A DNA stretch of 64,000 bases, from the NCBI GenBank assembly GCA_004524445.1, contig SDNP01000006.1:1-64000 (forward strand), given 5' to 3'. This stretch comes from Candidatus Thorarchaeota archaeon (GTDB taxonomy: Archaea; Asgardarchaeota; Thorarchaeia; Thorarchaeales; Thorarchaeaceae). The notes beneath the pieces are model-generated. The model was not told where the DNA came from and ran no database searches. It saw only the letters and a program-made list of their open reading frames with translations. How positions within the stretch are numbered: the stretch's first letter is position 1; each line of letters starts with the position of its first letter. This document shows, one piece after another, positions 1-64,000 of this stretch. A program made the translations under genes and the position numbers.

Positions 1-7
1 TGCTCGC

Positions 8-3000
8 TTGAACGGTCACCTATGGGTGTGTGGTTTTGACTACGACGAAACAACGAAGGAGTTCTATTACTCCGGTAACCACGAGTCCGATCTTACGACC
101 AACTCTTGGGGATGGATAACGACTCCCTTCAGCGAATTTGACTACTTGTCATTCACTTGGACAATACTATCAGTTCCAGACTACTTGGATGAAGACTATC
201 AAGGTGTACTTCATGTCTGTTCTGCAGGCAACGAGGGCGCTGGCTTCATGACAATTGGTCCTCCTGGTTCAAGTGCTGCAGCTCTTACTGTTGGTGCCTC
301 AACTGAGAGCCAATGGCTTGAGTACCTCTATGGTCCAACTCAACCCTACGAGGGTCCAGCAAGCTTCACCAGCAAGGGTCCTGCCTTCTCAGGATATGTC
401 AAACCAGACGTCATGGCTCCTGGCTCAGCAGGTTACTCTGCTAATCCATGGTATGGACAATACTTCCAGTCTTACTGGATGGATGGACCGTACTGGGGCG
501 CAATGGTGTACAATACTACCCTCTTCGGTGGTACTAGCCAAGCTGCACCCGTTGCAGCTGGTGTTGTTGCTTTGATGCTTGAAGCCCTTGAGGTGACTCT
601 TGGTAATCCATTCGAAGGTGATGCAAAGGCATCATCGCTGAAAGTGACCATACAAGGCACTGCTGATGACTTGGGTCTAGACCCAGCAACACAGGGCTTT
701 GGTAGAGTTAATGCAGAGGCTGCTGTTGACTTTATGTTAGGCAACGGCGGACTAGTTGGCTGGAATATGGACTCGTTCAACAATCTTGCCACGAGACTCG
801 ATCTCCCGTGGGCCAATTGGGGTTCTTTGAACCTTGGAAAGGCTGTTGATAATGAGAACTTCACCCATCCAAGAGATATTGGCGATAGCTCCTTGTACTT
901 CGGCATGATGATGCCTGGACAGACGGCTACAATCAATCACTCATTTTATGGTGACTGGACAGTCAATCATTTGGATGCTTCCTCAGGCTGGACAGAGAAC
1001 GCCTGGTGGATGAAGAAGGCCAAGATGTACACCTTTACAGGTACAACATTCTCATACAACGACACTGTTGTCTATGAGTGGCCAGACAGCCAGATGTACG
1101 GATGGTTCAACCTGCGTGATGAGATTGGTACTAGCGTCTATGACACAGATACAGGTGCCTACAACTATGTGACACTTGGTGTTTCATTTGACGCAGCCGA
1201 AGTTGCAGGTGCAGAACCATGGATGTTCCTATATGATTGGGACGACAGCGATGTTGACACCAATGACGGAATGCCCAACTTGTACAATAAGACAACAATG
1301 GAAGGCGACGAGCTCCATCGATTGACAAACGCCGGTGATCCAAGCAACACCAACATGATGTCTTGGGCATCGACCACGAATATTGATGCTGCACTAGCAG
1401 GAAATCTGACCCTTGTGATCCATGATCCAGTTCATGACACTAACATGACTGCACCTGGTCACGAGTTCACCTGTACAGTCATCTTCTGGGAAGAAGTTGC
1501 AGCTCCTGGTTTCACATTTGGAAAGGACGCTAGCGCTCCAGAAACCTATAACATCACTCTCGACACAACTGGTTGGGAAACTGGTATCCATCAGGGATAC
1601 ATGCAGTTCAGTGATGGCGTTGATACAGTAAAGGTTCCATGGAGTGTCAACATTGTAGCTAATCTCACAGGTGCAGCGACCGAAGTGCACACCATCGTTG
1701 ATGGTTGGGGTGCAAACCTCGAACCATACGACAGTGCAATGTACGGTTGCATGGGCGAGGACCCAGATGACTGGGACTTCCGAAGCTTTGCAATCTACAA
1801 CAAGCATGCGACAGCCAATTACCTTGGCGTACGTGTGATTTGGGAAGACACTGGCAACGATATGATGGTGGAGGTCCTTAATGCTAACACAACTGTCTTG
1901 GGTAGCAACGGCGGAGACACAGCAAAAACAACTGCTGTCATAGCCGAGCTTTCTGATCCAGTTGGGTATCACTACCTGATGTTGCATCCGACCGCACTGA
2001 ATGGTACAACAAGCCTACCAGTGAACTTCACTATCGAGGTCATGTGGTACGAGGAGCTCACAGATGAACCTGTGATCTTTACTTACACCACAGACGACAG
2101 AGATGGCACATTCAATCTTGGAGAAGGCGGCACCGCTTGGGGTGACCACGTGGTTGTCAATGCGACCTATCCAGAATTCGAGTTACCGAATCTGCCCGAA
2201 TATGAGGTCACATCTATCGAGATTGGCTTCCTGTCCGGTGTCTACTACGAGGAAACTGGCGACCTTGTCGTACCTGATTCCGGCTATGACCCATTCTCTG
2301 GAGCCATTGACACCTCTCAATTCGCTTGGGAGTACGTTCCTGGCATCAAGGATGGCGACGACGTCTACGTAGAGGTTGACTTTACGAACGGCGACTGTGA
2401 CGTCATGGCATGGTGGTACAGCATTGATGGCGAGATAGAGGACAACTCAACCTGGACATACGGCAACAACTTGCTAGGTGCTCAGACGGCCACAGGTGCT
2501 CATCCAGAGATTGGCGAATTCACAGCCAACTTCGATGGTGATGTAGCAACGCTGGCTGTTGGTGTCTTTGACTACGACCTACAGACTGGTCAATACACCG
2601 TAATCGTCGATACCCGTGTTGGTGTCTTCGAGGACGCTGTTGGCAGCACTGTGACCTATGATACCTATGACCTCGGTCGTAACGGTACCTTCCAGGTCAA
2701 GATCAGTGCTTGGACTGACACCAATGAGATGTTCATCGTCAACTACGCTGCCATCACATTCCAGAACTACTTCTCACCTGTTCTTTCGAACATTGAGGTA
2801 ACTGGAGCTGGTGCAGTCAAGACAATCACCTGGGACGCCAGTGACCTGAACGCTCAGGACACCCATGTATTCGAGGTCCTCATCTCTGATGATGGTGGAG
2901 AGACCTACCAGCTATTAGCTACTGGTCTCACTGAACTCTCGTATCAATGGGACTCAACTGGCTTCGAGATCAACAATTACACTGCCCTCATACGTGTGAC

Positions 3001-3202
3001 TGACTCATACGGACTCACCGACTCAATCGAGTCTGAGGAGTTTGAGGCAGGTACTGTTGAACCACCTGAACCCACAGAACCAACCGGTCCTACAGACGGC
3101 GGATTATTTGAGGACATTGATCCATTGATTCTAGGTCTTATTGCCGGTGTTGGCGTTGGTGTTGTCGTAGTACTCATTCTCTTCCTCGTGAAGAGACGGT
3201 AG
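8..3202 (+). CDS. Large membrane-anchored subtilisin-like (S8) serine protease, 5'-truncated by the window edge
   Basis: Oxyanion motif SAGNEG, KPDVMAPG and catalytic Ser motif GTSQAAP. Long acidic beta-rich C-terminal region, P/T/E linker, C-terminal TM helix ending KRR. The catalytic Asp/His lie upstream of the window. Confidence 0.9.
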   Translation: MNGHLWVCGFDYDETTKEFYYSGNHESDLTTNSWGWITTPFSEFDYLSFTWTILSVPDYLDEDYQGVLHVCSAGNEGAGFMTIGPPGSSAAALTVGASTESQWLEYLYGPTQPYEGPASFTSKGPAFSGYVKPDVMAPGSAGYSANPWYGQYFQSYWMDGPYWGAMVYNTTLFGGTSQAAPVAAGVVALMLEALEVTLGNPFEGDAKASSLKVTIQGTADDLGLDPATQGFGRVNAEAAVDFMLGNGGLVGWNMDSFNNLATRLDLPWANWGSLNLGKAVDNENFTHPRDIGDSSLYFGMMMPGQTATINHSFYGDWTVNHLDASSGWTENAWWMKKAKMYTFTGTTFSYNDTVVYEWPDSQMYGWFNLRDEIGTSVYDTDTGAYNYVTLGVSFDAAEVAGAEPWMFLYDWDDSDVDTNDGMPNLYNKTTMEGDELHRLTNAGDPSNTNMMSWASTTNIDAALAGNLTLVIHDPVHDTNMTAPGHEFTCTVIFWEEVAAPGFTFGKDASAPETYNITLDTTGWETGIHQGYMQFSDGVDTVKVPWSVNIVANLTGAATEVHTIVDGWGANLEPYDSAMYGCMGEDPDDWDFRSFAIYNKHATANYLGVRVIWEDTGNDMMVEVLNANTTVLGSNGGDTAKTTAVIAELSDPVGYHYLMLHPTALNGTTSLPVNFTIEVMWYEELTDEPVIFTYTTDDRDGTFNLGEGGTAWGDHVVVNATYPEFELPNLPEYEVTSIEIGFLSGVYYEETGDLVVPDSGYDPFSGAIDTSQFAWEYVPGIKDGDDVYVEVDFTNGDCDVMAWWYSIDGEIEDNSTWTYGNNLLGAQTATGAHPEIGEFTANFDGDVATLAVGVFDYDLQTGQYTVIVDTRVGVFEDAVGSTVTYDTYDLGRNGTFQVKISAWTDTNEMFIVNYAAITFQNYFSPVLSNIEVTGAGAVKTITWDASDLNAQDTHVFEVLISDDGGETYQLLATGLTELSYQWDSTGFEINNYTALIRVTDSYGLTDSIESEEFEAGTVEPPEPTEPTGPTDGGLFEDIDPLILGLIAGVGVGVVVVLILFLVKRR

Positions 3203-3217
3203 AACTAGCAGTTTAAT

Positions 3218-3250
3218 GGGGACTTCTGTCCCCTATCCCTTTCTTTTTTT
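3218..3250 (+). terminator. Hairpin + U-tract terminator after the S8 protease gene
   Basis: GGGGAC-ttct-GTCCCC followed by TATCCCTTTCTTTTTTT. Confidence 0.6.
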
Positions 3251-3376
3251 GTAAAATATCTGAACTCAATAAGTATCCGATTCTAGATGGTGAAACTGTT
3301 TTAATGGACTAATTTCTGTCTTGTCGATGATTACACTGGAAATGATAGAAGTACCAAATCAGCACGAACTCGGTTT

Positions 3377-3934
3377 CTATATTGCTGATTCTATTTCCCC
3401 AAATCTATCCTCGACGACTACTTCTGATGGGGCTTTTCTAGGCCTTGGACTGGGACTTTCATCGGGCACGCCAATGGGTATCATTGAAACAGGTTTGAAT
3501 CCATCAGGTGCGGATATTGCATTAGCAGCTGCTTCGTCATCAAAGGCCCCTACCCAGCAACCTCCATAGCCCATTGCATGCGCAGTAAGCAGTAGAGTAT
3601 ATGTTAACGCTGCGGTATCCTGATATGCGTAGAGAGACCTGCCCCTCTGTCCATATTTCTCAGCAGATTCACTGGGCACTGCAACAATGACAAGAACTGC
3701 GGGTGCAGTCTTGACGACACTCTGACCATAAGCTGCATCAGCAAGTGTCTTGATTTGGTCCTCACTGGTTGTTTTGACAATTCTCCATGGCTGCAAATTG
3801 CCAGCAGAGGGCGCCCAGAGTCCAGTACGTATTAATTCATCAATCACATCATCTGGAATTTTCTCATCTTTGAATTTTCTAATAGAACGCCGATTCGCGA
3901 TTTGGTCAATACAATTGCCTTCAGTCATTATCAA
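3377..3934 (-). CDS. Nitroreductase family protein
   Basis: RRSIRKF, APSAGNLQPW and GGCWVGAF motifs. Confidence 0.92.
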   Translation of the reverse strand: MIMTEGNCIDQIANRRSIRKFKDEKIPDDVIDELIRTGLWAPSAGNLQPWRIVKTTSEDQIKTLADAAYGQSVVKTAPAVLVIVAVPSESAEKYGQRGRSLYAYQDTAALTYTLLLTAHAMGYGGCWVGAFDDEAAANAISAPDGFKPVSMIPIGVPDESPSPRPRKAPSEVVVEDRFGEIESAI

Positions 3935-4913
3935 TTACCTCTCTATTTACAAGGTTTGGTGGCTTATCACCCTTTAGTCCAGCGACAAGATTCTCTGCAC
4001 AGATAATTCCCATTTTTGACCTGGTATCAATGCTTGCGCTGCCAATATGCGGAGCGACCACGACATTATTCAGAGATAGAAGTGGGTTGTCTTCTTGAGT
4101 TGGTTCCTCCTCAAAGACATCAAGACCTGCACCCCAAATCTCACCATTTTGAAGGGCCCAAATTAAAGACTCCTCATCAACAACAGCTCCTCTAGATGTG
4201 TTGATGAGAATTGCACTCTTCTTCATTGAGAAGAGCTCATCCTTGCCAATCATTCCCTCCGTCTGTTCATTCAGAGGTACATGCATTGATATGATGTCTG
4301 ATTCGCTGAGCAAATGACCTAGGGGAACACTTCTCCCTCCAAGCTCATCATCAACTTCATCCGTATAGTGGTTTCTTGACCGTGTGTGGTACAATATCTC
4401 CATGTCAAATCCCTTTGCTCGTCGAGCCACTGCAGATCCAATCCTGCCTAGTCCAATAATCCCCAGGGTCTTTCCGTGAATATCTTGCCCAGTCAATAGA
4501 CTCGGACCCCATGCAACTTTCCAGTTTCCCCCGCGAACATAAGAATCGGCCTCAACCAATCTGCGAGCGGTGGCCATGATTAATGCCCATGCCAAGTCTG
4601 CAGTTGTGTCAGTTAGAACTCCGGGGGTATTAGTAACCATAATGCCTCTTTCGGTTGCAGCTTGCACGTCAATATTGTCATATCCTACCGCGTACTGTGA
4701 TACTATCTTTAAGTTTGGTAACTCATCCATAAGCGCAGCATCGATAGGGTCCGAAAGCAGGCTTATTAGACCAGTGCAATTCCTGGCTCTGCTGGCAATT
4801 TCATCTCTGTCTGGAGGGAATTTATTATCCCAAACATCTACCTCAAACTTCTCCCGGACCATTTGGATGCCACTGCCAGGTATTGCTCTGGTAACAAAGA
4901 CGCTGTGCTTCAC
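3921..4913 (-). CDS. gyaR: Glyoxylate reductase / D-glycerate dehydrogenase (D-2-hydroxyacid dehydrogenase)
   Basis: AVGYDNID, NTPGVL, GLGRIG, INTSRG, LDVFEEEP and PHIGSA motifs. Confidence 0.85.
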   Translation of the reverse strand: MKHSVFVTRAIPGSGIQMVREKFEVDVWDNKFPPDRDEIASRARNCTGLISLLSDPIDAALMDELPNLKIVSQYAVGYDNIDVQAATERGIMVTNTPGVLTDTTADLAWALIMATARRLVEADSYVRGGNWKVAWGPSLLTGQDIHGKTLGIIGLGRIGSAVARRAKGFDMEILYHTRSRNHYTDEVDDELGGRSVPLGHLLSESDIISMHVPLNEQTEGMIGKDELFSMKKSAILINTSRGAVVDEESLIWALQNGEIWGAGLDVFEEEPTQEDNPLLSLNNVVVAPHIGSASIDTRSKMGIICAENLVAGLKGDKPPNLVNREVIDND

Positions 4914-5132
4914 TCATCATTCCTCTTCTAATGCAACTTACTTGACAGATAATATTGCTCTTTCCATTGCCACAAACATTTATCTGGGTACGATTTATTC
5001 TTTAAGCAACGAAGAATCGAAGGGCTCAATATCGGGTAAGTACTCAATAGCGAGAAAACATGCGGTGAACCGTTTGCTTATATTGAATCCCAGCAAAAAT
5101 ACTCAGTAAGGCAAATATGGTCCTATTAGTGG

Positions 5133-5417
5133 GTGATGAAGGTGAAAATGTCTAATTTCGAACTACCACGCAGTGCAGTCATTGTCCTAGATCGTTTAAC
5201 AGATGAAGGGCCAATGACACCAAAAGACCTAAGCAAGAAAGTAGACCTTGCACCGCGAACAGTTTCCTTTGCCCTGAGAAAACTGCTGGGACAGAAATTG
5301 TGCAAGAAGATTCCAAACCTTCGAGATATGCGCCAACCTCTCTACCTTGCTGATGCAGAAAAGGCTAAGGAGCTGCGGATGAAATACGAACATGTATTTC
5401 GGCAGATCCTGATCTAA
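5133..5417 (+). CDS. Small winged-helix (MarR-like) transcriptional regulator
   Basis: GPMTPKDLSKKVDLAPRTVSFALRKL helix-turn-helix and DMRQPLY wing. Confidence 0.75.
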   Translation: MMKVKMSNFELPRSAVIVLDRLTDEGPMTPKDLSKKVDLAPRTVSFALRKLLGQKLCKKIPNLRDMRQPLYLADAEKAKELRMKYEHVFRQILI

Positions 5418-5530
5418 GCTCGTCTAGATTATTGATTTGGTCGCCTGAATTAGTTCCTTTTCATGATTCTTGCGACTTCCGGTTTCTTTTCCCAATACTG
5501 TTTTATTCTCATACGGGTTAATCCTCAATT

Positions 5531-5734
5531 GTGGCAATAATGGCTCATGAAGGATTGTCTGCTTTCCTAGCTACCCTCGGCGCGTTGCTCATACTTTCAT
5601 TTTACCTGGGTCCAGGAAAAGAAATTAGGAAAGTTAAGAGAATTGAAGGAAAAATCATGCTTCTTCCCACGGGAGTACTCCTTCTAGTCATCGCTGTGAT
5701 TGTTTTCTCAGGAATTCTGAACAACGCCCCTTAG
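5531..5734 (+). CDS. Small two-TM membrane protein
   Basis: Two hydrophobic helices separated by a basic loop. Confidence 0.55.
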   Translation: MAIMAHEGLSAFLATLGALLILSFYLGPGKEIRKVKRIEGKIMLLPTGVLLLVIAVIVFSGILNNAP

Positions 5735-6702
5735 CTACTGAAGACATCCTGAACTAGCTTGCAAAAAATCCCTGCAGATAGGAAATCTGCGGTTGAACCG
5801 GGATTCATTAGATTTCCGTGTCTTCTAAGAATGCTGTCCAGACTATTGATAGCATAAGTGAGTTCTAGTTCCTCTCTCTCAGCAAGTAATGATTGAGCAA
5901 GCTCCTGAATCTTCTTTGCGGTCTCTAAACCAGCTTTCTTAATAATCAGTCCATCTGGTTTTTTTGCTAATAGCCATATGTATGTCTTTACTATTGCCTC
6001 TTCTATATCATCAAGATTACTGGAATGTGTTTCTAATTTTGGCAGAATTTCATTAAGAATCAGATTGAAGTAATTTGACCACTCTTCACATATTGAATCA
6101 ACTTTAGCTGAGGACTTGAAGAGGTCCCCCAGAGCTATTTGGTCTTTTCGAATATTATCAAAAACATTGGGATTATCGATATCGAATCTGCTATGAAATT
6201 CGTTCCACCTAGCAGTCGATTTGTGTTCTTCACCGGAATGATGTATTCTATTCAGTGCGTGATAAACCTGCAGTGTGTCTTCAACAGTGGTTGAGTCAAT
6301 GATTTCCTTTATCCATGATTGAGCTGGCCGTGCGTTGAAGATCTCAGATTCTGATATGGTGGCTGAAATAGCTACCGAGAGAGGGATGTAAAGCAAAATA
6401 GTACCCATGATGGTATTGCTGAAGTTCGGCCCTCCAAATACCTGCTCAGCACTTTGGTGAATCAGTCTTCCGAGATATACCTGGTCAGCGTCTATCTCAT
6501 TGAGTCCTAGTCGCCAGCCTATTGTTGACGAATCGAAGAGGCCTTTATTGAATAATGAGGCGCTTGCTAGAAAATGTCTGTAAGAAGTGTCTGAAAAGCT
6601 CTGCATCCGATTTACATTGCCTGGCTTAGGGGAGCTCACTTCTAGAAGAATGGATAATTGTCCCAAACTACATATTTTCCAAGGAACATAATTGACATCC
6701 AT
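5731..6702 (-). CDS. citG: CitG-family (triphosphoribosyl-dephospho-CoA synthase-like) protein
   Basis: LLEVSSPKPGNV, NTIMG and NPGSTAD motifs of archaeal CitG. The start may be 6702 or 6726. Confidence 0.8.
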   Translation of the reverse strand: MDVNYVPWKICSLGQLSILLEVSSPKPGNVNRMQSFSDTSYRHFLASASLFNKGLFDSSTIGWRLGLNEIDADQVYLGRLIHQSAEQVFGGPNFSNTIMGTILLYIPLSVAISATISESEIFNARPAQSWIKEIIDSTTVEDTLQVYHALNRIHHSGEEHKSTARWNEFHSRFDIDNPNVFDNIRKDQIALGDLFKSSAKVDSICEEWSNYFNLILNEILPKLETHSSNLDDIEEAIVKTYIWLLAKKPDGLIIKKAGLETAKKIQELAQSLLAEREELELTYAINSLDSILRRHGNLMNPGSTADFLSAGIFCKLVQDVFSS

Positions 6703-6774
6703 GGTTTTTTCCTCTCGATATTTCATGAAAGCTATGACTTGGTAATCCTAATTAGGTAGGAAAGAAAATTAGCG

Positions 6775-7116
6775 GTGAGCACAATGAGTATCTCAGCGCG
6801 TCTTACTTTCTCACAGGTCGGCCTTCTGGTTTCAATATTTGTATATTTGATTGTACGAGGCTTTTTTGTTGTTTTGAACATTGGGTTTCTCTGGACGCAG
6901 GCTGGTGGCTTTCTTAGTATTGCTTTTCCCATAATTCCAACAATGGTTCTTGGGTTTGCTGGGTGTGTGGTTTCATACGGTTATTCTTATCTGGGCCTCT
7001 GGCTAATGGACCAAGAACAATTTCTGCTTGGCGCTATCTCCATGTTTGGTGGTGTTATTTTGGTTCCCGGAGGGTTAGCCGCATATTCTTGGTTTTTCTT
7101 TCCAGTAGCTACTTGA
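6775..7116 (+). CDS. Hypothetical membrane protein (about 3 TM)
   Basis: Strongly hydrophobic ORF filling the gap between citG and the sirtuin gene. Confidence 0.5.
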   Translation: MSTMSISARLTFSQVGLLVSIFVYLIVRGFFVVLNIGFLWTQAGGFLSIAFPIIPTMVLGFAGCVVSYGYSYLGLWLMDQEQFLLGAISMFGGVILVPGGLAAYSWFFFPVAT

Positions 7117-7858
7117 CCTGAACAATCTTTGGCAGGATATCTGCCGCTCTTCCCTGAAGAACGATATCTGCGACATCATTTCTGTTTGTCCCCTCCAGAT
7201 TGACCAGAATCACTTTGGCTCCTGAATTCTTGGCTACTTGTGGAAGAAAAGCGGCAGGATAGATGGATAGACTCGTCCCAATCACCAGCATCAAATCACT
7301 ATTTCGACAGATTTCTATTGCTTTGCTCATTGCCTTTTCGGGAAGAGGTTCTCCAAATAAGACCGCATCAGATTTTAAGATGCCTTTACATTTGTCACAC
7401 TTCGGGGGTATGCTGCCCTCTGCGACCCGCTTCTGGATTGATTTACCTACGTACTCTTCCCCGCACTCCATGCAGTATGCTACCAGGTAATTTCCATGCA
7501 ATTCTATAACTTTCTCATTTCCGGCGGATTGATGCAAATTGTCAATATTCTGTGTGATTACTCCAACCAGCTTATCCTGCTGCTCCAATTCTGCCAATGC
7601 AGTGTGAGCCTCATTGGGCTCGGCGGCAAGAATGACTTCTGCGAGCTCTTTTCCCATGGTCCAGAATTTCGATGGGTCTTTCAGAAAGCTCTCATATGTA
7701 GCGTACTCGTTGGGATCATACCGTGTCCATAGACCTCCCTCAGACCGGAAGTCGGGTATTCCCGAATCAACGCTGATTCCAGCACCCGTAAATGCCGCGA
7801 TTCTCTGTGAATCTTGTACAAGTTTTCTTGCCTCTTCGATATCTTCTTCATGTGGCAT
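7109..7858 (-). CDS. cobB: NAD-dependent protein deacylase (Sir2/CobB)
   Basis: TGAGIS, GIPDFR, ITQNIDNLH, ELHG, two CxxC pairs, IGTSL. Confidence 0.95.
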   Translation of the reverse strand: MPHEEDIEEARKLVQDSQRIAAFTGAGISVDSGIPDFRSEGGLWTRYDPNEYATYESFLKDPSKFWTMGKELAEVILAAEPNEAHTALAELEQQDKLVGVITQNIDNLHQSAGNEKVIELHGNYLVAYCMECGEEYVGKSIQKRVAEGSIPPKCDKCKGILKSDAVLFGEPLPEKAMSKAIEICRNSDLMLVIGTSLSIYPAAFLPQVAKNSGAKVILVNLEGTNRNDVADIVLQGRAADILPKIVQVK

Positions 7859-8124
7859 AATACTCCATCCTTGATGTCCAAGATACATTTCATTTTTGGT
7901 CTATATTAAGTGAACGAGATATGCAAGGAAATACGATTGACACATTATGACCAATCCTAAAACAACTGTGTCGAAAGGTTTTTTTAAAATTCTTCAAATT
8001 CACGAACACGAGTCACTGAGGGCCACCCAACAGCATCACAATGTGGCCTTTCCGAAAACAAGTTTCGGACACTTCTATACGTGCTACAGATTGGTCATTC
8101 ACCTGAAGGTAGCGTGGGAAAGAC

Positions 8125-8733
8125 ATGTCAAAAAATAAGGAAAACAATCAGAATTCAGAAGATATCTCAGTGGATTTTGAGGATGAACCTGAAGTCATAG
8201 AACTGACACCAGAGAATGAAATAGAAACTAGACTTGAATCTGCACTGAAGCGGTCTGAAGATCTATTTGAGAAACTTCGGCGCCTACAGGCAGACTATGA
8301 CAATTATAGAAAAAGAATGACGGAACGGTTCGAAGAGGTAAATAGATTCGCCTCCGAGGGCATTGTTCTGCGTTTACTGGATGTTTACGACAATCTGGAA
8401 CGGGCAATGCATGTAGATTTCAGTGCAAATCCTGATTCAGCTAAAGATGGCGTAAAGGCTATTTACAAACAGCTGGACAAGCTACTGAAGAAAGAAGAAG
8501 TAAGACCAATTGAGTCTATTGGCAAAGAGTTTGACCCCTATTACCAACATGCCGTGAGTTCTACCCATGATCCGGAAAAGCCCGACAATCAAGTGATTGA
8601 AGAACTCCAGAAGGGCTATATGATTAGAGAGAAAGTTCTTCGCCCTGCGCTGGTGGTTGTTAATAGGCATAAGGACTGTTCACAAGATGATGATACAGAG
8701 GAAAGTAATTCACAAGGAGAAGATGGTGAGTAA
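8125..8733 (+). CDS. grpE: Nucleotide exchange factor GrpE
   Basis: [30 protein letters not shown]; first gene of grpE-dnaK-dnaJ. Confidence 0.95.
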
Positions 8734-8735
8734 TA

Positions 8736-10631
8736 ATGAGTAAAGTTGTTGGCATAGATTTGGGTACGACAAATAGCGGCATAGCCTACATGGAAGGTGG
8801 GAAACCCACTATTATTCCAAATGCAGAGGGAAAGAGATTGACGCCTTCAGTTGTTGGCATAACCCAGAAAGGGGAAATTGTAGTTGGGGAACTGGCAAAG
8901 CGACAAGCGGTTTCCATGCCCGAACGAACCATACGATCCATTAAGCGAAAGATGGGTCAAGACTACACAGTTAAAATAGACGAAAAGGAATACACCCCTC
9001 AAGAAATTTCTGCCATGATTCTGACCAAATTGAAGAATGATGCGGAGTCATTCCTTGGGGAGGAAATAAAGCAGGCTGTAATTACCGTTCCTGCATATTT
9101 CAATGATAGTCAGCGACAAGCCACAAAGGATGCAGGCAAAATTGCAGGATTAGAAGTTCTTAGAATTGTCAACGAGCCAACAGCATCAACCTTGGCATAT
9201 GGCTTAGAAAAGGGTGAGGAGCTCAAGGTACTGGTGTATGATTTGGGTGGTGGGACTTTCGATGTTTCAATTCTCGACATTGGAGAAGATGTCTATGAGG
9301 TACTATCAACAAGTGGCAATACTCAGCTCGGCGGAGATGACTGGGACCAGCGGATAATCGATTGGGTTGTGAAGCAGTTTGAGAATGAAACTGGAATCGA
9401 TATAACCAAGGATCTATCAGCCATGCAACGGATCCGAGATGCTGCAGAGCAAGCGAAGATTGAGCTCTCGACAGTCAAGGAAACCAACATCAATTTGCCG
9501 TATATCACCGCGGATGAGTCTGGTCCTAAGAATATTGACCTGGACCTAACTCGATCAAAATTCGAGCAGATGACAGAGGACTTGGTGCAATCCACAATCG
9601 GTCCCATTAGACAGGCTCTGAGCGATGCAAAAATGGAGGCCGAAGATGTGGACAAAATCCTGCTTGTCGGGGGTGCGACACGCATGCCAATGGTACAAAA
9701 CACTGTCAGAGCCATCTTTGGTCAGGAGGGAGATAAGAGCATCAATCCTGATGAATGCGTAGCAATAGGTGCCGCCGTTCAGGCAGGGGTTCTATCTGGA
9801 GAAACAAAAGACATTCTTCTGCTAGACGTGACTCCCTTGACCCTCGGAATTGAAACCCTTCATGGGGCGGTCACTCCCCTCATTGAAAGGAATACTACTG
9901 TCCCTACAAAGAAGAGCAAAGTATTCACGACAGCTGCAGATAATCAAACCGCGGTAGAGATTCATGTTGTGCAGGGCGAGAGACCAATGGCAGAGCAAAA
10001 TACCACTTTAGGTAGGTTTCAGCTTGTGGGTATTCCCCCAGCACCGAGAGGGGTGCCTCAAGTAGAGGTTACATTTGATATCAATGCAGATGGCATTGTA
10101 AATGTGACAGCAAAGGACAAGGCAACCGGCAATGAGCAGTCCATTACCATCACTGCTACCACTAATCTAACAGATGAAGATGTTGAGCAGATGGTTAAAG
10201 AAGCAGAGAAATATGCTGAAGAAGATGCCAAAAGAAAAGCCCAGATTGAAATGAAAAATAAAGCTGACGGTATGATATACCAGGGCGAGAAGCTCGTACG
10301 AGACTTGGGCGATAAAATTCCTGACGATCTTAAGAAAGAACTTGAAACCAAATCCAAAGCACTGCAAGATATGCTTGATGCAGAAGACTTTGAGAAAATG
10401 GAGTCAGCAACGGAAGATCTCCAGCAAGTTATCTTCAAGATTTCAGAGAAGGTCTATGGCGGTCAAGGACCTCAACAAGGTGGATTTGACCCAAGCCAAA
10501 TGGGATTTGATCCTTCTCAGATGGGTGCCACAGGTCATTCTGGCACGGCAGGTCAAGGAGGTCAAAGTCAGGGAAAGAAAGAGCCCGATGATGAAGATGT
10601 TGTCGATGTCGACTTTGAAGATTTAGATTAA
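8736..10631 (+). CDS. dnaK: Chaperone DnaK (Hsp70)
   Basis: [25 protein letters not shown] and LLLDVTPL motifs. Confidence 0.98.
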
Positions 10632-10642
10632 GCAGCTGATGG

Positions 10643-11683
10643 GTGAATCTCTTGGCTGAAGACGACTACTATGACATTCTTGGAGTTAACAAGAGTGCTT
10701 CACAGGATGAGATAAAGCGTGCGTATAGAAAGCTAGCCAAGAAGTACCACCCAGACCGAAATCCTGACAGTACAGCTGAAGAGCGGTTAAAGAAAATCAA
10801 TGAGGCATATGACGTCTTAAGTGACCCGGAGAAGCGAGCAAATTATGATAGATATGGTGCTGCGGATTTCCAAGGTATAAACATGAACGGATTCGGTTCC
10901 ATTTTTGATGAAATCTTCAAGGGCTTCGGTGGTTTTGGCTCTGGTTTTCAGCAGAGAAGTGGGCCGAAACGTGGGGAAAATCTAAGGATTTCCATAAATC
11001 TATCCTTTGAAGAGGCGTTTTTTGGAGCTGAAAAGGAAATTGCCTTTGAAAGAAGGATTGCTTGTGAAACCTGTAAGGGAAGTGGTGCGGCTCCAGGTAC
11101 ATCTCCAGTTCGCTGCAAGACTTGCGGTGGAAGAGGACAGGTGATGCGGTCAATGGGCGGCTTCATGACTGTGTCACAGACTTGTCCTCATTGTCAGGGT
11201 CTTGGCGAGGTCATCGAAACGCCCTGCAAACACTGCAAAGGCACGGGACTTCAAACGGAGAGATTGGAGGTCAAGATTCCTATTCCCGCTGGTGTGGAGG
11301 ATGGCATGGGGCAACGAATCCGCGGCCATGGAAACGCAGGTCCGAGGGGAGGTCCTCATGGGGATCTTATTGTTATGTTCAATGTTGAGCCTCATGAAAA
11401 ATTTGTACGGCGAGGTCTGCATGTATATCTCGAACAAGACATTCCATTCTCAGTTGCTGTGTTAGGCGGTGAAGTTGAGGTCCCTACGATGCATGGGGCA
11501 TCAAAAATGAAGATAAAAGCCGGTACTGAAGGTGGTACCGTCCTCCGCATGAAGGGAAAGGGAGTTCACGCAGATGATGGCAGAAAGGGCGATCAACTGG
11601 TGCGTGTCAACATCCACATTCCCGAGAAGCTCTCAAAGGCACAGAAAGAATACCTTGGCGAATTTGGAGAGGTATTCGGTTAG
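10643..11683 (+). CDS. dnaJ: Chaperone DnaJ
   Basis: J domain with HPD, G/F-rich region, four CxxCxGxG repeats. Confidence 0.97.
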
Positions 11684-12249
11684 AAATCCAGAGGTTTGAC
11701 TATACATCCTCGCATTCTGAGCTCTGGAAATTTGTTAGTATTTGCAGGCTGTACAACCCATGCTGTATCTGCACCACGTCCTGTACCAGCTATCGTAACT
11801 ACATCGGCATCCACGGGAACCAGGCCCGCATCTGCTGCCATCAATGCTATCTCCGCGCAAACCTTAGTGCCCTGACCGAACGTTCGGTATACCACTGCGA
11901 AGAACTCGGCTGTAGTCCATGTACCAAACTGTTTTCGAATGCCTCTGTCAACGCCAGCGAATGCGTGTGTGCAGGTCAGAACCGAAGCTCCATTTTTCTC
12001 AATCTCTTTTCTGATTGACTCCTGCATTTCGTTTTCATTATCCATTACAAACCCGGTCTGGTGCGAAACAACGACGCATTTGTGATTGCTGAATTTCCTT
12101 GAAGCTGCTAAACCTGTATCTCCCTGAGTACTTGCAACAAGAACATGCTCAATTTCTGGATGCTCACTCAAAAACTCTTCAACATAATCGAGCGTTCTTT
12201 CAGTATGCTCAGGAGAGGCTTCTTTGAAGTAATGAGTTGTGAGTTTCAT
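11680..12249 (-). CDS. Pyruvate-kinase C-terminal-like domain protein (COG1751/MTH1675 type)
   Basis: [28 protein letters not shown] and GTGRGADTA motifs. The likely start is MKLTTHYF. Confidence 0.75.
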
Positions 12250-12307
12250 ACTGAGTATGTCTTGAGTGGGCGTATTTAGAATTAATGCCTCAGGGTCCAT
12301 TAGCTGC

Positions 12308-12751
12308 TCAAGAATCCTCTTTCTGCCATCTTCGGATAAGTGATTCTGCAAGGACAAATACAAAGAGAATAATCAGAGCAGGCCAGAAACCTATGCTGGT
12401 GCCTGGAATGGATGAAACAAACCAGGCGGCAATTATAATAACGATTACCGAGATCAGATAACGCAATACAGTCTTGATTATCTCTGACTTTTCAGGTTCA
12501 CGTTCCTCTATCTTGTGCGTTCTTTCGAACTCATCGGCGATTACTTGTGGTTCTCCCAAGTCCTCCAAAACCTCATGAGTGAGATGCATTCTACTTTCAG
12601 CAGGATGTCTGCTTGATTTGTCATTCAGCGACTCGTAGATATGCGCTCTCAAATCCTCTATCAGGTCCTCCGTTTCAAAAGTGTCAGGCAATTGGCTTCT
12701 CACATTTTTCAAATACTCTTCAATCATCCTATCACTCTCACTCTTACTCAT
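12308..12751 (-). CDS. HAAS/DUF1700-like membrane protein, partner of the PadR regulator
   Basis: EYLKNVRSQL..IEDLRAHI..LEDLGEPQVIA pattern plus two C-terminal TMs; directly downstream of the PadR gene. Confidence 0.7.
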   Translation of the reverse strand: MSKSESDRMIEEYLKNVRSQLPDTFETEDLIEDLRAHIYESLNDKSSRHPAESRMHLTHEVLEDLGEPQVIADEFERTHKIEEREPEKSEIIKTVLRYLISVIVIIIAAWFVSSIPGTSIGFWPALIILFVFVLAESLIRRWQKEDS

Positions 12752-13188
12752 TCTTTCAACGCCTCCAACTTCTCGAAAATATCTTCCAATATCATAGTTA
12801 ATTGACGATATACCCGGTCTCCCTCTCCCGTAAGGACGTAGACTTTCCTGCTGGGCCCAGACTCTGATTTCTCTGTATGAACATTAACTAATCGTTCTTT
12901 CTTCAACCGATGCAAAATCGGATAGAGAGTCCCTTCTTTTACTTCTAGCAATCCATCAGTTCGTTCTTCCAATTTGCGGGCAATGCCATATCCATGTATT
13001 CCTTCTGTGTTTTTCTTGACTATTGCAAGGACTGCATATTGAAGAATTCCTCTTCTCATTTCCACCTTCCACGAGTCTTCGAAATTGGAACTCTTCTTCA
13101 CGGTCACAGTCCTCTTTCCACTTACAAACGATTCAATTCTATTGCTGTCCTTAAGTTTGTCTGTTTCAAATTTGAAATTGATTTTCAT
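12748..13188 (-). CDS. PadR family transcriptional regulator
   Basis: HGYGI, EGTLYPILHRL and RKVYVLT motifs. Confidence 0.9.
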   Translation of the reverse strand: MKINFKFETDKLKDSNRIESFVSGKRTVTVKKSSNFEDSWKVEMRRGILQYAVLAIVKKNTEGIHGYGIARKLEERTDGLLEVKEGTLYPILHRLKKERLVNVHTEKSESGPSRKVYVLTGEGDRVYRQLTMILEDIFEKLEALKE

Positions 13189-13315
13189 ATCAATAGAAAG
13201 CGGATCAGGAATTATGTCAATTTCTAGCCAGAAGGCATTATTTGATTTGCTTCAATCCGTGACCGACATGATTATCAATTGCTTATGCACAAGTTCTTGC
13301 CAGTAGGAGTTATCA

Positions 13316-14425
13316 ATGCTAGAAGAGAAAATATACCGCGAACGCATTGAAAAAACATTGAATATGATTTCAAGAGGGAAGTTTGACCTTGTAATCCTTA
13401 CTCCATCTCCGAATTTCCAGTATATTGCTGGGTTTAGCTATGAAATGCGCGAGCGTCTTGTTGCACTTATTCTAGAGCCTGATTCTGAACCTCGCCTATT
13501 AGTACCTTTTTTTGAGGCTAGCGAACATGCTGACAACACTTGGATTGAAGAGATAATAACTTGGAATGAGGACGAGAACCCCTACGAGGTTCTAAGGAAG
13601 TCGCTGAATTCTGACAAGCAGTCATACCGGCTATTGCTTGATGATGCTACTCCTATGTCTGTCTACTGGGCACTTCAGCAAGCATTCGGTGATTTCGAGA
13701 GGGTAGATTCCATTTCACCATTTTTCGAGCAAATGCGGATTAGGAAGTCCGAGATAGAGATAGGAAGAATCAAACAGGCTGGGAGAATTATCGATGAAGC
13801 CGTGACAAAGGCATTCAGTGAGATGGAGCTTGGTAAATCAGAGCTATATATGAAGCAGCTCATAGTCAACGAAATACTCGAATTGGGTGGGCAGCCGACC
13901 TTTTTTGCTGTTCAATTTGGTGAGCGAAGTGCAATGCCCCATGCTCGACCCGATAGAGTACAATTGACTAAGAATGAGATTGTTCTCATTGATTGTGGAT
14001 GTTCAATTGACGGATACAATACGGACATGACCAGGGTAGGCATTGCTGGAGAACCATCCGCTGAGATATGCAAGGTCTATGACCTTGTCCTGAATGCAGA
14101 GCAGATGGCCATAGAGAATTTGAAGGCTGGTATGCAGTGTGGTACTGCAGATGGAATTGCACGTAGAATCATCGATGAGAATGGTTATGGTGGATTCTTC
14201 ACACATCGCCTGGGGCACGGCATTGGATTAGAGGTACATGAGCCTCCCTACATAGTTCGCGGAAATAGTCGTGAATTAGAAACGGGTATGACTCATAGCG
14301 TGGAACCAGGAGTCTATCTCGAGGGCAATTTTGGCATCCGCATTGAAGACTTAGTATGCATTAGGGATGACGGTGCAGAGGTACTTACATACTCTCCCCG
14401 AGATTTATTTGAAATTCCTATCTGA
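13316..14425 (+). CDS. Xaa-Pro peptidase (M24 family)
   Basis: DMTR, HRLGHGIGLEVHE, EPGVY and GIRIED metal-binding motifs. Confidence 0.93.
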   Translation: MLEEKIYRERIEKTLNMISRGKFDLVILTPSPNFQYIAGFSYEMRERLVALILEPDSEPRLLVPFFEASEHADNTWIEEIITWNEDENPYEVLRKSLNSDKQSYRLLLDDATPMSVYWALQQAFGDFERVDSISPFFEQMRIRKSEIEIGRIKQAGRIIDEAVTKAFSEMELGKSELYMKQLIVNEILELGGQPTFFAVQFGERSAMPHARPDRVQLTKNEIVLIDCGCSIDGYNTDMTRVGIAGEPSAEICKVYDLVLNAEQMAIENLKAGMQCGTADGIARRIIDENGYGGFFTHRLGHGIGLEVHEPPYIVRGNSRELETGMTHSVEPGVYLEGNFGIRIEDLVCIRDDGAEVLTYSPRDLFEIPI

Positions 14426-14428
14426 GCT

Positions 14429-15022
14429 TCACTCATCTGACTCTTCTTGCTTGTCCTTTGACATTATCTCATCAAGTTTCTTCCTATCTTCTTCAGATAG
14501 ATTCTGCATTGCCTCTGCTGACTGTTGGAGCATTTGACCAAATATAATCGAATAGAGCCCCGGGAGGGCTGATACTGTTTCCACCCTCTCTTCGAATTCT
14601 TGTTCTGCTAATTCCTTTGCCTCTCGCAAAGCCTCTTTTGTGACTTCATCCTCTCCCACACCAGGACAGTTCTTATCCGATACGTAAAACTTCTCACCGT
14701 TGAACTCTAGGGGATATGTTCTGCACGATATCGGTCTCGAGTATCTAATCAAGCATCCATTTGAATCTTCATGGTAAAAGAAGCATGCAGTCTGTTGATC
14801 ATCCTTTTCTAGAGGCTTTCTTCTTGTTTCTAGCCGCATTGTATCCTTTTCATTGTCAGGTAAGGATAGGGCCACTCCATTCAATATATTTTGCAGGTGT
14901 CCTTGAGTTGTCCAGCGAGATATATCGCCTATGGTCACATTGACGTATGGGCGAATATGGCATGAACGAGTAGTACATTTTTGTTCAAGACACTTGAAAC
15001 TGTACTTTTTCTTATCACTCAT
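14429..15022 (-). CDS. YkgJ/CxxCxxCC-family cysteine cluster protein
   Basis: FKC....C....C, then CFFY..GCLIRYSRPISCRTYP. Confidence 0.75.
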   Translation of the reverse strand: MSDKKKYSFKCLEQKCTTRSCHIRPYVNVTIGDISRWTTQGHLQNILNGVALSLPDNEKDTMRLETRRKPLEKDDQQTACFFYHEDSNGCLIRYSRPISCRTYPLEFNGEKFYVSDKNCPGVGEDEVTKEALREAKELAEQEFEERVETVSALPGLYSIIFGQMLQQSAEAMQNLSEEDRKKLDEIMSKDKQEESDE

Positions 15023-15197
15023 TATTCTATTCCCTCACTTGAATCTGCTTTTTTTCCTTGTCGATATTCTATTAATGCTTTCGAAGGCTGATTTGAGATA
15101 ACGGGACTAGATGTTCGTCTGAGGATTTTTTTCATTGACGGCTTTTGGCTGAAAGTTGTAATAACCCGTCTTGAGAACAGGCTTTGGAGTACATCAA

Positions 15198-15884
15198 ATG
15201 GCAACCATGAATGGCATTGCAAAGACATTGAATACGTGCAACAGGAACTAAATACTGACTATGATGGAATGACTTCGGAAGAAGCAAAAGTGCGTTCTGA
15301 GAAGTAGGGTATAGCAATAGATACAGCAAGCTTGCACAAACCTGGATATATAAGAGATGATAGTTTAGATAATGAGCGGGCATCGATGTGGTGTTTACAT
15401 ACTCTGCTTCTGAGCTCTTATCCAATGTCATCCCACGACCTCAAGGAGTTCAACCCAGTGCCGTTTCTGGGAGGATAACGCTCCTCCGTAGAAGACTGTA
15501 CAACCTACAATGAACGATAAAACGAGTTGCAAGAAACAGATGGTACAAGTCCACTTAAGATGTTTCTCAATCCGTTCGCAGATCATATGGTCATCATCTT
15601 TTATGTTGCAATTAACTTCTCTGTGATTACGGCCCTTTTGCTTGATTCCCATGAGAAAGGAGGCTTGATTGATGCAATCGTTATCACAGTAATTGTGATC
15701 TTTAATTTTGTTTTTGGATTTGTTCAGGGGTATAAGTCGGAAAAAGCCCTCGAGGCGTTAGAAGAAATGGTGTTTCCAAAGGGCACTCCGAAAAGTGATG
15801 ATTTTTGGAAAGAGGTTGATTTCTGCGAATCAGTTCCTGATTATCTCATTCAGTTAGGGAACGGTACGAAGATGAGCGATTGGC
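15198..15884 (+). pseudogene. Truncated, interrupted cation-transporting P-type ATPase (N-terminal fragment)
   Basis: One frame reads WHCKDIEYVQQELNTDYDGMTSEEAKVRSEK*G, then a ~210-bp insert, then NELQETDGTSPLKMFLNPFAD..FVQGYKSEKALEALEEM..VPDYLIQL. It has a frameshifted start and an in-frame TAG, and the P/N domains are absent. Confidence 0.8.
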
Positions 15885-16736
15885 CTAGCTCGGAAGCCTC
15901 TTTTCGAGCCAGTCCTCCATATCTTGGAGCACGCGCTCTTTGCCAATTTCTGTATGGAGCTCGTGGTAGAAGTCCTCATAGGAGAACCATGTCTTATCTG
16001 GAGAACCCAGGCGTTCATAGAATTCTCTGGTCTTTTCCGGGTCGACTAACTTATCATAACCTGCCTGTTGGATGAGCGAGGGTACTGTGATTTTTGGAGC
16101 TAGTCTATTAGCTCGATCTACCCCCCGCAGACACTCGATGCCCATTCGAGGAGTCACTTTGTCAAAGCGCAATGGGTCATTCTCATGATGTTTGACAACC
16201 TCAGGATCATGTGATAAGTATTCCAAATCGAGGTCGGTATCGATATATCGTTTAATATTGAGAATAGAGAGGATTTCACCTGCAATGCGCTTCCCTATTC
16301 CTATATCTAATGTCTGCGAAACAGCCGGACAAGAGAGCATCATTCCATCAATACTCTTTCCGTATTCTGCAGCATAGAGAATAACGATTAGGCCCCCTAA
16401 GGAATGCCCGAATGGAAAAACTAGATGCCTCGAATATTGGTCTCTAACTTGCATCACAACATTCTGCAAATCCTCAATATATTCGCTGAATTTCACAATA
16501 TGCCCTTTCCTACCAGGATAATGACCAAAACCTCTCATGTCCGGGGCAAACACAACAAAACCTCTCTCAGCGAAGTATTCTCCAATATTACGGAGATTCT
16601 GACCATGACTACTTAGTCCATGAACTGCAATGATTACGGCTCGAGCACTCTCATTATTCGTAGTCCAGACAGGCAGATGCATTCTAGTACCATCATATCC
16701 AATATATTGATTCTCATGATATTTCATGGTATACAC
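15885..16736 (-). CDS. Alpha/beta hydrolase, lysophospholipase/monoglyceride lipase type
   Basis: HGLSSH, DMRGFG, GHSLGG nucleophile, D..V and HELH. Confidence 0.9.
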   Translation of the reverse strand: MYTMKYHENQYIGYDGTRMHLPVWTTNNESARAVIIAVHGLSSHGQNLRNIGEYFAERGFVVFAPDMRGFGHYPGRKGHIVKFSEYIEDLQNVVMQVRDQYSRHLVFPFGHSLGGLIVILYAAEYGKSIDGMMLSCPAVSQTLDIGIGKRIAGEILSILNIKRYIDTDLDLEYLSHDPEVVKHHENDPLRFDKVTPRMGIECLRGVDRANRLAPKITVPSLIQQAGYDKLVDPEKTREFYERLGSPDKTWFSYEDFYHELHTEIGKERVLQDMEDWLEKRLPS

Positions 16737-16858
16737 ATAGGTACGGGTTAATCTAAGGGAATATTTGTGTTGGGGATATGATTGCCTGAAGTCTTCTAGA
16801 AACTAGGTATACGCTCTGCAATCAGACCTCAGGCCATTCAAATTTGCTATTTAAAGCA

Positions 16859-16891
16859 ACAAAAAAAGAAAACAGACCGGATACCCGGTCT
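16859..16891 (-). terminator. Hairpin + U-tract terminator after the 3-hydroxyacyl-CoA dehydrogenase gene
   Basis: AGACCGG-atac-CCGGTCT with an adjacent A-run on + (U-run on -). Confidence 0.6.
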
Positions 16892-16898
16892 TATGCTA

Positions 16899-17780
16899 TC
16901 AGAAAGTTAATGGCTCGGGTTTCTCACCTGAGTAATCGTAGAACCCCTTTCCTGCTTTCCTACCGACCCAACCAGCTCTCACCATTTTTCTCAGTAATGC
17001 AGGAGCTCGATATTTGCTGTCCTTGAATTCCTCAACGAAGTAATCAGAGATATACAACAAGGTATCCAAGCCCACGAAATCTGCAAGCGTGAGGGGGCCC
17101 ATTGGCCAATTCAAACCAAGTTTGATTGCCTTGTCCATATCCTCAACTGTCGCAACTCCTTCTTGAATGGCAAAAATAGCCTCATTGATTGCAGGCACCA
17201 GTAACCGATTTACTGCAAATCCAGGTGCTTCATTTACGAGGACGGTTTCCTTACCAAGCTTCTCCGAAACTTGTTCAATGGCATCTACAGTTTCGTCACT
17301 GGTTGCTGCGCCCTTGATAATCTCAACTAGCTTCATCACTGGCACCGGGTTGAAGAAATGCATACCAACAAATCTCTCAGGTGTCTTTGTAACTGAAGCC
17401 ATCTGTGTAATGCTGATGCTTGAAGTATTTGATGCTAGAATAGCATGTTCAGGTGCTTTCTCATCAACTTCCTTCCATGTCTTGAGTTTCAAATCGACAA
17501 TCTCTGGGACTGCCTCAATCACCAAGTCAGCATCCTTCACGGCATCATCCAAAGAAAGCGTCCCTTCTACGCGGCCCACGGTCTCTTCTACTTCTTCTTC
17601 GGTAATCTTTCCCTTCTTCAAACCTCGTTCAAGGTTCTTCCTTATCGTGTCCATGGCCTTGTCGATGAACTTCTGTTCAATGTCACGCATCTTGACTTGA
17701 TACCCTGCTTGAGCACAGACATGAGCGATCCCATTGCCCATCTGACCTGCACCAAGGACTGCTATTTTCTTGATCTCCAT
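16899..17780 (-). CDS. hbd: 3-hydroxybutyryl-CoA / 3-hydroxyacyl-CoA dehydrogenase
   Basis: GAGQMGNG, IEAVPE, ASNTSS, GMHFFNP and PMGPL motifs. Confidence 0.93.
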   Translation of the reverse strand: MEIKKIAVLGAGQMGNGIAHVCAQAGYQVKMRDIEQKFIDKAMDTIRKNLERGLKKGKITEEEVEETVGRVEGTLSLDDAVKDADLVIEAVPEIVDLKLKTWKEVDEKAPEHAILASNTSSISITQMASVTKTPERFVGMHFFNPVPVMKLVEIIKGAATSDETVDAIEQVSEKLGKETVLVNEAPGFAVNRLLVPAINEAIFAIQEGVATVEDMDKAIKLGLNWPMGPLTLADFVGLDTLLYISDYFVEEFKDSKYRAPALLRKMVRAGWVGRKAGKGFYDYSGEKPEPLTF

Positions 17781-18285
17781 TATTCTCATCCTCACTTCTG
17801 TGTGTGAGTGACAACTGAAGCTGCAGAAGGGTATGTAATATGTTTGACGCATTATACCGTACTTGGATTCCTCGCAGAATTAGTCACAAATTGTGTCTAC
17901 ATTCTGTGACCCTCTGTTGTGGCTCTGCATTATATACCTCTGTGAGCAGGTGCCTTTGTGAATATCGATGCCAATGAGTCAAATCACATCAATAATTTCC
18001 AAGAACACGAAACATACCAAGATGCAGTCAACTCGCGCGCTCGCATTTGCGTATTCTACGACCATACGCTGATTACACCAGTTTCAAGGATGCAGCGTCA
18101 ATGTATTCAGTTAGTGCTCACAAGACTGGTCACTTTGTCCCATTAATAGAATATGGGCTGACCATTCAATATTACTTTGAGATGAATATGATGGATGCCA
18201 GTAAGCAGACAATAAAGGGAAGCTCGCTAGCTGCAATTGGATCAAACGAAGCACATCAGATTATGGTCAATGCTTACCAATTTAA

Positions 18286-19743
18286 ATGGAGGCTTCTGAA
18301 GTGAGTAGGATTGCGAGTTTCTTTGGCTTAGATAAGGCGAATGCAGATGTCATGAGTCTCGCTAAGACATTGACAATGTTGTTACCGACATTCGCGGCCA
18401 TCAGTACGCTCTCTACAACCTTTCAGATGATTTTCATCGCAGAAGCAATGGGTGGTGGGTCGTATATTCAAGGCTTAACCCTAGTTGGGATTCTGGTTGT
18501 CATTCAAATGGTTGTTCAGACGGTATTAGATTATCCAACTGGTGCAATAGGAGATTGGGTAGGACAAAGATATGTGATAGCATCCTCATTGATTTGCTTT
18601 GCCATATCTTATTACTTCATATCCCTGGTGACCACTTCAACCTCCTTCTCTTTTCTCGTTCTCATCTACGTTATGCTAGGTTTCGGAAATTCTCAAGCCA
18701 GTGGAGCCTTCGACTCTTGGTTCGATAACAACTATCGCGTGGCGGTCCCTGGGGATGATGGCCGGAGACAATATGGGGTATTTATGGGCAAGGTGCAAAT
18801 GATGTACCAACTGGTCGCTACACTTGCCCTAATTCCCGGGAGTCTTGCCGCCACAGTATTGAGTAGGCCATGGGTGTTTCATATCCAAGCTGTGTCATTT
18901 CTCATAATGGCAATAATCGTACTGAGATTACTCAAGGACTTACCTAGTGTACGTGCCAAGGATAATGGACAAGCATCGCTATCGGAATACAAAGAAGTTC
19001 TCATTTCTGGAGTTCGTTTCCTCTTCAGTGATAATTACATAACACTGGTAATTATCGGGGGAGCTGTTCTTATGGCGGGAGGCATGGTCTGGAGCAATCT
19101 TATCTTATTTCCTATGTACTATAGCTATCTCAACACAGATGTTGCAGTGTCCAGCTTTCGGACTCTCCTATTCTTTCTCGGAATTCTTACTGGTGAACGT
19201 GCGGCTGCATGGTCTAAGAATTTCGAACCAAAAAAGTGGATTCCCCGATTTGCGATTCTTCAGAGTCTAGGCTTCATCTTTTATATGAGTTTTGCGGCAA
19301 TCACATTCTTCTTACCACCCGTAGATGGCAACGAAATGATGACGCTACTGCTTCCTGCAACTAATATTGTTCTACTTCAGTTACCAGTTGCATCTATCAT
19401 TCCTCTGGCGTTGATGACACTCACATTTACTACATGTGGTTTCTTCTCAGGGTTCTATTACATCCTTAGACAAAGAGAACTTCTGGATGTGATTCCTAAC
19501 AAGATACGTAATAGCTTGTACTCTCTGTCTCCTACAATTACGGTAATGATAGCTATCCCCCAGATTGCGTTCTTCGGGTGGCTAATTCCGGTCGGTGGGC
19601 TATCGATCACTCTAGCTCTCTCAGCTTTCATCTCTCTGGTCGGAGTTGTCATGATAAAGAGGGGTCTAGACTATCCTAAGCCTAGTGCTGATATCGAAAC
19701 AGAAGGGGAAAAATCCGAATTAGAGGCAGTTCTGGAAGCTTGA
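18286..19743 (+). CDS. MFS transporter
   Basis: About 12 TM helices with an MFS-like PTGAIGDWVGQR loop. Confidence 0.85.
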   Translation: MEASEVSRIASFFGLDKANADVMSLAKTLTMLLPTFAAISTLSTTFQMIFIAEAMGGGSYIQGLTLVGILVVIQMVVQTVLDYPTGAIGDWVGQRYVIASSLICFAISYYFISLVTTSTSFSFLVLIYVMLGFGNSQASGAFDSWFDNNYRVAVPGDDGRRQYGVFMGKVQMMYQLVATLALIPGSLAATVLSRPWVFHIQAVSFLIMAIIVLRLLKDLPSVRAKDNGQASLSEYKEVLISGVRFLFSDNYITLVIIGGAVLMAGGMVWSNLILFPMYYSYLNTDVAVSSFRTLLFFLGILTGERAAAWSKNFEPKKWIPRFAILQSLGFIFYMSFAAITFFLPPVDGNEMMTLLLPATNIVLLQLPVASIIPLALMTLTFTTCGFFSGFYYILRQRELLDVIPNKIRNSLYSLSPTITVMIAIPQIAFFGWLIPVGGLSITLALSAFISLVGVVMIKRGLDYPKPSADIETEGEKSELEAVLEA

Positions 19744-19917
19744 CACGGCTTCTTCGAGCTGCCTCCTTTTTTTGCTTCGCACAGAGCTTCCAGCTTATAG
19801 TGAGTTTGCAGTACGCAAATTTATTACTACAAACTTCTCTGCATGCCATGTTGTGATAAAATGGCACGTCGTCCTTCATTTCTGAATGTTAGATATTCTG
19901 GGACCGATCTGAACAAG

Positions 19918-20577
19918 ATGGACTATGAGAAACGTATCATGAAAGAGAATGATGTCAAATTCGATGATGAAGATGGCTCAATCGAACTGACAGATGTACG
20001 TCTAGTCTGGATTAAGAAACCATCACGATGGGGTGGCTTGAAAAAAGCCGGCGGAATTGCAGGAGCAATTGCAGGAGCTGTTGCAGCAGACGCAATAGGC
20101 AGTTCCATTGGTGGAGGTGCTGGGCGGGCAATCAGGCGAGCCGGTCGTGGATTGGCATATGCATCAATTGGTGCTGCAATATCTTCTTGGAGCAGGGACT
20201 CCTACATAAACAAAGACAAGAATGGTAACGCAGAAACAGTAGCGCTTCCTATTCTTGCAGTCAGTCAGGCTGCACAAAGCGGGAACAAGCTTGTCCTGCA
20301 ATTGAAGTCTGGCGGCAATATACAATTCCGTTTCAAGCAGAAGAAAGTAATTCCTTCAGTGATTGCAAATATAACTTCAGCCATGGACGAAGGAAAATGT
20401 CCATACTGTGGTGCAGGCACAGGCGGAGCAAACAAATGCTCCAACTGTGGTGCGGTATTAGAGGGCGGTGGCGGAGGCTCACCGTCGTCCGGTGGCGATG
20501 GTGCTTTCTGCACAAAATGTGGCCATCCAATTGAGTCTGGAGATCGTTTCTGCGGAAAATGTGGAAATCCTGTATGA
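19918..20577 (+). CDS. PH/GRAM-like domain protein with a Gly/Ala-rich insert and C-terminal zinc ribbons
   Basis: GSIELTDVRLVWI strand pattern, Gly-zipper-like segment, CPYCG..CSNCG and CTKCG..CGKCG. Confidence 0.7.
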   Translation: MDYEKRIMKENDVKFDDEDGSIELTDVRLVWIKKPSRWGGLKKAGGIAGAIAGAVAADAIGSSIGGGAGRAIRRAGRGLAYASIGAAISSWSRDSYINKDKNGNAETVALPILAVSQAAQSGNKLVLQLKSGGNIQFRFKQKKVIPSVIANITSAMDEGKCPYCGAGTGGANKCSNCGAVLEGGGGGSPSSGGDGAFCTKCGHPIESGDRFCGKCGNPV

Positions 20578-20637
20578 TACACTAGAGGGTGCTCTGGCTG
20601 GATAATAACCAGAGCCATCCTAGATTTTTCTCGATAG

Positions 20638-21387
20638 CTATTTGAAAAGAGTTTCATCCATTGGACGATTTATGTCATTTGCCGTTTCATTCCCGTCATC
20701 AAAAGAGAAGCCACTGATGACAGCAACTGGAATCCCCTCGCCTGCTTGACCCGTCACGAGCTCAGCCGCTGCTCCTAGTTCGTCCACTTGACACACTGTT
20801 GAACTCTGGAGTACTCGATTATGGAGATCTTTCTTTCCTTTATTGTATTTGAAAGCATTAATCCCAGAACAACCGACTGCAATGTTTGTTGCACCCAACC
20901 TCCAAGGCCTACCCTCTGTGTCAGTTATGATTACTGCTATCCTTTTCCCTGAGAGATTTTCCAGTATTGCACGTATACGCATGGCGCTTGCGTCGCTGTC
21001 AGACGGGAGCAAAACAAATGAATCCGGTGGTGCGTTTGAATGATCCACACCACTGAAATTGCATATCCTGCCCGAAGCAGTAACGGTAATCAATGCCCTA
21101 TCTTTTCTGAGAACCTCAGTACTCTCTTTCAGAGCTAGAGCTACCTGATGGGGGTCGAAGTCGTTTTTCTCTGCGATTCTCTTTGCTTCATCAGAGATGG
21201 ATATATCTTTTCTATTAACAATCCGTCCCTCTGCCTTTGATACTATGGTGTGAGCTATAACAACGATGTCCCCATTGGAGAGGTTCAGATTATTTGATTG
21301 AATTGTTTGATAGATGATTTCCCCCAAGTTATCTCCTGCTCGAATTAGAGGAATCCCCTCAAGAGGTTCTATTCTGACTGAGTTCAT
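20638..21387 (-). CDS. cofE: Coenzyme F420-0:L-glutamate ligase
   Basis: IVSKAEG, GVDHSN, VIITDTEGRPWR and GQAGEGIP motifs. Confidence 0.9.
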   Translation of the reverse strand: MNSVRIEPLEGIPLIRAGDNLGEIIYQTIQSNNLNLSNGDIVVIAHTIVSKAEGRIVNRKDISISDEAKRIAEKNDFDPHQVALALKESTEVLRKDRALITVTASGRICNFSGVDHSNAPPDSFVLLPSDSDASAMRIRAILENLSGKRIAVIITDTEGRPWRLGATNIAVGCSGINAFKYNKGKKDLHNRVLQSSTVCQVDELGAAAELVTGQAGEGIPVAVISGFSFDDGNETANDINRPMDETLFK

Positions 21388-21635
21388 GATTTCAATAATC
21401 ACATGCCGCCTTTTTAGAATGTGCCATGGCGTCATACAACTGTTCACGGTGTTTATAATCGCACACCAGCCACTATTCACCACGAAGCCGGCTAGCTACG
21501 GGAAAACATTATAGGATAGCAGAAAAACGACTAAAAGGCAGAAACCCCTGATTTGCATATTCAGGGCAAATATTATCAATCCTCATAATAGTGGGGCATT
21601 CAGCCGGGAATAGAGTGCACAATGGAGTGACCTAA

Positions 21636-23591
21636 TTGAGTCCATCAACTGACAAAACAACCAAAGCATCATCAGGCGACATAAAACAAGGAACCATCGC
21701 CAAGTTCATGCGCAAGAGAACGCAGCTAGTGGGCTTTGAAACTGGTCTTAACAAACATACTCAGTATGCCATTGAATTCCTCGATAATGCAATTGATGCC
21801 TTGGAGAGTTGGTGGTGGCGGACTAAACGGAAGCCCAGAATTCCCGACCAATTAGATCCGGAGCTTGTTGAAGAGATAAAGGAGAATTTAGTTGGGAAGA
21901 TTTCAGATACCATCAGCGAAAGCAAGGAGTTGGAGAAAAAAGTTCGCGCTGGGAAGGAGGTTGAGATTCCTCCTCGGCAGGATGAATCGTTAGATGACAA
22001 AGTCGACCGCTTCAAGAAATTCATAAAACCATTTAGAAAACTCATCCGAAAACGCGAGCCTCTGGTCGTAATGCAACTCAAAGAGATTCAGATGCCAGAC
22101 CTTGTGCCAATCGATGACGAAGATGGCTTCAAAGTCTATGAATTCACGGTTTTTGATTCTGGTATTGGAATGGTGCCATCAGACTTGGAGAAATTCGGAA
22201 TCTATCTTGCATCAAGCAAGTCCGAGAAATTGAGACAGACTAGAGGTAGTCAAGGATTTGGAGCACCATCTGCATTCAGTGATGCTCAGAATACTACAGG
22301 CAAGCCCATATTCACGATAACGAAGCGATATACAGCAGACAAGGCCACCGCAGCAGATTTCTACACAACTACTGCAAATACAAAGGACTATGTCGCTGGG
22401 CCAAAGCAAATGAAACTACCTTTCAAACAAGGCACCTACATTCGGCTACACTATCTTAACATCCAGTATAGGCGAGGCTATGCAGACATTTATGCAGAGA
22501 TGGCATCTTTACTGAATGCACATGTAACCATTGTATTCATTGATCCTTACGGTGAGGTCCATATCTATCCCCGTAGAGTAAAGCAATTCCCTGATGAACC
22601 AAAATATGCGCAACCTCATCCGGCAAGTATAAGAATTGGCGAATTCCAGGATTTGCTCAGAGAAACTGACCAGACATATGTCAAGGGGTTTCTAACGAAA
22701 GCTTTCGTGAGACTGAGCGGTAACAAGGCAGAGTCCATTATCAAGGCAACAAATGAAGAGCTTAAGAGTCGTGGATTACCCAAGATTGGTGGTCGCACAA
22801 AAACTAACAAACTGACAAAAGACCACGTTGAGCTTTTGTATCGTGCATTTTCTGCTGAAGATTATTACGCACCTCCCACTGATACAGTCGTTCCTGTTGG
22901 AGAAGAGGTTTTTGAGCAGACCATACAAATGGCATATGAGCCCGATTTCACTGCGTCGGTCACTCGAAAGCCTACCTCCGGCAAGGGTCTATCATTCGCC
23001 GTTGAGGTGTGTATTGCATATGGTGGCGAAATAAAACCGGCGACATCTGCCCCCATGGTACTTTGGAGATTTGTAAATCGAGTTCCAAAATTGCGTGACA
23101 ACAGCGATTGTGCCACTTGGAAGGCAACAGCCATGGTCAACTGGAAGAACTACAAGCTTGATACATTTGACAATGGCATTCCAAAGGGGTCTGTTATGGT
23201 GTTTATCCATGTCTGCGGAGCTTATGTCCATGTTATGTTCAAAGGTCAGAGTAAGCAAGCACTGGCCGAAGATGAAGTCCTGCTGAAAGAAATTAAACTT
23301 GCACTGGAAGAAGCAGGCCGGAAGTTCAGGCGATTCATAACAAAGAAAGAACGCGCAAGGAGAAAGGCGAAGCGGGCCGGCATACTTGCGATGTATGCGG
23401 ACCAATTTGCAGAGAGTCTAACAACAATCGCAAATGGCGGACTTGGCAAGAAAAAGTATGACGCTGAGCAGGTCGCAAGTAAGATTCGTGATGCGATCAC
23501 AGGTTTCGAAACAGAAGACGACCAAAAAGAAACAGAAACAGATACTGAGGGTAGTGACCTCGTTGCTGATGTTCCGTTAGATGATGAATAG
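21636..23591 (+). CDS. top6B: DNA topoisomerase VI subunit B
   Basis: GHKL motifs EFLDNAIDA, DSGIGM and TRGSQGFG; RFVNRVP; FKGQSK transducer; adjacent to top6A. Confidence 0.92.
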   Translation: MSPSTDKTTKASSGDIKQGTIAKFMRKRTQLVGFETGLNKHTQYAIEFLDNAIDALESWWWRTKRKPRIPDQLDPELVEEIKENLVGKISDTISESKELEKKVRAGKEVEIPPRQDESLDDKVDRFKKFIKPFRKLIRKREPLVVMQLKEIQMPDLVPIDDEDGFKVYEFTVFDSGIGMVPSDLEKFGIYLASSKSEKLRQTRGSQGFGAPSAFSDAQNTTGKPIFTITKRYTADKATAADFYTTTANTKDYVAGPKQMKLPFKQGTYIRLHYLNIQYRRGYADIYAEMASLLNAHVTIVFIDPYGEVHIYPRRVKQFPDEPKYAQPHPASIRIGEFQDLLRETDQTYVKGFLTKAFVRLSGNKAESIIKATNEELKSRGLPKIGGRTKTNKLTKDHVELLYRAFSAEDYYAPPTDTVVPVGEEVFEQTIQMAYEPDFTASVTRKPTSGKGLSFAVEVCIAYGGEIKPATSAPMVLWRFVNRVPKLRDNSDCATWKATAMVNWKNYKLDTFDNGIPKGSVMVFIHVCGAYVHVMFKGQSKQALAEDEVLLKEIKLALEEAGRKFRRFITKKERARRKAKRAGILAMYADQFAESLTTIANGGLGKKKYDAEQVASKIRDAITGFETEDDQKETETDTEGSDLVADVPLDDE

Positions 23592-23620
23592 ATGCATGAT
23601 GTTTCGGGGAAGTGTAGATC

Positions 23621-25951
23621 TTGGCTAGAAAGAAATCAACCAAGACGAAGAGTGTGCAGACAACGCTGGGCGAGCATGAAGAGCCCGCGAAAGACAAAGA
23701 CATCAAGAAGAAGGAAGATGCCGGCAAAAAAACAACTCGGAGAAGGAAGAAGATGCCCCACAAGAAGAAATCGACACAAAATAAGAAGAGCAAGAAGGTC
23801 AAAGATGCAGGCCTTTCACAACTTAAAGAGATACCCGGAGTGGGCCCAACGCTTGCATCAAGATTAGCTGAATCCGGATATTCATCCATAGAGACAATCT
23901 CCAAGACCAAACCAACAACTCTTGCAAAGAAGGTTGAAGGACTTGGGAAAAAGGGGGCCTCTGATCTTGTGGATAAGGCGAAGACAATCTCCAGGAAAAT
24001 GAGCAAACCCAAAGAACTCGGTTTCAAGAATCTGCCTGGCGTTGGAGAAACACTGGAAACTAGGCTATATGTTGCTGGATATGATTCAATCGAAAAGATC
24101 TCTCAAGCCTCCGCAGCTAAATTAGCGAGAGAGATTGAAGGGCTAGGTAAGAAGGGCGCCTCAGAATTACTATCTGAAGCCAAGAAATATGTAACGCAGC
24201 AACAGGCGAAGAAGAAGAAGAAGAAGAAGAAACTGCCGAAGGACCTGAATCTGCGAAAGCTTTCGGGAGTTGGAAAGAAACTTGAGAGTCGGCTTTTTGA
24301 AGCTGGATATGATTCAATCGAGAAGGTCGCCAAAGCATCGCCTTCAAAATTATCCTCTGAAGTAGAAGGGCTAGGTGAGAAAGGCGCCCAGGATTTGGTG
24401 GCTGATGCCAAGAAGAAAGCTCCCACCAAACCCAAAGCACCCACGAAACAGAAGAAGAAAGATATTCCAAGTGTGAAGCTCACTAGTATTCCAGGTATTG
24501 GCTCCAAAACCGCCGCCAGTCTGAAAAATGCAGGTTATGATTCACTGCAACAAATTGCTGACTCAGATCCTAAAGATATAGCAAAAGAAGTTGATGGGGT
24601 CGGAAAGAAAGGGGCCAAAAAATTAGTAGAAGTTGTAGCAGATATAATTCCTGAGCTCGAAAGCATAGCAGAACCAATTGCTACTAAAGCCAGACCTGCA
24701 AAGCGTCGTAAGTCTGGACGTAGGGCTATGAAACGATTCAAGGTAAAGCGTACAAAATCAGGTCTGCCAGTTCCTAAGAAGGTTAAACAAGTAACCAAGG
24801 AAATGAGGGCACACTGGAAAGAGATAGACAAGCGAGAAGAGGAGGGAGAACTCATTGATGAAGATTTGCCAGATACAATGGAAGTTGTTGCTCTTACGGG
24901 TGATGAAACCAAAGAAGAACTGGCCAATGTGGCAATTGAGGTTCTCAATGAAGCGCTGACAACAGGAAGACCTGCATTTGAAATTCCAAGCAGGTCCAGT
25001 GATAATATAGTATGGGACGAATTTAGAGACCTTCTTTTACTGGGCACCAAGACCATCTCCAGACCATATCATTCACTAGGCTCCGTTGTTGATGCGACGA
25101 GGACAGCACGACTGATGGAAATAGTCTACCGTCTTCTTGATGAAAATCTTCACGCAACAAAACGAGAGGTATTCTATAGTGATGTGAATCTCTTCAGAGA
25201 TCAACGATATAGTGACAAGCTCATTGAAGATGTGGCTTCTATGCTTCATACCACTCGGGATAGTATTCATGTAGTTGCATCTGCGAGAGGGTCTGCTTTG
25301 GGTCGTGTTACTATACGCGACGGAGGCGACTTGATAGACCTAACCAGAATGGGGACGGGGGGATGGTCAATCACACCATTTCTGGACCAAGTTGAAATAG
25401 TTGAAAGCGACGCAGAATTCATAATCGTATCAGAAAAAGACGCTGCTGTAATGCGTCTTGCAGAGGCGAAATACTGGAACCGACAACCATGTATTGTCAT
25501 AACTGGAAAGGGTTCCGGTGACATTGCGACCCGTGCGTTCCTGAAGATGCTGGTGAGAGAACTTGAAATCCCCGCATTTGCACTCATGGATTCGGATCCG
25601 TATGGACACTATATTTACTCAGTTTTCTTAAGAGGCTCTAAGCGTCTTAGCTATGAGTCTCCATTCATCGCCACTCCGGAGCTTAAGCTACTTGGTGTAT
25701 TGAGCAGAGACCTTGACCGTTTTGAAATTCCGAAGAGCGTTCGAATCCCAATGGAAGATTCTGACATTAAGAGGGTCAAAGAAATGCTGAAGGAACCCTT
25801 TGTCCAGAAGAACAAGGAATGGGTCAAGGACTTGGAGCTAATGTTAAAAATCAAGGAGAAAGCAGAGATTCAAGCCTTCGCCAGCCATTCGTTCAAGTAC
25901 CTTACGGACGAGTATCTGCCCACAAAGCTAGAAACTGGTGATTGGATCTAA
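23621..25951 (+). CDS. top6A: DNA topoisomerase VI subunit A (Spo11 family) with a long N-terminal extension of four (HhH)2 repeats
   Basis: TKREVFY catalytic Tyr, Toprim motifs SEKDA and DSDPYG, KAEIQAF; four N-terminal L..(I/L)xG(V/I)G...GY.S repeats. Confidence 0.92.
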   Translation: MARKKSTKTKSVQTTLGEHEEPAKDKDIKKKEDAGKKTTRRRKKMPHKKKSTQNKKSKKVKDAGLSQLKEIPGVGPTLASRLAESGYSSIETISKTKPTTLAKKVEGLGKKGASDLVDKAKTISRKMSKPKELGFKNLPGVGETLETRLYVAGYDSIEKISQASAAKLAREIEGLGKKGASELLSEAKKYVTQQQAKKKKKKKKLPKDLNLRKLSGVGKKLESRLFEAGYDSIEKVAKASPSKLSSEVEGLGEKGAQDLVADAKKKAPTKPKAPTKQKKKDIPSVKLTSIPGIGSKTAASLKNAGYDSLQQIADSDPKDIAKEVDGVGKKGAKKLVEVVADIIPELESIAEPIATKARPAKRRKSGRRAMKRFKVKRTKSGLPVPKKVKQVTKEMRAHWKEIDKREEEGELIDEDLPDTMEVVALTGDETKEELANVAIEVLNEALTTGRPAFEIPSRSSDNIVWDEFRDLLLLGTKTISRPYHSLGSVVDATRTARLMEIVYRLLDENLHATKREVFYSDVNLFRDQRYSDKLIEDVASMLHTTRDSIHVVASARGSALGRVTIRDGGDLIDLTRMGTGGWSITPFLDQVEIVESDAEFIIVSEKDAAVMRLAEAKYWNRQPCIVITGKGSGDIATRAFLKMLVRELEIPAFALMDSDPYGHYIYSVFLRGSKRLSYESPFIATPELKLLGVLSRDLDRFEIPKSVRIPMEDSDIKRVKEMLKEPFVQKNKEWVKDLELMLKIKEKAEIQAFASHSFKYLTDEYLPTKLETGDWI

Positions 25952-26098
25952 CTGCTGAAAAAATCCGGCAGAATGCAGTCCACCTATAAAGGCAACATCC
26001 AAATTCGGTTACTGCGGTTTTCAATTACCATACTGCAACATCCTTAAGTAGTCCAGCACATCTACACTATAGTGAATTTCTAATGAGTGTAGGGTGTC

Positions 26099-27052
26099 AT
26101 GCCCACAAGCTGGTGGAACAAAATGATTGAGTCATGCGTTGGCATCCCCGTGATTGATGCACATGCCCATTTTATGACAAGAAGCACTGTTCAATCGATA
26201 GTTGAGAATTCACAATCAATCAGTAAGATTCGCGAAAGAGTGTCATCTCATACTGACATGAAGGAGTTTCAAATGCCTGGCAAAGACTGGGATATTGGTG
26301 AGGCATGGATCAAAGAGCTCAACAAATATGGGATAACTGCGATTGGGATGATGGTGGGGGAGGAGTCATGGGAAGAATTCAATCAGGTTCGTAAGAGGTA
26401 TCCCGGCAGATTTATGGGAAATGCAAATATCAATCCTGCTAAGGATAATGCTATTGAGCTTGTGAAACGTGCCGGCCGAGATAACTTCCAAGCGATAAAG
26501 CTCTATCCAACGTCATGGGACTTCCATGCATATGATGAAATTGTATACCCCATTTACGAAGAAGCCCTAAAACAAGGTCTTCTTGTTATGCTTCACTTCG
26601 GTATCACAATTGGATCAACAGCAAATCTCAGATATGGAAATCCGCTTGATATACAGAAACCTGCTCATGATTTTCCAGATCTCAATTTTATGATTGCTCA
26701 CTTTGGTGCAGGATTCTTCCGAGAGGTTCTGCTGCTAATGTATCAAACAGAAAACGTGTTCATGGATACTAGCGGTAGTAACTCTTGGATGAAGTATCTT
26801 CCATACGATTTGTCACTTACGAAAATATTTGAGAAGGCACTGAAAGCTGGAGGACCGAATCGTATTGTATTTGGAACGGACTCGTCTTTCTTTCCAAGAG
26901 GTTTTAGAATAAACATTCTTGAAGATCAATACGCTGCTGTTAGTTCTATTTGTCCTCAATTCTGTTATTCGCCGGATGATGTGGACAAAATTTTCAGAAC
27001 CAATATCTTAAGACTCAACAAATTTGAACCAGCTTCTGAGATATCAAAATAA
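26099..27052 (+). CDS. Amidohydrolase family protein (Amidohydro_2)
   Basis: IDAHAH, KLYP, LHFG, AHFG, DTS and FGTDS motifs. Confidence 0.9.
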   Translation: MPTSWWNKMIESCVGIPVIDAHAHFMTRSTVQSIVENSQSISKIRERVSSHTDMKEFQMPGKDWDIGEAWIKELNKYGITAIGMMVGEESWEEFNQVRKRYPGRFMGNANINPAKDNAIELVKRAGRDNFQAIKLYPTSWDFHAYDEIVYPIYEEALKQGLLVMLHFGITIGSTANLRYGNPLDIQKPAHDFPDLNFMIAHFGAGFFREVLLLMYQTENVFMDTSGSNSWMKYLPYDLSLTKIFEKALKAGGPNRIVFGTDSSFFPRGFRINILEDQYAAVSSICPQFCYSPDDVDKIFRTNILRLNKFEPASEISK

Positions 27053-27071
27053 AAGCAAAAGGAGTCTCAAG

Positions 27072-28280
27072 TCAGGCTTTCCTGATTTTCTTTTCGAGAC
27101 CTCGGAGTTTCTTGCTATTCCCACCTTCCTTGTACTTCTCAGCAGCCTCTTGATATGTAGCTAATGCCTCTCGAGTTCTGTCTTGCTTGGCCAACTCATC
27201 TGCTTTATCCTCCAAATCCTCTCCCCAATCAACATAACATTCACGAGCTTTCTCAGCTGACTTCGCACGCATCTTCTTGTCTGTCGTCAACATGTAGATT
27301 TCTCTAGCTTTCTTATATTGTACTATCGCCCATTCATACTGCCCTGCTTTCTTATGGTCTTCTGCTTGGTCGAAATGAAATTCGGCCATCTTTTCATATG
27401 CTTCATCGATTTTCTTGATGGACTCTTTGATCATCTTTTCATTGGATGCTTGTTCAGCGAGCTTCTTCGCTTTTTCAAACTGCTCGATTGCGAATTCATG
27501 TTCATTTTCATCCACTTTCTGCTCGCCAAATTCAGTACGTGCTTTTGCCATCGCTTCGTAGACATAGAATGGATAGTCGAAATCATCGTCAGATAAAGCA
27601 AAGCCGCAGTTTGGACATGAGGGGGTGTCGAGTTCCTTCATCTCGTCAGGGGCCTTGATCTCTTCTGGCTTGCCCACTACTCGTTCAACAAAGTCTGGAC
27701 TTGTTTCGCCTCGGCCTTTGGGAAAGAGGTGCTCAACAGCCTTTTCTTTTTCTATGGATCTGATCGGCTTGGCCGGCTTGATTTCGGGAGGTGTTACCTC
27801 TTTGAAAGGCATTCCCTCCTTGACATCATCCGCCTCTATCTCTGGAATTTCCCAAGACATACCTGACTCGGGTTCAGTCTGGCCGCTCTGCGCCACATCC
27901 GCTTCTTGAGCATTTCTACTGGGTCTATCAGTTTGTTCTTCCTCATCGGACATACCCTCTCTATGCCCTTCTGTTTCTTTCTTCCATACCAAGTCATCAG
28001 GAGGCAATTCTTCTTCGATATCCTCTTCCTGCAAGGGCTCTAGTGCTGATTTTTCAAGATTTGGCATATCGGCATCATTTTCGTCTTCTTCTGAAGTAAT
28101 GTCAATGCGTGTAAAGCCCTTTTCCTCTGCCTTCTGCTTTGCATGAGCAAGTTCTCTTTTCATGATATCCTCAGGAGTTTCATTGTTGGGTGCAGTTAGT
28201 CTAGCTCCACAATTCATACAAAATGTGGATCCTTTTCCAACTCTTTTTCCGCACTCGGGACACTCAGTTGTTTTGTCCAT
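27072..28280 (-). CDS. Zinc-ribbon protein with acidic linker and C-terminal TPR-like helical repeats
   Basis: CPECG..CMNCG, E/P-rich linker, CPNCG, repeats of the type A..Q(Y/F)(E/K)KA. Confidence 0.75.
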   Translation of the reverse strand: MDKTTECPECGKRVGKGSTFCMNCGARLTAPNNETPEDIMKRELAHAKQKAEEKGFTRIDITSEEDENDADMPNLEKSALEPLQEEDIEEELPPDDLVWKKETEGHREGMSDEEEQTDRPSRNAQEADVAQSGQTEPESGMSWEIPEIEADDVKEGMPFKEVTPPEIKPAKPIRSIEKEKAVEHLFPKGRGETSPDFVERVVGKPEEIKAPDEMKELDTPSCPNCGFALSDDDFDYPFYVYEAMAKARTEFGEQKVDENEHEFAIEQFEKAKKLAEQASNEKMIKESIKKIDEAYEKMAEFHFDQAEDHKKAGQYEWAIVQYKKAREIYMLTTDKKMRAKSAEKARECYVDWGEDLEDKADELAKQDRTREALATYQEAAEKYKEGGNSKKLRGLEKKIRKA

Positions 28281-28405
28281 GTTGAGAACATCTCTTTCAT
28301 TTGAACGGCAGGGGGTAACCCGACTCAGCTTATCACAGTCCTAATCTCTGAGCTTTGCTATATGAACAAAGCTCGTATCATCTATTTCTAGAGAATTTAG
28401 ACCAC

Positions 28406-29047
28406 TCAATATACCACCATTGGAAGAAAGTAATAAGTAAGGATGGTGATTGCGGTTGCCAAAAGAACTCCGCTGATGGACTCTCTTAGCGTATGTTGTC
28501 TCAAAATAGTCCGTGACCAGATAACCAAAATCCACACAACTAGAACGGGGGAGGCTAAGAGACCGTATTCGATAATAAGTGCAGTTCCAGGGCCTCCAAC
28601 TCCAGCACCATGAACTGATACTTTGGAAATCCGATTGACCAGCATTACCCCCACTGTTACCGTAATATATGCTGCAGAGAGATATTGCATGATGTCTGCA
28701 TTCAGAACAGAATAGATCGAGAATGCAATCAAATAGAAGAATATGGCAAATGCAAAGAACTTAGTCCTAACTTCCTGTTGAGAAACATCTAGGTCTACAT
28801 TGCCCCTGTATGCCTCGATGATGATTGGCATCACGGGAAGAATAACCATGAATATCAGGCAAACTAGGATTGATGCGGAGGAAGTCAATACCGGCCCAAG
28901 TCTATTTGAAGAAGCAATTGACATAATGGTACCAACAACCAGATTGATGATAGGGGCAGGAGTGACTCGCGAGATGGCACGTGCCAGAGTCACTCTTCTT
29001 CCCGATATATCAAGTGATTCGTCACCATATTTCACTAGAAACCACAT
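28406..29047 (-). CDS. PAP2-like integral membrane protein
   Basis: About 6 TMs, KVSVH and WSR.IL..HT motifs. Confidence 0.65.
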   Translation of the reverse strand: MWFLVKYGDESLDISGRRVTLARAISRVTPAPIINLVVGTIMSIASSNRLGPVLTSSASILVCLIFMVILPVMPIIIEAYRGNVDLDVSQQEVRTKFFAFAIFFYLIAFSIYSVLNADIMQYLSAAYITVTVGVMLVNRISKVSVHGAGVGGPGTALIIEYGLLASPVLVVWILVIWSRTILRQHTLRESISGVLLATAITILTYYFLPMVVY

Positions 29048-29187
29048 TCCTTTTCGATGCCAATATGGCAGTAGGGGTTTAATCTATCTCTTTTTTCAGC
29101 ATATCTGGGCGGGGTAATCATCGCCAAAAGGCTTTTGTTGAGTCCAAGCTTTTCATAGTAACACGGAGCTCAGAGAAACTCCTATGG

Positions 29188-29508
29188 ATGTGCTACCACA
29201 TGCCTGCAATGCCCAAACGTGAAGTCTTTGAACGGATTATTCAGAATATAACGAACAAATTTCCAGATATCTATGCAGCACTATTCATCAGCCCTGAGGG
29301 ATTTCCCATAAATACATGGGGAGTGTCTCTGGAGCGAGCAGAAGAGATTTCTGCTCTATTGAGTTCATTGATTGGAAAAACGAAGGAAATAATCCGTCAG
29401 GTGAAAGAGGGTGGCGAGCTTCAGTTCATTCAGATACAAACCAACGTCGGCGGAATTAGGATTGCTCCCCAAGAGGAATTCATTCTTGTCACGTTAACAA
29501 AGTCATAG
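29188..29508 (+). CDS. Roadblock/LC7 domain protein
   Basis: ALFISPEGFPI, ISALLSSL and LQFIQIQT..G..LVTLT roadblock fold pattern. Confidence 0.85.
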   Translation: MCYHMPAMPKREVFERIIQNITNKFPDIYAALFISPEGFPINTWGVSLERAEEISALLSSLIGKTKEIIRQVKEGGELQFIQIQTNVGGIRIAPQEEFILVTLTKS

Positions 29509-29703
29509 TATCAGACTCTCTTCATGTAACTGGATAGAGAATGCAGAGCATGCTTTTCCTTGGCGAAATAGGTAATGCATATCAATTTCTAACTCGGAGT
29601 GCCCGTTAGTGCCATTTTTATACCCAGTGTTACGACTACAATAAGACGGGATGCTTGGGTATACATTACTGATATCCGCGAGCACTCGAGGGAGGTCAAT
29701 TAG

Positions 29704-30729
29704 ATGTCACCAAAAAAAGATGAGAACGACGAGGAAGATGTCGATTACGAGGAATTTGAGGAAGAAGATGAGGAAATAGATGATGAATTACCTGATTACG
29801 AGCTCACAGATCTTCCCGGTGTTGGTCCTGCAATAGGAAAACGATTGGTAGAGGCTGGATTCAAGAGTGTGGAGGCGATTGCAGTTGCTTCACCCGGTGA
29901 ACTAGCAGCTGCTGGCTCAATAGGCGAAACTACTGCAACGAAGATTATCAAGGCCGCCCGTGAGATGCTTGACATCGGGTTTGAAACAGCAGACTTGTTA
30001 CTCGAGCGCAGACAGACTGCAGGGAGAATTACAACTGGCTGTAAAGCTCTGGATGATCTTTTTGGCGGTGGTATTGAAACACAAGCGATTACTGAAATGT
30101 ATGGTTCATTCCGGTCCGGAAAAACACAAATGGCTCATCAACTAGCGGTAAATATTCAGTTGCCTCCGGGGGAGGGCGGTCTCTCAGCAACGGCGATTTA
30201 TGTAGACACAGAAGGAACTTTCAGACCTGAGAGGCTTGTTGACATGGCAGAGCATCTAGGTCTTGATACGGAGGCAGTTTTGAAGAATGTGGTTTGGGCA
30301 CGAGCCTACAATTCCGACCATCAAATCCTTTTATGTGATCAAGCAATGGAGATGGCTCCTGAAACGAACGCAAAACTTTTGGTTGTAGACTCTGTGACCA
30401 GTCATTTTCGGGCAGAGTACACGGGAAGAGGAACCTTAGCTGCAAGGCAGCAAAAACTCAACAAACATCTACATCATCTCCAGCGCGGTGCAGAGGTAAA
30501 TAATATGGCAGTGTACATTACTAATCAGGTAATGGCCCGACCAGATGCATTTTTCGGTGATCCAACTACCCCTGTCGGCGGCCACGTTCTAGCTCATGTT
30601 CCCCAAACTCGATGCTATCTACGAAAATCAAAAGGGGAACGAAGAATATGTCGTCTTGTGGATTCTCCACATCTACCAGAGGGTGAAGCAGTATTCACCA
30701 TTACTAAGGAAGGAATCCAGGACGTATAA
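29704..30729 (+). CDS. radA: DNA repair and recombination protein RadA
   Basis: N-terminal Hh[10 protein letters not shown] Walker [24 protein letters not shown]. Confidence 0.97.
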
Positions 30730-30763
30730 GCAGCGAAGCCCCCCACCAAAGGGGCATTCTCTC

Positions 30764-32158
30764 CTATTTGAACACGGCCTGTTCGAGAATAAAGTGTACA
30801 GATTCATTCCACTTGTCCAGTTGAGCTGGCGAATTAGGATATTGTGAATATGCAAAGTCCATTTTCTTCATTAAACTCGCAGCTCGTTGAAGTTTTCTCA
30901 AAAGGGTGATATTACCAATTCCTCTCTTGACCCTCCTCATTTTGTCCGTGATGCCCAGTGAAAAGCCCTCTCCACGATTTGCTCCCATCAAGTCTTCAGC
31001 TTCCAGCAATCGCTTTTCAAATCCATAATTCATCTCTTCATCAGTTACATCAGTAAGCAATCGCTTGAAAATTTCTAATGACGCGAGTCTTCTTCCAAAA
31101 TTCGACAGAAACCTTGAGTTGAAATGCCACAAACCATAAGCTGTAAGATTCTTTCTGGCGATGGCTTCTTTTGCGACTTCTCCCAATATTATCCCCGCTC
31201 TCATTCCTGCACCTATGCCTCCTCCATGTATTGGATTTACCATCAATGCGGCATCACCAAGAAAGGCTATGCCATCTGAAACTAGGCTTTTCAATGGTCT
31301 GCGAACAGGCACTGCGCCTCCGCCTCCATCAAGGATTTTGCTGTCACTAAATAGGGGGTACTCCTCTTTGAATGATAGGAATAAGTTCTTGGGAGATCCT
31401 TGTCCCTGGCCACCCGTCACACCTACTCCTGCATTCACACTCGTGTGTCCTTTTGGAAAGATCCAAGAGTATCCATTGGGTGAATAATCTCCGCCAAGAA
31501 AGACACGTGCAACCTCGGACTCCTCAAGCGGCTTGTTGAGACTCAGTATTTCTCTATAGCATAATGCAATATCTCTTTTGTCGATATTCTGTTCTACAAG
31601 TGGGTTATCGATTTTTTTCCGGACAACTCCAGGGAATCCGCTGGCATCAATGACCAGCTTTGAGTAGATATTGATTTCTTCACCAGAAGACGCATCCTTG
31701 CTGTAGACGCCCACTACTCGGTCCCCCCTCATTATGGGGCCACCTACATGTGATTGTGGATGAAACACAACACCCGCGTTTTTTGCCTCTTGAAGGAGGC
31801 GCTGTCCGAACATATAACGATTGACTGTCCAGCCATCGAAGTCAGACCACCCTCTGACATTTAGCACGTTCTCAATATTTGGTGGGTAAACGTCTGCTCC
31901 CGAAATTATGCTGGATATCTCATCGCCACTCGGGTAATCGATTCCTGTTGCATCAAAATGAGATTTGCTGATTTCATCCCCGCATACCTTTTTCCCAATA
32001 TCCGATTCATCCTTTCTGTCCAGCAAGAGAGTCCGTAGGCCCATCTCTGCACACCTTCGTGCAGCAACACAACCGGCGGAACCCGCTCCAACTACGGTAA
32101 CATCAGGACGTATCAAAGTATTTCTAATCTGAAATATTCTACACTCATATAAATCCAA
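30764..32158 (-). CDS. Geranylgeranyl reductase (digeranylgeranylglycerophospholipid reductase family)
   Basis: GAGSAG, CGD, GYSWIFP and GDAA..VNPIHGGGI motifs. The true start is probably somewhat downstream of 32158. Confidence 0.88.
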   Translation of the reverse strand: MDLYECRIFQIRNTLIRPDVTVVGAGSAGCVAARRCAEMGLRTLLLDRKDESDIGKKVCGDEISKSHFDATGIDYPSGDEISSIISGADVYPPNIENVLNVRGWSDFDGWTVNRYMFGQRLLQEAKNAGVVFHPQSHVGGPIMRGDRVVGVYSKDASSGEEINIYSKLVIDASGFPGVVRKKIDNPLVEQNIDKRDIALCYREILSLNKPLEESEVARVFLGGDYSPNGYSWIFPKGHTSVNAGVGVTGGQGQGSPKNLFLSFKEEYPLFSDSKILDGGGGAVPVRRPLKSLVSDGIAFLGDAALMVNPIHGGGIGAGMRAGIILGEVAKEAIARKNLTAYGLWHFNSRFLSNFGRRLASLEIFKRLLTDVTDEEMNYGFEKRLLEAEDLMGANRGEGFSLGITDKMRRVKRGIGNITLLRKLQRAASLMKKMDFAYSQYPNSPAQLDKWNESVHFILEQAVFK

Positions 32159-32261
32159 GCCTAATATCTATCTATATTTGGGTGCCCAGTTCTCAGCCTC
32201 AAGGTCCAATCAGTTTGTCATAACAATTATCAGTAACGCGCGACAGGTAGGCGAGAAGATT

Positions 32262-33572
32262 ATGAATCTCGTTGTTGTTGGCCTTCAGTGGGGTGACGAA
32301 GGAAAGGGAAAGCTTGTTGATGTACTTTCCCAATATTTCGATATCGTTGTTCGTTTTCAAGGAGGGAGCAATGCCGGACATACCGTAAAAACTGGTGATG
32401 AAACTTTCAAACTCCGGATTTTGCCCACAGGTGCTGTTCGGGGAAAGACAGTTGTGATTGGTAACGGTGTCGTTATAGATCCAAAGGTTCTAGCCGAAGA
32501 AACGCATATCCTTCGTCAGAGAGGGAAGGATTTCGAACTGCGAATTTCTGATAGAGCACATATAATAACACCCTACCAAATCGCACTCGACAGACTCCGA
32601 GAGAAACAGAAAGGAAATCAAAAAGTGGGCACCACTAAGCGTGGCATTGGACCAACCTATTCTGATAAGCATGCTCGACTTGGTGTACGAGTTTGTGACT
32701 TCTACCAGAATACTCGGAATAGACAATGGGAACTAATGGAATCCAAGTCGATTGATAGACTGAAGTACCTTCACAACGAAGAGCCAACCCCGGAAATGAT
32801 GAGCGCCTTCTCTGATTATAAGGTGCTGATGGAAGGAATGTCTGAGTATGTCTGCAGCTGCTCTGAATACCTTCTGGATGCAATTGAAGATGGCAAGAGG
32901 ATTTTATTTGAAGGCGCACAGGGTGCATTGTTAGATATCGATCACGGGACTTATCCTTTCGTTACGAGTTCAAATTGCATATCCTCTGCAGCAGCGACGG
33001 GTTCTGGAGTTCCTCCATCCAAAATCAGGGACGTCTTAGGGGTAACAAAGACATACACTACAAGAGTGGGAACCGGGCCCTTTCCAACTGAATTGCAGGA
33101 CGATATCGGACGCAAATTGCAGAAACGGGGAAACGAATATGGTACCGTAACAGGCCGTCCAAGACGATGTGGTTGGCTAGACTTGGTCGCGCTTCGATAT
33201 ACCGTACGTCTGAATGGCGCACAGTATATTGCCGTCACAAAGGCAGATGTATTGTCAGGAATCGAAGAGCTAGATGTCTGTGTGGCATATGAAATTGATG
33301 GATCTGAAACCTACACACTTCCGTCTTGCAACGATTCGTATGATCGTCTTTCGCCTGTCTATAAAACCCTTAGGGGCTGGCCCGAGCCTAAAGGGGGAGA
33401 TTGGAGTGAAATGATTGATGATGGATATGAGAATTTGCCGGGAGAACTAAGGCAATATCTCGAGCAAGCAGCTAGTTATTGCGGTACTGAAGTTGGGATT
33501 GTATCATTGGGACCAGATAGAGATGATACAATCATGACGACGGCTTTTGAAAAGGCGGTCAAACATGTCTGA
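32262..33572 (+). CDS. purA: Adenylosuccinate synthetase
   Basis: GLQWGDEGKGK, GGSNAGHT, EGAQG and TGRPRRCGWLD motifs. Confidence 0.97.
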   Translation: MNLVVVGLQWGDEGKGKLVDVLSQYFDIVVRFQGGSNAGHTVKTGDETFKLRILPTGAVRGKTVVIGNGVVIDPKVLAEETHILRQRGKDFELRISDRAHIITPYQIALDRLREKQKGNQKVGTTKRGIGPTYSDKHARLGVRVCDFYQNTRNRQWELMESKSIDRLKYLHNEEPTPEMMSAFSDYKVLMEGMSEYVCSCSEYLLDAIEDGKRILFEGAQGALLDIDHGTYPFVTSSNCISSAAATGSGVPPSKIRDVLGVTKTYTTRVGTGPFPTELQDDIGRKLQKRGNEYGTVTGRPRRCGWLDLVALRYTVRLNGAQYIAVTKADVLSGIEELDVCVAYEIDGSETYTLPSCNDSYDRLSPVYKTLRGWPEPKGGDWSEMIDDGYENLPGELRQYLEQAASYCGTEVGIVSLGPDRDDTIMTTAFEKAVKHV

Positions 33573-34107
33573 ACTCAATAGCCACTACAGATATGATGAC
33601 TATCCCTATTATGAAAATGAAAATGGGCGGCATCCAATTCAGGAATAGCTCGAAATAGGATAGAATGGTTGATGGGTCAAAAGGATTTGCAGCAAGATAG
33701 CTGCCCACCAATAGAAAGCCATAAACCCCAAAGATGAGATAAAGAATTGGTCCTCCACTGATCACTAAAATGAGAATAATAACAGCTAACCGGCTCTTTG
33801 TAGGATCCAAGAGCGGGATGCCTATGGTTTTCGAGTCCTCGATTTGAAAATAGTAGCTTATTAGCAGAGTTGGCATTCGAACTCGCACAAGCTCTAGTAT
33901 TTGAATTGCCAGTTGGATTGATAATAATGCAGTTGAATGCATTAACATGAATGCTAGGACAAGCCGATTTAGAAAAGGCAGATCGGATGTAAAGAGCTGG
34001 AAACTTTCAATTATTCCAACCAATACAAAGAAGTTCAACGACAATAATACTATGTGTCCAATTACTCCCTTTGCTATTTGCTCATGAGATGGCATCTGCT
34101 TCCCCAC
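33559..34107 (-). CDS. Hypothetical membrane protein (about 4 TM)
   Basis: Hydrophobic ORF 8 nt downstream of the GTPase gene. Confidence 0.7.
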   Translation of the reverse strand: MGKQMPSHEQIAKGVIGHIVLLSLNFFVLVGIIESFQLFTSDLPFLNRLVLAFMLMHSTALLSIQLAIQILELVRVRMPTLLISYYFQIEDSKTIGIPLLDPTKSRLAVIILILVISGGPILYLIFGVYGFLLVGSYLAANPFDPSTILSYFELFLNWMPPIFIFIIGIVIISVVAIEFRHV

Positions 34108-34115
34108 TGATGCTT

Positions 34116-34715
34116 CTAACTGATGTCTCCTGTTGGTGGGCCCTCAATTGCGTGGTCTAAAGAACCCATTTTTCGTTGCTTCTTGATGGCTCTTGCAACA
34201 AGTTCAGAAAATAGTGAGTCTATGTTCTCACCCGTCTTTGCTGAGGTCTCATAGTGAAGAACATCAAGCCATTTTCTAATCATTTCTCCTGATTCAGGTG
34301 GTACAAGTCTGTCTGCTCTGTCAATCTTATTCGCAACAATGGCCACAACGGCATTTGGACATACTGTAATGAATTTCGTGAACCACTCCCCTATATCTAG
34401 AAATGTTTGGGGACGCGTAACATCATACACAATCATTGCCATAGATGCTCCTGCCATGTAGCGTCTTCGCAACTCATTGTATGTGGGTTGACCTGCAAGA
34501 TCCCAAAGAACTACACGTGCTTTCACTGGCTCTGACTCAGGCATATTGACCTCAACAGTCTTTAGCGCGAAAGTTGTTCCTATTGTCATGATATAGCGGT
34601 CGCTGAAACTTCCCTCAGTGTATCTCTTGATACAGCTTGTTTTGCCCACAGCTCCATCACCTAAAGCTACGAGCTTGAACATATGGGATATTTCGTCAGT
34701 CGACACTATGATCAT
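34116..34715 (-). CDS. Rab-like small GTPase
   Basis: G1 GDGAVGKT, G2 TIG, G3 WDLAGQ, G4 NKID, G5 SAK. Confidence 0.93.
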   Translation of the reverse strand: MIIVSTDEISHMFKLVALGDGAVGKTSCIKRYTEGSFSDRYIMTIGTTFALKTVEVNMPESEPVKARVVLWDLAGQPTYNELRRRYMAGASMAMIVYDVTRPQTFLDIGEWFTKFITVCPNAVVAIVANKIDRADRLVPPESGEMIRKWLDVLHYETSAKTGENIDSLFSELVARAIKKQRKMGSLDHAIEGPPTGDIS

Positions 34716-34959
34716 TCCTAGTGTTGATTTATTTCCGAGCTTGTTCCGTTCTCATTTAATGCTTCTGGGAAAGTTACTCGCAGTTAATTTAGATTTTTTT
34801 TCGCTTTTGAGGGTACTTGTAATGTACTCCCCTCGTATAGCCAACTCACCCGTTTGCATAAGGCATCAAAATGTATGTTTTTTCTGGGGGAATTACACAA
34901 CATACCTTTTTTTATTCCAGATGTCAATGTGGACAACGGATAGCAAAAGGTGTCACACC

Positions 34960-35631
34960 ATGGCTGAAGAATTCCTGAATCGGCTTGATCAGATAGAAGA
35001 GAAAATCGAGGGACTTGGAGAAACCCTCAAGAGAATGATCACCATCCTTAGTTCAACAACTGACATAAAAAGCGATGTTCGGGCAGCAAAGGATGATATT
35101 CTGGAAGCAATCTCAACCTCTCAGACAACTGCGGAAGGCTTTGCTGGCATTTCACAAGATGAAGTTCGTAGTATTGTCACTGAGGAATTAGAAAGCTTCT
35201 CCAAACGATTGGATGAAAGATTCCAAACGATTTCTGATAAAATGGTCTCTTCATTTGAAGAGATGATTGCATCAGTTCCTCAACAAGCCCCAAAAACAAC
35301 GGCAGCTGTTCAAGCAAGCCCTCAGGGGGAGGCGACTGTGCCATCAACCAGTTCTATTCCTGGTGACCGCTCTATTAAGGTGGCTGATGAGCTTCAAAGA
35401 ATTCTTGATTCTCTCAAGATGGGCTGTGTTGCTGGTGATGTGCTGGACACGATGACCGAGGCCAAGGAAAATATCATGAAGATTGTTCCATCGGATCCAA
35501 TCATGGTGAAAATTGACAAATGGGCTGCTATAGTCAAGTCCTATAATTTGCGGCATGAACTACAAGCTCGTGACATCTTGAAAATCAAGAATGAACTAAG
35601 GGAAGAAATACCAAAATATGGCCTTAGCTAA
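34960..35631 (+). CDS. Hypothetical coiled-coil protein with a C-terminal helical domain
   Basis: Start at MAEEFLNRLDQIEEK; heptad-rich N-terminus, P/T/S linker, helical C-terminus. The upstream part of track ORF 34618 is spurious. Confidence 0.7.
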   Translation: MAEEFLNRLDQIEEKIEGLGETLKRMITILSSTTDIKSDVRAAKDDILEAISTSQTTAEGFAGISQDEVRSIVTEELESFSKRLDERFQTISDKMVSSFEEMIASVPQQAPKTTAAVQASPQGEATVPSTSSIPGDRSIKVADELQRILDSLKMGCVAGDVLDTMTEAKENIMKIVPSDPIMVKIDKWAAIVKSYNLRHELQARDILKIKNELREEIPKYGLS

Positions 35632-36032
35632 TCCTCTTCTGTGGCTTTTGCTACCAGTTTGAATGTTGCCAAGACTCTGATGATGTCAGATGCGGCAACA
35701 ATTCCAATGATATCATCTCCATCAATCACTGGCAAATGGTGCTTTCCTGTACTATTCATCAACGATATCACCTGTCCAACATCAGAATCCGGTAATACAG
35801 TTACAACAGGACTATGCATAACATCCGCGACTGTTAGTGAACGGTATGTTTCCTCTGAAAGAAGCTGGGCAGATACAATGTCCTGTCTTGTTACCATCCC
35901 TGATAAGACATCATTGCTCGTGATAATCAGGGAACCAATAGCCTCCGCAGCCATCAACTTGGCTGCATCTTCCACTAGTACGTCCTCTTCAGCTGTTACG
36001 ATCATTTCAGTCATGAAGTCTTTTGCCAGCAT
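35628..36032 (-). CDS. CBS domain pair protein
   Basis: KDFMT..IGSL..GMVT and VADVMHSPVVTV..HLPV..GIV. Confidence 0.9.
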   Translation of the reverse strand: MLAKDFMTEMIVTAEEDVLVEDAAKLMAAEAIGSLIITSNDVLSGMVTRQDIVSAQLLSEETYRSLTVADVMHSPVVTVLPDSDVGQVISLMNSTGKHHLPVIDGDDIIGIVAASDIIRVLATFKLVAKATEED

Positions 36033-36074
36033 CTGATTGTCCCCTCGTAGGATTAGGTAGCACTATTCGAAGGT

Positions 36075-36644
36075 TTACATACTCGGTTGCGATTTCTCTT
36101 CAAGATGTTTTCTCATGAGGTCTTCTGCAAGCTTTGAGAATACATCAGTCACTTTCTCACCAGTCTTGGCAGAAGTTTCATAGTATGTAGCTTGAAACCA
36201 ATCTCTCAACATATACCCTGGCTCAACAGGAACCATTCTCTCATCTTCGAGATCTACTTTGTTCGCGCAAATTATGGTGATTGCTTCTGGACAGATTTCT
36301 CGAAATGACTCAAACCAGGTATTCATGGCCATGAAGGTTTCAGGTCGGGTTACATCGTAGACAATGATGGCTCCTGCGGCTCCTTTCATGTACTGCCGAC
36401 GGAGCTCACGGTATGTTGCTTGCCCTCCCATATCCCAAACGACAAGGCGTATCTGCCTCATCTCACCATCAATCTCAGCTTCAACGTCTTTGGAGGCAAA
36501 AGTGGTCCCGATTGTTTGCTTGTATTCCTCTTCAAAGGTATTCTGAGTGTATCTTCTCAAAATCGAGGTTTTTCCTACTGCAGCCTCCCCCAATAAAACA
36601 ACTCTAAACTTGAATCCGTCAAAATCACCGGTCTCTTCTGTCAT
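36075..36644 (-). CDS. Rab-like small GTPase
   Basis: GEAAVGKT, TIG, WDMGGQ, NKVD and SAK motifs. Confidence 0.93.
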   Translation of the reverse strand: MTEETGDFDGFKFRVVLLGEAAVGKTSILRRYTQNTFEEEYKQTIGTTFASKDVEAEIDGEMRQIRLVVWDMGGQATYRELRRQYMKGAAGAIIVYDVTRPETFMAMNTWFESFREICPEAITIICANKVDLEDERMVPVEPGYMLRDWFQATYYETSAKTGEKVTDVFSKLAEDLMRKHLEEKSQPSM

Positions 36645-36767
36645 TTTTCTTCACCAGTGTTCACGAATGGTATATCCATGGGAAGCACCTCTACTGCACA
36701 ATAGCGGTTCACTTCCAGATTCTCTATATTCTTTTATTTCTTCCGTGAAGCAATACCCTTAGTTGCA

Positions 36768-38438
36768 TTAGAGGTCCCAGATGCCTTTTGAAGCTAGTTC
36801 CATCTCAAATCCAATAACCGGTTTTGATAAGTTGAAGTTCTTGAGCACAAGCGGGCCGATCTGACCAAAATAGCCAACAGATTTACCAGCAACTTCAATG
36901 CTCGCATATCTCCCATCGATGAAGGCTGTATCTGTGCTCCGTGTGAACGAAAATTCTTCCTCTAGGCCCAGATTTCTGAGGAGAAAACCTAGCTCATTCA
37001 TCAGAATTGTGAGATTCACTTCACTATCAATGATAACCCCTGCCACTGATGGTACTTGCTTTGTTCGTGTCTCCTTTTCTTTGTCAGGAATGACGATATC
37101 TCCAATCTCGAATATTTTTTGAGGGTAATCGGTATGCTGATTCTGAGAAACAAAGTCCAGCAGGATGGGGAGCAATGAATTCCTAAGAACTGAATAATCC
37201 CTGCTCTTTGGATTAAGCGTACGTACGAGCGCTCTATCCCTGAGCATTTTTTCGTTTAAGATCTCGGGCGAACTGAGAATATAGGACAGTATTTCTTGGT
37301 ATCCTGCTCCGATAAGTAGATCCCTAATCTTGTCCTTCAATCGTGTTGTGGAAAGCAGCTTACCTCTTGTCATCGTTTCTGGCATAGTGGGTTGGATTTT
37401 ATCGAATCCGTACCCAATAGCCACATCCTCAATAACATCTACAACATGCAAAACATCCACTCTATACGGCGGAATTTCCACCTCCACGGTTCCCTTGCCA
37501 ATCGCCTTTCCTCCATACCCCATCTTTCTTAGACATTCTAATACTTGTCTTGTTGTAAGGTCCAGACCTATGAGGCCATGAATTTCTCCAAGACCGAGAT
37601 GCATTTTCGTGGGCTCTAGACTTGGTGTGATAACACGTTTGCCATCGGGATAGTGTACCTCTACTGATTCGATGGTTCCTCCGCGTTCAACCAACGAAGT
37701 GAGCATAATATTGAGAGCTTGGTTGACTGTTGGCAGGTGTGTACCTGTCACTTCTACAAAGATATTCTCTGTTTCTTCTGTTATTCTCCCCAAATCATTG
37801 CTGTTGATGATTGGGGGGAGACTGAGTATCTTATTCTCGTCATCAACCAATAGTGGCCATTTCTTGAACTTCTCAATGATATATCCGAATTCTTGTCCTT
37901 TCTCATGTTTTCGGAGAATCTCCGGAGCCGTCATCGTTTCTTGATTACCCAGTGGGACGAACTCGATCTTTTCTGGTTTTTCTGCATAATACTTGACTGG
38001 AAACTCCAAGTCATCATGGACATAGAGGCCGATTGAGGCATTGCGTCTGTTTCTTCCATGTGTTGAGGTTAATGCCTCCTGTAATCTCATATACTCTTTG
38101 ATCAGTTCACTATGGCTCTGAATACCCTTGACAATTCCACATGAGATATATCTCCTAATTCTTGCGAGCCCTCTCTTTACAATGATTTTCTTCCCCGAGG
38201 CAGCCACAGCATAGCGATGTGGTTCTGTATTGATTCCAATAAATGACTTGATGACTCGGGCTATCCCCTCCGCAGAAAGCATGTCTTGTCTGTCGGGGTT
38301 GATTTCGATCTGGATTTGATTTCCTTTCACATCCTCAACTTCTGCCTTTAGGAGGAAGAGGGTTTCCTCAAGTTCTGACAAACTCATCTTTGTTCCGATC
38401 AATTCAAGCAAGTCATCTATTTTGCATTCCACTATCAT
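36768..38438 (-). CDS. pheT: Phenylalanyl-tRNA synthetase beta subunit (archaeal type)
   Basis: NPDRQDMLS.EG, LSLPPIINS, RVDVLHVVDVIEDVAIGYG, LRNSLLP. Confidence 0.95.
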   Translation of the reverse strand: MIVECKIDDLLELIGTKMSLSELEETLFLLKAEVEDVKGNQIQIEINPDRQDMLSAEGIARVIKSFIGINTEPHRYAVAASGKKIIVKRGLARIRRYISCGIVKGIQSHSELIKEYMRLQEALTSTHGRNRRNASIGLYVHDDLEFPVKYYAEKPEKIEFVPLGNQETMTAPEILRKHEKGQEFGYIIEKFKKWPLLVDDENKILSLPPIINSNDLGRITEETENIFVEVTGTHLPTVNQALNIMLTSLVERGGTIESVEVHYPDGKRVITPSLEPTKMHLGLGEIHGLIGLDLTTRQVLECLRKMGYGGKAIGKGTVEVEIPPYRVDVLHVVDVIEDVAIGYGFDKIQPTMPETMTRGKLLSTTRLKDKIRDLLIGAGYQEILSYILSSPEILNEKMLRDRALVRTLNPKSRDYSVLRNSLLPILLDFVSQNQHTDYPQKIFEIGDIVIPDKEKETRTKQVPSVAGVIIDSEVNLTILMNELGFLLRNLGLEEEFSFTRSTDTAFIDGRYASIEVAGKSVGYFGQIGPLVLKNFNLSKPVIGFEMELASKGIWDL

Positions 38439-38445
38439 TGCGTGA

Positions 38446-39948
38446 TCACCTCAAGAAGTAATTCCTTCTTATCCAGCTCAAATCCCTGCTGTACAGTTCT
38501 CTGATATCACTAATTCCCATGGATGCCATATACAATCGACCCGACCCTATTCCCCATGCGAGGACGCTATCCTTTATTCCCAAGGGGGCTGTAACTTCGG
38601 GTCTGAAGATGCCCCCCGGTGCCACTTCTATCCAGCCAAGTTCCTCATGCTTAGCGAAGCATTCGATGCTCGGTTCGGTAAATGGGAATTGCCCTGGTTT
38701 GAACTTCATTTTCTCTATGCCAACGCTCTCGACAATTTCAGTGATGTAACCCATTAAATCCTTCAGCGTCAAGTTAGCATCCATGATTATTCCTTCGCAC
38801 TGATTGAATTCCATAGCATGACTTGCGCTGAGCTTTTCCGACCTGAAATTTCTGTCAATAATGAACATCTTTTGAGGCGAGAGCCGGTTATCGTGAAGAA
38901 ACCTCATCGAAACGGGGGTGGTATGAGACCTAAGACAGAGTCTTGTTGATACCTCCTTGCTGAATGAGGATTGATATCCCATAGACCCTGTATTGCCCCC
39001 GTCCTCATGAACACTCTTCACTGCTCTGTAATACTTGTTATCAACTATATCTCCATGAGAATACGGCTTATTGACTCTGAACTGGTCCTGAATTTCTCTG
39101 GATACGTGATCTTGCGGTACGAAGAGGGCATCGTTGTTCCAGAATTCAGTTTCCACATATGGGCCAAACCACTCTTCAAATCCTAAACCAATCAGTATTT
39201 CTTTCAGCCAGTCATTGAATTCGGCATACGGGTGTTTTCGACCAAGAAATACTGGGGCTGGGTGTGCCTCTACGTTGAATGGCTTAAATTCAACTTCTTC
39301 CCAGGTACCTTCCATAATCATATCCGGAGTGAGATGAATTACTCCTCCGCCTTTCTCAGAGATTAGGCTTCTTACCATTTCACTGTCAATAATCTCGGCT
39401 TCAAACCTTTTTCTGGTTGACTCTTCTATGAGTGTGCGTGAAAGGGCTTCTTGTTTTGCCTGTTCTAAATCTTCGGGAACATCACCATTCTTGGACAGAT
39501 GGGAAAGGAGTGCCTCTATTTCTGAATCCGCATTCTTTGTGACGGTTTCAAGCACAGTATCCCCATTTTCTTTTCCAATCTTTAGCCAGCCCTTCTTTCT
39601 AGCCCAATTGATTGCAATCCCTTTTTCGCGTGCTGTAAGCCCACCTCTTTCCACCGCATCATCTAAGGTTGCTCTGTCCTGTAACTCCTTAACTGCATTA
39701 AAGAGTCTGATTTCTGGGAGACCATGACTTTCATACTCAAAGCCTTCATCGGTCAGATGATAGGATGGTATTTCTTCAATTTCTAATGAAACCAATTTTC
39801 TTTGGTCAAGCGAATTCAGGATTGAAATTACTCGTTCCTTCTTGTCCCCTGTTCGCTTAGATAACTCCTCCGCACTGACTTTCCCGGAGGTAGCGTGCAT
39901 TTCCTCCAAGACTCGCTGTTCTCCTTCTGTTAGTTGCTGTTTAGCCAT
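38446..39948 (-). CDS. pheS: Phenylalanyl-tRNA synthetase alpha subunit (archaeal/eukaryotic long form)
   Basis: FWNNDALFVPQDH, LRSHTT, FPFTEPS, GIFRPEV, AWGIG. Confidence 0.95.
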   Translation of the reverse strand: MAKQQLTEGEQRVLEEMHATSGKVSAEELSKRTGDKKERVISILNSLDQRKLVSLEIEEIPSYHLTDEGFEYESHGLPEIRLFNAVKELQDRATLDDAVERGGLTAREKGIAINWARKKGWLKIGKENGDTVLETVTKNADSEIEALLSHLSKNGDVPEDLEQAKQEALSRTLIEESTRKRFEAEIIDSEMVRSLISEKGGGVIHLTPDMIMEGTWEEVEFKPFNVEAHPAPVFLGRKHPYAEFNDWLKEILIGLGFEEWFGPYVETEFWNNDALFVPQDHVSREIQDQFRVNKPYSHGDIVDNKYYRAVKSVHEDGGNTGSMGYQSSFSKEVSTRLCLRSHTTPVSMRFLHDNRLSPQKMFIIDRNFRSEKLSASHAMEFNQCEGIIMDANLTLKDLMGYITEIVESVGIEKMKFKPGQFPFTEPSIECFAKHEELGWIEVAPGGIFRPEVTAPLGIKDSVLAWGIGSGRLYMASMGISDIRELYSRDLSWIRRNYFLR

Positions 39949-40032
39949 GTGTCTTCAGAACTCCCACTAGTATTGATTTAGTGATGAAAGATATGGTATG
40001 TATAATGGTGCTTGTATGCAAGAATGAGGCCC

Positions 40033-40062
40033 CTAACGGGCATAATAAAATTGGCGGCACAT
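40033..40062 (-). CDS. Putative leader peptide MCRQFYYAR upstream of pheST
   Basis: AGGTGAAGAAGGT-ATG TGC CGC CAA TTT TAT TAT GCC CGT TAG on the - strand, ending 84 nt before the pheS start. Confidence 0.4.
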   Translation of the reverse strand: MCRQFYYAR

Positions 40063-40293
40063 ACCTTCTTCACCTATTATAATAAATCTTGATTTAGACC
40101 TACCTTTTTAATCTGTCGAACAATGTCATGATTATCCGAAAGATGGCCTGGGGATTTAGAACGCAAAGTAATCCAGGGTCGATGTCATAATGTTAAAAAG
40201 CGGAGTGAGAGGCTCATCATCTAGGTAGTTGCCACGGGTGCCTAGTTCTTGGTATTAGTCATAAGCAACTAGAACAATTACGGATGAATAGAT

Positions 40294-41373
40294 ATGTCAC
40301 TTGCTCGACAGAAACTGAAGAGGAAGATTGAGCAGTTGAAAGAATATCAGGGTCGACACAGCTCCTTCACTACTCTTTATGTTCCCCCAACAAAGAGCCT
40401 GACCGATGTCATCAGCTTTGTCAGGGATGAGCTTGCTGGCGCAGAGAACATAAAAAGCAAAACGAATCGGAAGAATGTTTCTGATAATCTGACTGCGATT
40501 CTTAGTGAGTTAACAAGAATCGGGCAAATGCCGGACAACGGGCTTGCTTTCTTCTTTGGGATTGAAGAAGAAGGAGGTACAGATGAGGAGATTAGAGAGA
40601 TTGTTGTTCCTCCGATGCCAATCTCACAATTCAACTATGTATGTGGCAGGGAATTTGATACAAGCGAACTGGAAGCCATGACGGTCCCAAAGAGCCTTGT
40701 TGTGATAGTTCTCATAGAGGGCGGAAAGGTAACGATAGGTTATCTCCGCGGAAAAAGCATCGAGCTAGTGCGCGACGAAGATTTTTACATCATTGGCAAG
40801 ACACGAGCTGGTGGGCAGAGTGCAAAACGGTACCAGCGTATTCGTGATGAGAAAATCCACGAATTCTACAAGTATGTAGCAAACATGCTTGAGGAACTTC
40901 TTGTCGAGAATATTGATAATGTTGATGCTATTGTTCTGGGCGGAAACACAATCCGGGCACAGGAATTTCTTGAGAAGGGTGGCCTAGACTATCGATTGAA
41001 GGAGAAGATTGCGGATAACATCATATCTGTTGGGATGGTTGATGAATCAGGTCTCTATCAAGCTGTGAAAGAGGCATCTCGAATAATGCGAGAAACCGAG
41101 ATTTACGAAGAACGACACGCCTGGGACGAGTTCATGGAATCACTGATGAAGGGTGATAGAACGGCAACTTATGGCGAGGAAGAGGTTCTAAGGGCTCTGC
41201 GCAACGGGCGAGTGGAAACTCTAATGATTACAGAAGACAAAACAGAGTTAATCGACGAAATATATGATGAATTGGAGAAGTTCGGGACCGATTTGATGAT
41301 ATTTACACCCCAGACCGAATCAGGTGCTCAGCTGCAGAACTTTGGAGGCATCGCAGCCAATCTGCGATGGTAA
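40294..41373 (+). CDS. prf1: Peptide chain release factor aRF1 (compact form)
   Basis: NIKS, YVCGREF (YxCxxxF) and GGQS motifs; C-terminal FGGIAANLR. Confidence 0.88.
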   Translation: MSLARQKLKRKIEQLKEYQGRHSSFTTLYVPPTKSLTDVISFVRDELAGAENIKSKTNRKNVSDNLTAILSELTRIGQMPDNGLAFFFGIEEEGGTDEEIREIVVPPMPISQFNYVCGREFDTSELEAMTVPKSLVVIVLIEGGKVTIGYLRGKSIELVRDEDFYIIGKTRAGGQSAKRYQRIRDEKIHEFYKYVANMLEELLVENIDNVDAIVLGGNTIRAQEFLEKGGLDYRLKEKIADNIISVGMVDESGLYQAVKEASRIMRETEIYEERHAWDEFMESLMKGDRTATYGEEEVLRALRNGRVETLMITEDKTELIDEIYDELEKFGTDLMIFTPQTESGAQLQNFGGIAANLRW

Positions 41374-41377
41374 TGCC

Positions 41378-41788
41378 TCATTTTGGCGGTTCCGGCAGAT
41401 CCGTAAGCGTTTCGATATCTATTATCCAGTTGTTTAGTGTTTCAGATATTTCATTCATGTATTTCATCAGCTGGTCATGAAATTTAGTCAAGTGCTCTTG
41501 AGGAAGTTTTGATGATTTCTTCTTGAAATCACTCACACGTTTAGGCAGCCCAGCCTTCCATTTCTTGAGACTCAGTGTTACTTTCCTGTCTTTGAGAACT
41601 TTTCTTGCAACTCGAGATTCCAGCCTAAGTTCGAGCAATTCTTTTGTGGTGGTTTGGATGCTGATTGCTGCCACAACCAGCTCTTTCACATCTGCCTTGG
41701 TATCTTTGTTCCTGGTTCTATAGTATATTTCTTTGAGATCCCTCTTCGCAGAGAGTACATCACTCAGGAAAGTTCTCAGCTCTTTCAT
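41378..41788 (-). CDS. Basic all-helical hypothetical protein
   Basis: ORF with a GTGAAGAGGT SD-like site, 18 nt after the Cas4-like gene. Confidence 0.65.
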   Translation of the reverse strand: MKELRTFLSDVLSAKRDLKEIYYRTRNKDTKADVKELVVAAISIQTTTKELLELRLESRVARKVLKDRKVTLSLKKWKAGLPKRVSDFKKKSSKLPQEHLTKFHDQLMKYMNEISETLNNWIIDIETLTDLPEPPK

Positions 41789-41806
41789 ACCTCTTCACTA
41801 TCCCTA

Positions 41807-42490
41807 TCAGTCATTACTCTTTTGCTTTGCTTTCGACCACCTACAGAGCTGCTTTGATGCATATGGACATGTGCTGCATTTATGGGGATTTGGCGAAGCT
41901 TTAGGCTCTCTTCCCTCGAACCAATACGGATCCAACTTTTCAAGATTCATCATGGTTTGCTTGGGCGAGAAGCTATCTTCGAAAACTGCACTTTTGTCAC
42001 AACTCAGGCAAAATGCCATTGACCTATTGTGCTGACATTTCATTGCATCTGCCTGGCGACAATATATTACAACAACCTTCGTTGTGCCACAACTCACACC
42101 TGAATCCATCAATGCAAGTGCATACAGCGATGTTTGAAAGACGTCATAATGATGAGCTCTACTCGGAAGATGAGCTGAGGGAAATTTCCTCTCAAAAACG
42201 ACATCCAGAATGGCTGAATCTTCCCAATGCAGAATTGCCATATCGAACCTTCCTTTGAATCGCTTGGAAATCGAATAGACACTCTCCTCTGTAAAGACGA
42301 AATAGTCACCCGCTCTCGTTTCTAATGGCTTCTTCGTAATGAATTGCTTCAAAGACGTTTGGGTGACTGATGACTGTTTAACGAGCTTGGTTAGCTTGCT
42401 GGGTCTGCCATGAATCAACCCGTGGATGGCAACTAATGATAGCACCAAGAATATCAGGAACATGAGAGAGTGGGAAATTGCATCAAGCAT
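41807..42490 (-). CDS. Cas4-like PD-(D/E)XK nuclease, C-terminal part, with an N-terminal TM helix
   Basis: EESV..KGRFD..FERK..QTSLY RecB-like motifs; C-terminal KCSTCPY....LC; N-terminal hydrophobic helix. Confidence 0.78.
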   Translation of the reverse strand: MLDAISHSLMFLIFLVLSLVAIHGLIHGRPSKLTKLVKQSSVTQTSLKQFITKKPLETRAGDYFVFTEESVYSISKRFKGRFDMAILHWEDSAILDVVFERKFPSAHLPSRAHHYDVFQTSLYALALMDSGVSCGTTKVVVIYCRQADAMKCQHNRSMAFCLSCDKSAVFEDSFSPKQTMMNLEKLDPYWFEGREPKASPNPHKCSTCPYASKQLCRWSKAKQKSND

Positions 42491-42491
42491 C

Positions 42492-42746
42492 TCAGAACAC
42501 TATCCAGAAGAATGCGACTAGAATCGCTATGAAAAGAAACAACCACCGAATAGAATTCCCTCTATCAGGTGAGAAGGATGAGCTATTCGTTGCATTTTCA
42601 TGTAATAAAGTACCCGTCACTCCTGATGCCAATTGAGCTGACCCATATTTCCTTCTCAAATGCAGACGATATTCACAAATGAGTTGAACCTTGAGTTCAG
42701 AAACGGTTCGATACTCATCTGGATAATTCATAGATGAGCTTCTCAT
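42492..42746 (-). CDS. Cas4-like N-terminal fragment with a C-terminal TM helix
   Basis: TVSELKVQLICEYRLHL..GTLLHE matches the Cas4 N-terminal S...C...G...H pattern; ends in WLFLFIAILVAFFWIVF. Confidence 0.7.
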   Translation of the reverse strand: MRSSSMNYPDEYRTVSELKVQLICEYRLHLRRKYGSAQLASGVTGTLLHENATNSSSFSPDRGNSIRWLFLFIAILVAFFWIVF

Positions 42747-42794
42747 GGGCTTTCCACTGAAGTTGTACCAGTCTCACACTCAAAAACTGCACAC

Positions 42795-43973
42795 TTATTC
42801 CTTGATGAAAAATATTAACGGAATACTTGACAGAACAAAAATCAGTGGTACAATCAAAGCATTCTGTAAGCCAACACCCGGAATGTCTGCAACATACCCT
42901 GTTATGAGTGGACCAATTGTCCCACCAAAGAAAGCAAAAATTGCGGAGATTCCAAAGAGTCTTCCTTCCATGCCGTCTGGAATGACTTTGGCATATACAG
43001 CTCTAGATATGCTCAAGTTTCCCCCTAGTGCGAATCCCGCTATCGAGGCCACTATTGGATTGGGCAGTATTCCCCCACCGAATAGGACGGCTGCAATCCC
43101 TACACTCCAAAGCGCTAAATTCAGCCCGAGGACCTTCACAAGCCCGATTCGGTCCCCCAATTTGCCATGGAAAAAGGCCCCCAACAATGCACCAGGCAAT
43201 GCCATAGCTAAGAAAAGAGTGGCATTAGTGGCGGCTATTTGTAAAATATCTACCGCAATCAATGAGGCAAAGGTTACAATAGTGGAAACTGCATCGCCCC
43301 AGAGTATTGAGGCAATCAGGAACACTGCAACGGATCTATTACTACGAATCTCATTCAGAGTTCTTGATATTCCAGCGACGAGATTCCTCTCAAGCTTCTG
43401 TTCTCTACTAGTATCTTCTAGATAAACTGCGGGGATAATTGAAAACGTCATCAGGAAGACGGCGATGAAGAGAAGTGCACTTGCTCTCCCTACTACTGTT
43501 TCTATTATCACTGATCCGCCTGCTCCTAATGCGCCTCCAAGGTATCCAAGTAAAATACCAAATCCCGATGTTTCTCCTAGTTTAAATTCCTCAGCTTCAG
43601 CCGCTAGAAACGAATTTGCTCCGATCCACCCTGTTTGTATAGCGGTTGACATCACTCCAAATGCAAGAATTATACGGAAAAGTGAGTTGGAAATGCCCAT
43701 GGTCACAATAGCAATCGATGCAACTAGTGAGGAGAAAAACAAAATCCCGCGTCTGAGTCTAGTGCTATCTTCACTGAAATCAATGAAATTTCCCACAACT
43801 GGAGTCCAAAAAGCTGCCACCACTCCCGTTATTAGTGGCAACCCCCCAACCAGAAGATTCGTGCCACCTTGAGAAATAATGATGAGAGGGAGATACATAG
43901 AATTGACCGCAAAGGCAACTGGTGTCGTTGCGAAGTCATAGAATGCCCAGGCGACTTTCTGCTGCCTCTTCAT
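42795..43973 (-). CDS. MFS transporter (Atg22/UMF1-like)
   Basis: WAFYDFA N-terminus, about 12 TMs, GKLGDRIG, SRAVYAKVIP. Confidence 0.85.
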   Translation of the reverse strand: MKRQQKVAWAFYDFATTPVAFAVNSMYLPLIIISQGGTNLLVGGLPLITGVVAAFWTPVVGNFIDFSEDSTRLRRGILFFSSLVASIAIVTMGISNSLFRIILAFGVMSTAIQTGWIGANSFLAAEAEEFKLGETSGFGILLGYLGGALGAGGSVIIETVVGRASALLFIAVFLMTFSIIPAVYLEDTSREQKLERNLVAGISRTLNEIRSNRSVAVFLIASILWGDAVSTIVTFASLIAVDILQIAATNATLFLAMALPGALLGAFFHGKLGDRIGLVKVLGLNLALWSVGIAAVLFGGGILPNPIVASIAGFALGGNLSISRAVYAKVIPDGMEGRLFGISAIFAFFGGTIGPLITGYVADIPGVGLQNALIVPLIFVLSSIPLIFFIKE

Positions 43974-44083
43974 TGCTTGCTCGTATTCGATTTCATTAAT
44001 GGTCCATAAAAGAAGTACGATTCATTTCTGCTTGCAGTGTTCCAGCCCGATGAGTCTGCAAGCCATCCTCAAAAAATCCTTTT

Positions 44084-45067
44084 ATGCTTGGCTGGAAACT
44101 GGATACTCGTACAGGAGTTGACAATGTGTCGAGAAGCAGGGCTGTTTTTATTGCAGTACTGACCATCTTGGCGCTAAGTTATGCATGGCATAGTACGCTA
44201 GGAATCCGTACATCAGCCGGCAGTGGAAATCTTGCTCCTGGTGATTACAGGGTTGACTACTTATTTTCTGCTGAACCCAATAGTCAAATTTCTGGAGAAA
44301 TCATCGCAAATGATTCTGTTCAAATCTATATTTTGCATTCAAATCATTACACTGCCCCGGAGAATATCTCCGAGCTCCAGTGTCAGGTTTGCGTACGGTC
44401 GAGTTATTACCTGATAGAATTTACTGCAGAAGAATCCGGCGATTGGGTTTTGGTTCTCGAAAATAGGGATGAGGACTATATTCACTACAATTTCACGTGG
44501 TCAAGTATACCAGTAGATGAACAACCTTTTATTGCGTTCGGCGTTACAGTCTTTCCCCTATTCACACTGGCTGTCGCTGCGTCATTCATTGTGGTTTCAT
44601 ATGAAGGATCTAATCGAGAAGAGATAGCACAAGAGAATTCCGGATTCAGAGCAGCCATAATAGGATCCATCATTGTGGTGTTAACATTCATTGCACCCCT
44701 TCTTGTGCTTATCTCTCCCTATTCGACAAATATCCAGTCTCCTCTCTGGGATTTGCGATTAAGTGACGGACTAGAATTTCGTTTTTGGGATTATACAAAT
44801 CCGTTTTCGTGGGTTTCGATTGTGCTTATGTATGGAATTGCGTTCTTCTTTCCGCATGTGGTGACTTTGTATTACCAAGGACGTACTTCTGCGATGAATG
44901 TATTCATTATGGGACTGATTTCAACATCCCTGCTGATTGTTTCCTTTATTATGAGTTTCATCACATCTGCACCCGTCTTCATTATACCTATTCCAATTAG
45001 CGTCTTAGTGGGTTTGCTTCTAGTTCAATTCTACAAATTGCCACAGACAGATGATCAAATCTTCTAG
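44084..45067 (+). CDS. Membrane protein with an extracellular beta-sandwich (GOLD/p24-like) and multiple C-terminal TMs
   Basis: Signal/TM, beta-rich domain ending FTAEESGDWVLVLEN, then about 5 TMs. Confidence 0.55.
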   Translation: MLGWKLDTRTGVDNVSRSRAVFIAVLTILALSYAWHSTLGIRTSAGSGNLAPGDYRVDYLFSAEPNSQISGEIIANDSVQIYILHSNHYTAPENISELQCQVCVRSSYYLIEFTAEESGDWVLVLENRDEDYIHYNFTWSSIPVDEQPFIAFGVTVFPLFTLAVAASFIVVSYEGSNREEIAQENSGFRAAIIGSIIVVLTFIAPLLVLISPYSTNIQSPLWDLRLSDGLEFRFWDYTNPFSWVSIVLMYGIAFFFPHVVTLYYQGRTSAMNVFIMGLISTSLLIVSFIMSFITSAPVFIIPIPISVLVGLLLVQFYKLPQTDDQIF

Positions 45068-45193
45068 TAAAATGATAGTTAGGTTGGGAGCGAACTAGGT
45101 TCATTGGATGTGCATGCGAGCACATAAGAAAGCTTTACTAATCAATTATTCATCTTAGCTGATGTAACGGTCAGTGAGGGAATGTGACATCGA

Positions 45194-47017
45194 ATGCAAT
45201 CGTCCAGAAGAAAACGGTATCTTGCGTTTGCGTCAATGCTGCTAATCATAGTTTCAGCCATATTGCCAACTCTTGTATTGTCACAAGAACTCGAAGCGAA
45301 TCGGAAGGTGGGACCTTATCTCGATAAGATTGTCTACAGCGTGATTCAGGAGGAGGAAGAACAGATTCTAGCGCTGCAAAATGATGAAGTTGATCTGGTC
45401 GGTGATATGATTAGCCCAGAATCTCTCAACTTGCTCAGTGAGTCAGAATACATTGAAGTTGCTGAGGTGTTGAGGAATGGTTATGGCTATCTCACTATAA
45501 ACTGCTATAAATATCCATTCAATATTACTGCCTTCCGACGAGCTTTTGCCTTTGCCCTCGACAAAGAGGCAATTTCTGATGACGCATGGGATGGGCTGTC
45601 CTATCCCCAAGATAGCGTCGTTCCACAGGTGAATCCGTTTTCAATCGAGGGTCAAATGTCCTATAACTACTACGAGGATCGTGCTGATATTGGAAATCAG
45701 TTCCTTGAAGATGCTGGTTTTCTAGATATAGATGCAGATGCGTTCAGAGAAGCTCCCGACGGAAGTAATCTAAGCGTAATCATTGAAGTTGCCGTTTCGT
45801 CTGACATAGCAATTGCTGTTGGTGAATATGCGGAAGATGCACTTCATTCTTTGAGCATTGATGCAGAATGTGTACCCACTGACTTCTACGAGTATTTCGT
45901 CCCGTGGTTGCCATGGTCTGACAATTATGATATTGTCTTCAGAGGACAGGATTTTGACAACTATGATGTGGATTGGCTGGCTTACGAATTCTGGTCAGAA
46001 AATGCATATGGGGACTATTACAACCTGCCAAGATTTCAGAATGCATCTTATGATGCTTGGAGAAGCCAATTGATTAATGGCACCACATATGATGAAGTCT
46101 ATGAAGCCGCCACTGAAATGCAGAAGATACTCTTGTATGAATGCCCTATTATCGTCTGTTATGAAAACATCTTCCTCTCGGCTTATCGAACGGACAAGCA
46201 TGAAGGCTTTGTGAATGACTTCAGCGAAGGTATTCCCTGTTTTTGGACCAATTACCGCGTACATATGAGAACAGGTCCCAATGAGCATTCCGGTGGTACT
46301 CTGCGTTGGAGTAACCCTCTTGATGTTAACTCATTCAATTTCATGGTCACCTCATCAAAATACTCTATGAATGTTCTTGAGATGCTTTATGATAGCCTGA
46401 TAAGAGTGGATAAGAACGGCAGGGACATATTATGGCTGGCTGGCTCCTACCAAATTGAAACCCATGATGACGATTCAGCAATACCCGACGGGCATAGCAG
46501 ATTTACATTCGATATCATTAAAGGGGCGACGTGGAGTGATGGCACTGTCTTGACAGCCTCGGATGTTGCGTTTTCGCTGAACTACTACCGCGACTCACCG
46601 GGAAATCCGTATGGCTTTGACTTGTCGCATATGACCGCTGCATATTCGCCTAGTACCTATTCGCTAGTAGTTGAGTTTAACACTGAATCGTACTGGCATC
46701 TGCATTCTGTTGCATACAAGCCAGTGCTTCCAATGCATATCTTTGAAGAGATTGGTCTTGAGGGTTGGAATACTTGGTCTCCGCGACCGCCAGATGATGA
46801 GATGGTTCTATCTGGCCCATTTAACGTATCTGATTACGTTGCAGGGGAATTTGTTGAGCTATCAAGGAAAACAGACTACTTCTATTCGAAAGAGGACCCA
46901 CGGGTCCAACCCTCAAGTCCTTTTGATATGCATTTCATTATGTCGAGTGTTCTGGCGCTGGCCGTTGGTGTCGGTGCCATTGGACTATATGAACTCAAAC
47001 GTCGCAGAGAATACTGA
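45194..47017 (+). CDS. ABC transporter substrate-binding protein, family 5 (OppA/DppA-like), circularly permuted
   Basis: FRRAFAFALDK, GGTLRW, WSDG..LTASDVAFS and GPF motifs; signal peptide plus C-terminal TM. Confidence 0.88.
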   Translation: MQSSRRKRYLAFASMLLIIVSAILPTLVLSQELEANRKVGPYLDKIVYSVIQEEEEQILALQNDEVDLVGDMISPESLNLLSESEYIEVAEVLRNGYGYLTINCYKYPFNITAFRRAFAFALDKEAISDDAWDGLSYPQDSVVPQVNPFSIEGQMSYNYYEDRADIGNQFLEDAGFLDIDADAFREAPDGSNLSVIIEVAVSSDIAIAVGEYAEDALHSLSIDAECVPTDFYEYFVPWLPWSDNYDIVFRGQDFDNYDVDWLAYEFWSENAYGDYYNLPRFQNASYDAWRSQLINGTTYDEVYEAATEMQKILLYECPIIVCYENIFLSAYRTDKHEGFVNDFSEGIPCFWTNYRVHMRTGPNEHSGGTLRWSNPLDVNSFNFMVTSSKYSMNVLEMLYDSLIRVDKNGRDILWLAGSYQIETHDDDSAIPDGHSRFTFDIIKGATWSDGTVLTASDVAFSLNYYRDSPGNPYGFDLSHMTAAYSPSTYSLVVEFNTESYWHLHSVAYKPVLPMHIFEEIGLEGWNTWSPRPPDDEMVLSGPFNVSDYVAGEFVELSRKTDYFYSKEDPRVQPSSPFDMHFIMSSVLALAVGVGAIGLYELKRRREY

Positions 47018-47235
47018 ATCTATTCTCCCTTATCGCTTACAATGACAACTTGGAGAGCAGAGTTTTGCCCCAAACACAAATATGAGCAAGTTTTCCATTC
47101 TCTTTTCAGGTTTCCGAGGTAGTTTCCCTCCAAGCATATCTAAACGAGAGAACTTTATTTATGAGATGCCTTACATATCAAACGCTGAAAATGCCTTGAG
47201 TATCAAGGTCATGGGGACTTCAAGCAGGTGATCAA

Positions 47236-47661
47236 ATGTCACAAAAGGAAAATTACGATGGCGCAACGGCAGGAAAGGTATTAGTTTTTGATGAAAGTGA
47301 AACGGTCAGTTTCCCTAAAAAGTTCAAAGAGGCCATGGGAACAGGTAAAGGCTTGATGGTACTCGTACATAAAGATCGTCTCATCAAGATTTTTCCGCTT
47401 GAGTCTGATAAGGTAAGCTATCTCAGTCTTGAAATCGGGAAGCTCACCAATGACTTCCTTACTAAGCTATCTCAAATATTCAAGAAATCAGGACTTGTGG
47501 ACCTGCTGTTTTCAACTGGCGTCTGTCTTAGAGGGACTCGATGTTTTTACGAATGCTATTTTGACCCAGAACAACTTGGAGTGACGGAAGATGAGCTGAA
47601 TTCCTCGTTGTCAGAACTAGCTGGAGTCAAGAAAGTCATCATGGAGAGCGTCAAGAAATAA
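47236..47661 (+). CDS. Hypothetical protein, possibly an AbrB-like N-terminus plus ACT-like domain
   Basis: DESETVSFPKKFKEAM..IKIFP then a beta-alpha-beta ACT-like pattern; CAGGTGA SD. Confidence 0.55.
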   Translation: MSQKENYDGATAGKVLVFDESETVSFPKKFKEAMGTGKGLMVLVHKDRLIKIFPLESDKVSYLSLEIGKLTNDFLTKLSQIFKKSGLVDLLFSTGVCLRGTRCFYECYFDPEQLGVTEDELNSSLSELAGVKKVIMESVKK

Positions 47662-47753
47662 GTCCAATATAGTCCTCCAAATTGGCATATCATGATGAAC
47701 ACTGGAATTTGATTAGATAGTCCAGTTCAAAGGGGTATTGCTAACCACTCCCT

Positions 47754-48060
47754 TTAGTCTGATTTCTCACCCCTTCGCAATTTCCTCAGAAGAAGAGAAG
47801 CAGTCTGATTCAGTGAGACCCCTTCGAAGAAATACAACTCCCACAGATGACACGCCTCCCAATAGAACAAGGGCAGTTGGAATTCCCACAAAGGAGATTA
47901 CCCATCCAAACAGAGTTATTTGAGGCATCGCTAGAAGAAGTATCACTGTCGGTAGTAAGGAATATACACTGTTTCTGTTCCTATTGGGGATATCATTTCA
48001 TTTGTCTTGGGGCGATTCTACACAAGGAAGAGTCCACCAATGGCAATAATCCGAATATTA
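47754..48060 (-). pseudogene. Relic of an MFS transporter C-terminus, paralogous to 18286..19743
   Basis: The - strand reads DIPNRNRNSVYSLLPTVILLLAMPQITLFGWVI.., compared with DVIPNKIRNSLYSLSPTITVMIAIPQIAFFGWLI in the intact gene. No start; stops and frameshifts upstream. Confidence 0.75.
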
Positions 48061-48139
48061 TCTGATCGCTGTTTGGAAATTGACATTCGCATAGAATGGA
48101 TTATATCACCGAAATGCAGGACGGTTTCTTGGGACATAG

Positions 48140-48817
48140 GTGCTTGCGATGCAGGATTTGTATCAGTTCATAATCGACTTGATTCTGCTGGGATACCTAG
48201 GTCTATTCGTTGCCTGCTTCATCAGCAATATGGTCCCGTTTGTTTCGCCTTCAAATATGGTCCTCGCAGGTGTTGCTTCACTTTTGCTGCCAGCTTTGGG
48301 TTGGGTCCAGATTGGAATCATTGTGGCTATCGCAGCCACTCTTGCGAAGTTCATTCATTACTATGTAATTCGGACCTCAAGAGTTGTAATCTCTGAGGAA
48401 CGGCTTGAATCGATTGACCGAGAGAGAGAACGAGTAGAAAAGTGGGGCGGGCTGGCACTATTCATTGCTGCCGCATCTCCCATTCCGGATGACGCCATCA
48501 TCATATACACCGCCCTCACAAATTATAGCATTCCGAAATTCAACGTGAGTTATTTTGTGGGCAAGGCTTCTGTAACAGTAGCTGGAGCACTAATTGGGTA
48601 TACCGTCGGTGGGCTATTTGAGTCGGCTCCTATCGTGATAGCCTCTATTGCCTTTGCAGCACTTTTAACAGGCCTTCTTTTCAATAGGAGAAGAGGGGAC
48701 GAAGAATCGGAAATCGTAGAAGATGCCATGGAAGAGCACTTTCTTGATAATGAGGATGATGACTCCTCCAAGGAGGATGAAATTCAACCCGATGATACTC
48801 CAAGTGGTCCTTCGTAA
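48140..48817 (+). CDS. VTT/DedA (SNARE-associated Golgi) family membrane protein
   Basis: GLFVACFISNMVPF, FIAAASPIPDD and YFVGK patterns; acidic tail. Confidence 0.75.
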   Translation: MLAMQDLYQFIIDLILLGYLGLFVACFISNMVPFVSPSNMVLAGVASLLLPALGWVQIGIIVAIAATLAKFIHYYVIRTSRVVISEERLESIDRERERVEKWGGLALFIAAASPIPDDAIIIYTALTNYSIPKFNVSYFVGKASVTVAGALIGYTVGGLFESAPIVIASIAFAALLTGLLFNRRRGDEESEIVEDAMEEHFLDNEDDDSSKEDEIQPDDTPSGPS

Positions 48818-48865
48818 GTCTTAAGTGGTTCAGATGGAGGAGCTTCTTGTCAAGGTGAAAATCCT

Positions 48866-49261
48866 ATGCCCGGGACTAGCACGACTGAAGTAGATTGCGT
48901 AAAATGCCAGACCACGTATGAGGCTGATGTAATAGAGCACATCGACCTCTCAGAAGAACGCGACATGATTCGGGCACTAAGAACGGGCAAAGTGAATCGA
49001 GTCCAATGTCCAAAATGCAGAAAGGTCATGTATTTGGACCGAAGTGTGGTTATTAACTTTGAGCCAGACAACTTGATTGTGGTGTACGATCCAAATGCAA
49101 CATCACCACGCGCGAAGAGTCAATTTGAGGAAGAATTCAGGAATGTCACCTCATTTGATGAAAACCTCTCCGAAGTTGCTGAAGACACTGACTTCAGAGT
49201 AATTTCTGATTTGGATGAACTCAAGCAGTTGCTGAAGGAGTACAAGAAAACCTATCTATAG
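48866..49261 (+). CDS. CpXC domain protein
   Basis: CVKC..IDL..L.G..N..CPKC pattern. Confidence 0.7.
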   Translation: MPGTSTTEVDCVKCQTTYEADVIEHIDLSEERDMIRALRTGKVNRVQCPKCRKVMYLDRSVVINFEPDNLIVVYDPNATSPRAKSQFEEEFRNVTSFDENLSEVAEDTDFRVISDLDELKQLLKEYKKTYL

Positions 49262-50323
49262 TTCTCTTTTTCCAAGCAAGAACTCCTCTACCCATCGTTC
49301 GGCTCTGTACATCTTGGTTGGTTTGGGTGGCATCTTGAAACCATATGCTGAAATCGATTCAAGTGCTCCTCCGATTCCTCTATTCAGCGCTAATTTTGTA
49401 CCTCTGATAGCGTCGAAAAGTATGGGACCCGCATTAGGGCCATCTGTCACTTCCATCCTAATGTCTATCTTGATGGGTGCTCCACCAAATTGACGACCAT
49501 GAATATAGAAGTATGAGTCACGAGAGTTGTCCATAAACGGAACAAAATCTGATGAACCAGCCACAATTGGTGCATCATACGGAACGTCTTGACCCACTGC
49601 GGAGCTTTTTACTCCCCGTTTTCGCATGCGGCCTCGATAGTGTGAGTCTAGAGACTCAGCACCTCCTCCTACGTCTAGCTGGTAGCTTTCATCGATCTTG
49701 ACGCCTCTTGATACGAGTAACTGCATCAGGTTCCTATGAAGTACCGTTGAGCCAAGCTGGTCCTGAATGTCGTCTCCAACAAGAGGTATGCGTTTGTCTT
49801 TGAATTTCCTGTCCCATTCCGGATCTGAGGCTATGGATATCGGTGTACCGTTGATGAATGCACAACCAGCATCGAGTGCTGCCTGAGCATAGAATTTCGT
49901 CGCCTTTTCTGCAGAGCCAGGTATAAGACAAATCACCATGTCCGCTCTGCTGTCGCGCAATACATCGACTACATCTGCTTCTTTAGCATCAGAAACATTT
50001 GCGAGCGCCTTGAGGTTCTTGTCTACTCCGTCTAGCTCTCTTCCTCGATGAACTTTGACGCCCGTTTTCTCTATCTTGGCAAATTTCATGACATTATTTG
50101 GCTCTGCGAAAATAGCTTCTGCCAGGTCTGCCCCTACTTTTCCTTCAACCACATCAACAGCCGCAACAAAATCAATGTCTCTCACATGGTATCCCGCAAA
50201 GTCTGGATGATCCAATCCAATAATCTCGTCACTTGCTCTTGCGTCCCTATAATACTCTACACCTTGCACCAATGCGCTGGCACAATTACCGATGCCAACT
50301 AATGCTACTTTTATGTCACTCAT
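49256..50323 (-). CDS. ino1: Myo-inositol-1-phosphate synthase
   Basis: GIGNCASALVQG, FINGTP, GDDI..QLG.T..HR, YQLDVGG, DGPNAG. Confidence 0.88.
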   Translation of the reverse strand: MSDIKVALVGIGNCASALVQGVEYYRDARASDEIIGLDHPDFAGYHVRDIDFVAAVDVVEGKVGADLAEAIFAEPNNVMKFAKIEKTGVKVHRGRELDGVDKNLKALANVSDAKEADVVDVLRDSRADMVICLIPGSAEKATKFYAQAALDAGCAFINGTPISIASDPEWDRKFKDKRIPLVGDDIQDQLGSTVLHRNLMQLLVSRGVKIDESYQLDVGGGAESLDSHYRGRMRKRGVKSSAVGQDVPYDAPIVAGSSDFVPFMDNSRDSYFYIHGRQFGGAPIKIDIRMEVTDGPNAGPILFDAIRGTKLALNRGIGGALESISAYGFKMPPKPTKMYRAERWVEEFLLGKREL

Positions 50324-50456
50324 ATCGAAAACATCCAACTTGCCTTTCCTAAGCCATTGAGAATATTTTACCATTATAAACTTTTATGGACATAGAATAG
50401 TATGAGCTCAATGCTCTTGTGGCAGTAAATTTAATTGCCTTGGCGCGAAATAATAT

Positions 50457-50684
50457 GGTGGACGACAGATTGACATTCGTGCTCCAAGTTGTAATCCCCA
50501 GGCGGTGGGATTGCTCTACTGTCAATCGGCACCTATAGGAATGTCCAGATCATTGGAGGTTCCTGCCGAAGAGGATGGTGTTCACATTGACGGGCGAGGA
50601 GCTGTTCATGTTCATCAAAAGGGGTGGACCTCAGCCTTTCGGGCGTGAGAAAAAAAAATTGGGTGGTGTCGATCGTCGTCCACC
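50457..50684 (+). ncRNA. Unidentified structured non-coding RNA candidate (~228 nt)
   Basis: Perfect 10-bp closing helix GGTGGACGAC/GTCGTCCACC, several internal helices with G-U pairs favouring the + strand, an AAATTTAAT box about 25 nt upstream, and a U-rich tract downstream. Confidence 0.6.
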
Positions 50685-50930
50685 TTTTCTTCCGATTCTC
50701 CATCTATTAGAAGTTCTAAAAGAATACATGCGATTTTTCCTAAATCGAATTGTCGAGCAATCAAGATCATGTTCATTCTTTTTTACAAGTAAAATCGCCG
50801 TTCAACTAGCATAGCATTCTTATGGCAATAGAAAACGACATTTGCATACAGCAGATTCAGGCTGCTCTTAGGATTCAAAAGAACCCTCATCAAAAGCACC
50901 CAATAATCTCCATGCCAAGAAGTGATCAAG

Positions 50931-51332
50931 ATGAAAACAGACTACGACCCGATTGAGATGGAGATTGCGGAACTAAAACCAAGAATGAAGCGTCTCAAGG
51001 TGACATTCAAGGTACTCGAAAAAAGCAATCCTCGAGAAGTCACAATAAAGCGCGATGATTCCAATCACCAGATCGCTGATGCGGTTGTTGCAGATGAAAC
51101 AGGCTCTGTTGTTATGCCTCTCTGGGACAAAATGATAGATGAGATAGAGGTAGGTCGCACCTACACACTGAGTAACGGATATACTGGCACGTTTCGAGGG
51201 AGTCTTCGGCTCAACATTGGCAAGTACGGGAAAATCACGGATGCAGAAGAAGAGATTGACGGAGTTAATCTAGAAAATGATGTATCAGAATTAGCAGAAA
51301 AACCACATTACTACCGTGGAAAGGGTACATAA
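50931..51332 (+). CDS. Single OB-fold single-stranded DNA-binding protein (SSB/RPA-like)
   Basis: IAELKP..VTFKVLEK..VADETGSV..LWD..NGY..FRGSLRLNIGKYG. Confidence 0.85.
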   Translation: MKTDYDPIEMEIAELKPRMKRLKVTFKVLEKSNPREVTIKRDDSNHQIADAVVADETGSVVMPLWDKMIDEIEVGRTYTLSNGYTGTFRGSLRLNIGKYGKITDAEEEIDGVNLENDVSELAEKPHYYRGKGT

Positions 51333-51342
51333 TATGAAATCC

Positions 51343-52572
51343 CTACTCAAGGGCTCTCGCGAGCAAATCAACAACATCTACTACATCGATGTTACTCCCA
51401 ATGAGCTCTGTACCCGCTTTGAGATTGTGTTCACAAAATGGACAAGCTGAAACAATCTTCTCGGCACCAGTGTCTTCCGCATCTCTTACTCGTGCAGAAC
51501 CTATCTTCTTGGCAGTATCCGAATCAAAAGAACGTAATCCTCCACCAGCTCCACAGCATATGGCAGTATTCCTATTCGTTTCCATCTCAACAAGCTCAAT
51601 GCCTGGAATTGATTCCAGAACATGTCGCGGGCTGTCGTATATTCCCATCTCTCGACCTATATGACACGGGTCGTGATATGTTAACCTTGTTGGACTGCTC
51701 AGAGGTTTGGGTTCTATCTTGCCATTTCGAATCAGTTCATCAGCATACTCAACAATATGGAGCACCTCCGGTAACTCAATGCCAAATCGCTCTGGATAGT
51801 CCATTCTAAGAGTCTTTAGACAACCCGCACAGGACACAACTACCTTCTTGGCACCGGTGGAGCGAATAGCATCTTCTAGCCTCTTTGCCATAGTTTCAGC
51901 TTCATTTACCTTTCCAGTTCTCAACATAACTGAGCCGCAACAGGGTTCATCGCGCAGGACTGCAAACTCACCGGGCGCAGCATTTAGAATTTTGGCTGCG
52001 TCAATGGCTATTTTAGGGATACGCATACCTGCTGTACAGCCAACATAGTAGAGGACATCAGCCTGTTCTGCAACATCAAAACCTAAGGCTTGCAACCATT
52101 CCATCTTTTCCAGATTATCATCTGAGTAGGGGTTGCCCACTCGAGTGATTCTCTCGGCGATGGAATCCCGGACCTCGTTTGGAATCTCATTTAGGACCTC
52201 ACGTACTTGCTCCAGTGCCTGAGCCGGATGGAATTCAGCGGGGCAAATCTGGTTACAATTTCCACATAAGGTACATTGGTAGAGTGAACTGGCATTCTCC
52301 TCGGTTTTCTCAAGAGTACCGTCTAGGAGGGCTAATGCAACCTGTATCTTCCCTCTCATGAAGGAGGTTTCAAAGCCACTAGTATGCTTCCATACGGGGC
52401 AAATTCCGTCGAAGCCCTTTGCTGCATAGACGGCATCTCTGCAGATTCCACAGCGTCGACATTGGAGGAGTTCTTCTCTGAGAAATTCTAGGTCTATATC
52501 AGCCATGTCAGATTCCTTCATGCACGCAGAGGTAATGTCGGCGTGAGATTTTTGGTTTATGGACTTTTTCAT
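51343..52572 (-). CDS. Fe-S oxidoreductase (GlcF/HdrD-like): 4Fe-4S dicluster plus two CCG domains
   Basis: CRRCGIC..CP, CTLCGNC..CP, YVGC, CCG..CAGC, HDPCH, CCGAGG..ACPFC. Confidence 0.9.
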   Translation of the reverse strand: MKKSINQKSHADITSACMKESDMADIDLEFLREELLQCRRCGICRDAVYAAKGFDGICPVWKHTSGFETSFMRGKIQVALALLDGTLEKTEENASSLYQCTLCGNCNQICPAEFHPAQALEQVREVLNEIPNEVRDSIAERITRVGNPYSDDNLEKMEWLQALGFDVAEQADVLYYVGCTAGMRIPKIAIDAAKILNAAPGEFAVLRDEPCCGSVMLRTGKVNEAETMAKRLEDAIRSTGAKKVVVSCAGCLKTLRMDYPERFGIELPEVLHIVEYADELIRNGKIEPKPLSSPTRLTYHDPCHIGREMGIYDSPRHVLESIPGIELVEMETNRNTAICCGAGGGLRSFDSDTAKKIGSARVRDAEDTGAEKIVSACPFCEHNLKAGTELIGSNIDVVDVVDLLARALE

Positions 52573-52606
52573 CCACCTTGTTCCCTAGTTCTTTCGTCCT
52601 ACCCAT

Positions 52607-54013
52607 TCATACGCCCCCCAATACGCCAGGGTTCATAATGCCATTAGGATCAATGGTTTCCTTTATTATGCGAATCAATTTGAGATAATCTTCCATCCCC
52701 TCTACTCCCTCAACCCAATATGATGCCAACTTGAAGGGCACAGCTCCTGTCTTGAAGATTCGCTGTGCTAGATCTCGGTGGGCGGTGACTACCTTTTCTT
52801 CCTCTTCTTGGTCTACTGGGTCCCAGTAGAGGTGTGGATACATGTTAACAGAAGTATGCCCCGTAGCAAAGCCTGCTGTGTGTCCAAGGAAACCATATTG
52901 ATCCATCACAGCCCATATCTCCTCAACAGATCTGTGCCAGTTTGACGGGGTCTGATGATGGTATAACGTCCGCCACCAGAAGCCGTGAGCATAACAAGAA
53001 CGTGCAAAGGACCACATCCGATCCTCCCATTCACCCTGAGGGAGTTCAGAAATCCCTATCACATGCCCATCGAGGGATTTGCATATCTCCTGAGTCGTTT
53101 GCACATCGCTATCCAGCAGCTCTTGCCTCACACGACCAATGATAAGAGAAATAGTGTATGGAGGCCATTCATGTTCAGGTATGCCATATTCCTGACCTAG
53201 CATATCCATGAAGAATTGTAGAATACGCCCTTCGTAGAGGGACATGAACAATGTTTTGACATCATTGTGTTTCAGTTGCCCAACAAATTTCTGCGCATCT
53301 TCTCGTTTTGTGAATCCATATGTCTGATAATATAGGTGCCTCATCTTCTTGTAGGTCTTAACAGAAACCGCTGTGATAATACCCAAGCTGCCAAGCGATC
53401 CGATAAAGAGACCAGTTATATCAGGACCGAAGGCATACCTCAAGAATGGTCCTGGTGCATGAGGATTAGCTTCACTTCCAGTTTGAATAACCTCGCCATT
53501 CGGTAAGACCACTTCGAGCCCTACAACCATCTCAGCAATGGAACCATAGGCACTCGATCCCGGCCCGGCTCCGTTGACCGCCACATTTCCCGCAATAGTA
53601 CAGCTCAATGCAGACTCAGGATAGACTGGTAACCAGAGGCCTCTCTCACCAAGAGCTTTGTCGAGCATGCCAAATGTTACTCCTGCACCAACACGGACAG
53701 TTCTAAGGTCTTCAAAGATTTCAATCTCACGAAGGCGAAGCATGTCGATCACCAGTCCATGCTCTTTGGGTAATGCCTCTGCTTGGAGACTTGATCCGCC
53801 TGATCTTGGAGTCACAAGAATGGCATGTTTGTTTGCCAGTTTCAGGATTTCGGCGACTTCTGTGGCATTAGCAGGTCTTACGACAGCTCCTGGTCTTATT
53901 GAGTTAACTCCCATGGATGCGGTTGAAGAATATGCTAGCAAAACATCATTTCTGGTTGAAACGTATTCTTCTCCAACGATTTCGATTAGGTTCCCGATGA
54001 CCTCATCATCCAT
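52607..54013 (-). CDS. FAD-binding oxidoreductase (GlcD/VAO superfamily), copy 2
   Basis: PRSGGSSL, GAGV, GNVAVNG, GSLGSLGIIT and DPNGIMNPG motifs. Confidence 0.88.
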   Translation of the reverse strand: MDDEVIGNLIEIVGEEYVSTRNDVLLAYSSTASMGVNSIRPGAVVRPANATEVAEILKLANKHAILVTPRSGGSSLQAEALPKEHGLVIDMLRLREIEIFEDLRTVRVGAGVTFGMLDKALGERGLWLPVYPESALSCTIAGNVAVNGAGPGSSAYGSIAEMVVGLEVVLPNGEVIQTGSEANPHAPGPFLRYAFGPDITGLFIGSLGSLGIITAVSVKTYKKMRHLYYQTYGFTKREDAQKFVGQLKHNDVKTLFMSLYEGRILQFFMDMLGQEYGIPEHEWPPYTISLIIGRVRQELLDSDVQTTQEICKSLDGHVIGISELPQGEWEDRMWSFARSCYAHGFWWRTLYHHQTPSNWHRSVEEIWAVMDQYGFLGHTAGFATGHTSVNMYPHLYWDPVDQEEEEKVVTAHRDLAQRIFKTGAVPFKLASYWVEGVEGMEDYLKLIRIIKETIDPNGIMNPGVLGGV

Positions 54014-54037
54014 TCATAACGACCTCAGATGTTTGAA

Positions 54038-55447
54038 TCAAATACCCCCGAGTACACCTGGATGCATGATGTTATCTGGATCAAGAGATGACTTGAGTAC
54101 CTTGATAAATCGCATATAGCTTTCCATCTCCTCAACACCATCAACCCAGTATGGTGCCAACTTGAACGGCACTGCACCAGTCTTGAACAGCCGCTTGGAC
54201 AACTCAGCGTGGGCATCTCTAACTCGTTGTTCTTCGTCGGGATCTTCAGGGTCGAAGTAGAGATGTGGATAGAAATTATACGAACTGTGACCGCTCTGAA
54301 AACCGGCTGTATGACCGAGCAATCCGTGTTTGTCCATGACCTTCCAAATCTCCTGCACCGACATGTGCCAATTTGCAGGGGTTTGATGATGATACAAGAT
54401 TCGCCACCACCAGCCATGAGCATAGGACGACCTCGCAAATGTACGCATCCTGTCTTCCCATTCACCCTTTGGCAATTCGGGTATACCTATCACATTCCCG
54501 CCCAAGTCATCACAGATTTTGGCAGTGAGATTGACATCACTCTGAAGTTGGTCCTCTCTCAACCTGCCCAAGGTGAGAGAAACCGTAAACTCCGGCCACT
54601 CGCGTTTGGGTATACCATACTCATCTCCAAGCATATCAAGAAAGAAGCCTAGGATTCTCCCCTCATATATGGAAACAAACAATCCTTGAATTCCCTGTTG
54701 CTTGAGCTCTACCAAGAACTTCTCTGCCTGCTCTTGCTTATTGAATCCGTATGTTCCATAATGGAAATTATGGATGCGTTTGAAGACCTTGAGAGATACG
54801 GCAGTGATTATGCCCAGGCTTCCCAATGAACCGATGAACAAGCCCGTTATGTCTGGTCCGAAAGCATATCGAAGAAAGGGGCCGGGTGCATGGGGGTTTG
54901 CCTCGGTTCCTGTTTGGACTATAGTTCCATCAGGAAGTACAACCTCCAGACCAAGAACCATCTCCGCAATCGATCCGAATGCACTCGAACCAGGTCCTGC
55001 ACCGTTAACAGCAACATTGCCCGCAACAGTACAAACTAGCGAAGACTCTGGATATATTGGAATCCAGAGGTCCTTTTTGCCTAGGTGCTTGTCTAAAGAT
55101 CCAAAGGTAACACCGGCTCCAACTCGTATGCTCCTCAAATCATCGAAAATCTTGACCTTGTTGAGTCGAAGAAGCTCCACTACCAGTCCCCCTTCACTAG
55201 GTATAACTTCTCCTTGAAGACTGGAACCTCCAGATCGTGGGGTGATGGGAATCTTATACTTCCTCGCCACCTTCACAATCTCAGATACCTCTTCCGTGCT
55301 TTCTGGCCGTACAACAGCATCGGGCCGTGTGGCATCGTACCCAATGGAGGCAGAAGCAGAATACGTCAGCAGTACATCTTCTCTTGTTGAAATGTAGTCG
55401 CTGCCAACAATTTCTGTGAGTCTCTTGATGGCTTCTTCATTCAACAA
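54038..55447 (-). CDS. FAD-binding oxidoreductase (GlcD/VAO superfamily), copy 1
   Basis: Same motifs as the downstream paralog and colinear with it over the full length. Confidence 0.88.
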   Translation of the reverse strand: MLNEEAIKRLTEIVGSDYISTREDVLLTYSASASIGYDATRPDAVVRPESTEEVSEIVKVARKYKIPITPRSGGSSLQGEVIPSEGGLVVELLRLNKVKIFDDLRSIRVGAGVTFGSLDKHLGKKDLWIPIYPESSLVCTVAGNVAVNGAGPGSSAFGSIAEMVLGLEVVLPDGTIVQTGTEANPHAPGPFLRYAFGPDITGLFIGSLGSLGIITAVSLKVFKRIHNFHYGTYGFNKQEQAEKFLVELKQQGIQGLFVSIYEGRILGFFLDMLGDEYGIPKREWPEFTVSLTLGRLREDQLQSDVNLTAKICDDLGGNVIGIPELPKGEWEDRMRTFARSSYAHGWWWRILYHHQTPANWHMSVQEIWKVMDKHGLLGHTAGFQSGHSSYNFYPHLYFDPEDPDEEQRVRDAHAELSKRLFKTGAVPFKLAPYWVDGVEEMESYMRFIKVLKSSLDPDNIMHPGVLGGI

Positions 55448-55462
55448 AACATTCCTCGGCGT

Positions 55463-55792
55463 CTAGAATATGTGTCTGATTTTCATGAGGTCGGACGCAG
55501 ATCCTTTGACCTTAAGCTTGCGCCTTAGCAGCGCTGATGCGGCGCTCATCTCTTCGAGAAAGAGCTTCCTGATTGTTTCTTCATCACTTTGGATTTTCAT
55601 GTCCGGATCTTCGACGGGCCCATCTTCAACTTCTATTGTGTTATCCGCAACAACGAAATGGTATTCTCCACCGTCCTTCAAGCTCAGAAGCGCAGTTCTC
55701 TCCCATCCTTCGATGGCCTCTTTTGTCTTCTCTCTTTCCAAACCTATTGCAATCCTTTCGCGCATTAAATCAAGTAGGGGTTTATCATTCAT
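55463..55792 (-). CDS. SCP2 sterol/lipid carrier domain protein
   Basis: DGGEYHFVV..VEDG..DPDMKI..KLF..A..ALLRRKLKVKG pattern. The start is MNDKPLL. Confidence 0.8.
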   Translation of the reverse strand: MNDKPLLDLMRERIAIGLEREKTKEAIEGWERTALLSLKDGGEYHFVVADNTIEVEDGPVEDPDMKIQSDEETIRKLFLEEMSAASALLRRKLKVKGSASDLMKIRHIF

Positions 55793-56513
55793 GTTTAGCA
55801 CACCCGTATACCACGATGCCGCCCTGAACCGGATTTTATACCCTTCCCTAGTGGAGCAAAGCCAATCGGCAAAACATGAGCTGGATTCCTTTACTGGTCT
55901 ATTTGTCGAGTGCATTCAACTATAATTTGAAGGAATCCCTGATTGCACAAAATCAAATCTATTCCTTTCTAAATACCACAAGTTCGAGCAATATGAGCAC
56001 TAGTGAAAAAAAATCACTGTTGTGGAGAACACATCCCAAAGTGGTGTATTGGAGGAGATCATTCTTACTCCTATTTGCCCTATAATGAACAATGAAATCC
56101 TTGATAGGAATGTAACCCAAAAGAACGAAGTCCGCTGTTTCAAAGAATGCAAGAATGACCTCAATACTAGATGTGGTAGTTCATTATTCGAAGCGAGTAA
56201 TACTCATTTCTAAATCCTAGATGTCTAAAGGCTCCATGTGAACGGAGACAAACTGACTCATTGATTCTATAGACACAAAAACACAACCCCCCTTCCGATA
56301 TCGTTGGTTTGTCTACGTTCTTTTCCCGAATTGCCAGGTTTCATAATACTTTCAAGCATGAGCTGAAATATTTCTTACTGCAGTTGTTCATAGGTCCGTT
56401 CTATGGTTGGATATAACTACACTGCAGAATTGAACGGGCAGGAAATATATGTGCTAGACCCATCCTCATCTACGTTTCAGGGGTTTTGAGTTCGAAAAGA
56501 ATGAGGGATTTAA

Positions 56514-57035
56514 ATGAATAAGAAAATGGCCATTTTAGTTCTTGTGATTATCATAATCGCCATCTTAGCTGGATCTTGGTTCTTGCTGGTTGTAATTCCT
56601 GGAATTAGCATTGGTAGGTGAATAGTTATTGATGGAAATACAGAACTTGATGAAATGGGGTTTTCAGGTAATGGAACTGCTGATAACCCTTACATAATCT
56701 CAGATTTCACCATTCGCTCGGATATATTGGCTGATCTTGAATGCATCTCGATTTAGGGGACAACCAGATACATAATAATTAGATGTTGCTCTCTAGCAAC
56801 AAGTCGTGATGCGGCAGGTATCGATTTGGAAAATGTAGCCAATGTTGTCATTGAGGAATATGCTATATCCGGAGCGGATACTGGGGTAGTAATCTTCGAT
56901 TCGGATAATCTTATAGTAACAAATAACCAAATCTCTGATTGAGAAATGGGCGTCTTTCTCGCTCGATGTACTAACTATGTAGTTGCCAATAATACCTATT
57001 CAAACAATTTTGATGATGAAATTATTCAAGACTGA
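56514..57035 (+). pseudogene. NosD/right-handed beta-helix surface protein with three in-frame stops
   Basis: One frame reads MNKKMAILVLVIIII..GR*IVIDGN..GNGTADNPYII..SI*GTT..NNQISD*EMG..NNTY. Stops at 56619 (TGA), 56754 (TAG) and 56940 (TGA). Confidence 0.75.
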
Positions 57036-57254
57036 AACGTACAACACGAGTGTTGGGACTTGGTTCCAATGCCATATCTTTTCTTTATATATTGCGAAAG
57101 TCGATTATAAATCAGAAATCCGTAATCAAATTTTCTTGAGAGGGGTTTCTAATTAGGTCAGGAAGTTTATAGGACTTGTATCAAGCTACACCTCTCCACA
57201 GGAATGCAGACTTGACACATGGATTCCGTATGATGGAATAGTTTCCCTCCGATG

Positions 57255-57289
57255 AAAAGAAAAAAATGAACCCTGCAATTAAATGCAGG
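57255..57289 (-). terminator. Hairpin + U-tract terminator after the rubrerythrin gene
   Basis: CCTGCA-attaaa-TGCAGG with an A-run on + (U-run on -). Confidence 0.55.
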
Positions 57290-57303
57290 ATACAGAAATC
57301 ATG

Positions 57304-57888
57304 TTAGAATTTGGCCGAATGGATCATGAAATGAGCCTTTGGATGGTCGCAAGCAGGGCATTTCTCAGGAGGATATTTTCCTGTATGTCGGTAGCCGCAG
57401 TTTTGACAAATCCATTCAGTATCTTCATCCCTAGCAAAGACTCTATCTTTCTCGATATTATCCGCCAGTGCAGTAAAACGTTCATGATGCCAGGTTTCTG
57501 CTTTGGCGATATTCCGCCAGGCTGTCGCAATCTTGGTAAAGCCTTCTTCATCTGCAATATCTGCAAAGCCCGGGTACATTGTGGTAAACTCGTGATGTTC
57601 ACCATCTGCGGCAGCTCTTAGATTCTCAACAGTATTGCTGAGAGGACCTGTCGGGAACTCGTAGCCAATCTCTACCCCGTGCCAATCCCCTGCTTCTTGG
57701 AGGAATTTGAAGAAACGCTTTGCGTGTTCCTTTTCGTGATTTGCAGTTTCTTCAAAGGCATTAGCAACTTGTACAAAACCTTCTTTTTTGGCAATCTTGG
57801 CAGAGTAGGTATACCTGTTGCGTGCCTGCGATTCGCCAGCAAATGACGTTAGCAAGTTCTTTTCTGTTTGAGATCCTTTTATGTCCAT
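57304..57888 (-). CDS. rbr: Rubrerythrin
   Basis: FAGESQARNRY, EKEHAK, AADGE..E..MY, E.WH; C-terminal CQNCG..CPAC. The start is MDIKGS. Confidence 0.95.
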   Translation of the reverse strand: MDIKGSQTEKNLLTSFAGESQARNRYTYSAKIAKKEGFVQVANAFEETANHEKEHAKRFFKFLQEAGDWHGVEIGYEFPTGPLSNTVENLRAAADGEHHEFTTMYPGFADIADEEGFTKIATAWRNIAKAETWHHERFTALADNIEKDRVFARDEDTEWICQNCGYRHTGKYPPEKCPACDHPKAHFMIHSAKF

Positions 57889-58508
57889 TTTTGAGTCTCC
57901 ATTTCTTGTAATGACATATCTAATTTGGATAGCGAATGGTTTGAAAAAAACTACGGTTTTAAACATGCCCATTGAGGGCGGGGCTCGGCTCTGCACCTGA
58001 GAGGCATTCGATAATAGTTGCTATTCGTGGATGTCAGGTTTGAACCAGTGCAGATGGCTCAGATAGTGTTCCAGTCTTTGAGGTTGAGCGAAACTAAATT
58101 TTGCCGAACTCCTTTCTCAATCCATATTCTGCCATTGCCACTGGTTCCACAATATCAAGCAGCGATTCTATCATATGGCCGCATAGCTCACCTTCATTTG
58201 GAATATACTGAACCCTTGTCTTGGCAAATCGTACATTAATGCCAATTTGTTCCGAGTCGTCTTCGATATCATCATACCACGAATTCCCGTGTCTCTTTCT
58301 ACTACCGTTTCAACCAATTCTCCACTGCCCTGTCATTTAGTTACATGATTGTTATGCTCATTTGTAAGGCTCAGACTTTTTGTCAAATACTTCGATAATT
58401 AGATTTCAAGTTCCAAAATTGCACAGAATGACGACCGCCATTTGACAATCATTTTATGCGACCAAGTCTTATAGCTAATGAACGAATGAAAATGGCAGGC
58501 AGAAGGCA

Positions 58509-58928
58509 TTGAGTATAACAAGACAAAGCAGGTTAAAATCGCCATGGTTATTTCACCTTAATACTGGGTCATGCAATGGATGTGATATTGAGATTGTGGC
58601 GGCATTAACACCAATGTACGATTTAGAGCAACTGGGTTGTGTATTGGTAGGATCACCGCGACATGCTGACGTTTTACTTGTTACAGGACCAATGACTCGC
58701 CAAATGGTGAGGAGGGCTATAACGATTTATGAACAGATTCCTCAACCTAAGGCTGTTGTCGCGATTGGTGCATGTGCATTGTCTACAGGCCCGTTTTTCG
58801 GCAGTGACATGGTTGAAGGACCCGTAGATAGACTCTTGCCAGTTGATGCATATGTTCCGGGATGCCCTCCTAAGCCTGAAGCAATTATTGACGGTGTGTT
58901 GAAAGCATTGAAGAAGAAATATGGATAG
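58509..58928 (+). CDS. Group 4 [NiFe]-hydrogenase small subunit (EchC/MbhJ/NuoB-like)
   Basis: GSCNGCDIE, SPRHAD, GAC and PGCPP motifs. Confidence 0.92.
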   Translation: MSITRQSRLKSPWLFHLNTGSCNGCDIEIVAALTPMYDLEQLGCVLVGSPRHADVLLVTGPMTRQMVRRAITIYEQIPQPKAVVAIGACALSTGPFFGSDMVEGPVDRLLPVDAYVPGCPPKPEAIIDGVLKALKKKYG

Positions 58929-58937
58929 GAATGAGTA

Positions 58938-60065
58938 ATGACGACTGCAAATCAAAACACAGAAACTAAGCGGGTTAGGATTCCTGTTGGACCTGTCCAT
59001 CCTGCCCTAAAAGAACCGGTTCAGTTTAATATTGTCTTAGATAAAGACCACCTTGGCGAAGTAGACATTCGTGTTGGTTTTGCTCACCGAGGCATAGAGG
59101 CATTGGCTGAAACCCGGAATCTAATGCAGAACATATTTCTTGCAGAAAGAATATGTGGTATCTGCTCAAATTGCCATGCGATTTCATATGTCCATGGTGT
59201 TGAGGAGATAGGTGGGATTGAAGTACCCGAACGTGCCAAGTACTTGCGTGTACTCATTTCCGAAATGGAACGTATTCAGAGCCATGTCCTATGGCTTGGG
59301 ATTACAGCTTATGAGATGGGCTTTGAAACTTTGTTCATGTATGCCTTCAAGCACCGAGAGAAAGTGAATAATCTCTTTGAAGAGATTACTGGGAACAGGA
59401 TCCATTATGGAATGAATACTATTGGAGGAGTTCGATATGACATTGACAAAGAGATTTCGGATAGAATCATTTCATTCCTTGGAGAAATGGAGAAATCAGC
59501 ACGCTATATGCAAGATGTTTTTTCGGATAGAACGGCTGTGAAGCGTCTTAAGGGTGTGGGAGTGCTGAGCACTAGTGTTGCTAAAGAACTCAGCTTGGTG
59601 GGACCAACTGCAAGAGCTTCGGGTGTGTCCATTGACGTTCGTAAAGATGACCCATATGCTGCATTTGGAAGCCTACAAGACAGTTTCAGCATAATAACTG
59701 CGAGTGAAGGAGATAGCCTTGCTCGGGTTCATGTGAGGAATTTAGAATTATTCGAATCAGCTAATCTCATTAGGACAGTCCTAGACGAATTACCAAGTGG
59801 TTCCATAGTTGCTGATGGAAGTGCCCAGAAACGCATGCGAAGCATTCCTGCAGGTGAGGCTGTTTCTCGTGTAGAAGCACCAAGAGGCGAACTAATCCAC
59901 TATGTGAAAACAGATGGAAAGCAAGGAATAGAAAGATTGAAAGTCAGGTCGCCAACACTTGCTAATATCCTCAGCATAAAACCAATGCTTAAGGGCAGCG
60001 AGATGGCTGACATCCCTGTGATTGTATCTTCGATTGACCCCTGCATTAGCTGTACTGATAGGTAA
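58938..60065 (+). CDS. Group 4 [NiFe]-hydrogenase large subunit (EchE/MbhL-like)
   Basis: GPVHPALKEP, ERICGIC, EAPRGE and DPCISCTDR; all four Ni-ligating Cys present. Confidence 0.93.
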   Translation: MTTANQNTETKRVRIPVGPVHPALKEPVQFNIVLDKDHLGEVDIRVGFAHRGIEALAETRNLMQNIFLAERICGICSNCHAISYVHGVEEIGGIEVPERAKYLRVLISEMERIQSHVLWLGITAYEMGFETLFMYAFKHREKVNNLFEEITGNRIHYGMNTIGGVRYDIDKEISDRIISFLGEMEKSARYMQDVFSDRTAVKRLKGVGVLSTSVAKELSLVGPTARASGVSIDVRKDDPYAAFGSLQDSFSIITASEGDSLARVHVRNLELFESANLIRTVLDELPSGSIVADGSAQKRMRSIPAGEAVSRVEAPRGELIHYVKTDGKQGIERLKVRSPTLANILSIKPMLKGSEMADIPVIVSSIDPCISCTDR

Positions 60066-60082
60066 ACGGAGATGTTTAACAG

Positions 60083-61036
60083 ATGGTTGAAGGAGTTATA
60101 GCCATAATCATCACTGTTCTGCTGATTCCAGCTGTTATTGTTCTCGGATTGCTTTTCGAGGGTATGGATAGAAAACTCCATGCCCGTATGCAAGAAAGAA
60201 TCGGTCCTCCTCTTCTTCAACCCATCTACGATTTCATAAAGCTCTTTGGGAAAGAACAACTGGTACCTGAAGAATCAGCATCATTAATCTTTAGCATTAC
60301 GCCAGTCATTGCCGCTATTTGTCCCATTATAAGCTCGGTTGTGACTCTATCCGCGGTGATTTTCCGCGTCACCTTCATGGGAGATATCATTCTCATTTTG
60401 TATCTTATTAATATGCCATCAATCATGTATGCAATTGGGGGCGCATCTTCTGGAAATCCCTATGGCGCAATAGGTTTTTCCCGCTCACTAACAATGATGC
60501 TGTCATACGAATTGATACTAATCATGTCTTTGGTGCTCACGGTTTTTAAAACTGACTTCACATTGGCGAGCTATACAATTATTCAGGTTCAAGAATCCCT
60601 AAATACTGCAATGGTATGTGCATATCCAAGTATGCTATTTGCTGCTGCATCCTTTTTGGTATGTATTCCTGCAGCTGTTGCAGTTGTCCCTTTTGACATT
60701 CCTGAGGCAAAAACCGAGATTGCACATGGGCCGCTCATCGAGTACACAGGGTCACATCTTGCCTTGATGAAGCTCAGCAAGACCATGCTGGCTTTCAACT
60801 TAACCGTCCTATCCACAATAATATTCTTCAATCATCCGTTGGTCTTTTCTTGGGGTGGTGTATATGTTTCAGTTCTCATTCGACTTCTCATCGCATTCGT
60901 TGTTATGTTCTTCACTATTACGTTACCCCGTACAATCTTCGCACGGTCAAAACCATATCAAGCATTCAAGTTCTATTGGCATATGCCCTTTATACTCATA
61001 TTAGTTTCAATCTTTTTCGTCATGATTGGAATGTAG
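60083..61036 (+). CDS. Membrane subunit, NuoH/EchB/MbhM-like
   Basis: DRKLHARMQERIGP..QP..D..KL..KE and PFDIPEA..E....EY. Confidence 0.92.
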   Translation: MVEGVIAIIITVLLIPAVIVLGLLFEGMDRKLHARMQERIGPPLLQPIYDFIKLFGKEQLVPEESASLIFSITPVIAAICPIISSVVTLSAVIFRVTFMGDIILILYLINMPSIMYAIGGASSGNPYGAIGFSRSLTMMLSYELILIMSLVLTVFKTDFTLASYTIIQVQESLNTAMVCAYPSMLFAAASFLVCIPAAVAVVPFDIPEAKTEIAHGPLIEYTGSHLALMKLSKTMLAFNLTVLSTIIFFNHPLVFSWGGVYVSVLIRLLIAFVVMFFTITLPRTIFARSKPYQAFKFYWHMPFILILVSIFFVMIGM

Positions 61037-61384
61037 GTGATGATCCTGAAAATATTACAAATGCTACGTGATTCGATAAATTCGCTCTTGCGCAAGCCTC
61101 TTACAATTCCGTGGGATGCAACCCCTGAAGAGAGAGAACCAGAACCAAAACGTCTTCGTGGGAGGATTGTATACGATATTGATACCTGCATAGGGTGTCT
61201 TTTGTGCACGAAAATGTGTCCATCAGGTGCCATTCTTGTGAAAGAGGACAAGAAGGTAAGGTTTAAGATAGACCGCTGCTTATTTTGCGGTCAGTGTCGG
61301 GATGTTTGCCCAGTTGATGCGATAGAAATGTCATCAAAGTTTGTGTTGACAACACACGATCGAGAAAACCTCTATGTCGAATGA
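61037..61384 (+). CDS. 2x[4Fe-4S] subunit, NuoI/EchF/MbhN-like
   Basis: CIGCLLC..CP and CLFCGQC..CP. Confidence 0.9.
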   Translation: MMILKILQMLRDSINSLLRKPLTIPWDATPEEREPEPKRLRGRIVYDIDTCIGCLLCTKMCPSGAILVKEDKKVRFKIDRCLFCGQCRDVCPVDAIEMSSKFVLTTHDRENLYVE

Positions 61385-61420
61385 ATTTGATATCAACTAA
61401 CCAAATAGTGAGGTCTATAA

Positions 61421-61891
61421 TTGAGTCAAGAAACTATAATATTGGTTTTAGAAAACCTTGTATATCACTCAACCGAACACGCTTTTCTGAGCGACCTTTT
61501 GGAGGAAAAATACGGATTCACGAAAGTTGAAGATGATACACAAGAAGTTTCCAAAGAACAAAAGCCTGTAAAGAAGTCATCCAAACTCGAAGCTGATGAC
61601 AAAACGATAAGAACAGATGTGATAAGGTACTCAAAACATGAAAAGCTGGCAGGTGACTACCTTGACGCAAACATACGGGTTAGTATTCTTGGAGATGTTA
61701 CCTCAACTCACACAATCCTCCAAATCAATTCCGACGAAAAGCAATCTACCTATTCGACTGTGTACCAGACGGTCAGAATTAGTAGCGAAAGTGGCTATGC
61801 AATTGAGAAAATGATTGACAGGCTGGTTGTCGATTTGGGACTTGTTATTGACAAAAAGAAATGGTCATTTCATCGTGTTAAAGATCTATAG
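61421..61891 (+). CDS. Hypothetical soluble protein at the end of the hydrogenase operon
   Basis: GAGGT SD before a TTG start; 36 nt after the ferredoxin subunit. Confidence 0.6.
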   Translation: MSQETIILVLENLVYHSTEHAFLSDLLEEKYGFTKVEDDTQEVSKEQKPVKKSSKLEADDKTIRTDVIRYSKHEKLAGDYLDANIRVSILGDVTSTHTILQINSDEKQSTYSTVYQTVRISSESGYAIEKMIDRLVVDLGLVIDKKKWSFHRVKDL

Positions 61892-62296
61892 ACTGCAAGG
61901 ATGTCTACAAAGATTCATCACTAATCATGCACTGATGGAGCGTTTCGAAATCATCTACATATACCGTTTTCAATGAAACCGCATGAAGGCTATGCATGGA
62001 GCGGCTGTAAAGAATCTGGATATTAACTGATTATATGCTATGGATTGTCAGCGGATTCCATGCATTCTCGTTTACACTCATGAATGTTTAATGCATTCCA
62101 TGGCATCATAGAGCCCGCCTTTTGTTGTTTTCTTATAGGTTCTCAACTCATTCATGTGAAAGTGTGCACAAATTATAGCTAGGCGGCACCTAAGCATTAG
62201 ATGCAATGCCATGGACCACCCTGAAAGAATCAAGTGCCAATAATCAATCGATTCTGTTCGAGTTTCTAATACTGCATATCTTTGAAAGCCATTTGC

Positions 62297-63769
62297 TTAA
62301 ATTATGAACGCCAGGAACAAATGAGGTATTAGCCCAAACACAATAATGATGCAGGCTGTAATAATCGCAGGAATCCACATTTCCTTAGGGGTTTCTCTCA
62401 CATCTTTCAGCGCGTCTTTCAATGTACCTGTAAAAATCGTATGAAAGGACCTGATAAGAAATACAAATGCAAACAACGAGGTTATCATGAGCACCAAGAC
62501 AACGCTTGCTGCTAGCATAATGCCTACATTAGTAAGAAGATGCTGATAGATCGCCTCAAAGAGGAACCATTTTGTGAAGAAACCACTCAGGGGAGCAATG
62601 CCAGCTAATGACAGGATCGATATCAGGTATGCTGCTGAAGTGAGTTTCATCCTTTTTCCCAATCCTCCGAGAGATGGCATATCCATAGTACCTGTTGAAA
62701 TAAGTACGGATCCCAAGGTTAGAAGTATGCCCAGTTTCATAATTGAAACATTCATCAGATAAAGCTGTCCGACTGCATAGCTGAATGGGGTCAGTACACC
62801 AAAGATTATCATAATATAACCAAATTCCTCGATGGTGGCATAGGCGACCATTCTCATGAAATTCTTTTGAGCATATGCCATCGATGCACCGAATATGAGA
62901 GAGAATGCTCCAACGCTTGTCACCAGAATGGGCAAAACTACAGATGGCGAAACGGTATACAAAGTCTGGATCAGCCTGTGCAATGCGATGAACAAGGCTA
63001 TAGGCTCGGCCGCAAAGAAACAATTTACAGCAGGTTTTGAGGCGGGGAATGCATCGGGTAACCAGCCATGAAATGGAGCAATCCCGATATCCGCTCCAAG
63101 ACCAGCAATAAAGCATATGGCAACGATTACTACAACTGTGGGGCTATCTGCAAGTGGACCAGGATTTGCCAGAATCTCATCAATATTTGAGGCCTGTGTT
63201 GTTATGTAGATTAACATCGTGCCTAGAATAACGAACAGAGCGCTAATAGCTGTGATAATGAGATACTTGAATGATGCCTCCACTGCTTCCTTTCCTTTGG
63301 CATGCAATACCATTACTACCGACACTGCAATCACTAGCTCGATGAAAAGAGCCACTGCAAAAATATCGTAGACAAGCATCAATCCCAACATGCAAATTAA
63401 GAACATCAAAACGAAAAAATTGTAGACTTCTGGTTTCAGCCGCCCTCCTTTTTCCGCCTTGATATTGTAAATGGAAGTCAGAAAGAAAATCAGGGCCGTT
63501 GCAATTGAGGGTGCTATATTAGTTGATTCTAATCGCATAGATAACAAAGAGAATTCATAGACCGCTCCAGTAAATAGAATCGGAGCATGATAGATAAGAA
63601 GAAGCAAGGTCAAACCTGTTCCCAATAGAAGAGAAGGTTTCTCGATCTGCTTGAAGGTTTCTTGAAGACGAGATAACCTAGCAATTCCTACACCAAACAC
63701 TGCTATCCCCGCTGGTATGCCAAGGATAATCAAGGGAACAGGTGAAGTCACAGTAAAAGTTGCCTCCAT
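62297..63769 (-). CDS. Antiporter-like membrane subunit (MrpD/MbhH/NuoL-M-N family)
   Basis: EASFKYL, PFHGWLPDA, LGGL, SLAGIAPLSGF.TKW; about 14 TMs. Confidence 0.9.
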   Translation of the reverse strand: MEATFTVTSPVPLIILGIPAGIAVFGVGIARLSRLQETFKQIEKPSLLLGTGLTLLLLIYHAPILFTGAVYEFSLLSMRLESTNIAPSIATALIFFLTSIYNIKAEKGGRLKPEVYNFFVLMFLICMLGLMLVYDIFAVALFIELVIAVSVVMVLHAKGKEAVEASFKYLIITAISALFVILGTMLIYITTQASNIDEILANPGPLADSPTVVVIVAICFIAGLGADIGIAPFHGWLPDAFPASKPAVNCFFAAEPIALFIALHRLIQTLYTVSPSVVLPILVTSVGAFSLIFGASMAYAQKNFMRMVAYATIEEFGYIMIIFGVLTPFSYAVGQLYLMNVSIMKLGILLTLGSVLISTGTMDMPSLGGLGKRMKLTSAAYLISILSLAGIAPLSGFFTKWFLFEAIYQHLLTNVGIMLAASVVLVLMITSLFAFVFLIRSFHTIFTGTLKDALKDVRETPKEMWIPAIITACIIIVFGLIPHLFLAFII

Positions 63770-63999
63770 TCTGAAATAGATAACACGCCATATTCACGAT
63801 ATCCATGATATATGATAAACACCCCTACGAGATTCACCAAATTGACGACAAGAAGCAGAGGTGGGATTATTAATAATGGAGCTTGTTCGAAGAAGGGGAA
63901 TAATGCCGTTTCAGCTATGTTGAGCCCTACAAGAACCTTGAATGGATCATCGCGAGTTAGAATAAACACGAAGTCAATAGAGAGTACAAGGATGATAGG
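63748..63999 (-). CDS. Small membrane subunit (MrpC/NuoK-like), 5'-truncated
   Basis: The frame stays open to the window end; RDDPFKVLVGLNIAE pattern; overlaps the MrpD-like start. Confidence 0.55.
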   Translation of the reverse strand, partial: PIILVLSIDFVFILTRDDPFKVLVGLNIAETALFPFFEQAPLLIIPPLLLVVNLVNLVGVFIIYHGYREYGVLSISEWRQLLL

Positions 64000-64000
64000 T

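Follow-up and report, generated by a model that had tools for sequence, protein, structure and literature searches.

A topoisomerase VI A subunit with an N-terminal arm of tandem (HhH)2 modules in one family of Thorarchaeia

Spo11 descends from topoisomerase VI (Topo VI), the type II topoisomerase of archaea, which binds DNA weakly. In a 64,000-nt stretch of Thorarchaeota DNA (called the window here), the gene for its A subunit, Top6A, appeared far longer than expected, and the original prediction read it as a Top6A fused to a DNA-tethering arm. We asked whether this is truly one gene, what its N-terminal half consists of, where that half came from and what it would do for the enzyme.

The fused gene and its catalytic core

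We translated the window and found a single uninterrupted 776-aa ORF at 23621-25951 on the forward strand, opening with TTG. The Pfam scan that had been proposed as a check found HHH_5 in four stretches of the protein (E 2.1e-44), TP6A_N at residues 493-551 (E 1e-19) and the Top6A/Spo11 Toprim domain PF21180 at residues 600-770 (E 5.7e-55), so that the predicted union of Top6A with four tandem (HhH)2 modules in one protein was borne out by both the ORF and its domains. The TTG start is supported by an N-terminus of the form M-x-[KR]-K-K...[VI]-Q-x-T-L-G that is common to 103 of 120 homologs. The gene starts 29 nt past the stop of top6B. The features of the locus are as follows.

21636..23591, forward strand: top6B, ATPase subunit, 651 aa (Topo-VIb_trans, E 1.4e-42; PDB 2q2e_B, E 1.2e-53)
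23621..25951, forward strand: top6A with N-terminal arm, 776 aa, TTG start, stop codon within the coordinates
23657..23680, forward strand: PIP-box-like tip QTTLGEHE, residues 13-20 (logo of 103 homologs)
23684..23806, forward strand: first Lys-rich disordered tract, residues 22-62 (pLDDT <50 for residues 1-59)
23807..23986, forward strand: (HhH)2 module 1, residues 63-122 (HHH_5; five helices at pLDDT ~90; hairpins at 73 and 107)
24008..24187, forward strand: (HhH)2 module 2, residues 130-189 (HHH_5, hairpins, AF2 model)
24206..24229, forward strand: K8 linker, residues 196-203, (AAG)7AAA (Tandem Repeats Finder, period 3, 8 copies)
24236..24415, forward strand: (HhH)2 module 3, residues 206-265 (54% identity to module 2; HHH_5, AF2 model)
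24464..24643, forward strand: (HhH)2 module 4, residues 282-341 (HHH_5, AF2 model)
24674..24766, forward strand: second basic disordered tract, residues 352-382 (pLDDT <50)
24755..24841, forward strand: K-S-G-L-P-V-P motif and helix, residues 379-407, joint of arm and core (family consensus)
24878..25948, forward strand: Top6A core, residues 420-776 (2zbk_A, E 3.4e-58; Foldseek 9o0g_A, E 1.3e-18)
within 24878..25948, forward strand: Asgard-type N-terminal helix of the core, residues 427-447
25175-25177, forward strand: catalytic Tyr519 of the 5Y-CAP (alignment to 2zbk_A and 1d3y)
25433-25435, forward strand: Toprim Glu605 (same alignment)
25589-25597, forward strand: Toprim Asp657/Asp659, DxD (same alignment)

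The catalytic residues had been predicted to be intact, and indeed Tyr519 (in REVFY), Glu605 and Asp657/659 aligned with those of S. shibatae (2zbk_A) and M. jannaschii (1d3y) and were invariant in the family alignment. A Foldseek comparison of the core with solved Topo VI-A structures gave E values of 1.3e-18 (9o0g_A), 1.4e-16 (2zbk_A) and 5e-16 (1d3y). By its 5Y-CAP, Toprim and fold, the 776-aa protein is thus classed as a type IIB Topo VI-A and is apparently an active Top6A. It shares with the canonical subunits (2zbk_A, 1d3y and M. mazei 2q2e/9o0g) the 5Y-CAP and Toprim domains, the Tyr, Glu and DxD residues and an adjacent Top6B, but those solved proteins have 350-390 aa and no accessory DNA-binding domain. 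In the partner Top6B, the alignment indicated an intact N box (EFLDNAIDA), G1 box (DSGIGM), G2 box (GSQGFG) and transducer motif (WKNY), with the H2TH region present and a ~95-aa insert at residues 58-153. Intact ATPase motifs of this kind suggest an enzyme of strand passage and not a nuclease complex of the Spo11 type.

A 2025 study (PMC12680538) places the conserved Asgard Top6A as sister of eukaryotic Top6A/Spo11, and an extra N-terminal helix of Asgard Top6A was noted in PMC9665070. On sequence grounds, the fused protein is an ortholog of this eukaryote-like Asgard Top6A (about 395-425 aa). Its core is 89% identical within its own Thorarchaeia family and 62-79% identical to Asgard-type Top6A, with values of 62-72% for Baldr-, Odin-, Hel-, Loki-, Hod- and Jordarchaeia. 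The nearest unfused relative, P0127, has the same top6B-top6A...radA synteny, basic N-terminus and Asgard-type N-terminal helix. Compared with Asgard-type Top6A, the window protein is longer by ~350 residues, which separate the basic N-terminus from that helix and comprise the four HhH2 modules, the Lys tracts and the Q-x-T-L tip. The genome holds three Topo VI operons, the fused one and two unfused, and the fused core is only 25-28% identical to the two other Top6A copies. GyrA (PF00521) was not found by Pfam search in this 90%-complete genome. HhH is absent from the main text of PMC12680538, and in the literature searched on Topo VI/Top6A, HhH, Asgard, type IIB and Top6A evolution we found no description of an HhH-Top6A fusion. 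We regard the HhH-armed Top6A as a variant architecture of a known enzyme that is apparently undescribed in that literature.

Composition of the arm and its tip

The arm covers ~420 residues and, as read from its sequence, is strongly positive, with a clamp-docking-like tip, lysine tracts and four HhH domains. Residues 1-440 have a net charge of +45 and a pI of 9.9, relative to a pI of 5.7 for the core, and Lys makes up 34% of residues 1-62. Each module contains two G-[VIL]-G hairpins spaced 34 residues apart (positions 73/107, 140/174, 216/250 and 292/326), and the AF2 model has four five-helix units at pLDDT ~90 separated by disordered linkers, so that the paired G-h-G hairpins and five-helix unit of an (HhH)2 domain were found in all four. 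The repeat starts predicted at 23822, 24023, 24251 and 24479 coincide with the L-x-x-[IL]-PGVG starts of the modules, and the very basic linkers predicted between them are exemplified by AKKKKKKKKLPK at residues 195-206. Module 4 is the most divergent, with 35-40% identity to the other three. At the joint with the core, the Ser and Trp of the K-S-G-L-P-V-P region are invariant in family alignments, and residues 386-407 form a helix in the AF2 model. Across the family the modules average 53% identity while the linkers have 29-33%, a pattern that fits selection on the modules. As inferred from their domain family (PMC9489208), the modules would bind double-stranded DNA without sequence preference.

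A tandem (HhH)2 array on a topoisomerase is known from Topo V of Methanopyrus kandleri, in which 12 such domains (8df7, PMC9489208) contact the DNA backbone only and serve as a processivity factor (PMC9489208). The parallel with Topo V that had been drawn for the window protein held at the level of fold, since Foldseek matched its array to the Topo V-DNA complex 8df7_A (E 5.8e-4, 323 columns). The sequence match was weak and covered the HhH repeats only (query residues 205-278 to chain residues 618-691, E 1e-6). The two proteins share a tandem array and a proposed built-in processivity role. On the other hand, the catalytic domain of Topo V is of type IC and unrelated to the type IIB core of the window protein, and its array is C-terminal and compact, with 12 units and lyase sites, whereas that of the window family is N-terminal with 2-5 units and Lys-rich linkers. 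The window protein is not a member of Topo V; the resemblance is functional and not one of kinship.

While the predicted HhH and Lys arm stood, the original prediction had missed both the two further Topo VI operons and a conserved, clamp-docking-like tip. Q13, T15 and L16 of this tip are invariant across the family, whose consensus is Q-x-T-L-G-[DE]-[LV]-[VI]; positions 7 and 8 are aliphatic and not aromatic as in the PIP box Q-x-x-[LIM]-x-x-[FYW]-[FYWL]. Most relatives have Leu or Val followed by Val or Ile, but the window tip has His-Glu, and by sequence the window's own copy is degenerate at these two positions. We modelled the tip of a sister genome, G003, with its own PCNA and obtained an ipSAE of 0.62, while the best of three controls gave 0.00; the runs shared at least 94% of contacts and the partner pLDDT was at least 53. 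The model passed a mark that, on calibration of the interface score, was reached by 58 of the 80 complexes of solved structure and by 2 of the 110 mismatched pairs. The predicted interface joins Top6A residues 9-23 to PCNA residues 40-47, 121-128 (the interdomain connector), 226 and 242-249 (the C-tail), which puts the G003 tip (QATLEELV) on the PIP site of PCNA; the window tip, QTTLGEHE, has His-Glu in place of Leu-Val at positions 7 and 8. Since many PIP-PCNA complexes have been solved, this pass may reflect likeness to known structures and not binding.

Known PIP clients of archaeal PCNA (Fen1, RNase HII and, with an N-terminal PIP, TIP; PMC4929162) likewise combine a terminal Q-x-x-L-x-x-h-h motif with a disordered basic linker, and the sister-genome tip was modelled in the same interdomain-connector and C-tail pocket. 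The clients are aromatic at positions 7 and 8, where the Top6A tip is aliphatic or, in the window, His-Glu; the C-terminal ends of the window genome's own Fen1 and RNase HII read QSSLADFL and QTALDEY. In the literature searched we found neither a PIP box in any type IIB topoisomerase nor a report of a replisome-tethered type IIB arrangement for Topo VI. True PCNA docking is possible but doubtful; if it occurred, the clamp-coupled, HhH-held Topo VI would be a replisome-tethered type IIB decatenase.

Distribution and source of the arm

Of 474 matches to the core (proteins of 426-1358 aa), nearly all of the best 120 had both HHH_5 and Top6A domains. The survey of domain architecture across Asgard genomes that had been suggested located a long Top6A frame in every sampled genome of one Thorarchaeia family (29/29) and in no other Asgard family, the frames of all the others being 390-483 aa. 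In a quick-search tree of the core, with SH-aLRT as its only support, the fused proteins formed a single clade (SH-aLRT 99) that was sister to the unfused 423-aa P0127. The arm is real, has a single origin and is conserved throughout this family; because it is restricted to it, the arm is a derived feature. Two modules were present in 103 of 121 family proteins, so two is the family norm and the four of the window are a genus-level expansion. Among the homologs examined the number ranges from 2 to 5, with frames of up to 954 aa, and such lability means that no fixed array geometry is required. A tree of the 60-residue modules was noisy and supports several recent lineage-specific duplications. 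The sole DNA-level tandem repeat found was the (AAG)8 tract, an indication that, judged by their DNA, the modules of the source genome were duplicated long ago.

The source is a metagenome-assembled genome (90% complete) with an estimated contamination of 5.4%, and it is conceivable that an HhH gene and a normal Top6A gene were joined by an assembly or gene-calling error. We consider the chance of this negligible, since the original prediction had named absence from relatives as the sign of a misassembly, and the fusion was clearly present, uninterrupted, in more than 100 independent assemblies (NCBI, JGI, ENA and Logan), including single-contig genomes and contigs of 0.4-0.8 Mb. Moreover, the frame crosses the junction of arm and core without a stop or frame change, and no Shine-Dalgarno-like sequence was found before Met370, Met395 or Met420, the internal start candidates for a short isoform. 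Arm and core are also alike in GC (0.449 and 0.452), by which a recent foreign source of the arm was rejected as well. The original prediction had further likened the repeats to the N-domain of RadA (Rad51 plus HHH_5), encoded at 29704-30729, 3.75 kb downstream of top6A. A RadA-derived arm would couple recombination to a double-strand-break activity of the Spo11 kind, and the neighboring radA would be its functional partner. The likeness is genuine in that both have the HHH_5 five-helix fold (1pzn, 2f1h), and a single module superposes on 2f1h over 54 residues (35% identity) with an rmsd of 0.8 A; but it is generic, because the repeats have only 30-36% identity to the N-domain of the genome's own RadA and 41-51% to a HEAT-HhH2 protein of the same genome. 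Derivation from RadA was rejected on these identities. Unlike RadA, the arm has no ATPase core. In addition, the top6BA...radA synteny occurs in the unfused P0127 lineage and hence is older than the arm, and the ATPase motifs of the partner Top6B are those of a strand-passage enzyme. The recombination link is accordingly very improbable.

To look for a donor of the arm encoded on its own, residues 60-345 were compared with proteins of 30-425 aa in a word-indexed search, which returned one contig-cut Thorarchaeota fragment only and, at this sensitivity, no close relative that stands alone. Elsewhere in the window genome, HhH2 modules occur in fusions with eL32, Rpo6, HEAT proteins and a membrane protein. 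The module may therefore be a general habit of the lineage whose benefit is not specific to DNA topology.

Proposed function and its implications

We favor, with a probability of roughly 0.65, a working Topo VI A subunit of the Asgard type whose gained arm retains the enzyme on DNA and whose tip may dock on PCNA. The gene product would be the DNA-cleaving A subunit of an ATP-dependent Topo VI, and an A2B2 enzyme would carry two flexible polycationic arms of ~+45 net charge each. In the window genome, four sequence-independent (HhH)2 modules per arm, with Lys-rich disordered linkers between them, would grip the DNA backbone. The arms would most likely keep the enzyme on DNA, raising its local DNA concentration, its capture of DNA crossings, and its processivity or salt tolerance in relaxation and decatenation; functional parallels would be the Topo V array and, among type IIA enzymes, the C-terminal domains that bind DNA. 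Through its PIP-box-like extreme tip, the arm may in addition attach the enzyme to PCNA at replication forks. The DNA-tethering arm that had been proposed stands as the best reading; we infer its DNA binding and its effect on activity, and the docking is modelled for the sister genome.

The arm could instead serve chiefly in targeting to chromatin or the nucleoid, or as an architectural element, a histone-H1-like polycationic tail with multivalent HhH domains. Such a tail would serve to concentrate the enzyme on chromatin or give it a scaffold there, possibly in condensates, and would not tune catalysis. Arms across the family contain 19-25% Lys and net charges of +31 to +73, their long disordered K/T/S/P tracts include some S/T-P-K-K-like motifs (for example in G003), and the linkers keep their composition though their sequence is poorly conserved. 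However, conservation is far higher in the folded HhH modules, the tip motif and the SGLPVP helix than in the tracts, a pattern that favors specific contacts over bulk charge. We consider a chiefly architectural role unlikely, and it overlaps with retention on DNA more than it excludes it. DNA-repair chemistry is another conceivable role, since some (HhH)2 repeats of Topo V hold lysine-built lyase sites (PMC9489208) and the window modules have Lys-rich G-L-G-K-K-G hairpins that might act as an AP or dRP lyase. These hairpin lysines are not conserved, most relatives having G-L-S-x-x-G; the arm positions that do not vary hold structural Gly, Leu and Tyr and, at the end of a helix, a single Lys, and the match to the Topo V lyase repeats does not go beyond the generic fold. 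A lyase function therefore has little to commend it.

The original prediction had also raised a relevance to how Spo11 and accessory factors evolved, and this holds by analogy only: the arm, being derived and confined to one Thorarchaeia family, has no direct bearing on the origin of Spo11. In the giant Top6B of other Asgard families (frames of 2,258-4,305 aa), a large accessory region was likewise gained on the conserved Asgard Topo VI; one of 4,184 aa gave weak HhH-type Pfam matches (RAD51D_N, RNA_pol_A_CTD). That addition is on the B subunit, is C-terminal and is an order of magnitude larger than the Top6A arm, and it arose independently, in different families. Taken together, the arm and the giant Top6B imply that the Topo VI lineage gained DNA-holding appendages more than once.

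Topo II-alpha is reported to associate with PCNA, and if the tip does dock on the clamp it would be an archaeal counterpart of that association. Other topological tasks would in that case fall to the two remaining Topo VI paralogs, in a genome in which gyrase was not found. The family amounts to a natural experiment, in which an 89%-identical core comes with 0, 2, 3, 4, 5 or more HhH modules, and the armed Topo VI is accompanied by two unfused paralogs in the same cell. The varied module number and the in-cell paralogs make it possible to test how DNA tethering alters the capture of crossings, the processivity and the salt tolerance of a type IIB enzyme, whether such an enzyme can be coupled to PCNA, and how labor is divided among three Topo VI enzymes.

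Domain architecture and predicted fold of the fused Top6A

The fused top6A gene follows a top6B gene in the window, where we located these features:

21636-23591, + strand: top6B, 651 aa, its stop 29 nt 5' of the fused top6A
23621-25951, + strand: fused top6A, a single uninterrupted frame of 776 codons with a TTG start
24206-24229, + strand: K8 linker of the fused Top6A, a pure (AAG)7AAA run
29704-30729: RadA

Pfam detected HHH_5 in four stretches of the fused Top6A (E 2.1e-44); residues 493-551 matched TP6A_N and residues 600-770 the Top6A/Spo11 Toprim domain. Each HhH unit had two G-[VIL]-G hairpins at a spacing of 34 residues (residues 73/107, 140/174, 216/250 and 292/326). The linkers of the arm were strongly basic, and residues 1-440 had a net charge of +45 and a pI of 9.9, as against a pI of 5.7 for the catalytic core. 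When aligned to solved Topo VI-A chains, the catalytic Tyr corresponded to residue 519 (REVFY), the Toprim Glu to 605 and the DxD to 657/659. The original prediction, made from the sequence alone, had described four tandem (HhH)2 repeats, basic linkers between them, and an intact Tyr519 with the Toprim acidic residues; these observations were confirmed in every detail, the predicted repeat positions being the unit starts and K8 one of the linkers. Since fused homologs share the N-terminus M-x-[KR]-K-K...[VI]-Q-x-T-L-G, the TTG start is supported. The (AAG)7AAA run, an in-frame microsatellite prone to slippage, could alter linker length among strains. Top6B of the window kept WKxY and the N, G1 and G2 boxes. 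Its GHKL domain carried, between the N and G1 boxes, a ~95-aa insert (residues 58-153) for which no aligning counterpart was found in Top6B of M. mazei or S. shibatae.

An AF2 model of the fused Top6A from 53 sequences (mean pLDDT 75.9) contained four five-helix modules at pLDDT ~90, disordered stretches at residues 1-59, 200-205, 271-279 and 352-382, and helices at 386-407 and 427-447, followed by the Top6A core. By Foldseek, the core matched Topo VI-A (9o0g_A, 1.3e-18; also 2zbk_A and 1d3y) and Spo11 (8urq_A, 3e-9), while the HhH array matched a Topo V-DNA complex (8df7_A, 5.8e-4, 323 columns) and also NusA C-terminal repeats; one module superposed on RadA 2f1h at 0.8 A over 54 residues.

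Identity, distribution and origin of the fusion

The genome of the window has three top6B-top6A operons and thus three Topo VI enzymes, of which only the window's has an arm:

C7: the window's fused operon
C34, L004:6296-8867, - strand: complete operon without arm; B 505 aa, A 382 aa
C52, L005:3311-5994, - strand: complete operon without arm, a divergent one; B 511 aa, A 382 aa

GyrA was looked for and not found in this genome, which is 90% complete. With the A subunits of the two armless operons the fused core shared only 28% and 25% identity, and with the Top6A (~395-425 aa) of Baldr-, Odin-, Hel-, Loki-, Hod-, Hermod- and Jordarchaeia 62-72%. In 2025, Asgard archaea were reported to have multiple Top6A/B pairs, with a third copy in Thorarchaeia, and the conserved Asgard Top6A was placed as sister to eukaryotic Top6A/Spo11 (PMC12680538); the two or three Topo VI copies that we found in most genomes of the class agree with that study, the main text of which makes no mention of HhH. 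Core identity and phyletic spread indicate that the fused gene is this conserved copy.

A search with core residues 440-776 against proteins of 426-1358 aa gave 474 matches. The best 120 of these were nearly all 650-855 aa with HHH_5 and Top6A domains, came from NCBI, JGI, ENA and Logan assemblies and were mostly labelled Thorarchaeota. In a survey of the class, Top6A was present in 86 of 87 genomes, and most combined a long frame (650-954 aa) with one or two of normal length. Absence of the fusion from all relatives, which the original prediction had named as a sign of misassembly, was looked for and not found: in a 161-genome phylum sample, the long frame occurred in all 29 genomes of one Thorarchaeia family (f1), being shorter only at contig ends. 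Orthologs outside f1 were all 390-483 aa (420 aa in the sister family, f2). In a core tree from a quick IQ-TREE search, 22 fused sequences formed one clade (SH-aLRT 99) whose sister was P0127, the nearest unfused relative (423 aa), encoded in the same top6B-top6A-Zn-ribbon-x-radA synteny. The f1-only distribution, the single clade and the position of P0127 indicate a single origin of the arm, in place, at the base of this family. Arm and core had the same GC content.

Variation of the arm and its N-terminal tip

From its N-terminus, the arm comprises a Lys run, an invariant Q-x-T-L, a disordered tract rich in Lys, Thr, Ser and Pro, the HhH2 modules, a second basic tract and a conserved K-S-G-L-P-V-P helix, after which the Asgard-type Top6A begins. 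Arms of the family were 284-481 aa long (median 349), with 23% Lys and net charges of +31 to +73.

Mean pairwise identity within the family
Core: 89%
Modules: 53%
Tip: 53%
SGLPVP helix: 56%
Linkers: 29-33%

An HMM made from the window's own repeats and run on 121 homologs counted two modules in 103, three in 2, four in 6 (the window's genus included) and five in 1, and the longest fused frames reached 954 aa. The last module was orthologous between genera, and the first-type module had been duplicated recently in several lineages; modules 1-3 of the window were mutually 49-54% identical, versus 35-40% for module 4 against them. In G003, a sister genome with the fused Top6A, the first disordered tract (L026:5366-5740) held an internal tandem repeat of KKTTTKKTKSKPKE units and S/T-P-K-K-like motifs, recalling histone H1 tails.

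The eight-residue core of the tip, Q-x-T-L-G-[DE]-[LV]-[VI], had PIP-box spacing, but its positions 7 and 8 were aliphatic; the window's own motif was QTTLGEHE, with His-Glu at these positions. C-termini encoded in the same genome were QSSLADFL (Fen1) and QTALDEY (RNase HII). Residues 1-45 of the G003 protein were modelled together with the PCNA of the same genome, with an alignment given for each chain. The score was 0.62 (best of three controls, 0.00), a mark reached in the tool's calibration by 58 of 80 solved complexes and 2 of 110 mismatched pairs, counts that are only approximate because own alignments were used; as many PIP-PCNA complexes have been solved, the pass denotes likeness rather than binding. 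Runs had at least 94% contact agreement and partner pLDDT of at least 53. The modelled interface joined PCNA 40-47, 121-128, 226 and 242-249 to Top6A 9-23, in the interdomain-connector and C-tail pocket that PIP boxes use. Circumstantially, archaea are known to have N-terminal PIP motifs carried on disordered linkers, and a P. abyssi NucS pull-down recovered both Topo VI subunits along with PCNA and RFC (PMC4929162).

Probable role of the arm and related appendages

The (HhH)2 domains of Topo V contact DNA solely at the phosphate backbone and encircle it; a role as processivity factor was proposed for them, and other enzymes gain processivity once fused to them (PMC9489208). We consider it probable (roughly two chances in three) that the fused protein belongs, as A subunit, to an active Topo VI tethered to DNA by its arms. 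An A2B2 enzyme would have two such arms, whose polycationic linkers and backbone-binding HhH2 modules would hold Topo VI on DNA; the expected gain is in capture of DNA or of crossings, in processivity or in salt tolerance, and the tip, going by the model, may dock the enzyme on PCNA.

A mainly chromatin-architectural arm seems unlikely, and one that adds lyase activity quite improbable. Just as improbable is an arm that links Topo VI to RadA or recombination. The original prediction had noted a likeness of the repeats to the RadA N-domain: they were 30-36% identical to it, versus 41-51% to the lone HhH2 of a C1-encoded HEAT-repeat protein, their closest relative in the genome, and the radA synteny is older than the arm, so the RadA link is generic. 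That the fusion is an artefact is hardly credible, given its recurrence throughout f1 and in assemblies of four origins. HhH2 with basic linkers was also fused to other proteins of this genome, namely eL32, Rpo6, two HEAT proteins and a multi-pass membrane protein:

C24:141712-143061 (L023:3713-5062), + strand: eL32 (P0242) with four N-terminal (HhH)2 modules and a Lys-rich linker
C52, L018:1063-1737, - strand: Rpo6 (RNA_pol_Rpb6) with one N-terminal (HhH)2 module and an Arg-rich linker
C1:4555-5940, + strand: HEAT-repeat protein with one HhH2 and a Lys-rich linker
C63, L013:1063-1695, - strand: HhH2 fusion
C48, L014:82-1695, + strand: HhH2 fusion

P0242 matched Ribosomal_L32e (E 4e-35) and HHH_5 (E 2e-46), and its gene lies inside a ribosomal-protein operon with uL6 and eL19 genes on either side. 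The extended Rpo6 of Thorarchaeota was noted in 2026 (PMC13257274). Of the C1, C63 and C48 proteins, two have HEAT repeats and carry one HhH2 and a Lys-rich linker each; the third is a multi-pass membrane protein whose HhH2 is C-terminal.

Databases know the fusion only as 'helix-hairpin-helix domain-containing protein', and we found no description of an HhH-Top6A fusion in the literature on Topo VI/Top6A and Asgard archaea; as far as this literature goes, the fused Top6A is a previously undescribed variant of a known enzyme. Next to the conserved Top6A, several other Asgard families have Top6B frames of 2,258-4,305 aa, and others have frames of ~1,015-1,178 aa; one of the longest class is:

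Genome G110, L027:812-13366, - strand: Top6B of 4,184 aa

Its N-terminal Top6B part is followed by ~3,600 residues with weak HhH-type Pfam matches. Because Top6B is enlarged in these other families, the conserved Asgard Topo VI lineage has gained large appendages more than once.

Follow-up and report, generated by a model that had tools for sequence, protein, structure and literature searches.

Two adjacent genes of a Candidatus Thorarchaeota archaeon probably encode the two subunits of one membrane-tethered Fe-S nuclease of the PD-(D/E)XK superfamily and of the EXO5/Cas4 ('iron-staple', RecB-like) kind. The window, i.e. the whole stretch of 64,000 nucleotides analysed here, belongs to a draft metagenome-assembled genome (64 contigs, 90%-complete), and the genes lie on its minus strand. 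Gene A (42492..42746, 84 aa) carries an N-terminal piece of the nuclease followed by a C-terminal membrane helix, and gene B (41807..42490, 227 aa) an N-terminal membrane helix followed by the nuclease core and three putative C-terminal Fe-S cysteines. Downstream of the pair and on the same strand lies gene C (41378..41788, 136 aa), a basic four-helix bundle. When rechecked in the sequence, the coordinates and motifs of both A and B were as an earlier note on this DNA had given them. At the A/B junction (TGA-G-ATG, 42488..42494, minus strand) A ends in FFWIVF and its TGA, and a single base G (42491) separates this stop from the ATG start of B in a shifted frame. The two genes thus appear tightly coupled, and we propose that their translation may be coupled as well.

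A single base between stop and start in a metagenome-assembled draft of so many contigs might suggest an assembly or sequencing artefact, in which one cas4-like gene was broken by a frameshift and the true product is one protein with a transmembrane hairpin. However, A and B were separate ORFs in every locus surveyed, both in the family (22/22) and among the species-level loci of Thorarchaeota (58/58). The frame relations +1, +2 and 0 all occur among the 58 loci, stop and start adjoin or overlap, and the distance from the stop of A to the start of B is 4 nt in 21 loci, -4 in 17, -8 in seven and takes other values in the rest. The stop codon of A is TGA in 52/58 loci and TAA in 6/58, and A terminates 0-3 residues past its helix in every homologue. 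Because the same break recurs in 58 independently assembled species with such varied frames and spacings, the split is not explained by a frameshift. No fused A-B protein was found among 1.84 billion representative proteins, where the 20 clusters at E<1e-30 were 112-252 aa long and the longest B match (P0015, 252 aa) had no A-like N-terminus, and a separate database search likewise gave no fused relatives of near lengths. Longer proteins searched with the A profile gave no match at E<=0.01, although this counts as weak evidence. By all appearances in these sequences, the split is genuine, old and conserved; the artefact, to which we give next to no probability, is in practice already refuted.

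Programmed recoding, either by a frameshift or by stop read-through, would yield one continuous polypeptide from the same genes, its two helices forming a membrane hairpin. The tight junction would suit such a mechanism, as would two loci (L011 and L020) in which A and B share one frame with a lone TGA between them. Nevertheless, a conserved slippery site and a fixed frame relation are both missing, the shift needed would vary between +1 and -1 among genomes, with 0 for a few of them, and B has its own start codon (ATG, GTG or TTG) at the junction in all loci, which together make recoding extremely improbable. Pyrrolysine was considered for TAG codons that seemed to be stops inside B matches and was ruled out, as the TAG is B's own stop read through into the spacer.

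If the pair forms one enzyme as we propose, its Fe-S cluster and active site would each span two proteins that enter the membrane separately, in a layout conserved across a family of Asgard archaea. 'Iron-staple' Fe-S nucleases include AddB, Dna2, Cas4 and EXO5, and to our knowledge all characterised nucleases of the EXO5/Cas4/AddB/Dna2 type are soluble and have their Fe-S cluster on the same chain as the active site. A literature search found no paper on a split or membrane-bound Cas4 or EXO5, and in the accessible part of the Cas4 survey of 2017 the word 'split' is absent and 'membrane' occurs once (PMC5704561).

The likeness of the two pieces to single-chain relatives exceeds what chance would give. 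Residues 12-54 of A correspond to residues 28-70 of these relatives (hhalign 96.7%, E 3.8e-10), and B aligns with them even more clearly (hhalign 99.6%, E 4.9e-25). The relatives exceed the Pfam thresholds for both Exo5 (25.9-37.6 bits vs cut-off 25) and PDDEXK_1, whereas B lies below every curated family threshold: PDDEXK_1 (PF12705) gives 19.5 vs 22 bits and TIGR00372 (Cas4) 11.3 bits vs a cut-off of 65. Among 17 B homologues, six match PDDEXK_1 at E<1 (best 2.7e-4), only two match PF01930 (Cas4; best E 0.023) and one matches Exo5 (PF09810) at E 0.23, missing the threshold. Membership of B in the PD-(D/E)XK superfamily is therefore based on its alignment with the threshold-passing relatives and on its fold. 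In a profile search against PDB, human EXO5 was the best sequence match and the only nuclease match (7LW7/7LWA, E 1.3e-3).

The structure model of B (AlphaFold2, mean pLDDT 88.8) had the Cas4 structure 8d3l, the EXO5 structure 7lw7 and SSO0001 (4ic1) as its top Foldseek matches, with 2.7e-4 for Cas4 and 5.4e-4 for EXO5. Pairwise comparison (VIA) aligned 147 residues of B with residues 54-206 of Cas4 7mi4_A (Z 10.5, rmsd 3.4), and B thus corresponds to Cas4 minus the portion supplied by A. With human EXO5 (7lwa), 149 residues were aligned at 23% identity (Z 8.7; range over the EXO5 structures Z 8.4-8.7), and in the atlas comparison the closest structural cluster was an archaeal Exo5/PDDEXK_1 group. 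Solved structures include SSO0001 (4IC1), Pcal_0546 (4R5Q), type I-C Cas4 (8D3L) and Cas4-Cas1 (7MI4) for Cas4, and 7LW7-7LWA for human EXO5 (Exonuclease V, Pfam PF09810). The modelled Cas4/EXO5 core of B and the alignment of each half agree with the earlier suggestion that the two genes are halves of a Cas4/RecB-type nuclease, and the sequence and model evidence supports A and B as parts of one EXO5/Cas4-type Fe-S nuclease, with the EXO5-like proteins as the closest. In contrast, the expectation that similar pairs stand under generic Cas4 annotations did not hold: the relatives are annotated as 'hypothetical protein', and the present assignment would correct such annotations in ~60 species.

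The diagnostic residues of the superfamily are all present, spread over the two chains. In A these comprise V15-S-E-L, C24, G45 and L48-H49, followed by a hydrophobic segment (66-84), and an alignment of 18 homologues has L18, Q21, C24, L30, G45, L48 and H49 invariant. B has E68, G80-R-F-D83, E100-x-K102, Q119-x3-Y123 and C205-x2-C208-x7-C216, preceded by a hydrophobic segment (8-26); these motif residues and the cysteines of a four-Cys insert are invariant in an alignment of 17 B homologues. RecB motif I (H49) is thus on A, and motif II (Asp), motif III (ExK) and QhxxY are on B. Motifs II and III of B (G80-R-F-D83 ... E100-R-K102; 42185..42253, minus strand) and the QxxxY motif (Q119...Y123; 42122..42136, minus strand) are invariant also in 47 sequences that include single-chain relatives, and QxxxY aligns with FQ.sLY of human EXO5. 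The three predicted Fe-S ligands of B (C205, C208 and C216; 41843..41878, minus strand) are invariant in the 47 sequences and align with CRTCxY..C of human EXO5. Cas4 uses one N-terminal and three C-terminal cysteines as Fe-S ligands (PMC4176176), and the same four-Cys pattern is found across the pair, with C24 on A and the three others on B. This 1 + 3 division, with all four residues invariant in the homologues, bears out the earlier claim that the ligands are split between polypeptides.

Compared to EXO5, B has the fold in common and A+B the motif order (N-terminal Cys helix, His, GxxD, ExK, QxxxY and C-terminal CxxC..C). EXO5 and its archaeal and bacterial relatives (e.g. P0030, P0037 and P0043) consist of one soluble chain (236-378 aa), whereas in A-B the break falls after motif I and before motif II, and each piece has a membrane helix. 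With Cas4 (PF01930/TIGR00372, COG1468) the pair shares the RecB motifs and the 1 + 3 cysteines, but it scores far under the model cut-offs, is not linked to cas1/cas2, consists of two chains with predicted membrane anchors and has the extra four-Cys insert. The metal ligands of the Cas4 protein SSO0001 are His62/Asp99/Glu113 (PMC4176176), and the spacing from C24 to H49 in A is 25 residues vs 30 in SSO0001. Solo-Cas4 of archaea is similar to A-B in lying outside cas loci and being vertically inherited, according to the accessible part of the Cas4 survey (PMC5704561). The insert of B (C144, C152, C161 and C164; 41999..42061, minus strand), in which all four cysteines are invariant in the 17 homologues, probably forms a second metal site. 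It is the lowest-pLDDT block of the B core (66). The single-chain relatives P0030 and P0031 also have a four-Cys insert at the equivalent site, while other relatives have a Cys-free insert.

Both chains are predicted to be integral membrane proteins, each having a hydrophobic segment of ~20 residues with a positive-inside bias; this prediction of the helices is based solely on hydropathy and the positive-inside rule. The helix of A (residues 66-84; 42495..42551, minus strand) has a Kyte-Doolittle mean over its 19 residues of 2.58 in this genome, compared to 2.75 for 60 homologues, and in the homologues the flanks contain 2.2 K/R in the 15 residues before it vs 0.03 after. As no residues follow beyond the helix, A looks tail-anchored. 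The helix of B (residues 8-26; 42413..42469, minus strand), seen at residues 2-27 in the AlphaFold2 model, has a mean of 2.57 in this genome, compared to 2.66 for 58 homologues. In the homologues the K/R count is 0.14 before this helix vs 2.9 in the 15 residues that follow, and the N-terminus of B is predicted to be outside. A signal peptide was ruled out as the identity of this helix: the basic n-region is missing, and it is therefore not a typical signal peptide. The K/R charge bias supports a cytoplasmic location for the soluble parts of both A and B, i.e. the same membrane face and not opposite ones.

In the model of the A+B complex, ipSAE was 0.84 vs 0.02 for the best of three controls; the halves of a split gene can, however, pass through their likeness to solved single-chain structures, and the score thus shows likeness and does not prove binding. 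In the benchmark, the ipSAE mark was reached by 58/80 solved complexes and 2/110 mismatched pairs. The runs share at least 74% of contacts, and the partner pLDDT is at least 69. The heterodimer suggested in the earlier note is thus supported by the modelling, but its assembly through pairing of the membrane helices is not: the confident interface (A 9-55, B 67-218) is confined to the soluble parts, and the helices are outside it. Residues 207-210 and 215-216 of B contact residues 21-31 of A in the model, and although C205 is not named in the list of interface residues, we infer from this list that the four Fe-S cysteines (C24, C205, C208 and C216) may converge.

Instead of anchoring the proteins in the membrane, the hydrophobic segments could serve as a zipper between two soluble subunits, and their position right at the break would suit a device for dimerisation. 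Yet the segments are 19-22 residues long with a Kyte-Doolittle mean of ~2.7, far above soluble helices, they have a marked positive-inside bias and the W/G-rich ends typical of membrane interfaces, and they do not take part in the confident interface of the model. A zipper is very unlikely for these reasons, and a membrane-tethered pair remains the reading that we develop.

In such a membrane-tethered enzyme, A would be inserted as a tail-anchored protein with its N-terminus inside and B as an N-out signal-anchor protein. Such a layout would amount to a transmembrane hairpin that separates motif I from motif II of the fold and is severed at its outer turn. A would contribute the N-terminal helices together with C24, the first ligand of the cluster, and His49 of motif I, and B the beta-sheet core with Asp83, Glu100, Lys102, Gln119 and Tyr123 together with the ligands C205, C208 and C216. 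The catalytic metal ligands would thus be divided, His49 being on A and Asp83 and Glu100 on B, and the soluble parts would complement each other on the cytoplasmic face, so that the enzyme forms only when both meet. Since two polypeptides would jointly build both the Fe-S cluster and the metal site, A or B by itself is expected to be inactive. We infer that a cluster forms in A-B and that the pair works at the membrane, and by analogy with its relatives it may cut DNA, specifically 5'-ended single strands. The pair would be a natural split-enzyme system for studying Fe-S cluster assembly between chains, and a pointer to a DNA transaction at the archaeal membrane.

The nuclease fold could have been kept while its job changed, so that A-B would now act at the membrane as an Fe-S scaffold or as an Fe-S sensor of redox state or iron. 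The two potential metal sites, i.e. the bridging cluster and the invariant four-Cys insert, would fit this, the membrane location is unusual for a nuclease, and a precedent is known in the exaptation of Cas4 as the virus nucleocapsid protein TP1, as described in the accessible part of the source (PMC4625639). However, exapted forms usually lose catalytic residues, whereas H49, D83, E100, K102, Q119 and Y123 are all invariant here and common to the active relatives, and we consider a sensor or scaffold improbable compared to a working nuclease.

The A-B pair is independent of CRISPR. As the earlier note had stated, the window has no cas genes or array: no CRISPR or tandem array was found in it, and neither Cas1 nor PF01930 had a match in the 90%-complete genome. 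Rfam gave no match in the window. Cas1 occurs in 17/41 genomes of the family, always on contigs other than that of A-B, and three genera without any Cas1 all carry A-B. The conserved block consists of A-B-C, aRF1 and pheST, and A-B lies beside aRF1 and pheST in 53/58 loci. Of the two flanking genes pointed out earlier, the basic helical protein (gene C) proved to be a conserved neighbour, found constantly downstream (55/58 loci), but the MFS gene is a neighbour only in this genus and a few others. This MFS/Atg22-like gene adjoins in only 8/58 loci and was ruled out as a partner of A-B.

As a new observation, at least three lineages have either lost A-B or carry it in broken form, while gene C persists downstream. 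A-B is absent from the genus g12 (three genomes, 96-99% complete) and from g15; one genome (G003) has a decayed copy, in two genomes an IS interrupts the pair, and five genomes without A-B have retained C. A-B is thus dispensable, which argues against a core housekeeping role. Dispensability and several losses would also suit an anti-virus defence module with A-B as the nuclease and C as a sensor or adaptor, instead of a cellular DNA-metabolism enzyme; the pair has weak PADLOC Cas4 matches (E 2e-4), and RecB-like nucleases degrade foreign DNA (PMC4176176). On the other hand, A-B is inherited at a constant core-genome site next to aRF1 and pheST, lies outside any island and lacks the patchy distribution of Cas1, C persists without it and the conserved block holds no further defence genes, and we find a defence module unlikely. 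Our best guess, and the most likely role, is non-CRISPR, dispensable processing of DNA ends at the membrane, e.g. of DNA entering the cell, as the earlier note had conjectured. More speculatively, and with considerable doubt on our part, A-B could be a membrane-gated nuclease, active only where the tail-anchored and signal-anchored pieces meet and share the Fe-S cluster, and would process the 5' ends of DNA crossing or touching the membrane during uptake, in conjugation-like transfer or when a virus enters. If true, this would be a membrane-associated DNA-handling device of a sort not known to have been described in archaea.

Homologues of gene C were found only in Thorarchaeota. Its model is all helical (pLDDT 94.5), and the fold search gave no informative match, the best being the IncA helical bundle (E 0.023). 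Sequence matches of C in PDB (a designed homeodomain and SYCE2) look like helical-composition matches, and a weak PADLOC match to LmuB (E 0.003) that covers ~100/588 model positions was discounted. All five genomes that lack A-B have a substitution of the otherwise invariant Gly80 in C, but the same G80A is also present in a locus that keeps A-B (L058) and is therefore not used as evidence of contact. An obligate third subunit is not supported for C, as it is kept in the five genomes without the pair. Gene C is a linked, separable neighbour of A-B, and the repeated natural losses in which it is kept offer ready comparisons for finding the function of the pair.

In the window, a minus-strand run of four ORFs is formed by an Atg22/MFS-type transporter (42795..43973, according to Pfam), gene A (42492..42746, 84 aa), gene B (41807..42490, 227 aa) and gene C (41378..41788, 136 aa), where A is the N-terminal piece and B the remainder of an EXO5/Cas4-like nuclease. 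At the A/B junction, TTC-TGA closes A and a single G precedes the ATG of B. All the motifs named in the earlier note were found at their given positions in A and B, and the observation of a split nuclease gene pair is confirmed as real. A-like and B-like sequences lie in different stop-to-stop frames in 22/22 loci of the family and in 58/58 species-level loci, with the stop of A 0-3 residues past its hydrophobic segment in all loci but one (11 residues) and the start of B at or adjoining that stop codon. The spacing is 4 nt in 21 loci, a 4-nt overlap in 17, an 8-nt overlap in 7 and other values elsewhere, and frame relations of +1, +2 and 0 were all seen. When 1.84 billion representative proteins were searched exhaustively with a profile, 20 close clusters were obtained, all of 112-252 aa, and past these only distant single-chain proteins (E 1e-8 or weaker); neither this search nor one in a second database found a fused A+B form. 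Thus, the claim of two separate genes holds, and because the frames are separate, the spacings and frame relations vary and fusions were not found, neither a sequencing error nor a recoding signal conserved at the junction is, for practical purposes, a tenable cause of the split.

Public records annotate the A and B proteins as hypothetical. Alone, B scores 19.5 bits against Pfam PDDEXK_1, just below the threshold of 22, and very weakly against Cas4 models. The distant single-chain matches (236-378 aa) exceed the Pfam Exo5 and/or PDDEXK_1 thresholds, and in profile-profile comparison A 12-54 aligns with their residues 28-70 (96.7%, E 3.8e-10) and B 78-224 with 105-254 (99.6%, E 4.9e-25). Human EXO5 was the sole nuclease match in a PDB sequence search (E 1.3e-3). 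The AlphaFold2 model of B (pLDDT 88.8) matches the nuclease domains of Cas4, EXO5, SSO0001, MGME1, Dna2 and AdnAB; in VIA-align it fits the Cas4 domain of 7mi4_A at Z 10.5 over Cas4 residues 54-206, that is, Cas4 minus the first ~50 residues, the portion provided by A, and EXO5 at Z 8.4-8.7 with 22-23% identity. In the ESM Atlas, the structural cluster closest to B is an archaeal Exo5/PDDEXK_1 group. Computation gives good support to the predicted EXO5/Cas4-like Fe-S nuclease of two membrane-tethered chains, and literature searches for a split or membrane-bound Cas4/EXO5 yielded no account of such a pair. The one other PDDEXK_1 match in this genome, a 243-aa protein (L081:1357-2088, minus strand, contig C18), does not have the four-Cys pattern and is thus a distinct PD-(D/E)XK protein.

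One N-terminal and three C-terminal Cys ligate the Fe-S cluster of Cas4, and the catalytic metal ligands of SSO0001 are His62, Asp99 and Glu113 (PMC4176176). In the homologue alignment, C24 and H49 on A and D83, E100, K102, Q119, Y123, C205, C208 and C216 on B are invariant, which places the chain break between motif I and motif II; judged from sequence, the cluster and the active site would each require both chains. Also invariant are the four Cys of an insert in B (C144, C152, C161 and C164), probably a second metal site; two of the single-chain relatives likewise carry a four-Cys insert at this position.

Both proteins have a strongly hydrophobic segment (Kyte-Doolittle mean of the best 19-residue window 2.75 for A in 60 sequences and 2.66 for B in 58). 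Lys+Arg average 2.2 in the 15 residues preceding the helix of A versus 0.03 following it, and 0.14 preceding versus 2.9 following the helix of B, so that under the positive-inside rule the soluble parts of both are predicted to be cytoplasmic, which would agree with the need of an Fe-S enzyme. On this prediction, A is tail-anchored and B has an N-out signal anchor; together they would resemble a transmembrane hairpin severed at its outer turn. The A+B complex model supports binding, with an ipSAE of 0.84 (best of three controls 0.02; the mark is met by 58/80 solved complexes and 2/110 mismatched pairs), at least 74% contact agreement between runs and a partner pLDDT of at least 69. Since halves of split genes tend to pass by resemblance to solved single-chain structures, the model shows a Cas4/EXO5-like fit and not cellular binding. 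Its confident interface joins A 9-55 with B 67-218 and includes A 21-31 facing B 204, 207-210 and 215-216. The membrane helices lie outside this interface, and the earlier suggestion of assembly through TM pairing is therefore not borne out.

The earlier note also placed the pair between a transporter and the helical gene C. This is so in the window, but the transporter side is not conserved, as an MFS gene adjoins A in just 8/58 loci. The conserved block is A-B-C with a convergent aRF1-type release factor gene (40294..41373, plus strand, NIKS and GGQ motifs) and, also past C, pheS and pheT; C is present in 55/58 loci, aRF1 in 53/58 and pheS in 44/58, a count affected by the many loci that end early. 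The aRF1-type gene, which adjoins C in those 53 loci, is short (359 aa) yet has eRF1 domains 1-3. A conserved gene of ~140 aa is found in divergent orientation just upstream of A in most other genera (e.g. L033:5059-5481, minus strand), and the Atg22/MFS transporter takes its place in the genus of the window. In one species locus (L035:5838-7200), A and B are intact but C is absent and aRF1/pheST do not follow downstream, the sole case seen of A-B without C and probably the outcome of a rearrangement. As a single-protein query, B was found in 21/24 genomes of the same family and 0/16 outside it, and single-chain relatives are sporadic in other Asgard families. The absence of cas genes and arrays near the pair was upheld: Cas1 and PF01930 had no match in this genome and the window has no repeat array. 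Cas1 is patchy across the family (17/41 genomes) and was not found in the searched genomes of three genera, all with A-B. From this patchiness, the conserved block and the family distribution, the pair is a form of the 'solo-Cas4' theme (PMC5704561) that belongs to the family as a whole, is inherited vertically and is independent of CRISPR.

New here are losses of A-B. Three genomes of genus g12 (96-99% complete) gave no match to either A or B, and none lies beside the kept C of G015; in G003, A is reduced to its first ~45 residues, followed by unrelated sequence, and B is lost. In g12, C has the divergent ~140-aa gene as its immediate neighbour, as if A-B had been cleanly deleted. A TnpB-type IS lies inside A in G018 (L008/L034) and L062. 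In these two related genomes, a TnpB-like ORF (IS200/IS605 OrfB-type, CxxC...CxxC, ...NAARNI...) ends within A (L008:1-600, equal to L034, and L062:5600-6000), leaving in frame the last ~50 residues of A in L008 and the membrane helix only in L062, with B and C intact in both. C is intact and unchanged in position in g12, G015, G003, G018 and L062, and it stands beside aRF1 in five genomes without B (L093-L097; G003, G015, G112, G059 and G012). The pair is thus dispensable and C independent of it. Limited to Thorarchaeota, C is modelled confidently as a four-helix bundle (pLDDT 94.5), for which a fold search gave no informative match. Its Gly80 (41549-41551 in the window) is G in 59/60 distinct sequences from genomes with B, and A or S in 5/5 genomes without A-B. 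The exception with A-B, L058, shares G80A with its relative G003, so the tie between Gly80 and the presence of A-B is suggestive only. In g12, C is also altered at W77, P82 and V85, positions that are conserved otherwise.

Follow-up and report, generated by a model that had tools for sequence, protein, structure and literature searches.

Positions 50457-50684 of the plus strand of the 64-kb stretch of Thorarchaeia DNA analysed here (the window) very probably hold a genuine gene of a new RNA family. We also consider the fuller statement likely: that this is an independent, structured noncoding RNA (ncRNA) gene of ~228 nt, that it belongs to a new single-copy family found across the class Thorarchaeia, and that its product serves in trans as the scaffold of a ribonucleoprotein (RNP). 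The element is present once in its own 2.79-Mb genome, as judged by genome-wide search, and stands out from its flanks in GC content (0.48-0.55 vs 0.30-0.36). None of 200 dinucleotide shuffles equalled the folding energy of its plus strand (-97.2 kcal/mol, z -5.03), whereas the minus strand of the same interval reaches -69.6 kcal/mol with a z of -2.43 (MFE folding). The RNA probably starts near 50455-50458 and ends within the U-run after 50684.

These values bear out an earlier note on this DNA, which had described a GC-richer island holding a highly structured RNA of ~228 nt. All the sequences that it quoted were found at the positions it gave: the pair GGTGGACGAC/GTCGTCCACC, AAATTTAAT at 50427-50435, TTTTCTTCC at 50685-50693, two hairpins (GTAATCCC/GGGATTGC and CTCAGCC/GGCGTGAG) and the A9 tract at 50650-50658. 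The features of the locus, with the helices of the RNA numbered from P1 to P8, are as follows.

49256-50374, minus strand: ino1-like gene, divergent from the RNA (Pfam Inos-1-P_synth, 63.5 bits)
50425-50437, plus strand: BRE/TATA-like box GTAAATTTAATTG, from comparison of 30 homologous loci
50457-50684, plus strand: structured ncRNA, 228 nt (MFE and z as above; full-length matches to model R1; covariation; RNA-library contig)
50457-50466, plus strand: P1 5' strand, GGTGGACGAC, with its partner GTCGTCCACC at 50675-50684; core GGACG/CGUCC nearly invariant
50468-50477, plus strand: P2 5' strand, partner at 50665-50674 (fold; covariation)
50481-50485, plus strand: P3 5' strand GCUCC, partner GGAGC at 50598-50602; conserved in sequence, so covariation evidence is limited
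50491-50514, plus strand: P4 hairpin, GUAAUCCC/GGGAUUGC, differing in sequence among genera
50519-50593, plus strand: P5 long arm, 50519-50526 and 50528-50533 with 50577-50582 and 50586-50593; P6 at its tip
50536-50565, plus strand: P6 hairpin, blocks GAAU-G-UCC/GGA-G-AUUC with a conserved G.G mismatch
50566-50576, plus strand: P6' remnant (alignment A5)
50610-50629, plus strand: P7 hairpin, GUUCAUC, A-rich loop, GGUGGAC; stem rich in U-G pairs
50630-50649, plus strand: P8 hairpin, CUCAGCC/GGGCGUGAG (fold)
50650-50658, plus strand: A9 tract, unconserved
50685-50693, plus strand: T-rich tract TTTTCTTCC, likely an archaeal terminator (terminator-like scan match)
50922-51332, plus strand: Ssb-like OB-fold gene (Pfam PF21473)
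51343-52572, minus strand: CCG/4Fe-4S gene

Fold and strand of the RNA

One architecture is common to single-sequence folds of 30 homologs and to the alignments. It is a multi-helix junction closed by a terminal stem (P1+P2), and the junction holds P3, the variable hairpin P4, the long arm P5 and then the hairpins P7 and P8. P3 (GCUCC/GGAGC) surrounds P4 and the long, variable P5, at whose tip a three-way junction bears P6 and, in other genera, P6'; 3' of P3 come P7, P8, the 3' strands of P2 and P1, and finally the U-run.

When this structure of 54 pairs was counted over the 30 homologs, 88.6% of cells held standard pairs and 36 pairs showed changes on both sides, figures that are inflated and lean towards the model because the alignment used for counting was fitted to it. 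The covariation score was 0.418, against 0.192 in shuffled alignments (0 of 500 as high) and 0.05-0.11 when partners were slid by 1-3 columns. Many independent compensatory changes occur in each of P4, P5, the outer pairs of P6, P6', P8 and P2; P3 and P7 vary too little in the 30-homolog alignment for true compensatory support.

The terminal helix (P1+P2) has both-side changes in 11 of its 15 pairs. Within P1, columns 3-7 are paired with columns 384-388 in 30 of 30 sequences, one pair showing four A-U to G-C double changes, and in P2 GATTGACA is paired with the 3' strand GGTGTCGATC. P3 formed in 22 of the 30 homologs in constrained MFE folds, and P4 has both-side changes at all eight of its pairs. 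P5 forms an arm of 10-16 bp in 27 of 30 homologs despite its varying sequence, and its inner part, GGCACC with GGTGTT, shows double changes at four of four pairs. P6 is the family's strongest sequence block: 90% of its cells are paired, five of ten pairs carry double changes, and GGTTCC closes its GGAAT hairpin. The outer P8 helix has double changes at four of five pairs. In P7, 85% of cells are paired and the changes are one-sided and pairing-preserving only (GUUCAU/AUGAAU in genus g4, for example), so that support for this hairpin is moderate.

Two parts of the RNA set the window copy apart. P6' is lost in the window's genus (g1), making the window copy an atypical member of the family; in all other positive genera it is near-invariant, and in 14 genera it was found as a hairpin, CUCUCAC..GGUUCAGAGAG, whose UCA bulge spans 3 nt. 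The A tract 3' of P8 has nine residues in the window and seven in the sister species G001, and is absent from other genera.

Set against this fold, about half of the internal helices proposed in the earlier note are not the conserved ones. Its GATTGACA/TGTCAATC helix gives way to P2, its ATCGGCACC/GGTGTCGAT helix to the inner P5, and its GAGGTTC/GGACCTC helix to P6. Nor is the suggestion of two conformations supported: no conserved alternative pairing of the GATTGACA/TGTCAATC type turned up when the 30 aligned sequences were scanned, and alternative pairings among the mutually complementary 5' GGACG, GAAUGUCC, ACGUUC, GGUGGAC and 3' GUCCAC come without compensating changes. The strand, by contrast, had been called correctly. 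Over the pairing cells of the 30 homologs, G-U and U-G outnumber A-C and C-A by 191 to 29, and because of this excess the plus strand is the one that acts as RNA.

Transcription signals and genomic neighbourhood

Across the 30 loci, a box of the form (R)AA(N)CTTA(A/T)(T/N)T stands at a fixed spacing ~20-23 nt before the 5' end of the RNA, with a proximal element resembling CAT(A/T)NTAT after it; this BRE/TATA-like box is the presumptive promoter. At the other end, CGUCCAC is followed by a pyrimidine/T-rich run in 30 of 30 homologs. As far as sequence can show it, the plus strand is transcribed as a unit of its own between the TATA-like box, in its putative promoter role, and a T-run terminator. 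In the same genome, the gene for RNase P RNA (G000:C49:52993-53325, minus strand; L002:1834-1900) has a similar box, GTATAGTTAATTAC, ~30 nt upstream, and boxes of this kind may be a promoter type shared by stable RNA genes.

Metatranscriptome data are compatible with expression. A 169-nt contig from a salt lake, with one mismatch and a depth of 30, covers 50490-50656; it is a weak sign of expression, as RNA libraries can contain DNA and the contig leaves ends and strand unmapped. Other RNA-library contigs match the SSB gene, the stretch directly 3' of the RNA and the ino1-like gene (~92% identity), and for all these contigs uncovered parts and relative depths are uninterpretable. One of them, X5 (depth 3.9, 50663-50810), joins the last 22 nt of the RNA to 126 nt downstream and could reflect read-through, the 5' UTR of the SSB gene or DNA carry-over, which are indistinguishable here.

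Of the 30 loci, 26 have the ino1-like gene as the divergent upstream neighbour of the RNA, and 25 have the CCG gene convergent downstream. In the window, the CCG/4Fe-4S gene heads a conserved gene block (51343-55792, minus strand). Because the whole block is syntenic, adjacency of the RNA and the ino1-like gene does not by itself imply function, and the synteny of the block, CCG gene included, suggests inherited gene order rather than functional pairing. A same-strand SSB-like gene sits 3' of the RNA, between it and the CCG gene, in just 8 of the 30 loci, a count that does not bear out the functional tie to the OB-fold protein once proposed. Among the conserved neighbour genes of the 30 loci, Pfam gave none with an RNA-binding role. 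The ino1-like protein itself carries the motifs GDDIQDQ, QLDVGGGAES, MDNSRDSY and TDGPN, with NAD_binding_5 below the Pfam cut-off; relatives encode an ino1-like ortholog and a second paralog at 42-47% identity, and the window's protein may be a paralog that acts on a different substrate.

Distribution and novelty of the family

How far does the family extend? BLAST finds a copy of 93% identity in the sister species and, in genus g7, a conserved core of 40 nt only, and this core seeded the covariance models. Model R1, built from four sequences including that of the window, makes exactly one full-length match in each of 63 of the 86 genomes of the GTDB family, and model R2, a core model of 123 positions built from 30 sequences, finds copies in 69 of the 86. 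Over the class Thorarchaeia as a whole, covariance-model matches occur in 69 of 87 genomes, in 22 of the 24 of high quality and in 15 of 17 genera. The RNA is single-copy in 68 of the 69 positive genomes, the exception having its second copy on a contig of 541 nt. In the window, positions 50458-50688 score 219.5 bits with R1, a model partly built from this very sequence, and R2 gives the core (50526-50634) 70.3 bits; besides matching both models, the window copy has the GGACG/CGUCC of P1, the GAAU-G-UCC/GGA-G-AUUC of P6, and P7, with P6' missing.

Elsewhere in the phylum, the covariance models were run on 125 genomes of 26 further families and gave no credible copy. Two weak R2 matches in family f9 (E ~0.03; L076:1501-1589, L077, genus g39) are false positives inside an AT-rich HEPN-like ORF, where a P6' look-alike, UCUCAC..GGUUUAGAGA, lies within the reading ...RNKIVHKY.... 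Genus g10 (four genomes, 83-93% complete) and family f2 (one genome) yielded no copy either genome-wide or, with filters off, beside their ino1-like orthologs, where the space is too short or filled by ORFs. Since g10 and f2 have no copy and the window's genus has no P6', the RNA, or parts of it, may be dispensable.

An exact-pattern scan of the genomes of 185,579 species returned 27 archaeal records and two bacterial ones, against ~7 expected by chance on our own estimate. Labels on the archaeal records read Thorarchaeota, Promethearchaeota, 'uncultured archaeon' and, once, Hermodarchaeota. R1 does not match either bacterial record; of nine archaeal loci checked with it, eight give a full-length match and one a match cut off by the end of the locus. 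The record labelled 'Candidatus Hermodarchaeota' (L080, JBHLLF010000002.1) holds a full-length copy scoring 33.5 bits with R1, and its label may be at odds with its GTDB placement among Thorarchaeia.

Rfam 15, searched at gathering thresholds with the whole window, gave no match to the RNA. At E<=10 over 50300-50850, cmscan gave two chance-level partial matches only, to sR53 (13 bits, E 1.6) and, in the flank, to HgcG (10.8 bits). ARAGORN found no tRNA or tmRNA gene in the whole window, and the likeness to C/D-box or H/ACA sRNAs goes no further than partial chance-level matches, the UGAUG-like letters in P6' being unconserved. A full-text literature search found no account of this RNA. The earlier note had ventured a novel class of Asgard ncRNA, and that inference holds in view of the absence of an Rfam match, the strong covariation and the presence in 69 of 87 Thorarchaeia genomes: on sequence grounds, this appears to be an undescribed ncRNA class of Asgard archaea with no detectable relation to a known family.

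Possible functions and comparison with known RNAs

What might such an RNA do? Our preferred reading, which we hold tentatively, is that it serves, in trans, as scaffold for an RNP peculiar to this lineage. The plus-strand gene would be transcribed independently into a stable, highly structured RNA of ~228 nt; fixed irregularities in its helices (the G.G mismatch, the 3-nt bulge and GGACG/CGUCC) would provide contact sites for protein or tertiary structure; and the RNA would then act in trans, bound by protein. We are led to a scaffold because most of the conserved nucleotides sit in irregular helices and not in a single-stranded seed, and to a protein-bound RNA acting in trans also because the molecule is closed by its own ends, single-copy and near-universal in the class. 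A further reading makes the RNA a subunit of a previously unknown Thorarchaeia-specific RNP or ribozyme in which the P6 G.G, the P6' bulge and the P1 GGACG/CGUCC are catalytic or protein-docking sites; we consider it possible and rather doubtful.

The RNA might instead regulate mRNAs in trans as an sRNA, base-pairing with them by a conserved stretch left single-stranded; the ino1-like mRNA is a possible target. A promoter and terminator of its own would suit such a regulator, as would the place that the RNA keeps next to the ino1-like gene (26 of 30 loci). It could draw on partly conserved single strands at the P3/P7 junction (ACCACUCAC) and in the A-rich P7 loop. We nevertheless judge it unlikely. 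Conservation lies mainly in helices, with no seed, and the whole of this large RNA is structured; across 23 loci, RNAduplex gave the ino1-like 5' region no advantage over shuffled targets as a pairing partner (mean z -0.05); the conserved blocks have no extra match in the genome, a genome-wide search for exact matches giving none that was informative; and, the block being syntenic as a whole (with the CCG gene in 25 of 30 loci), the position beside ino1 looks like inherited order. In a comparison with 23S rRNA, for which the relative G030 was used (the 23S of G095 is unassembled), mimicry and complementarity to the RNA were limited to chance-level 8-13-mers.

The near-invariant nucleotides at the multi-helix and three-way junctions, namely the P6 G.G, the P6' UCA bulge and GGACG/CGUCC, might also form the active site of a new ribozyme or the pocket of a ligand-sensing RNA, and the size and complexity of the molecule resemble those of other orphan large structured RNAs. 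However, no known ribozyme or riboswitch model matches, neither a cleavage site nor a downstream expression platform is apparent, the next gene is convergent in most loci, and P6' is dispensable in genus g1, all of which makes this reading quite improbable. A cis-regulatory leader or riboswitch, which would lie in the 5' UTR and on the strand of the gene it controls, does not fit: at 26 of the 30 loci the RNA points away from the ino1-like gene, the following gene is mostly convergent, and the plus strand is shown by the G-U excess and by where the box and the T-run stand.

Could the gene instead encode a strongly diverged member of a known housekeeping family, such as a further RNA of RNase P/MRP type, one of SRP type or a Y RNA? 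GAAUGUCC resembles the CR-I of RNase P RNA, GAAAGUCC, an echo remarked upon in the earlier note, and an end-to-end terminal stem followed by a U-run recalls the outline of Y, SRP and RNase P RNAs. Yet cmscan has no relevant match even at E<=10: the RNaseP_arch model (RF00373) matches neither at the gathering threshold in the window nor at E<=10 in 50300-50850, and Archaea_SRP (RF01857) gives no match. Canonical genes for both RNAs are present elsewhere in the genome, that for RNase P RNA at G000:C49:52993-53325 (166.4 bits, model positions 1-288) and that for SRP RNA at G000:C30:17030-17340 (113.5 bits). The CR-I echo is not borne out either, as GAAUGUCC is the 5' strand of a covarying local hairpin, paired with GGAGAUUC in P6, rather than part of a P4 helix formed at long range; where GAAUCAUCC takes its place, in three sequences from genus g7, the hairpin is kept and the putative long-range GUCC/GGAC pairing is broken. 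As for a Y RNA, the Ro60/TROVE protein (PF05731) was not found in the 90%-complete genome, and control genomes matched as expected. A diverged housekeeping RNA thus seems highly improbable.

Least credible of all is a riboswitch-like minus-strand leader of the ino1-like gene, a repeat or MITE, or a chance fold: the element does immediately precede the start codon of the ino1-like gene at 26 of the 30 loci, but the excess of G-U over A-C cells would leave the minus strand full of mismatches, that strand folds worse, the TATA-like box and T-run fit plus-strand transcription, the element is syntenic and single-copy in its own genome and in nearly every other, with no terminal duplications seen, and covariation excludes chance.

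To our knowledge, few structured ncRNAs of archaea have been described beyond rRNA, tRNA, RNase P RNA, SRP RNA and guide sRNAs, and we know of none, and a literature search yielded none, that is specific to the Asgard archaea, the closest known relatives of eukaryotes. An RNA of ~230 nt that is class-wide and single-copy and has a covarying complex fold points to an unrecognised RNA-based function, in an RNP or as a ribozyme, and if that reading is true, a new functional RNA machine would have arisen in an Asgard lineage. The RNA model lets annotators fill a conserved 'intergenic' gap in Thorarchaeia genomes, and the RNA itself offers pull-downs, structure probing and metatranscriptomics something definite to aim at.

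Among known systems, the archaeal RNase P and SRP RNAs (RF00373 and RF01857) share with the Thorarchaeia RNA a size class of 200-330 nt, one copy per genome, a TATA-type promoter of their own, ends paired in a terminal stem and conserved blocks within irregular helices. The Thorarchaeia RNA differs from them in having neither a P4-type pseudoknot nor the SRP helix-8 motif, and in being confined to one archaeal class where they are universal. With Y RNA and YrlA it has in common a long stem formed from both ends, a 3' U-run and internal structured modules, whereas no Ro/TROVE gene was found in its genome, no Rfam model matches the RNA, and ARAGORN detects no tRNA-like module in it. The orphan large structured ncRNAs raiA, OLE, HEARO, GOLLD and ROOL come from bacteria or are associated with phages, and some go with particular neighbour genes; the Thorarchaeia RNA, by contrast, is archaeal, syntenic with a metabolic gene block and without a match to their Rfam models. 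What it shares with these orphans is a covariation-supported complex fold, strong sequence blocks, a lineage-restricted distribution and a function that was unknown at discovery.
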